IMG/VR virus record: IMGVR_UViG_2778261537_000010
Span: 1-4,687 of that record
From: a virus
Lineage: Duplodnaviria; Heunggongvirae; Uroviricota; Caudoviricetes
Strand: one strand, 5' to 3'
Length of the DNA stretch: 4,687 nucleotides
In this document: positions 1 through 4,687 of the stretch, piece by piece
Layout of the letters: each line of letters begins with the position of its first letter
Position numbering within the stretch: the stretch's first letter is position 1
Program-made: the position numbers and the translations under genes
The notes under the pieces: generated by a model
The model's input: the letters and a program-made list of their open reading frames with translations, nothing else
Told to the model about the DNA's origin: nothing
The model's database searches: none

Positions 1-813
1 CGCAAGGGGGCCACGGCTGCCAGCGGGTATATGCGCTGGGAAGGTGTCAGCGATGGCCTGAAGGTGACCGCCGGGAGCGTGATTCAGCGCGATGACCTGG
101 TTCAGTACATGGCAACTGCCGATGCAACCAGCTCCGGTGGTGTCCTGCGTGTGCCGATCACTTGCTCAACTACAGGCGCGGTCGGTAACGCTGACGACGG
201 TACGGCATTAATCCTGGTCACGCCGGTGAATGGTCTGCCGTCTTCCGGTGTTGCAGATACCCTGACTGGCGGATTCGATACTGAAGATCTGGAAACGTGG
301 CGCGCCCGCGTCATTGAGCGGTATTACTGGACGCCGCAGGGCGGGGCTGACGGGGACTATGTCGTCTGGGCTAAAGAAGTGCCCGGCATTACCCGCGCAT
401 GGACATACCGTCACTGGATGGGTACGGGAACTGTCGGTGTGATGATTGCCAGCAGTGACCTGATTAATCCCATTCCGGAAGAATCAACGGAAACGGCGGC
501 AAGACAACATATCGGGCCACTGGCCCCGGTGGCAGGCTCTGATTTGTATGTGTTCAGGCCGGTGGCACATACGGTGGATTTTCATATCCGCGTGACGCCG
601 GACACACCGGAAATACGGGCTGCCATCACCGCGGAGTTGCGTTCGTTCCTGCTGCGTGATGGTTATCCGCAGGGAGAACTGAAGGTATCGCGTATCAGTG
701 AGGCGATTTCCGGTGCGAACGGGGAATACAGCCATCAGTTGCTTGCACCGGCAGACAATATCTCCATTGCAAAAAATGAACTTGCGGTTCTGGGGACGAT
801 TTCATGGACGTGA
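1..813 (+). CDS. Baseplate J-like protein (Mu gp47 / P2 gpJ family), C-terminal part; 5' end lies upstream of the window
   Basis: The frame of the 31..813 ORF stays open back to position 1 (codons from nt 1: [11 protein letters not shown]...), so the gene begins outside the window. Sampled GC is high (41/60 over nt 301-360). The product is a soluble protein whose stop overlaps the start of the next gene (ATGGACGTGA, nt 804-813), which is typical of phage tail operons. Family assignment is from recalled similarity to baseplate J proteins and from gene order (J-like, I-like, fibre, chaperone), not from a search. Confidence 0.7.
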
Positions 814-1388
814 CAAACGATGATTACATCCGTCTGTTGTCGGCACTGCTGCCGCCCGGTCCGGCATGGTCAGCCAGCGATCCGGCGATTGCCGGTGCGG
901 CACCGTCATTAACCCGCGTTCATCAGCGTGCGGATGCCCTGATGCGGGAGCTGGATCCGCGCACCACCACCGAACTGATAAACCGCTGGGAGCGTCTGTG
1001 CGGCCTGCCGGATGAATGTATTCCCGCAGGGACACAGACCCTTCGCCAGCGTCAGCAACGGCTGGATGCGAAGGTTAATCTGGCGGGCGGCATCAATGAG
1101 GATTTTTATCTTGCACAGCTTGCTGCCCTGGGCAGACCAGACGCCACCATCACGCGATACGATAAAAGCACTTTCACCTGCTCATCGGCCTGTACTGACG
1201 CTGTGAATGCGCCGGAATGGCGGTATTACTGGCAGGTCAACATGCCAGCCGCCACCAACACCACCTGGATGACATGTGGCGACCCCTGTGATTCCGCACT
1301 GCGTATCTGGGGGGACACCGTTGTCGAATGTGTGCTTAACAAACTCTGCCCGTCGCATACCTACGTAATTTTTAAATATCCGGAGTAA
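804..1388 (+). CDS. Phage baseplate/tail protein, Mu gp48 / P2 gpI-like (DUF2313-type, YmfQ-like)
   Basis: 194-aa ORF with an ATG at 804 that overlaps the upstream stop by 10 nt. Its N-terminus ([23 protein letters not shown]...) matches my recollection of the YmfQ/gp48-like family found next to baseplate J in Mu-like prophages. It ends 3 nt before the tail fibre start. Confidence 0.7.
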
Positions 1389-1391
1389 TCC

Positions 1392-2024
1392 ATGCATCGT
1401 ATAGACACAAAAACCGCGCAGAAGGATAAGTTCGGCGCGGGTAAGAACGGTTTTACCCGTGGTAACCCCCAGACCGGCACGCCAGCCACCGATCTGGATG
1501 ATGACTACTTTGACATGTTGCAGGAGGAACTTTGCAGCGTGGTGGAGGCATCCGGTGCCAGCCTGGAGAAGGGGCGGCATGACCAGCTGCTTACAGCGCT
1601 TCGTGCGCTGCTGTTAAGCCGCAAGAATCCGTTTGGTGATATCAAATCGGATGGCACGGTGAAAACGGCTCTCGAAAACCTTGATTTGGGAGAGTTGGCC
1701 TTGGCAGGGGTAATGACAGGCCTTTTTGATACCAATGGCTATCTGAAACTCCCAGCAATTATTGATGGCAAGCGAAAAATTTTGATATTTCAATGGATGT
1801 CCATTTCAGCCAGTGCCACACCATCTTATTACAATTTACCTATCGCATGGCCAACCAGAGGGCTACATGCATTTGCTGTTGCTCAAACGGGGATTGATCA
1901 GTCAACCACTGCCTCTGCATTTATTGAAACTTCCTTGGTTAATCAACAAGTTTTTGTTAAGTGTATTAACTCTGCTGGGGCATTACAATCCCGTGGTGTT
2001 AGTTTATTTATGATTGGTATGTGA
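1392..2024 (+). CDS. Short tail fibre protein: conserved N-terminal anchor domain plus a divergent AT-rich C-terminal tip
   Basis: 210-aa ORF with a GGAG Shine-Dalgarno at 1381-1384, 7 nt upstream of the ATG at 1392. The N-terminus (MHRIDTKTAQKDKFGAGKNGFTRGNPQTGTPATDLDDDYFDMLQEEL...) is the recognisable conserved N-terminal region of enterobacterial prophage tail fibres. GC falls from 36/60 (nt 1441-1500) to 20/60 (nt 1921-1980) within the gene. It is followed directly by a chaperone gene. Confidence 0.7.
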   Translation: MHRIDTKTAQKDKFGAGKNGFTRGNPQTGTPATDLDDDYFDMLQEELCSVVEASGASLEKGRHDQLLTALRALLLSRKNPFGDIKSDGTVKTALENLDLGELALAGVMTGLFDTNGYLKLPAIIDGKRKILIFQWMSISASATPSYYNLPIAWPTRGLHAFAVAQTGIDQSTTASAFIETSLVNQQVFVKCINSAGALQSRGVSLFMIGM

Positions 2025-2032
2025 GAACAAAA

Positions 2033-2425
2033 ATGGATATTTCCTATAAATTCGCTAATGGCGTATTTTACCCCAGCGATATTGAATATAAATCGATTCC
2101 AGAGAGTGCGATTGATGTTACCTATGAAGAATATGCTAAAGCCATGAGACGTCCGACAGGTTATAATTTTACGGTGGACAAAGAAGGTATAGTAACGCTG
2201 ATTGAACATGTAATTTCAGAAGAAGAGTGGAAACTGGACATAGAGGCGCAACTTGCATTATTACGACAGAGGGCTGATAACGAAATAGGATGGCGGCAAT
2301 ATGCAGTTGAAAGAGGTAAAGCGACGGAAGAAGAAGTAGTTGCCTTAATTAAATGGCAGGATTACAAGTTAGAGTTAATGCGAGTAGATACATCAAACCC
2401 AGTATTGCCTACCATCCCTGAATAA
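2033..2425 (+). CDS. Tail fibre assembly chaperone (Tfa / P2 gpG / Mu U family)
   Basis: The ORF track starts this ORF at a GTG at 2021, which overlaps the fibre stop; I prefer the ATG at 2033 (MDISYKF...), but either start is possible. The C-terminus (...ALIKWQDYKLELMRVDTSNPVLPTIPE) fits the conserved W-x-x-Y-x-x-x-L-x-R-V-D ... P motif at the end of Tfa proteins. Position immediately after a fibre gene and low GC (21/60 over nt 2041-2100) agree. Confidence 0.7.
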   Translation: MDISYKFANGVFYPSDIEYKSIPESAIDVTYEEYAKAMRRPTGYNFTVDKEGIVTLIEHVISEEEWKLDIEAQLALLRQRADNEIGWRQYAVERGKATEEEVVALIKWQDYKLELMRVDTSNPVLPTIPE

Positions 2426-2433
2426 GATTATTC

Positions 2434-2461
2434 CCCTCTATCGCGCAATAACGATAGAGGG
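2434..2461. terminator. Candidate bidirectional intrinsic terminator between convergent genes
   Basis: Perfect 10-bp inverted repeat CCCTCTATCG (2434-2443) / CGATAGAGGG (2452-2461) with an 8-nt loop. It lies 8 nt after the chaperone stop (2423-2425) and 5 nt before the stop of the convergent - strand gene (2467-2469). Flanks are only moderately U-rich on either strand (ATTTATCAT on +, AATAATCTTATT on -), so terminator strength is uncertain. Confidence 0.45.
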
Positions 2462-2466
2462 ATTTA

Positions 2467-3783
2467 TCATCTCATTCTCTTGATAATAAAACCAAGTAAT
2501 ATGACAAATTGAACCAGAGAGCACAGGATTGAGAAATGGAGATACCTATAGTCAGATGCAGGGCTGACGAAGAAGTGAGGCACTGCAAATATGAAGCATG
2601 AGACGCCCAGCAACAAGCCTATACATTTTATACTGCTTCTGATAAAAATAAATGAAATTGTTGATACCAGAGCAAGAAGTAAATAAATCCATGGCAAGTA
2701 AATATAAGGCATAGATTTTACTGTTTCCACATATAAAGAGCTTGCCTTATTCGGTGTGAATGAGAACCCCCATTGGTTTTCAACACTTCCTTCCTGCACG
2801 ACCCATGCTGGAGTGCTACTACCAACCCTAAGCAATTCATTGAATGTGTCCAATCTTACTTTTAAGTAAGACAATGGGTTATTCTTTATTTCATAAATCC
2901 ATTTTTTACCAAGTGCATTGATTTCATCACTGTTTTCGGTTGTAAGATTGCCAGCCTTTGTATTGTAGAACATTAAATTGTTGCTCCCAGGCCAATAGAA
3001 AGACTTAACATTATTTTTGGTGATGCCGACTTTATCAACGATATATTCAGGAAGTAAAATATCTCCCTTTTCCACGCTCATACCAAGCAGATCATAGCTC
3101 TGTATATATTGAAGTGGTGATGTCTTGGTCACGGTAAGCGTGCTAACAATAAGCACAGGTAATGCTATTATTATTACGTTTGATACGATGTAAAAAGATA
3201 CTTTCTTGTATATGCTATTGCATTTTTTGTCATAATAAAACCACCATGCCATGATTACTAGTGCAACTGGAATGCCATTTGTTTTACTTCCGCATGCAAG
3301 CGCCATTATAAGAATCAGGATAATAAGCCTTGTTATAGACTGCTTGTTATTTTCGATGGAGTTGAATGTTATCCCAATGGACAAAATCATTAGTGATGAG
3401 AAAACGACGTCTTTCCATATCTGCGCGGTAATAAGAATAACTTGAGGTGCAGCTCCAGCTATCAAAATAGCAATAGATAAATAGCCTATTCTCTTATGTA
3501 AGGTTATAGATAAAAGGTAAAGACCAAGCCAATAACAAATCTGGTTTTGAATAAGAAAAATGCCAGGCCCAGAGTCGATTAAATTTAACTTGCTCCACCA
3601 CCATGCCATTATAACAGGTTGCCAAGAATTATAATGACCAGTAAGGGATTCATAATATTGAGTAGTGGAGTCAACGCTCATCCATCCAGGATAAAACGTC
3701 ATTGTACAAAACATCATGAATGCAAGTGATGTTAATATGTATATATATTTATAATTCAATTTACTATTTGACTTTAAGGGCAT
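2467..3783 (-). CDS. Polytopic inner-membrane protein of unknown function; candidate lysogenic-conversion enzyme (gtr-type / GT-C-like O-antigen glycosyltransferase is the leading hypothesis, by inference only)
   Basis: A 1317-nt ORF in roughly 35%-GC DNA (21/60 over nt 3301-3360); an uninterrupted frame this long in AT-rich sequence is strong evidence of real coding. The translation has about 8 hydrophobic segments in the first ~220 aa, with an acidic/aromatic loop after the first one (PGWMSVDSTTQYYESL). A ~150-aa hydrophilic region follows (TKTSPLQYIQ...SLYVETVKSMPY), then three C-terminal hydrophobic segments. Its size, AT-richness and convergent placement next to a tail fibre assembly gene resemble known prophage gtr(type) genes, but it could equally be a Wzy- or ligase-like protein or something unrelated. 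Confidence 0.6.
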   Translation of the reverse strand: MPLKSNSKLNYKYIYILTSLAFMMFCTMTFYPGWMSVDSTTQYYESLTGHYNSWQPVIMAWWWSKLNLIDSGPGIFLIQNQICYWLGLYLLSITLHKRIGYLSIAILIAGAAPQVILITAQIWKDVVFSSLMILSIGITFNSIENNKQSITRLIILILIMALACGSKTNGIPVALVIMAWWFYYDKKCNSIYKKVSFYIVSNVIIIALPVLIVSTLTVTKTSPLQYIQSYDLLGMSVEKGDILLPEYIVDKVGITKNNVKSFYWPGSNNLMFYNTKAGNLTTENSDEINALGKKWIYEIKNNPLSYLKVRLDTFNELLRVGSSTPAWVVQEGSVENQWGFSFTPNKASSLYVETVKSMPYIYLPWIYLLLALVSTISFIFIRSSIKCIGLLLGVSCFIFAVPHFFVSPASDYRYLHFSILCSLVQFVILLGFIIKRMR

Positions 3784-3927
3784 AAATACACTCTTTCAAC
3801 ATGTATAATAAAGTTATGAAATGTAGAGCATTATGCACCAATATTAGATTCTCTTCCATATATTAGTTAGAAATTGATGAGAAATATACCTCTCTGAACG
3901 GGAAAGTACAGAATTTTACAGTTGAAA
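3784..3927 (-). promoter_or_regulatory. AT-rich upstream region of the membrane-protein gene; probable promoter region, elements not resolved
   Basis: About 145 nt of very AT-rich non-coding sequence between the ATG at 3783 and the inferred IS terminus. On the - strand it contains -10-like hexamers (CATAAT, TATTAT, TATACA) and a weak Shine-Dalgarno (AAGAG) about 10 nt before the ATG. No confident -35/-10 pair could be assigned by eye. Confidence 0.25.
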
Positions 3928-4262
3928 TGACCTGCCCCCAGGATTAGATACAACTCTCAGTTAGTAACGTCGGAATCTTCATTCTCAGAATGACCCTTTC
4001 TCCAGCGCGCCGCAAATTCAGACGGTGTCTGATAATTCAGCGTGGAGTGCGGGCGGCACTCGTTATAATCCTGCCGCCAGTCATTAATGATTTTCCTGGC
4101 ATGAACGATATCGCTGAACCAGTGCTCATTCAGACATTCATCGCGAAATCGTCCGTTAAAGCTCTCAATAAATCCGTTCTGCGTTGGCTTGCCCGGCTGG
4201 ATTAAGCGCAACTCAACACAATGCTCAAAGGCCCATTGATCCAGGCAAGGGTTTCTGGTCTT
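3928..4262 (-). mobile_element. IS3-family insertion sequence remnant (one terminus plus the 3' part of the transposase gene); the 5' part of the element is missing
   Basis: Contains the C-terminal transposase fragment described in the next feature. On the + strand the sequence from 3928 (TGACCTGCCCCCAGGATTAGATACAAC) begins with TG and has a G/C-rich block like the terminal inverted repeats of IS2-group elements as I recall them. The upper boundary is approximate: recognisable transposase sequence is lost between roughly 4245 and 4280. Confidence 0.6.
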
Positions 4263-4277
4263 ATGGCAATAATAAAA
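3957..4277 (-). pseudogene. Truncated IS3-family transposase (OrfB), C-terminal ~100 aa only
   Basis: The - strand frame translates to ...LDQWAFEHCVELRLIQPGKPTQNGFIESFNGRFRDECLNEHWFSDIVHARKIINDWRQDYNECRPHSTLNYQTPSEFAARW..., the conserved C-terminal region of IS3-family transposases. The 84-aa ORF in the track begins at a TTG, and the frame stays open upstream only to an in-frame stop at 4278-4280. Residues before LDQWA do not look transposase-like, and the catalytic core and N-terminal half are absent. Confidence 0.7.
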
Positions 4278-4410
4278 TCATTACTGATACTGGCTGCGGT
4301 AGTTGAAACCGCAGACACGTCGTATGCAAGAACGTGCTGCGGTTGGCTGGTAAACTTCCGATAGTGCGAGTATTGAATGATTTCCAGCCGTTACTGATTT
4401 TACGTGCTAA

Positions 4411-4659
4411 TTAGTGAACAAACCACTCGTCAGCAGATTCCCAGGTATCTTTCAGAGTTTCCTGAACAAAAGTTTTAGCTGAATCTTTATCGGCGGTGCG
4501 CGTAACAGAAAGGCCATCGTTACTGGTGGCTTTTACGATCACCTCTACATCGTCATAACGCTTACTGATGCGTCGGGTTAATTCTTCCTTTAACGCATCC
4601 ACAGCACCGTTTGGCATTTTAGTCATTTTTTCTTTGGCTATGCAGATTTCAATACGCAT
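4411..4659 (-). CDS. DinI-family protein (DNA-damage-inducible protein I-like)
   Basis: 82-aa ORF ([35 protein letters not shown]...[17 protein letters not shown]) that shares the MRIE..IAK, DAL..EL.RRI, LSV, QET..WESAD.WFV pattern with E. coli DinI as I recall it. A GAGGG Shine-Dalgarno lies 6 nt upstream of the ATG on the - strand. It is too divergent from chromosomal dinI to use that symbol. Confidence 0.8.
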
Positions 4660-4672
4660 AAAAGTCCCTCTA

Positions 4673-4687
4673 TACTGTGTTTGTATA
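4673..4687. promoter_or_regulatory. Partial LexA (SOS) box cut by the window edge, upstream of the DinI-like gene
   Basis: The + strand reads TACTGT GTTTGTAT A at 4673-4687, i.e. the TACTGT half-site, an 8-nt spacer and the first base of the expected ACAG half-site, against the consensus TACTGT-N8-ACAGTA. The remaining bases lie beyond nt 4687. It sits about 12 nt upstream of the SD, where an operator would overlap the promoter. Confidence 0.3.

Follow-up and report, generated by a model that had tools for sequence, protein, structure and literature searches.

A low-GC tip joined to a conserved tail-fibre anchor at a probable relic Pin-family crossover site in an SfV/e14-like prophage

The tail-fibre gene studied here most probably (we put the probability at roughly 0.88) consists of a conserved anchor joined to a rare low-GC tip at a relic crossover site of the Pin family of DNA invertases, the place at which tips are swapped. 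The gene lies in a 4,687-nt stretch of viral DNA (IMG/VR record IMGVR_UViG_2778261537_000010), which was analysed in its entirety and is referred to below as the window. A first-pass annotation of the same DNA had proposed that a breakpoint in base composition within the fibre gene marks a swapped receptor-binding cassette, and our results support that proposal: we encountered neither homologues in which the whole fibre is uniformly low in GC and collinear, nor a gradual change in composition. The crossover site, a cause that the annotation had missed, explains both the location of the joint and its razor sharpness. In kind, this is known biology, namely ordinary tail-fibre mosaicism, with a new and rare cassette. 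Exchange of tail-fibre tips sets phage host range, and the window offers an unusually clean case, resolved to the base, of a crossover site acting as the joint. It is likewise an example of a once phase-variable switch whose decay has left the fibre fixed. The features of the window are as follows.

31-813: Baseplate_J gene, 3' part (Pfam Baseplate_J match)
804-1388: Mu gp48/YmfQ gene (Pfam Phage_Mu_Gp48 match)
1392-2024, + strand: tail-fibre gene, 210 aa
1392-1668, + strand: constant N-terminal part of the fibre (aa 1-92), which anchors the fibre to the baseplate; GC 0.55, GC3 0.64
1669-1694, + strand: 26-bp crossover site of the Pin/Din family of DNA invertases, CTCTCGAAAACC TT GATTTGGGAGAG, encoding ALENLDLGE
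1695-1957, + strand: receptor-binding tip module (fibre aa 102 to ~189); GC 0.42
1958-2425, + strand: last ~22 fibre codons (stop at 2024) with the chaperone gene, a separate module; GC 0.39
2033-2425, + strand: Caudo_TAP tail-fibre assembly chaperone gene (Pfam Caudo_TAP, E=2.6e-13)
2434-2461: G+C-rich hairpin separating the chaperone gene from the convergent glycosyltransferase gene, with a 10-bp stem that includes 6 G-C pairs
2467-3783, - strand: membrane-protein gene, 438 aa; GC 0.36
3928-4244, - strand: IS3-family transposase remnant; its ORF (3957-4211) encodes a C-terminal rve_3 fragment (Pfam rve_3, E=5.8e-31)
4302-4687, - strand: resumption of homology to ordinary SfV/e14-like prophages, including the DinI-like gene
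4411-4659, - strand: DinI-like gene (Pfam DinI, E=1.2e-19)

The window covers the tail end of an E. coli prophage of the SfV/e14 kind, whose baseplate is of Mu type; the baseplate, fibre and chaperone genes form a module collinear with that of phage SfV, and the gene order agrees. Nucleotides 1-1693 share 96% identity with phages SfV (96.1%), SfI, SfII and SfIV, and many E. coli prophages match this part as well. Coverage by the prophage of ETEC strain H10407 in blastn is limited to 1-1693 and 4302-4687. The closest complete genome is that of E. coli 2017.17.03CC (NZ_AP027829, locus L001), at 99.7% identity. The hairpin at 2434-2461 is the sole terminator-like site detected across 1300-4687 and is probably a bidirectional terminator, and SfV has an annotated terminator at the equivalent position.

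The joint between anchor and tip can be placed to the base. Identity was scored in 25-nt bins against relatives anchored on the crossover site (SfV, SfI, H10407 and locus L005), and remained at 88-100% in all bins through the site before falling, from the very next bin on, to the 8-48% of random sequence, which places the homology junction at 1694/1695, where the site ends. Over the constant part, 1392-1668, the bins gave 96-100% identity to SfV, SfI and the H10407 prophage, and blastn alignments to SfV, SfI, SfII, SfIV and the H10407 prophage all stop at nt 1693. The distribution of the two parts is as discordant as their conservation. Of 5,426 complete E. coli genomes, 1,609 have the N-terminal part (1392-1694) at 94-100% identity (SfV, SfI, SfII and SfIV have this part as well), whereas the tip with its chaperone (1695-2425) occurs in only 5. 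The first-pass annotation had suggested that separate searches with the fibre halves would expose mosaicism, and this sharp discordance does so. The membrane-protein gene was found in a single one of these genomes, which also has this tip and chaperone. Protein families divide the fibre in a similar manner, with some PHROG tail-fibre families matching only its N-terminal portion (aa 1 to ~105) and others matching aa 104-209 at E about 1e-10; the Pfam family Gp53-like_C (PF21882) matches aa 131-209 weakly, at 18.9 bits against a cut-off of 24.9 (E=0.0022).

The tip itself is rare wherever it was sought. It had no tblastn match in 50,697 phage records that might point to a donor, and it is absent from 185,579 species-representative genomes. 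A search of 5.8 billion proteins returned just two fragmentary proteins; in IMG/VR the tip occurs in one contig, which represents the same element, and in the metagenomes it occurs in one contig. No low-GC source organism can thus be named for the tip from the phage, genome, protein and metagenome sets searched.

Base composition changes at nearly the same place. A single maximum-likelihood change-point, fitted over nt 1-3950, was positioned at nt 1722 with a 2-lnL support interval of 1674-1756, separating a GC content of 0.574 on the left from 0.368 on the right; for the fibre gene alone, the observed likelihood gain was matched in 2 of 500 base shuffles. This estimate falls inside the interval 1690-1760 given in the first-pass annotation, and the homology junction lies at the left edge of that interval. 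The change-point overshoots the true joint by ~28 nt, to its right, because the cassette begins with ~40 nt that still have about 50% GC; the joint itself falls within the support interval. Measured in 60-nt windows, the transition is only ~60-80 nt wide, in keeping with the original description of an abrupt rather than gradual breakpoint within the gene, and the hand counts behind that description all proved exact (36/60 at 1441-1500, 20/60 at 1921-1980, 21/60 at 2041-2100, and 41/60, or 68%, at 301-360). Within the same reading frame, GC at third codon positions (GC3) declines from 0.64 over fibre codons 1-93 to 0.33 over codons 102-210. That low GC would persist through the two genes that follow had likewise been claimed, and is borne out by GC3 values of 0.33 for the chaperone gene and 0.37 for the membrane-protein gene, compared to 0.59-0.62 for the baseplate genes. 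The right end of the low-GC stretch is a GC change-point at 3928, which coincides with the end of the IS3-family remnant. Among 85 distinct IMG/VR loci, the mean drop in GC across the crossover site is 0.079, and the drop exceeds 0.05 in 75% of them; that of the window, 0.156, is the largest. Reduced GC on the right side of the site therefore characterizes the whole family, and does not in itself point to a single foreign donor.

The crossover site consists of two 12-bp half-sites flanking the core dinucleotide TT at 1681-1682. The published Pin site of prophage e14, pixL, reads TTCTCCCAAACC AA GGTTTTCGAGAG (PMC3241671, Table 3), and the site of the window agrees with the reverse complement of pixL at 24 of 26 bases. 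SfV, SfI and the H10407 prophage carry the exact pixL 26-mer at the corresponding position. The site is unique in the window, and none of 200 shuffles produced a match. For e14, the endpoints of P-segment inversion have been mapped experimentally to TTGGTTTGGGAGAAGG within stfP and an inverted copy in stfE, and the inversion is catalysed by PinE, PinQ and PinR (PMC12529663); inversion in e14 has also been shown experimentally elsewhere (PMC4272514). In the window, the second base after the core is changed from G to A (GGTTT to GATTT), a change common to strains with this tip. All listed hix, gix, cix, pix and mix sites have G at this position, and the nix sites have C (PMC3241671). Substitution at so conserved a position may leave the copy of the site in the window non-functional. 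In practical terms, the 26-mer provides an annotation marker with which fibre genes of the StfP/SfV type can be divided into anchor and tip.

Relatives of the window retain the complete switch. In H10407 (locus L002), the site at 3669-3694 is accompanied by an inverted partner at 5549-5574, 1.85 kb away, with the sequence TTCTCCCAAACCAACCTTTCAAATAT, i.e. TTCTCCCAAACC AA CCTTTCAAATAT. The partner is located 60 bp upstream of a gene whose identity is 100% to the DNA invertase annotated in phage SKA5 and ~79% to phi80 pinL, and the segment between the two sites holds two cassettes of tip and chaperone in opposite orientation. The junction predicted to follow inversion, with both sites cut at their core dinucleotides, is in frame, and this predicted junction was found in 29 genomes at 98-99.5% identity. 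Strain TW14425 expresses the cassette that is silent in H10407, and the endpoint of the inversion is at the core dinucleotide (L002 5562 = L008 3599). Both orientations of the segment occur naturally in relatives. The site in intact relatives thus forms the left end of an invertible segment of ~1.8-1.9 kb, situated beside pin and containing two alternative tips, each with its chaperone, and inversion at the core dinucleotide joins either tip in frame to the constant part.

The window has only part of this arrangement. Searches with the exact site, with a loose Din consensus, with the inner half-site and at up to 7 mismatches recovered only the one copy of the site in the window, and the 12-kb locus of NZ_AP027829 likewise yielded no second site at up to 7 mismatches. 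For pin, a tblastn search of the window with the H10407 invertase gave no match better than E=1.6; a second tip and chaperone cassette was not found in the window, and neither was a remnant of gtrV (tblastn). Lacking partner site, second cassette and pin, the window retains its site as a relic. The region that holds the second cassette and pin in relatives is occupied here by the membrane-protein gene, which encodes a predicted GT-C glycosyltransferase, and by the IS remnant. These have taken the place of the second cassette, the partner site and pin, which have been lost, so that the fibre is locked on one tip. The deletion that took out pin and the second cassette, perhaps along with gtrA and gtrB, is probably marked by the IS3-family remnant. 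The window thus presents a single site without an invertase, from which any past use of this copy is not visible. The Fis-bound recombinational enhancer of such systems normally resides inside the invertase gene, which is absent from the window. SfV-type phages carry a gtrA-gtrB-gtr(type) operon beside attP and int; tblastn detected no remnants of gtrA, gtrB or int in the window. The IS3-family remnant has its element end, TGACCTGCCCCC, at 3928 and is annotated in NZ_AP027829 as a partial integrase-core CDS; the stretch 4245-4301 separates it from the resumption of homology at 4302. Beyond this point the closest genome and H10407 differ. In L001 (8747-10801), prfC comes immediately after DinI and an integrase is lacking, whereas in L002 (6341-7748) DinI is followed by an integrase and dusA, so that either the chromosomal surroundings of the two elements differ or this end has been lost from the window-type element.

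The same tip occurs on unrelated anchors, always beside a form of the site. It is carried on an SfV/StfP-type anchor in the window and in strain P470 (L003), and in strain 4588 (L004) on a fibre from a phage whose baseplate is of the DUF2612 type, where the shared sequence begins ~52 nt to the left of the site. On a human-gut contig (L139), a tip with 77% protein identity is fused to a long P2 H-like fibre at the joint site TTCTACAAAACC TT GGTCTGGGAGAA, and nucleotide homology to the window begins at window position 1675, inside the site. A more distant tip (58% aa identity) in locus L009 also follows a degenerate site. More broadly, in 90 usable IMG/VR loci the 300 nt immediately right of the site sort into 26 unrelated clusters, most of which are lower in GC than the constant part; the cassette of the window was not found among these 26 clusters. 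The site and the ~50 nt preceding it are near-identical across otherwise unrelated fibre genes and most probably serve as a portable joint for the exchange of tips between phages, which explains why homology breaks off exactly at the final base of the site and why composition steps down there. As to the route, we infer homologous recombination across the conserved site region and, more rarely, invertase-mediated exchange between elements; the comparative data fit both, and the order of events that we propose is of the same inferential kind. In L004, the conserved stretch of ~78 bp that ends in the site (5923-6000) codes for SRKNPFGDIKSDGTVKTALENLxLGE, with the rest of the fibre N-terminus unrelated, and in L139 (4975-5000) the P2 H-like fibre retains only the site-encoded NLGLGE part.

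We considered whether the GC step might lack historical meaning, arising from amino-acid composition, codon selection or local mutation bias in a vertically inherited gene. A shared local bias is conceivable, given that in this family the mean GC of the variable cassettes is below that of the constant part; the step is, however, greatest at third codon positions (0.64 to 0.33), which rules out amino-acid composition as its cause. It also coincides with a total loss of homology to about 1,600 genomes, and the same tip is joined to unrelated N-termini. With the two halves of the gene so discordantly distributed, this explanation is already refuted, and we regard its chances as negligible. A second alternative retains the history of exchange and differs in its present state: the site could still be an active switch, with partner site, second cassette and invertase outside the window or supplied in trans, such that the tip still phase-varies. 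Pin-family invertases do act in trans between prophages, PinQ and PinR being able to invert the e14 segment (PMC12529663), and the site matches pixL at 24 of 26 bases. Against this stand the lack of a second site at up to 7 mismatches in both the window and the 12-kb NZ_AP027829 locus, the end of the NZ_AP027829 prophage at DinI with prfC next to it, the substitution of the conserved G beside the core, and the occupation of the space for second cassette and pin by the GT-C gene and the IS remnant. Continued switching is therefore highly unlikely, albeit somewhat less so than a step without history, and a relic site remains our preferred reading.

The extent of the transferred DNA is a separate matter. 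According to the first-pass annotation, the tip, the chaperone and the membrane protein were acquired as a single low-GC block from a source other than that of the baseplate genes, and one event with one foreign donor would account for the similar GC3 of the three genes (0.33, 0.33 and 0.37). It would also fit the single complete E. coli genome with the membrane-protein gene, which carries tip and chaperone too, and an unrelated phage (L009) with a different tail module, in which a homologous trio of tip, chaperone and membrane-protein genes has the same order and orientation. Divergence within the stretch is nonetheless uneven. Compared to strains P470 and 4588, the window is identical from the site to 1957 except at 1-2 positions (1902-1903), only ~75% identical from 1958 through the chaperone gene, and without homology beyond 2419, where both strains have an acyltransferase gene after the chaperone in place of the membrane protein. 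Synonymous divergence (dS, by the method of Nei and Gojobori) relative to P470 rises from 0.08 in the tip to 1.15 in the chaperone, with a junction near nt 1958, and relative to L009 it is 1.14 for the membrane-protein gene and 2.8 for the chaperone, with the tip saturated. The family-wide trend to lower GC right of the site further weakens composition as a sign of common origin, and no donor lineage was found, with the tip absent from all of the species-representative genomes. The low-GC stretch thus has junctions beyond 1694/1695 at about 1958, about 2420-2466 and 3928, and in view also of the dS contrasts it is pieced together from no fewer than three modules (1695-1957, 1958-2425 and 2426-3927). 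Arrival as one block, although it keeps the support of composition and of synteny with L009, is not established and seems to us improbable; a loose association of the three genes is possible given that synteny. The joint at 1957/1958 is a second recombination joint in the fibre gene, ~65 nt before the stop codon, and suggests joint inheritance of the very C-terminal end of the fibre and its chaperone.

Mosaic tail fibres joined at Din-family sites have long been known from the G segment of Mu (Gin/gix), the C segment of P1 (Cin/cix), the P segment of e14 and the Min system of p15B. In systems of the Mu G, P1 C and p15B Min type, which switch host range through the tail fibre, cassettes have been exchanged among unrelated phages at the crossover-site joint. 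The window shares with these three a constant N-terminus joined to tips and chaperones of the alternative kind at a Din-family site (for a list of sites, see PMC3241671), and differs from them in that its switch has decayed to one fixed cassette. The closest parallel is the e14 P segment (pinE, stfP/stfE, tfaP/tfaE, pixL and pixR), which has a StfP N-terminus of ~95% nucleotide identity to that of the window, a 26-bp site at the same codon position, and a tip with a Caudo_TAP chaperone to the right of it. Unlike e14, the window has no pin, pixR, second tip or second chaperone, its site carries the change from GGTTT to GATTT, and its tip is unrelated in sequence to those of StfP and StfE and much lower in GC. 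Phages SfV, SfI, SfII and SfIV resemble the window at 96% nucleotide identity over the baseplate J gene, the gp48-like gene and the fibre N-terminus to 1693. They also share the order of fibre, chaperone, terminator and an oppositely oriented membrane glycosyltransferase gene, and, in the fibre gene, a lone pixL 26-mer whose flanks contain no annotated invertase gene. In contrast to these SfV-type phages, the window has another tip and chaperone, a glycosyltransferase without detectable similarity to GtrV or GtrI, and an IS3-family remnant and DinI where gtrA, gtrB, attP and int are absent.

The 438-aa membrane protein may prove to be of interest in its own right. It is polytopic, with a confidently predicted GT-C glycosyltransferase fold, and matched no Pfam, NCBIfam or PHROG family. 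Its gene takes the place and strand of gtrV in SfV and gtrI in SfI; sequence kinship to GtrV or GtrI was rejected (hhalign probability <1%). An N-terminal GT2 domain is present in 22 of the 58 homologues found (in homologue P0035, GT2 occupies residues 36-200 and the region of homology residues 283-709). In relatives from E. coli and Citrobacter (43-45% identity), the gene follows genes for a small EamA-like protein and a GT2 enzyme, beside ugd and his, and in more distant relatives (44-51%) it adjoins sugar-epimerase and other polysaccharide-synthesis genes. Residue D38, just after the first helix in the motif PGWMSxDS, is invariant in 27 homologues and may correspond to the catalytic Asp, the conserved acidic residue that GT-C enzymes have in their first extracytoplasmic loop. 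The fusion to GT2, or the neighbouring GT2 and small transporter-like protein, points to a putative role in sugar transfer from a polyprenyl-phosphate donor. Such an arrangement recalls GtrA-GtrB-GtrC systems and ArnT, which share the GT-C fold: as in GtrA-GtrB-GtrC, the homologues are fused to or placed beside a GT2 polyprenyl-phosphate glycosyltransferase and a small flippase-like protein, and the gene in the window adjoins the fibre genes of a prophage. Unlike GtrA-GtrB-GtrC, however, the protein in the window stands alone, with neither GtrA nor GtrB, and its family has no Pfam, NCBIfam or PHROG model. We infer that it is an orphan O-antigen-modifying glycosyltransferase whose GtrA/GtrB-type partners were lost to the IS event or act in trans. 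Further phage copies of the gene were limited to one IMG/VR contig, which is from the same prophage.

With its place in the prophage serotype-conversion slot and relatives in O-antigen clusters, the GT-C family is a candidate for a new O-antigen-modifying enzyme, a side finding that may outweigh the breakpoint itself in worth. A more speculative extension, to which we give little credence, is that tip, chaperone and GT-C O-antigen-modifying enzyme form a linked module for binding and modification, in which the enzyme would alter the very receptor bound by the tip, and which moves between unrelated tail types via relic invertase sites. If so, a phage would gain a host-range determinant and the matching block to superinfection together, and the GT-C protein would found an undescribed phage-borne family of serotype-converting enzymes that works without a GtrA and GtrB of its own. 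The gene is intact in the window; in L001 (5694-7024), an IS2 element is inserted in it, flanked by a 5-bp duplication of window positions 2689-2693, and in the IMG/VR copy L137 similarity to the window is lost after nt 2885, within the gene. Different acyltransferase-family genes occupy the same slot in other loci (L003 7466-9439 and L005 5604-6671), on the opposite strand just 3' of the fibre and chaperone genes. Judged by position, these would be O-antigen acetylation genes, and the slot after the chaperone appears to be a general site for surface-modification cargo.

Follow-up and report, generated by a model that had tools for sequence, protein, structure and literature searches.

The 4,687-nt window analysed here, i.e. 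the whole stretch of viral DNA, is the right-hand end of a prophage of E. coli that resembles SfV (SfV/e14-like, temperate, with a Mu-type tail), in which a low-GC fibre tip and its chaperone are followed by a convergent gene for an orphan membrane glycosyltransferase of the GT-C fold. We give somewhat better than even chances to the proposal as a whole, namely that this end of the prophage joins receptor recognition to a GT-C conversion cargo whose modification of the O-antigen would depend on sugar donors supplied by the host. We infer donor, acceptor and expression alike. The lone GT-C enzyme, a member of an undescribed family, probably re-decorates the O101/O162 O-antigen of its host with host-made sugar donors. 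The features of the window are listed in Table 1.

Table 1. Features of the window (nucleotide positions counted from its first base).
Feature	Position	Strand	Evidence and remarks
3' part of baseplate J / Mu gp47-like gene	31..813	+	Pfam Baseplate_J E=3e-47; backbone, outside the exchanged block
YmfQ / Mu gp48-like baseplate wedge gene	804..1388	+	Pfam Phage_Mu_Gp48 E=9e-27, PHROG 203; backbone
Fibre N-terminal anchor, aa 1-100	1392..1693	+	SfV-orf21 / Mu-S-type baseplate attachment domain
Putative fibre receptor-binding tip, aa 101-210	1694..2024	+	Low-GC exchanged cassette
Tail fibre assembly chaperone (Tfa)	2033..2425	+	Pfam Caudo_TAP E=2.6e-13, PHROG 188
GC-rich hairpin, probable terminator common to the convergent tfa and GT-C genes	2434..2461	.	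10-bp stem
Orphan GT-C-fold membrane glycosyltransferase, 438 aa (predicted)	2467..3783	-	Putative cargo for lysogenic conversion, in the slot that corresponds to gtrV
Upstream region of the GT-C gene, 173 nt	3784..3956	-	AT-rich (GC 0.32), without gtrB and gtrA
IS3-family transposase remnant, C-terminal 84 aa	3957..4211	-	Pfam rve_3 E=6e-31, NCBIfam transpos_IS3
DinI-like gene at the prophage end	4411..4659	-	Pfam DinI E=1e-19; context marker, outside the module

The base composition of the window changes within the fibre gene. The GC content is 0.57 in the baseplate J-like gene, which is ~96% identical to SfV/SfI at the nucleotide level, and likewise in the gp48-like gene, and 0.55 in the fibre N-terminus, followed by 0.41 in the tip, 0.39 in Tfa and 0.36 in the membrane protein gene. 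At third codon positions, the backbone has values of 0.59-0.62, compared with 0.33 for the tip, 0.33 for Tfa and 0.37 for the membrane protein gene. This shift coincides with the end of the homology to the SfV group at codon 100. A first-pass annotation of this DNA had described a low-GC block of fibre, chaperone and membrane protein at nt 1392-3783, and its ORFs and composition were found as described, with the conserved fibre anchor reaching to codon 100. The further statement that fibre and membrane protein share the same low GC is correct in that GC3 is low throughout the block relative to the value of ~0.6 in the baseplate genes; the sameness is approximate. The hairpin between the convergent genes was the match of a terminator-like scan, and at the corresponding place of SfV a rho-independent terminator is annotated. 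The region upstream of the GT-C gene is conserved over its first 63 nt in the copy of L003, an unrelated myovirus backbone. The IS3 remnant, annotated in RefSeq as an incomplete integrase-core CDS, occupies the place of SfV gtrB/gtrA, and the DinI-like gene is followed by prfC or by an integrase and dusA, depending on the lysogen.

The fibre ORF (1392-2024, + strand, 210 aa) combines a conserved anchor with a tip of different descent. DNA identity of ~96% to SfV, SfI, SfII and SfIV stops exactly at nt 1693, which corresponds to codon 100. At the protein level, the 92% identity to SfV orf21 (216 aa) is restricted to aa 1-110, and aa 41-114 of the Mu fibre protein S match the anchor weakly. The short length of the fibre, which had been singled out in the first-pass annotation, was rejected as an unusual feature because 208-226 aa is the norm of this phage group: 5,416 homologues were found at E<=1e-20, and the top-scoring matches listed among them are mostly of this length. 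For the tip itself, the match to the Pfam family Gp53-like_C (PF21882; E=0.0022, 18.9 bits) is below the cut-off of 24.9, whereas sibling fibres with different tips do exceed it. Three further types of N-terminal anchor carry this tip with 75-95% identity, and a fourth carries one with 56% identity. With the tip as the only query, a homology search recovered no more than 2 fragments, and scans of viral and metagenome contigs with the tip alignment recovered only the same prophage, plus one contig ending just past the tip. The gene directly 3' of the fibre gene encodes a tail fibre assembly chaperone of the Caudo_TAP family (PF02413; 50.7 bits against a cut-off of 22.1). Two start codons are available for it, a GTG at 2021 that results in 134 aa and an overlap with the fibre stop codon, and the ATG at 2033 that results in the 130 aa annotated by gene callers.

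The membrane protein has ~11 TM helices in the predicted model. A GT-C fold is supported by the structure model and Foldseek, including a polytopic architecture with the N-terminal TM module seen in PMT, ArnT, STT3/PglB and ALG (GT-C_A), and matches to MFS and other transporters had a probability of 0.12 at most. Identities as an acyltransferase, a Wzy polymerase or a transporter were rejected since the fold evidence indicates GT-C only. Judged by this model, the protein is an enzyme of the GT-C-fold, surface-glycan-modifying type. The aspartate D38, part of the motif P32-G33...D38-S39, is found without exception in 35 homologues and closely follows TM1 in the model, i.e. it is the predicted catalytic-type acidic residue in the first extracytoplasmic loop. 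As the N-terminus contains 3 K and no D/E, it is predicted to be cytoplasmic, which provides the presumed orientation. Conservation is highest in the external loop (58%), followed by a predicted periplasmic domain of ~130 aa inserted between TM helices (53%) and the TM segments (37%), and all family-invariant residues are kept in the protein of the window.

This GT-C family is widespread, proteobacterial and often fused to GT2, and it is not included in Pfam, NCBIfam or PHROGs. Scans of the membrane protein against Pfam, PHROG and NCBIfam gave no match, and a Pfam scan of 35 family members gave one sub-threshold PMT_2 match (E=3e-4) and one GT87 match only. A profile search against PDB sequences resulted in chance-level matches only, tblastn against 50,697 phage records in no match, and a BFVD fold search in weak matches to uncharacterised proteins only, with no known GtrC among them. 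The genomic context of the family is more informative. A GT2 is fused in 22 of the 58 homologues found and is either fused or located within 3 kb in 49 of 80 genome loci, and the family is tied to O-antigen and polysaccharide loci as well as to GT2 lipid-sugar synthases. Based on the association with GT2, the donor of the GT-C would be a polyprenyl-phosphate-linked sugar. The earlier suggestion that the membrane protein could modify the cell surface is supported by its fold, its position in the gtrV slot and the ties of its family to O-antigen loci.

The first-pass annotation had also proposed that fibre tip, chaperone and membrane protein form a co-adapted module. This can be retained in part, as the tip family occurs in the O89/O101/O162 group in 5 of 5 complete genomes (base rate 315/5426 = 5.8%), which represent perhaps only 2-3 independent acquisitions, and as a 78%-identical enzyme adjoins a homologous tip and Tfa in L003. 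The notion of a single unit was not supported. The homology to the P470 prophage is lost after nt 2419, six bases short of the tfa stop codon (nt 2423-2425), and an AT3-SGNH acyltransferase takes the place of the GT-C past this point. Compared with P470, the tip is 96% identical, Tfa is 73% identical and the cargo is unrelated; compared with L003, the amino acid identities are 56% for the tip, 55% for Tfa and 78% for the GT-C. Due to these unequal identities, a recent movement of tip, Tfa and GT-C as one block was rejected. In addition, an 81%-identical tip in Klebsiella quasipneumoniae lies inside a Pin-type invertible cassette without a modifying enzyme. Tip, chaperone and cargo are, as far as these sequence comparisons indicate, three separately exchangeable pieces.

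The cargo boundary, the lower identity of Tfa and the invertible cassette also favour an alternative that we consider less likely, in which the GT-C is a moron that landed between tfa and the prophage end, where insertions are usually tolerated, and has no relation to the fibre receptor. It would then modify the O-antigen, ECA, capsule or core for the benefit of the host, e.g. by immune or serum evasion or by defence against other phages. Most E. coli relatives carry a tfa'-invertase at the cargo site, which agrees with such a generic use of the slot. The GT-C family is overwhelmingly chromosomal and is adjacent to fibres in 0 of 80 genome loci, and a distribution mostly away from fibre genes had been named in the first-pass annotation as speaking against its own proposal. 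Furthermore, a 74%-identical homologue was found at a non-phage chromosomal site, IS-flanked and distant from phage genes. This alternative is countered by the renewed synteny of tip, Tfa and GT-C in the unrelated L003 backbone, by the confinement of the tip family to O89/O101/O162-group genomes among complete genomes, and by the presence of an O-antigen-type modifier convergent to tfa in 4 of the 5 resolved contexts of the tip family. Klebsiella and Kluyvera prophages carry 79-81%-identical tips, and an O101-type antigen is not known from those hosts, which would fit a receptor other than the O-antigen.

The description of the block as self-contained was not confirmed, as neither a gtrA/gtrB-type flippase nor a GT2 is encoded in the window or elsewhere in the H1 prophage of the one complete genome, and the chromosome of that genome contains no SfV-type gtrAB. 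The L003 copy is likewise an orphan, with no GT2 in the 616 bp upstream. A possible reason could be decay, with the GT-C gene as the leftover, now non-functional and heading for loss, of a gtrABC-like operon that would have lost its GT2 and flippase genes through IS3-family activity. The location of the IS3 remnant exactly at the expected place of gtrB/gtrA is in line with this. Likewise, the ORF is interrupted by independent insertions of IS elements in two assemblies (IS2 in the one complete genome, and the IMG/VR copy), and a promoter scan upstream of the gene gave no excess over the shuffled expectation and hence no credible promoter. The IS disruptions indicate that the gene could be dispensable or costly. 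Nevertheless, we regard decay as improbable since at least 24 contigs, with two att sites between them, encode the undisrupted 438-aa protein with 100% identity, and the gene is under purifying selection, with a dN/dS of 0.12 at a dS of ~1.1 relative to the L003 copy. GCA_003774225.1 and GCA_002228105.1 are examples of assemblies with an intact copy. The retention of every family-invariant residue points in the same direction, and the O-antigen locus of the host, in the complete genome, encodes a compatible GT2 and flippase in trans.

This locus leads back to the host-donor explanation. The O162/O101 gnd-ugd gene set is present in 6 of 5,426 complete E. coli genomes, and those six include the single complete genome in which this prophage end occurs. 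The draft samples GCA_012117455.1 and SRR12470807 carry both the prophage end and the gnd-ugd set, and the co-occurrence is thus based on one complete genome and two drafts that are possibly clonally related. A literature search on strain NCTC10973 found nothing. Within the set, the best matches of the GT2 (WP_000679908) are polyprenyl-phosphate sugar synthases and that of a 118-aa protein is ArnF, although neither reaches the curated cut-offs. The function of the set, a 4-deoxy-D-arabino-hexose side branch, is hypothesised only (PMC7685785, PMC13168486). The nearest relatives of the phage GT-C sit in a DAO/AP_endonuc_2/GT2/flippase set in E. coli, Citrobacter-type and metagenomic loci, and this consistent context argues for a donor specific to that pathway. 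It also speaks against the use of a universal donor, i.e. Und-P-Ara4N or Und-P-Ara4FN from ArnC, or Und-P-Glc provided by the GtrAB of another prophage, in which case the co-occurrence with the gnd-ugd set would be a clonal coincidence. The small co-occurrence sample and the interchangeability of GtrA/GtrB between phages (PMC3306764) are compatible with a universal donor, which we consider unlikely in view of that context and of the lack of SfV-type gtrAB in the one complete host genome.

In the host-donor explanation, which we prefer, a low-GC tip has been joined at codon 100 to the conserved baseplate anchor, with its Caudo_TAP chaperone gene next to it and, beyond the probable shared terminator, the convergent GT-C gene in the position of SfV gtrV. 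In the lysogen, the GT-C would be located in the inner membrane, with its catalytic loop and the invariant D38 in the periplasm. The donor would be an undecaprenyl-phosphate-linked sugar, probably 4-deoxy-D-arabino-hexose, that is made and flipped for the host by the GT2 and the SMR-like flippase of the O162-type gnd-ugd locus. The sugar would then be added as a side branch at a new position of the O101/O162 GlcNAc/GalNAc O-antigen. More speculatively, and by analogy with the Shigella Gtr phages, this may alter the receptor of the phage's own tip and reduce superinfection. The explanation draws on the fold, the invariant residues of the external loop, the SfV-like layout, the association with GT2 and the co-occurrence with the gnd-ugd set, together with the absence of gtrAB, the low dN/dS, the number of intact contigs, the distribution of the tip family and the AT3-SGNH alternative in the slot. 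The weak promoter scan, the IS-disrupted copies, the small sample, the Klebsiella and Kluyvera tips, the IS-flanked homologue and the lack of a GtrC match argue against it.

A bolder version, which we see as possible but doubtful, is that an orphan paralogue of the host's side-branch transferase hijacks the lipid-linked 4-deoxy-hexose donor of the host for a new position, resulting in a serotype conversion that is restricted to one rare O type and genetically paired with a tip specific for the backbone of that O-antigen. If true, unrecognised O101/O162 sub-variants would be generated, and a first functional handle on the uncharacterised GT-C family and the hypothetical 4d-araHex pathway would be available. 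It would also mean that a converting phage relies on host-serotype-specific donor synthesis instead of encoding GtrA and GtrB itself. Among ExPEC, O101/O162 is a multidrug-resistant serogroup that is emerging and is targeted by conjugate vaccines (PMC13168486). The basis of its antigenic variants is only partly understood, and a prophage enzyme of the same family as the GT-C of the gnd-ugd set, present in exactly such strains, is a concrete candidate source of O-antigen heterogeneity.

Compared with known systems, the window resembles SfV most closely in its layout. The baseplate genes and the fibre anchor are ~96% identical at the nucleotide level and 92% at the amino acid level to SfV (also SfI, SfII, SfIV and SfX), and the order gp47-gp48-short fibre-Tfa-terminator-convergent polytopic glycosyltransferase at the prophage end is identical. 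In SfV, the short fibre orf21 and the Tfa orf22 are followed by gtrV-gtrB-gtrA. The transferase of the window lies, as in GtrABC systems, between the Tfa gene and the prophage end in convergent orientation, but directly upstream of it there are 173 nt of AT-rich DNA and then the IS3 remnant instead of gtrB and gtrA. Family kinship to a known GtrC type was not found either, with a BLASTP E-value of 0.17 and an hhalign probability of 0.1% against GtrV, the only GtrC compared directly. Unlike in SfV, the IS3 remnant and DinI stand in place of attP-int, and the host belongs to the E. coli O101/O162 group and not to S. flexneri. Gtr phages use the O-antigen as their receptor, and it is this molecule that their enzyme modifies (PMC3306764, PMC3636060).

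With regard to GtrABC, ArnC/ArnEF/ArnT, CsbB/GtcA/YfhO, GacI-L and PMT, the phage GT-C does not reach the thresholds that Pfam sets for PMT_2, GT87 or similar families, and ArnT and PMT are longer than its 438 aa. Phage-borne acetyltransferases (Sf6 Oac and the AT3-SGNH enzymes of the OafA/OafB type) have the slot in common, whereas enzyme class and chemistry differ. In P470, 4588 and L113/L114, an AT3-SGNH enzyme occupies the identical convergent slot after a 75-96%-identical tip with its Tfa, and the slot protein of P470 and 4588 has both AT3 and SGNH domains; the membrane protein of the window has no AT3 (Acyl_transf_3) or SGNH signature in Pfam. The same family as the phage GT-C is represented by the GT-C of the E. 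coli gnd-ugd locus (WP_089078941-type, P0009) and its Citrobacter-type counterpart (P0010), with 43-45% identity over 95-99% of the query and E-values of 1e-118 to 1e-120. The chromosomal GT-C is the last gene of a seven-gene operon with its own GT2 and SMR-like flippase, whereas the phage copy is alone; the set of SMR-like flippase, GT2, FAD oxidoreductase and AP_endonuc_2 is missing in cis and present in trans. Both chromosomal types have the same invariant residues as the phage enzyme, and chromosomal and phage copies share genomes.

The window is the right end of an SfV/e14-like E. coli prophage with a Mu-type contractile tail. Between nt 1 and exactly nt 1693, which is fibre codon 100, its DNA is about 96 % identical to that of SfV, SfI, SfII and SfIV, and the match of SfV orf21 to the fibre protein is confined to aa 1-110 (92 % identity). 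The end of this homology coincides with a drop in GC3 from 0.59-0.62 (J, gp48 and fibre anchor) to 0.33 in the tip, 0.33 in the chaperone (Tfa) and 0.37 in the membrane protein gene. The first-pass annotation thus described the fibre, chaperone and membrane protein block accurately. The short fibre, which it pointed out, is nothing special: among the listed matches of the 5,416 homologues found at E<=1e-20, the best-scoring ones share the anchor and mostly have 208-226 aa. At the position equivalent to the hairpin in the window, the SfV annotation shows a terminator. Within window 2018-2035, the possible GTG start of the chaperone overlaps the fibre stop codon, and gene callers choose the ATG at nt 2033, which yields 130 aa.

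Features of the window and their coordinates
Feature	Position (nt)	Remark
Baseplate J/gp47	31-813	
YmfQ/gp48	804-1388	
Fibre	1392-2024	210 aa
Caudo_TAP chaperone (Tfa)	2033-2425	alternatively from GTG at 2021
GC-rich hairpin	2434-2461	between convergent tfa and membrane protein gene
Membrane protein	2467-3783	438 aa; minus strand, convergent
IS3-family transposase remnant	3957-4211	
DinI-like gene	4411-4659	

The membrane protein has no match in Pfam, PHROGs or NCBIfam, and none by tblastn in 50,697 phage records. A homology search yielded 58 relatives; in 22 of them, about 640-730 aa long, a GT2 domain (PF00535) is fused to the N-terminal side of the membrane domain. The AlphaFold model, based on a 35-sequence alignment, is confident (pLDDT 93.6, pTM 0.92). 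D38, which the model places directly behind TM1 in the first external loop, and W123-K124-D125 are invariant in this alignment; the best-conserved regions are the external loop and the periplasmic domain, which spans about 130 aa. The modelled fold, the GT2 fusions and the conserved residues together mark the protein as a GT-C-fold glycosyltransferase; its donor would be a polyprenyl-phosphate-linked sugar, used on the periplasmic side of the membrane. By fold it belongs to the GT-C superfamily, and by sequence to the uncharacterised family of the transferase from the O162/O101 gnd-ugd gene set.

The exact protein occurs on at least 24 contigs, each time with the 130-aa Tfa and 210-aa fibre as neighbours. 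A homologue with 78 % identity (locus L003) is convergent to its neighbours, a 55 % identical Tfa and a fibre with a 49-56 % identical tip, in a phage whose baseplate is of an unrelated myovirus type (Phage_Wedge1, Sheath_initiator, E217-like). Other homologues are located at a non-phage chromosomal site adjoining IS3 remnants (74 %), at the end of an O-antigen/capsule cluster (51 %), and, in E. coli and Citrobacter-type contigs, as the final gene of the seven-gene gnd-ugd set (43-45 %; FAD oxidoreductase, two unassigned genes, AP_endonuc_2, SMR/ArnF-like 118-aa protein, GT2, GT-C). A 631-aa homologue lies in another polysaccharide locus with the same accessory enzymes and a GtrA-family flippase. 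Among 80 distant GT-C loci in species-representative genomes, a related GT2 is fused or within 3 kb in 49, and a Tfa or fibre homologue is found in none; the neighbourhood with fibre genes does not extend across the family at large. The accessory set recurs (L104:12293-18659 in NZ_AP027829.1, L117-L119, L120-L122), spanning E. coli O162/O101, Citrobacter-type contigs and one metagenomic polysaccharide locus, with FAD oxidoreductase, SDR-like/unassigned genes, an AP_endonuc_2 TIM barrel, a small SMR/ArnF- or GtrA-type flippase and GT2. It is a candidate for the pathway to a lipid-linked 4-deoxy-hexose side branch, which the literature puts forward as a hypothesis.

The E. coli gnd-ugd set is located in an ABC-transporter O-antigen locus of the O89/O101/O162 family. 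According to the literature, a 4-deoxy-D-arabino-hexose side branch sets O162 apart from O101, and the genes between gnd and ugd were proposed to make and transfer it (PMC7685785); this role is still 'hypothesized' in PMC13168486. Only 6 of 5,426 complete E. coli genomes have the set, including NZ_AP027829.1, the sole complete genome with the prophage end of the window, and two draft samples also combine both. No gtrA/gtrB-like genes were found in the NZ_AP027829.1 prophage, nor SfV-type gtrAB in its whole chromosome by a chimeric-query search, which detected them in about 705 genomes. The simplest reading of these small numbers is that the phage GT-C would rely on two products of the host's O162-type locus, its GT2 and its flippase. 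Use of a different, universal donor appears improbable. Because flippase and lipid-sugar synthase are absent from the window, the block is not the self-contained unit that had been suggested.

We consider it very improbable that the GT-C gene is a decaying remnant. An IS3-family remnant lies upstream of it in all copies, occupying the gtrB/gtrA position of SfV, IS2 interrupts the ORF in NZ_AP027829.1 (L001:14785-16013), and another IS, with a 293-aa IS3-family transposase ORF, truncates it in the IMG/VR contig (L012:1-882). IS activity is clustered around the gene at these sites and at window 3957-4211. However, the ORF is intact in the identical copies mentioned, the L003 copy is likewise an orphan with no GT2 in 616 bp upstream, and dN/dS between the window and L003 copies is 0.12 at a dS of about 1.1.

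The tip family is rare, being found in five complete genomes, one metagenome contig and one IMG/VR contig, the last of which is the same prophage as in the window. All five genomes, which probably represent just two or three independent events, have O89/O101/O162-family wzm-wzt, compared to a base rate of 315/5426. In four of them (P470, 4588, LR-72, 23CRST017) the tip is 90-96 % identical and is followed by Tfa, a 657-aa AT3-SGNH acyltransferase in the same convergent slot, IS1, intS and argW. The argW-proximal block is identical in P470 (L002:9392-14721) and 4588 (L010:5655-11032), comprising tip, Tfa WP_096229719, AT3-SGNH WP_096229718, IS1 and intS. It is joined to a YmfQ/gp48-type baseplate in P470 and a DUF2612-type one in 4588, which implies recombination within the fibre gene. 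Strain 4588 has the O89m/Onovel32 architecture reported in PMC6128206. O162 antiserum agglutinates some clinical strains of the Onovel32 (O89m) type despite a locus without the gnd-downstream genes (PMC13168486); the Onovel32-type genomes collected here (L010/L002) have the prophage acyltransferase beside the related tip.

A third anchor also carries the tip family (75-81 % tip identity), accompanied by an AT3-SGNH enzyme in L113/L114. In Klebsiella quasipneumoniae (L110:7001-9518, L111, L112), an 81 % identical tip with Tfa forms one arm of a Pin/Gin-type invertible cassette, which includes a second Tfa, an alternative Gp53-like_C tip and a resolvase, and has no modifying enzyme; the prophage is dusA-integrated. 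A resolvase fragment remains next to the acyltransferase in L113/L114, which suggests that cargo genes replaced half of such a cassette.

Compared with P470, the tip is 96 % and Tfa 73 % identical, homology ends at nt 2419, six bases short of the tfa stop codon, and the cargo is unrelated. Compared with L003, the order is reversed (GT-C 78 %, Tfa 55 %, tip 56 %). Therefore, tip, Tfa and cargo recombine independently, and the co-adapted module of the first-pass annotation holds only loosely: what recurs, in 4/5 resolved contexts, is the architecture, in which an O-antigen-type modifying enzyme lies convergent behind a tip of this family. Generic cargo unconnected with the fibre is a possible but doubtful reading.

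The neighbour of DinI varies among lysogens, being either prfC or an integrase adjoining dusA, which indicates integration at two or more sites. At the opposite end of the NZ_AP027829.1 prophage, the anti-phage gene Dsr1 (defence-associated sirtuin) adjoins the integrase (L115:6665-10492; 3580664-3584491). One lysogen (L101:2965-4462) keeps gp48, fibre, Tfa and GT-C, and early-region genes (DUF968, KilA-N) replace the remaining tail module; this prophage is deleted but has nonetheless retained its conversion end.

As a whole, the interpretation in the first-pass annotation finds partial support. An exchangeable tip and Tfa with an orphan GT-C that would convert the host O-antigen using a host-made donor is the explanation we regard as somewhat probable. 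This explanation and the universal-donor, generic-cargo and remnant readings are not mutually exclusive throughout. Phage serotype conversion is already well known as a concept; noteworthy here are the proposed dependence on a host donor, the undescribed enzyme family and the bearing on O101/O162 antigen variation. SfV is the textbook converting myovirus, and the window shares its tail genes, with the GT-C as the counterpart of gtrV in position and probable role. In contrast to the Gtr cluster, two defining features are missing, as the window has no gtrA/gtrB and its GT-C no detectable similarity to GtrV. Given this position, these differences and its family, the system is filed as a variant of phage serotype conversion, in which the GT-C, an orphan of an undescribed family, likely uses host-encoded partners.

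Follow-up and report, generated by a model that had tools for sequence, protein, structure and literature searches.

The stretch of tailed-phage DNA analysed here (the window, 4,687 nt in all) raises the question of what a solitary, AT-rich gene for a polytopic membrane protein, lying near the end of a prophage and facing its tail-fibre module, might encode and how its product could work alone. The original prediction took it to be either a gtr(type) gene that had lost gtrA and gtrB beside a remnant of an insertion sequence (IS) or an unrelated surface-modifying or superinfection-exclusion protein. The 438-aa ORF of about 35% GC on which that prediction was built is indeed there: it starts with ATG, has its stop at position 2467 and shows a GC fraction of 0.359, as against 0.578 over window bases 1-1400. 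The features of the window are collected in Table 1.

Table 1. Features of the window, with coordinates, strand and evidence
Feature	Position	Strand	Details
Mu-like baseplate genes	1..1388	+	Pfam Baseplate_J 3.3e-47, Phage_Mu_Gp48 9.4e-27
Short tail fibre	1392..2024	+	N-terminus to about 1693, receptor-binding C-terminal part from about 1694 to 2024
Tail-fibre assembly chaperone tfa, low GC	2021..2425	+	Caudo_TAP 2.6e-13; phrog_188
Hairpin between convergent tfa and GT-C genes	2434..2461	.	10-bp stem, 8-nt loop
Orphan GT-C-fold glycosyltransferase gene	2467..3783	-	438 aa, 35.9% GC
D-Y-R-Y motif, last periplasmic loop	codons 411-414, 2542..2553	-	invariant columns
Soluble, mostly helical domain, TM7 to TM8	codons 215-363, 2695..3141	-	149 aa, predicted periplasmic
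EL1, first periplasmic loop	codons 31-73, 3565..3693	-	motif P32-G33-W-M-S36-x-D38-S39
AT-rich leader, IS remnant to ATG	3784..3901	-	sequence, 118 nt
IS3-family ISSen4 element, 3' remnant	3902..4250	-	95-96% DNA identity to ISSen4 copies
rve_3 fragment ORF inside ISSen4 remnant	3957-4211		Pfam rve_3, 5.8e-31
dinI-like gene, prophage end	4411..4659	-	Pfam DinI, 1.2e-19

The window opens with the 3' part of the baseplate J gene, followed by gp48/YmfQ at 804-1388 and the fibre, and up to base 1693 its sequence is common in E. coli, with matches in 1,631 of 5,426 genomes. Past that base only 2 of the 5,426 match, and the rare C-terminal part of the fibre that begins there is also where the GC drops. 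This fibre C-terminus is 49% identical to that of a fibre in a different tail background (contig L010), and tfa is 55% identical to the tfa that adjoins a 78% orthologue of the membrane-protein gene in the same contig; fibre tip, tfa and the membrane-protein gene have been co-inherited into that background, and tfa is part of the same swapped cassette as the gene under study. At the dusA site the gene order is int-dinI-IS remnant-GT-C, facing tfa and the fibre, and the dinI-like gene adjoins either int (at dusA) or prfC. The placement of the gene between int and tfa/fibre, convergent with tfa, was rightly likened to that of gtr(type) genes, for it is the slot that these occupy in CPS-53 and SfV-type prophages; in a sister prophage with fibre and tfa 93% identical to those of the window, it is filled by a gene of the AT3-SGNH O-acetyltransferase type. 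The hairpin thought to serve as a terminator common to both convergent genes does fall within the gap that separates the stop codons of tfa (2425) and the ORF, with six G-C pairs in its stem, whereas a terminator scan flagged it for the + strand only; its use on the - strand, where it was not flagged, is plausible.

Upstream of the gene there is only the IS remnant and dinI, and no gtrA, gtrB or GT2 gene is present in the window or in the only complete prophage copy, so that the gene is an orphan with regard to gtrA and gtrB, as had been noted. The gap between IS and start codon, for which the figure of about 145 nt in the original prediction was roughly correct, is 118 nt, since ISSen4 homology spans 3902-4250. 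The promoter and ribosome-binding site of the gene must be located in this leader, the sequence of which is identical across independent contigs and two att sites; a promoter scan upstream of the ATG found no convincing sigma-70 match. The phase-variation signature of Salmonella gtr operons is of the Dam/OxyR kind, and it is not seen in the leader because there are zero GATC sites in it.

The nature of the protein emerges from its predicted structure. The AF2 model, with a pLDDT of 95.6, has a GT-C fold, in that its polytopic core has a conserved 7-TM module at the N-terminus and two short helices (37-48 and 57-66) lie in the first external loop (EL1). The model and hydropathy together predict seven N-terminal and three C-terminal membrane helices, which upholds the three C-terminal hydrophobic segments seen earlier and reduces the eight N-terminal ones to seven; TM2 and TM3 form one DSSP helix (74-110), split at H95-K96-R97 by hydropathy and the positive-inside rule. 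The hydrophilic domain between the two sets, estimated at about 150 aa, measures 149. EL1 is the best-conserved region (mean column conservation 0.64) and is placed outside the cytoplasm because N-terminal GT2 fusions found in homologues put the N-terminus within it; its D38, invariant in 58/58 sequences, is by GT-C precedent the putative catalytic aspartate. The domain at 215-363, in which D231, W295, Y306 and R310 are invariant, is predicted to be periplasmic from the N-in topology given by those fusions and the positive-inside rule. Invariant columns recur near the C-terminus (D411, R413, Y414 and L415), where the D-Y-R-Y motif is a candidate phosphate- or donor-binding site. In the best topology the invariant residues all fall in periplasmic loops; both the acidic loop with D38 and the large domain are thus periplasmic there, the arrangement that bears on a GT-C-like active site. 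TM10 is the last element of the modelled protein, with no beta-rich domain at the C-terminus. Among the structures that the protein resembles best are those of Pmt4/Pmt2, which are protein O-mannosyltransferases, and AftA and AftB are also good matches. Readings as a transporter, Wzy polymerase, WaaL ligase, SEDS protein or AT3 acyltransferase, several of which the original prediction had named for comparison beside the GT-C one, were ruled out on fold or profile.

Sequence searches gave little by way of annotation. There were zero matches in Pfam (Glucos_trans_II included), NCBIfam, PHROGs or PADLOC, a sequence-profile search of the PDB returned just a chance match to EntV (E 0.036), and tblastn against 50,697 GenBank phages matched nothing. 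In BFVD a fold search brought up nothing stronger than weak similarity to proteins of an Oenococcus phage and of archaeal viruses, all of them uncharacterised. Membership in the gtr-type family did not hold up, as hhalign gave a probability of 0.1% against YfdI, the one Gtr(type) protein compared from among mutually diverse ones.

The protein belongs instead to a family of 8,171 cluster representatives (E <= 1e-3) for which there is no Pfam or NCBIfam model, and carries all of its motifs (PGWxSxDS, WKD and DYRYL). Members are either fused to a GT2 domain of polyprenyl-phosphate type or located in a conserved seven-gene cassette. This domain, fused at the N-terminus in 19/58 homologues, has AglJ, dolichyl-phosphate hexose transferase, ArnC and PgfS as its best NCBIfam matches. 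The cassette, gnd-[DAO-336aa-SDR-TIM-SMR-GT2-GT-C]-ugd in E. coli O101/O162 and Citrobacter, encodes an FAD oxidoreductase, a GtrB-like protein, an SDR, a xylose-isomerase-like TIM barrel, an SMR-type 4-TM protein, a TM-less GT2 and a GT-C protein that is a 43-45% identical paralogue of the one studied here; the last gene of the O101/O162 operon (P0009) matches it at E 1e-120, with 45% identity over 95% of its length. The 336-aa protein resembles GtrB (YfdH), both C-terminal TM helices included. The entire cassette is kept from E. coli to Massilia, Duganella, Variovorax, Achromobacter and Coxiellaceae, most of its proteins matching across genera with phmmer E-values of 1e-90 to 1e-122, and has been seen in a Wzt-type O-antigen locus too, while in O101 an IS disrupts it; the partnered relatives lie within O-antigen or polysaccharide loci. 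In one subgroup (P0011) the partners are a different GT2, DUF2304 and EamA, and the redox enzymes are absent, so that no single donor serves the whole family. What the phage gene might be missing is not gtrA/gtrB, as had been supposed: the partners of its family are three redox/isomerase enzymes, the GtrB-like protein, the TM-less GT2 and a 4-TM protein of SMR/EamA type. The fusion or adjacency of GT2 and SMR-type 4-TM proteins is contextual evidence that the family may use a polyprenyl-phosphate-linked donor, and neither of these two proteins is found fused or adjacent to the gene of the window.

Such partners exist in trans, in the host O-antigen locus, in every genome that could be checked. 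The phage gene occurs in 1/5,426 complete genomes, and the cassette in only six, that genome among them; the same carrier is one of 6 classical-type genomes among 315 with O89/O101/O162-type wzm-wzt, and the gene is absent in 309 complete genomes with a related Onovel32/O89-type rfb but without the cassette. Both are present in sequencing run SRR12470807 and, as judged by neighbouring accession numbers or a common locus-tag prefix, in six further assemblies, and a shared 4,986,153-bp contig suggests one additional assembly with both. The survey represents the checkable carriers rather than all of them, and carriers devoid of the cassette may exist; phage host range or clonal descent, and not biochemical dependence, could be what brings the two together. 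As the classical O101/O162 rfb cluster is physically linked to the cassette, their effects are inseparable here. The gnd-ugd operon has been proposed as the source of O162's side branch of 4-deoxy-D-arabino-hexose (ara4dHex) in a review (Liu et al. 2019, PMC7685785), and a later study also ties it to that branch as a hypothesis (Weerdenburg et al. 2026, PMC13168486); a literature search turned up no paper on 4-deoxy-arabino-hexose biosynthesis.

The reading that best accommodates these observations, to which we would assign a probability of about one half, is that the gene specifies a lysogenic-conversion GT-C enzyme taking its donor from the host cassette. The prophage would express an inner-membrane glycosyltransferase with a cytoplasmic N-terminus, ten TM helices and a periplasmic active site around D38 of EL1, which would transfer a single sugar from an undecaprenyl-phosphate-linked donor to a finished cell-surface glycan, the likeliest acceptor being the O101/O162 O-antigen exported by the ABC-transporter route. 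The donor would be made and flipped by the chromosomal gnd-ugd cassette, and gtrA/gtrB would not be needed in the prophage because the host supplies it. Tentatively, what the phage carries may be the terminal GT-C alone, using a rare-sugar donor that is both made and flipped by the host, such as Und-P-4-deoxy-D-arabino-hexose or a relative. It would act as a second transferase on the donor pool of the cassette, presumably at an acceptor position other than that of the cassette GT-C. Two distinct ara4dHex attachment sites are reported for O162, GlcNAc in repeat form 1 and GalNAc in form 2, and one of them may be the work of the phage enzyme. The altered epitope would then be an altered receptor for phages with the co-inherited fibre tip, which might thereby be excluded. 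If this reading is true, lysogenic conversion would occur only in one serogroup lineage, since the donor comes from the host O-antigen locus.

Parallels may be drawn with several known systems. The prophage gtrABC clusters (SfV/SfX, P22 and yfdGHI of CPS-53) likewise have an int-proximal gene for an AT-rich polytopic membrane glycosyltransferase convergent with tfa/fibre genes (intS-yfdGHI facing tfaS/yfdK in CPS-53, GT-C facing tfa in the window), and a presumed periplasmic transfer from a polyprenyl-phosphate sugar to finished O-antigen, but they carry gtrA/gtrB where the window prophage has neither and where its family goes with the TM-less GT2, 4-TM and sugar-modifying partners given above. 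In the pentofuranose system of Citrobacter youngae O1/O2, which consists of a PPPRS, an EmrE-like flippase and a GT136 GT-C (Kelly et al. 2024, PMC11127046), a GT-C similarly decorates an ABC-transporter-type O-antigen after polymerisation, this being the probable acceptor in our case, with auxiliary enzymes to remodel a lipid-linked donor and a small 4-TM protein as its flippase. The two differ in that the donor synthase of our family is GT2/GtrB-like rather than a phosphoribosyltransferase, in the accessory enzymes, and in that the window protein lacks the C-terminal CBM of GT136, is phage-borne and is unlinked to its partners. The Arn pathway also combines a GT2 (ArnC), ArnD, an SMR-type flippase (ArnE/F) and a GT-C (ArnT, GT83). 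Nevertheless, hhalign finds no sequence relation of E. coli ArnT to the window family, BLASTP detects no similarity between the SMR-type protein of the cassette and ArnE, and the target of the window enzyme is presumably O-antigen, not lipid A. A further counterpart is the gnd-ugd operon itself, with its paralogous last gene, though this is chromosomal and linked to its partners while the window copy is prophage-borne and alone. By analogy only, mycobacterial arabinan synthesis, in which one DPA donor pool serves many GT-C transferases (EmbA/B/C, AftA-D), resembles the combination of one lipid-linked donor pathway with several dispersed GT-C paralogues in Massilia, Pseudoduganella and E. coli, although sequence family, donor chemistry and organisms are all different.

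The orphan state of the gene could alternatively be a sign of decay: ISSen4 insertion and deletion might have taken upstream partners and left functionless cargo that has not yet decayed. An IS remnant separated from the start codon by 118 nt, with dinI on its other side, is what such an event would leave; a related copy (P0004) is likewise surrounded by IS3 fragments, and a few truncated copies are known. IS2 interrupts the phage copy in AP027829, so that the gene is dispensable in the single complete carrier genome. Against this, the gene is under purifying selection, with a dN/dS of 0.12 and the full colinear 438-codon ORF kept across orphan lineages, and intact copies, representing two alleles and two att sites, occur on roughly 180 contigs; 404-aa cluster members that might pass for N-terminally truncated pseudogenes are annotation artefacts, their DNA being identical and only the annotators' start codons differing. 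The closest relatives (P0003, P0004 and P0005, at 78%, 74% and 51% identity, seen as contigs rather than whole genomes) are likewise orphans in other contexts, and the 78% orthologue has neither a gtrB-like ORF nor any other partner gene or IS in the 616 nt on its upstream side. In Massilia eburnea and in Pseudoduganella one GT-C copy is linked to the cassette and another is an orphan. With orphan genes in the nearest relatives as well, and partners available in trans, partner loss by way of the IS need not be invoked, and a stranded remnant appears quite improbable.

A functional enzyme with a different donor is also conceivable, if unlikely: a gtr(type)-like glucosyltransferase working on Und-P-glucose from the GtrA/GtrB of another prophage, or on a ubiquitous donor such as Und-P-Ara4N, with phage host range accounting for the O101/O162 link. 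Occupying the slot of gtrS in CPS-53 would suit such an enzyme, and gtrA and gtrB are interchangeable among gtr clusters in Shigella flexneri serotype conversion; yet the protein has no sequence relation to YfdI, and its nearest partnered relatives go with the cassette, not with gtrAB. The argW site of the only complete carrier, where gtrAB was looked for, is empty, and CPS-53 gtrABS is consequently missing there. Co-inheritance of fibre tip and GT-C gene would allow host range to depend on the O101 backbone, and the P0011 subgroup indicates that the family is able to work with another GT2, but all of the 309 genomes with Onovel32/O89-type loci and no cassette are without the gene. As for the acceptor, the target might be ECA, the LPS core, a capsule or a periplasmic protein, the last being what Pmt enzymes, among the best structural matches, modify. 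The location of partnered relatives in O-antigen/polysaccharide loci and the slot shared with an O-acetyltransferase-type gene make these targets improbable. The same low standing falls to a non-enzymatic superinfection-exclusion membrane protein, an alternative in the original prediction that gained zero support: PADLOC and PHROG gave no match, and the invariant periplasmic acidic and basic residues favour catalysis.

O101/O162 is a clinically relevant ExPEC and multidrug-resistant serogroup that is considered for conjugate vaccines (PMC13168486). If the enzyme does rely on the host cassette for its donor, O-antigens would be more heterogeneous than rfb-based genotyping can show, owing to a modifier of phage origin that has gone unrecognised, and serotype conversion would be effected with a non-glucose sugar by a host-dependent single-gene module. 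The design rule suggested is one whereby a mobile element brings only the acceptor-specific transferase and a host pathway provides the donor, which would bind the phage cargo to a host serogroup. More generally, the findings point to a large, uncharacterised GT-C family for which Pfam offers no model and to an equally uncharacterised seven-gene donor cassette, conserved and spread across Proteobacteria; the proposed role of the phage gene, if true, would offer a way into both the family, with its 8,000 or so clusters, and the seven-gene donor pathway.

The AT-rich reading frame of the original prediction is real, with a GC content of 35.9% against 57.8% in the baseplate genes at the window's left, and the hairpin that it was said to share with the chaperone gene indeed separates the two stop codons. 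Upstream of its ATG lie 118 nt of unique AT-rich sequence, followed by the ISSen4 remnant and a dinI-like gene. The structure model and hydropathy return the predicted hydrophilic domain of about 150 aa as a 149-residue soluble domain (residues 215–363); of the eight N-terminal and three C-terminal hydrophobic segments claimed, the C-terminal three stand, while seven rather than eight are found at the N-terminus. Identical DNA is publicly annotated as 438, 411 or 404 aa; starts at M28 or M35 give the two shorter forms, which lose TM1, and homologue comparison supports the 438-aa start. The idea that the many 404-aa database entries are truncated forms was rejected, as the DNA is identical and only the start-codon choice differs.

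Features of the window, the host cassette and related loci
Feature	Location	Orientation	Remarks
GT-C ORF	window 2467..3783	minus	ATG start, 438 aa
Alternative starts of GT-C ORF	window 3682-3783
Tail-fibre assembly gene (tfa)	window 2021-2425	convergent with GT-C ORF	Caudo_TAP
Hairpin, 10-bp stem	window 2434-2461		between stop codons of tfa and GT-C ORF; from sequence
ISSen4 (IS3-family) 3' remnant, 349 bp	window 3902-4250		rve_3 fragment ORF 3957-4211
Mosaic breakpoint in short tail-fibre gene	window 1650-1750		near base 1693
E. coli gnd-ugd cassette	L006:2992-9359		cassette also at L022, L024, L025, L027, L028, L031, L035, L052, L107
Cassette gene 1			FAD oxidoreductase (DAO)
Cassette gene 2	L006:4129-5139		336 aa, annotated 'hypothetical'; resembles GtrB (YfdH), both C-terminal TM helices included
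Cassette gene 3			SDR-type oxidoreductase, 260 aa (PGAP name; Pfam match only weak)
Cassette gene 4			xylose-isomerase-like TIM barrel
Cassette gene 5			SMR/EamA-type 4-TM protein, 118 aa
Cassette gene 6			TM-less GT2, 270 aa
Cassette gene 7			GT-C of the window protein's family
Orphan relative P0003			78% identity; beside tfa and fibre of unrelated E217-like tail
Orphan relative P0004			74% identity; IS-rich island adjoining fliE
Orphan relative P0005			51% identity; end of Wzx-type O-antigen cluster
453-aa ORF without Pfam match	L011:3602-4963		adjoins 74% orthologue, among IS3 fragments, yedD-fliE island
P470 AT3-SGNH acyltransferase, 657 aa	L020:8466-10439
Dsr1 (defence-associated sirtuin)	L113:12665-16492		adjoins integrase, NZ_AP027829
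IS2 in 3' part of GT-C gene	L001:12486-13714		366-aa annotated fragment remains
P0011 subgroup module	L108:895-3691		generic GT2, DUF2304, EamA-type 4-TM protein, GT-C

The protein has no match in Pfam, NCBIfam, PHROGs or PADLOC, and a profile search of PDB sequences gave a chance match only. A 10-TM topology with both termini cytoplasmic, anchored by the cytoplasmic GT2 domain that many homologues carry fused at the N-terminus, satisfies the positive-inside rule at all loops and places every invariant residue (P32, G33, D38, S39, P56, G72, K124, D125, D231, W295, Y306, R310, P364, F399, D411, R413, Y414 and L415) on the periplasmic side; here the TM2/TM3 split was put at H95-K96-R97, within residues 74–110 that form one helix in DSSP. 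The first external loop, the best-conserved part of the protein, carries the motif PGWMSxDS and a pair of short helices, and as modelled would match the expectation for a GT-C catalytic loop. The window protein is very probably a GT-C glycosyltransferase working at the periplasmic face.

Its relatives form a large family that is new in that the libraries searched contain no Pfam or NCBIfam model of it. When 1.84 billion cluster representatives were searched with a profile, 8,171 members were recovered at E <= 1e-3, of which 1,984 reach E <= 1e-30, and 410 relatives occur in species-representative genomes, chiefly of Burkholderiales and Alphaproteobacteria, with none found in 50,697 GenBank phages or in PHROGs. 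Among the 58 closest homologues, 19 have a GT2 domain at the N-terminus and a length of about 715 aa; in NCBIfam this domain best matches synthases of polyprenyl-phosphate sugars (AglJ, dolichyl-phosphate hexose transferase, ArnC, PgfS). Variant architectures occur in P0013 and P0014 (618–631 aa), P0132 and P0133 (1,341–1,386 aa) and at L021:7950-11714; some members are extended N-terminally by about 190 aa that include a separate TM helix and a soluble domain, others have a long C-terminal extension or a tandem repeat of the whole GT-C unit (3–4 matched stretches). P0011 (42% identity) typifies a sister subgroup whose module, within a polysaccharide locus, is simpler and has no redox enzymes, and thus the family probably uses more than one donor.

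The unfused paralogues of E. coli and Citrobacter (43–45% identity) close a seven-gene operon flanked by gnd and ugd, for which no described biochemistry was found. Its second protein aligns with GtrB at 25% identity (E 5e-12), lacks a Pfam GT2 match and reads YD-HQTD in place of GtrB's DVDLQD; it may serve the soluble GT2 as a membrane partner that has diverged or is non-catalytic. The cassette looks like a pathway of the Arn or DprE1/E2 type that remodels a lipid-linked sugar, and a parallel logic of donor pathway plus GT-C is seen in the Arn pathway and in the three-component systems of Kelly et al. 2024 (PMC11127046). It is kept as a unit in Massilia, Pseudoduganella, Duganella, Variovorax, Achromobacter, a Coxiellaceae MAG and an alphaproteobacterium, and is present in another Wzt-type O-antigen locus too. 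Most of its accessory proteins are conserved far more strongly (phmmer E 1e-90 to 1e-122) than the GT-C component, a pattern expected of a constant donor used on differing acceptors. E. coli strains with the operon have an O89/O101/O162-type wzm/wzt O-antigen cluster, the classical rfb cluster and the cassette being physically linked. A FEMS review on E. coli O-antigens (PMC7685785) gives a 4-deoxy-D-arabino-hexose side branch as what sets O162 apart from O101, and it proposed, without test, that the gnd-ugd genes make and transfer this sugar; their role was still termed hypothesised in a 2026 study (PMC13168486), and a literature search turned up nothing on how the sugar is made.

Of 5,426 complete E. 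coli genomes, six carry the cassette, and one of these six is the only genome in the set with the phage gene. Wzm-wzt of the O89/O101/O162 type is present in 315, its classical form (at least 99% identity) only in the six, and the phage gene is absent from the other 309. Both genes are also present in sequencing run SRR12470807 and, from cluster membership tables, in six more assemblies (EEX2881442 + EEX2882573; AWE03_002359 + AWE03_003859; HBA9933336 + HBA9934809; HDQ3756972 + HDQ3755709; HEB0559401 + HEB0558304; HFI8568740 + HFI8568951), called as the same assembly where protein accession numbers differ by between a few hundred and 1,500 or a locus-tag prefix is common to both; a longest contig of the same length, 4,986,153 bp, suggests one more. 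In both Massilia eburnea and a Pseudoduganella MAG, one copy is cassette-linked and a second stands as an orphan at another place in the genome.

The sole complete prophage copy, in E. coli 2017.17.03CC between yjjG and prfC, has an integrase, the Dsr1 defence gene, an e14/SfV-like early region, an HK97-type head and a Mu-like tail, with no gtrA, gtrB or GT2 genes; with Dsr1 next to the integrase, cargo lies at both prophage ends. Full-length forms of the GT-C occur on roughly 180 contigs (summed contig counts from the cluster listing), and an identical dinI-IS remnant-GT-C-tfa module is found at two attachment sites, dusA (loci L013, L014, L016, L101-L104) and prfC (L015, L105, L001), the integrase being adjacent at dusA and at the prophage's far end for prfC; a third arrangement (L106) has non-tail genes after ymfQ.

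The window's left 1,693 bases (baseplate J, gp48/YmfQ, fibre N-terminus) are found in 1,631 of the 5,426 genomes; few have the low-GC fibre tip, tfa and GT-C, which behave as a single exchangeable cassette. Past base 1693 the sequence occurs in only two genomes and GC shifts from about 0.53 to about 0.40. In E. coli P470, fibre and tfa are 93% identical to the window's, and the convergent slot holds an acyltransferase of O-antigen acetyltransferase (OafA/Oac-like) architecture, then IS1, intS and tRNA-Arg; in K-12 CPS-53, intS-gtrA-gtrB-gtrS faces tfa in an arrangement like the window's; and the 78% orthologue co-travels with a related tfa (55% identity) and fibre tip (49%) in a different tail background. 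Thus, this slot is a surface-modification cargo slot linked to the receptor-binding module.

From this context, the acceptor of the window enzyme is probably the O-antigen; a different target or a non-enzymatic role appears improbable. For the donor, family linkage and co-occurrence give roughly an even chance (about 0.5) that it comes from the host O101/O162 cassette, the sugar being 4-deoxy-D-arabino-hexose if the literature's proposal holds, and phage host range or clonal descent could explain the same co-occurrence equally well. It is rather unlikely that the enzyme uses Und-P-glucose from other gtrAB genes, as its slot-mate in CPS-53 might suggest; the complete carrier has an empty argW site, and therefore the common CPS-53 gtrABS is absent there.

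That the gene is a stranded, non-functional remnant also seems hardly likely. It is dispensable in the complete-carrier strain, where IS2 interrupts it despite a host cassette annotated as intact. Against the 78% orthologue, all 438 codons are colinear and dN/dS is 0.134/1.135 = 0.12, which points to purifying selection on the orphan lineage. The closest relatives also stand alone, with no ORF in the 616 nt upstream of the 78% relative; thus, the gene is not simply decaying, and a loss of partners through the IS is needless as an explanation.

O-antigen-modifying GT-C enzymes encoded by prophages are well known. What is new is a partner set consisting of a seven-gene cassette rather than gtrAB, and a phage that carries the transferase alone and apparently relies on a donor pathway specific to one host serogroup. 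The window gene thereby bears on the heterogeneity of the O101/O162 antigen.

Follow-up and report, generated by a model that had tools for sequence, protein, structure and literature searches.

An ISSen4-like remnant beside an orphan membrane-protein gene: a probable recombination scar at a prophage module boundary

Genes and features of the locus

The window (the whole stretch of DNA analysed, 4,687 nt of a viral record) carries a run of phage tail genes, an orphan gene for a polytopic membrane protein of 438 aa, a truncated IS and a DinI-like gene (Table 1). The loci with which it was compared are given by number (L001, L002 and so on) where they have to be told apart.

Table 1. Features of the window, in order of position
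Feature	Position	Strand	Basis or remark
Baseplate J gene	ends 813	+	ORFs and Pfam matches
Mu gp48/YmfQ gene	804-1388	+	ORFs and Pfam matches
Short tail-fibre gene	1392-2024	+	ORFs and Pfam matches
Tail-fibre assembly gene (tfa)	ends 2425	+	ORFs and Pfam matches
Hairpin terminator after tfa	2434-2461		
Orphan gene for 438-aa polytopic membrane protein	2467-3783	-	Convergent with the tail-fibre assembly gene
Conserved leader of the membrane-protein gene	3784-3860	-	Four-way alignment with L006, L007 and L035/L036
AT-rich spacer, 67 nt, from IS end to conserved leader	3861-3927	-	Lineage-unique
GAAA flanking the IS terminus	3924-3927		Presumed surviving half of a 4-bp target-site duplication
ISSen4-like IS remnant (IS3 family)	3928-4244	-	309/317 identical to full copies
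Internal fragment of lambdoid side-tail-fibre gene (stfQ-like), 57 nt	4245-4301	+	98.2% identity
Microhomology of 8 nt, GGCTGCGG	4292-4299		Common to the tail-fibre fragment and the region downstream of dinI
3' region of the dinI-like gene, two terminator-like hairpins	4302-4410	-	RNA fold
DinI-like gene, prophage end adjoining prfC	4411-4659	-	Pfam DinI; annotated context in L001, L003 and L004

NZ_AP027829.1 was the sole complete Escherichia coli genome with the window's arrangement (1/5426). There, the region forms the right end of an ~40-kb e14/SfV-like prophage that lies between yjjG and prfC and carries an integrase, Dsr1, ymfK/T/L, an HK97-type head and a Mu-like contractile tail. The right end of this prophage reads tfa, cargo gene, scar, dinI and then prfC. 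Both junctions of the scar described below are present in this independent complete genome. Thus, an assembly artefact is ruled out. In the same prophage, the anti-phage sirtuin gene dsr1 lies directly 3' of the integrase gene (L034:8665-12492).

The tail-fibre region of the window is mosaic, with breakpoints at ~1693 and 2419. In about 1600 E. coli prophages, the match to the window stops at ~1693, inside the short tail-fibre gene, and the match to the E. coli P470 prophage runs to 2419, at the end of tfa. P470, whose tail fibre and tfa are those of the window (93% identity), carries a 657-aa Oac-like acyltransferase and a frameshifted IS1 after tfa, by intS/argW (L030:9466-12290). Taking P470 together with general knowledge, the slot after tfa is a cargo site for O-antigen modification genes at which IS elements accumulate.

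At the other end of the window, the DinI-like gene (Pfam DinI PF06183, 70.8 bits against a gathering threshold of 24.2; PHROG 189, E = 4e-31) belongs to a module conserved in more than 4000 E. coli records, of which the best matches (97.7%) were lambdoid prophages at prfC. On the minus strand, the two hairpins 3' of this gene are predicted at ~4389-4345 and 4344-4307 (RNA fold -32 kcal/mol, z = -2.5). A two-hairpin element of ~100 bp (window 4306-4404) occurs twice in L003 (6625-6723 and 9015-9113) and also twice in L004. In lambdoid prfC prophages, one copy follows tfa and the other precedes dinI, and the two copies bracket a two-gene cargo. Judged by its sequence, the element has the appearance of a bidirectional terminator placed at the borders of a cargo slot. 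The only match in an Rfam search was to CssrB at 4288-4341, below threshold (24.3 bits against a gathering threshold of 76; E = 0.063); it overlaps the second dinI hairpin and is probably meaningless. The DinI-like gene is preceded by a consensus LexA box (TACTGTGTTTGTATACAGTA, window 4673-4687), which is cut by the end of the window and continues in L001:12974-12993.

The ISSen4-like remnant and its two junctions

Window positions 3928-4244 aligned without gaps to the right end of ISSen4 (97.5% identical; L002:2506-2822, L028 and L029), with a blastn E value of ~1e-155, far above chance. The matching full copies are annotated in RefSeq as 'IS3-like element ISSen4 family transposase', and ISSen4 is an element that we take to be placed in the IS407 group of ISfinder. 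The right terminal inverted repeat, TGACCTGCCCCC, stands at the element boundary, begins 5'-TG and is identical in ISSen4 and in the remnant, as is the C-terminus of OrfB including its QNGFIESFNGRFR motif. An earlier note, made from the sequence alone, had described an IS3-family transposase here of which only about 100 C-terminal amino acids were left. These results confirm that description, as the last 95 codons of orfB are kept.

Both ends of the remnant were fixed to the base by alignment with reference elements. The outer terminus is exactly at 3928, where the alignments with L002, L028 and L029 all begin at TGACCTG. Because three independent full copies begin to align at this position, 3927/3928 is a genuine transposition junction. 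One match appeared to carry the IS past 3928 into 3902-3927; it was rejected as a chance similarity of the AT-rich flank, seen with one copy only. The full copy in L002 (2506-3726) is 1221 bp long with terminal repeats TGACCTGCCCCCACGATTAG and TGACCTGCTCCCCGTTGATTAG, and the full copies are flanked by 4-bp direct repeats (GACA in L002, GTTA in L028 and AAGC in L029). The terminus near 3928 had been called IS2-like in the earlier note. The terminus was correctly placed, but its affiliation was not: the NCBIfam model of IS2 TnpB (PRK09409) gave 20.9 bits against a cut-off of 597, and all DNA matches were to the ISSen4 family. Among the compared loci, only L001 has a genuine IS2, and that copy occupies another site.

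The inner break of the IS lies exactly at 4244/4245. The remnant of 317 bp thus amounts to 26% of the 1221-bp element, and the left ~904 bp are absent. It comprises 29 nt of end sequence followed by the stop codon (3957-3959) and the last 95 codons of orfB. Of the DDE triad, only the E region is left and both catalytic aspartates are absent. Consistent with a C-terminal fragment, the Pfam rve_3 profile matched at positions 6-67 (106.5 bits) and the NCBIfam IS3 model at positions 305-368 of 369 (79.9 bits against a cut-off of 160). The remnant corresponds to positions 1-317 from the right end only, so that orfA, the frameshift site and the second inverted repeat are absent. No further ISSen4 sequence was found within the window, and the fragment is not part of an intact larger element. 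We infer that the remnant is neither mobile nor able to produce transposase, since it has a single inverted repeat and lacks both the catalytic aspartates and a promoter. It was already known as a feature of NZ_AP027829.1, where RefSeq annotates it as an incomplete integrase-core pseudogene.

Beyond the break, the earlier note had seen recognisable sequence lost at around 4245-4280. The IS does end there, but the sequence that follows can be recognised: positions 4245-4301 are a tail-fibre fragment, and matches to the dinI module begin at window 4292. The fragment is identical at 56 of 57 positions to an internal segment of stf in many E. coli prophages, for example L032:5001-5057, within a CDS of 3024 nt (3197-6220). 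It has the same strand and order relative to dinI as in the lambdoid prfC prophages L003 and L004. An extension of the IS to 4249 across a 6-nt gap, which a recurrence of GCAAG and a megablast match to 4250 had seemed to allow, was rejected because 4245-4301 is one contiguous tail-fibre fragment.

The join between IS and stf at 4244/4245 is without microhomology. A second illegitimate junction was located at GGCTGCGG by a three-way alignment of the window, the stf gene of L032 and the dinI side of L003. As read from these alignments, the region carries two illegitimate joins, with an e14/SfV-like tail arm on one side and the dinI end of prfC prophages on the other.

The membrane-protein gene and its leader

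The 438-aa membrane protein had no match in Pfam, NCBIfam or PHROG. Its AlphaFold model (pLDDT 89.9) had its best PDB matches exclusively among GT-C proteins (AglB, STT3, Pmt4, ALG3 and EmbC), and these matches were moderate (E ~1e-3, TM 0.40-0.46). A database search yielded 58 relatives, many of which are ~715 aa long and fused to a GT2 domain. The aspartate D38 in the first loop of the protein is invariant. Based on the modelled fold and on the GT2-linked homologues, the protein is likely to be a GT-C-type glycosyltransferase that modifies surface polysaccharide. No homologues were found in sequenced phages or viral contigs, and a contig scan with protein alignment gave only distant betaproteobacterial relatives. 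The gene is AT-rich (~36% GC) and rare in E. coli (1/5426 complete genomes).

Homologues of 43-45% identity in E. coli and Citrobacter lie at the end of O-antigen clusters, directly after genes for an EmrE-like protein of 118 aa and a GT2 protein of 270 aa. In these three-gene clusters, the GT2 stop codon is only 64 nt before the start of the membrane-protein gene. A GT2 protein, a small SMR/EmrE-like protein and a large GT-C-like protein are also the components of the ArnC, ArnE-ArnF and ArnT system. However, the window holds the third component only, and no sequence-family match to ArnT was obtained.

The window also resembles the gtrA-gtrB-gtrC/yfdGHI cassettes of SfV, SfII, SfX and the CPS-53 prophage of K-12. 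As in these cassettes, the gene is the last cargo after tfa, convergent and near the prophage end, and it specifies a polytopic protein that has GT-C-like fold matches and homologues tied to GT2. Three differences set it apart. The window lacks gtrA and gtrB, its protein falls outside the Pfam, NCBIfam and PHROG families, and the partners in the related clusters are the EmrE-like protein and the short GT2 protein rather than GtrA and GtrB proper.

The loci closest to the window (L006, L035, L036 and L007, 72-79% protein identity) are orphans too. None of them has a GT2 or flippase gene upstream, where instead there are 240-600 nt of non-coding or unrelated sequence. In L006, the gene follows the tfa of a different myovirus and is preceded by 616 nt without a GT2 or flippase gene. 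In L035/L036, it follows a window-like tfa, with no IS in L036, and has ~470 nt of non-coding sequence upstream, then the 3' end of a gene; the upstream flank L036:1-238 had no match in E. coli genomes. The gene in L007 has a chromosomal-looking context near fli genes and is 242 nt from a different, decayed IS3-family element. On the far side of that element, L007:2862-4223 encodes a 453-aa protein distantly paralogous to the membrane protein (tblastn E = 2e-6), and two members of the family thus flank an IS in this locus. Searches with tblastn found no GT2 or EmrE-like remnants in the window or in the closest loci.

The 77 nt before the ATG are conserved in L006, L007 and L035/L036, four loci without the window's IS. 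Invariant within this leader are the element TG(G/A)TGCATAAT and, 17 nt upstream, a -35-like TGGA(A/T)G, whereas neighbouring bases vary. In the window, the promoter-like pair lies on the minus strand and consists of the -35-like TGGAAG at 3858-3853, a spacer of 17 nt and the -10 hexamer CATAAT at 3835-3830, preceded by GTG; across the four-way alignment CATAAT is preceded by TG.TG. The predicted transcription start is at ~3823. The pair reached 8 of 12 consensus matches in a lenient scan, with a weak -35 (3/6). The IS end is 92 nt upstream of the -10 hexamer. A scan of the window for consensus promoters showed no enrichment (8 sites against 8.4 expected) and none of the sites was at the IS end; even at 8/12 matches, no pair that uses the IS end was found. 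On the evidence of sequence conservation, a candidate promoter of its own at ~3858-3830, undisturbed by the IS, most likely drives the membrane-protein gene.

Similarity to L036, L006 and L007 ends at ~3860, and that to L036 begins at window 3860. The earlier note had proposed a comparison with IS-free relatives as a means of learning what originally lay upstream of the gene. This comparison recovered the shared sequence 3784-3860, but the spacer at 3861-3927 was matched by NZ_AP027829.1 only among the 5426 E. coli genomes, even with sensitive blastn, and no metagenome or viral contig matched it exactly. The relatives share, a few hundred bases before the gene, a conserved element of ~76 nt (GGTTTTGAGTTGTTTTGCGCTAATTTTTTGCCCCAT...; L036:253-334, L006:245-320 and L007:2514-2590) that is absent from the window. 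A few E. coli genomes also have this element, close to intS or to genes for S24 peptidases.

Origin of the scar and the role of its neighbour

In our proposed reading, to which we give a probability of about 75%, recombination at the boundary between prophage modules left this feature as an inert scar. An ISSen4-like element transposed to a position 144 bp before the orphan GT-C-type gene, the last cargo after tfa in an e14/SfV-like prophage. The element later lost its left part of ~900 bp, and only the right 317 bp remain. It is broken inside orfB and fused to a 57-nt internal piece of stf, and this piece is fused, through the 8-nt microhomology, to the terminator region downstream of dinI at the end of prfC-integrated prophages. 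Two illegitimate joins would thereby have linked the tail and cargo arm to the arm of a prfC-type lambdoid prophage that runs from stf to dinI and att. They may have arisen by deletions in a tandem or hybrid prophage, or by recombination between phages.

The earlier note had also arrived at an IS that inserted upstream of the membrane-protein gene and was then partly deleted, and the position of the terminus and the missing left part bear this out. It had added that the event may have removed prophage genes or upstream partners such as gtrA and gtrB. The deletion demonstrably touches a tail-fibre gene, but not a gtr operon. Neither a full-length IS nor an empty site was found at the scar: with megablast and sensitive blastn, positions 3784-3927 matched only NZ_AP027829.1 among the 5426 E. 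coli genomes, and when metagenome and viral contigs were scanned for exact 24-mers, none matched. As no genome with the full IS or the empty site was found, we can only infer in what order the events took place and what the lost DNA contained.

A different origin for the IS fragment is conceivable, though we consider it rather doubtful. The fragment could be the margin of a block of DNA imported from a different enterobacterial species along with the membrane-protein gene, and 4244/4245 would then be the original illegitimate integration point of that block. The divergence of the remnant is what makes this idea attractive. The remnant differs by 2.2-2.5% from every ISSen4 copy sampled in 5426 E. 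coli genomes and 72,556 plasmids (the best, a plasmid copy, is 97.8% identical), whereas full, active copies are at least 99.8% alike among themselves. For this reason, it may already have been joined to the cargo gene when the two entered from a different species. Of the eight differences from the reference, two are non-coding and six are coding; four of the latter are synonymous and two non-synonymous, as expected if the sequence had diverged while the IS was functional. The rarity and low GC content of the gene, the unmatched upstream flank of L036 and the different IS3-family element beside the L007 homologue are also in keeping with import. However, eight substitutions are a small count, and a donor sequence was looked for and none was found. 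Moreover, L036 has the same gene directly after a window-like tfa and is IS-free. Thus, the gene was already phage cargo without the help of an IS.

It is improbable that the IS inserted in this prophage and that a later deletion then removed GtrA/GtrB-like flippase and GT2 partners and newly orphaned the gene. That the membrane protein has such partners is a functionally sensible idea, given the EmrE-like and GT2 neighbours and the GT2 fusions of its homologues. In serotype-converting phages and prophages (SfV, SfII, SfX and CPS-53), gtrABC occupies the slot after tfa near att, which would fit such a loss, and the far-side end-point of the deletion is unrelated DNA. Nevertheless, all four closest loci are also orphans with the same 77-nt leader, which makes the orphan state older than the IS event. 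Additionally, the tblastn searches with GT2 and EmrE-like proteins came back empty for these loci and the window, and the 64-nt spacing between the GT2 gene and the membrane-protein gene in the trios is incompatible with the conserved 77-nt leader. The removal of gtrA/gtrB-type partners by the event, which the earlier note had suggested, therefore lacks support. Partner genes may have been lost at some earlier time.

The earlier note had suggested that the gene may depend either on a promoter within 3784-3927 or on outward transcription from the IS. The first fits the conserved leader with its promoter-like pair; for the second, no promoter-like site that uses the IS end was found. Right ends of IS3-family elements (IS911, IS2 and IS3) carry a -35 that forms junction promoters, and the window's IS3-family right end likewise faces the downstream gene on the same strand; unlike those systems, the window has no pair at the IS end, and the gene's own motif is common to IS-free relatives. 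Expression from an outward promoter in the IS end, or by SOS-inducible read-through from dinI across the scar, is very unlikely, because, even though dinI, the IS remnant and the membrane-protein gene are all on the minus strand and dinI has a consensus LexA box, not even an 8/12 pair is seen at the IS end, two stable hairpins lie 3' of dinI, and the conserved promoter-like motif downstream of the IS end is common to relatives that have neither the IS nor dinI.

Truncated IS copies are common at prophage ends, and the scar is ordinary and inert. Its use is that of a landmark, in which two illegitimate joins, mapped to the base, link a tail-and-cargo arm to a prfC-type dinI end. The analysis also corrects the idea that the IS in the window orphaned its neighbour. 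In our opinion, that neighbour, an unclassified GT-C-like gene carried as single-gene phage cargo, is of more interest than the scar.

Under the recombination-scar reading, the gene was without partners before the IS arrived, and the lipid-linked sugar donor of its product would probably be supplied in trans. We offer, as a tentative idea, that the protein is a stand-alone GT-C-type transferase of an uncharacterised family that brings about serotype conversion; the GT2 and EmrE-like proteins of the host O-antigen cluster would make and flip the lipid-linked sugar that it uses. If this is true, the one-gene conversion module would be functional only where the host belongs to a particular, rare O-serogroup. 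Such a dependence would explain why the sole complete genome with the prophage gene is among the few that carry the partner genes.

Of the 5426 complete E. coli genomes, only six have a paralogous trio of EmrE-like, GT2 and GT-C-like genes (L018:3765-6359; NZ_AP027829.1 904070-906663), and the sole complete genome with the prophage gene is among them. The draft genome GCA_012117455.1 likewise has both the trio and the prophage gene. This co-occurrence suggests that the phage gene relies on partner enzymes encoded by the host. In both carriers, the complete NZ_AP027829.1 and the draft GCA_012117455.1, the host O-antigen cluster thus has likely partner enzymes.

The state of the membrane-protein gene differs among its carriers. 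In GCA_012117455.1, the contig ends inside the gene, at window 3723. In NZ_AP027829.1, the gene is split by a 1331-bp IS2 (L001:9659-10989) with a 5-bp target duplication at window 2689-2693, whereas in the window it is intact.
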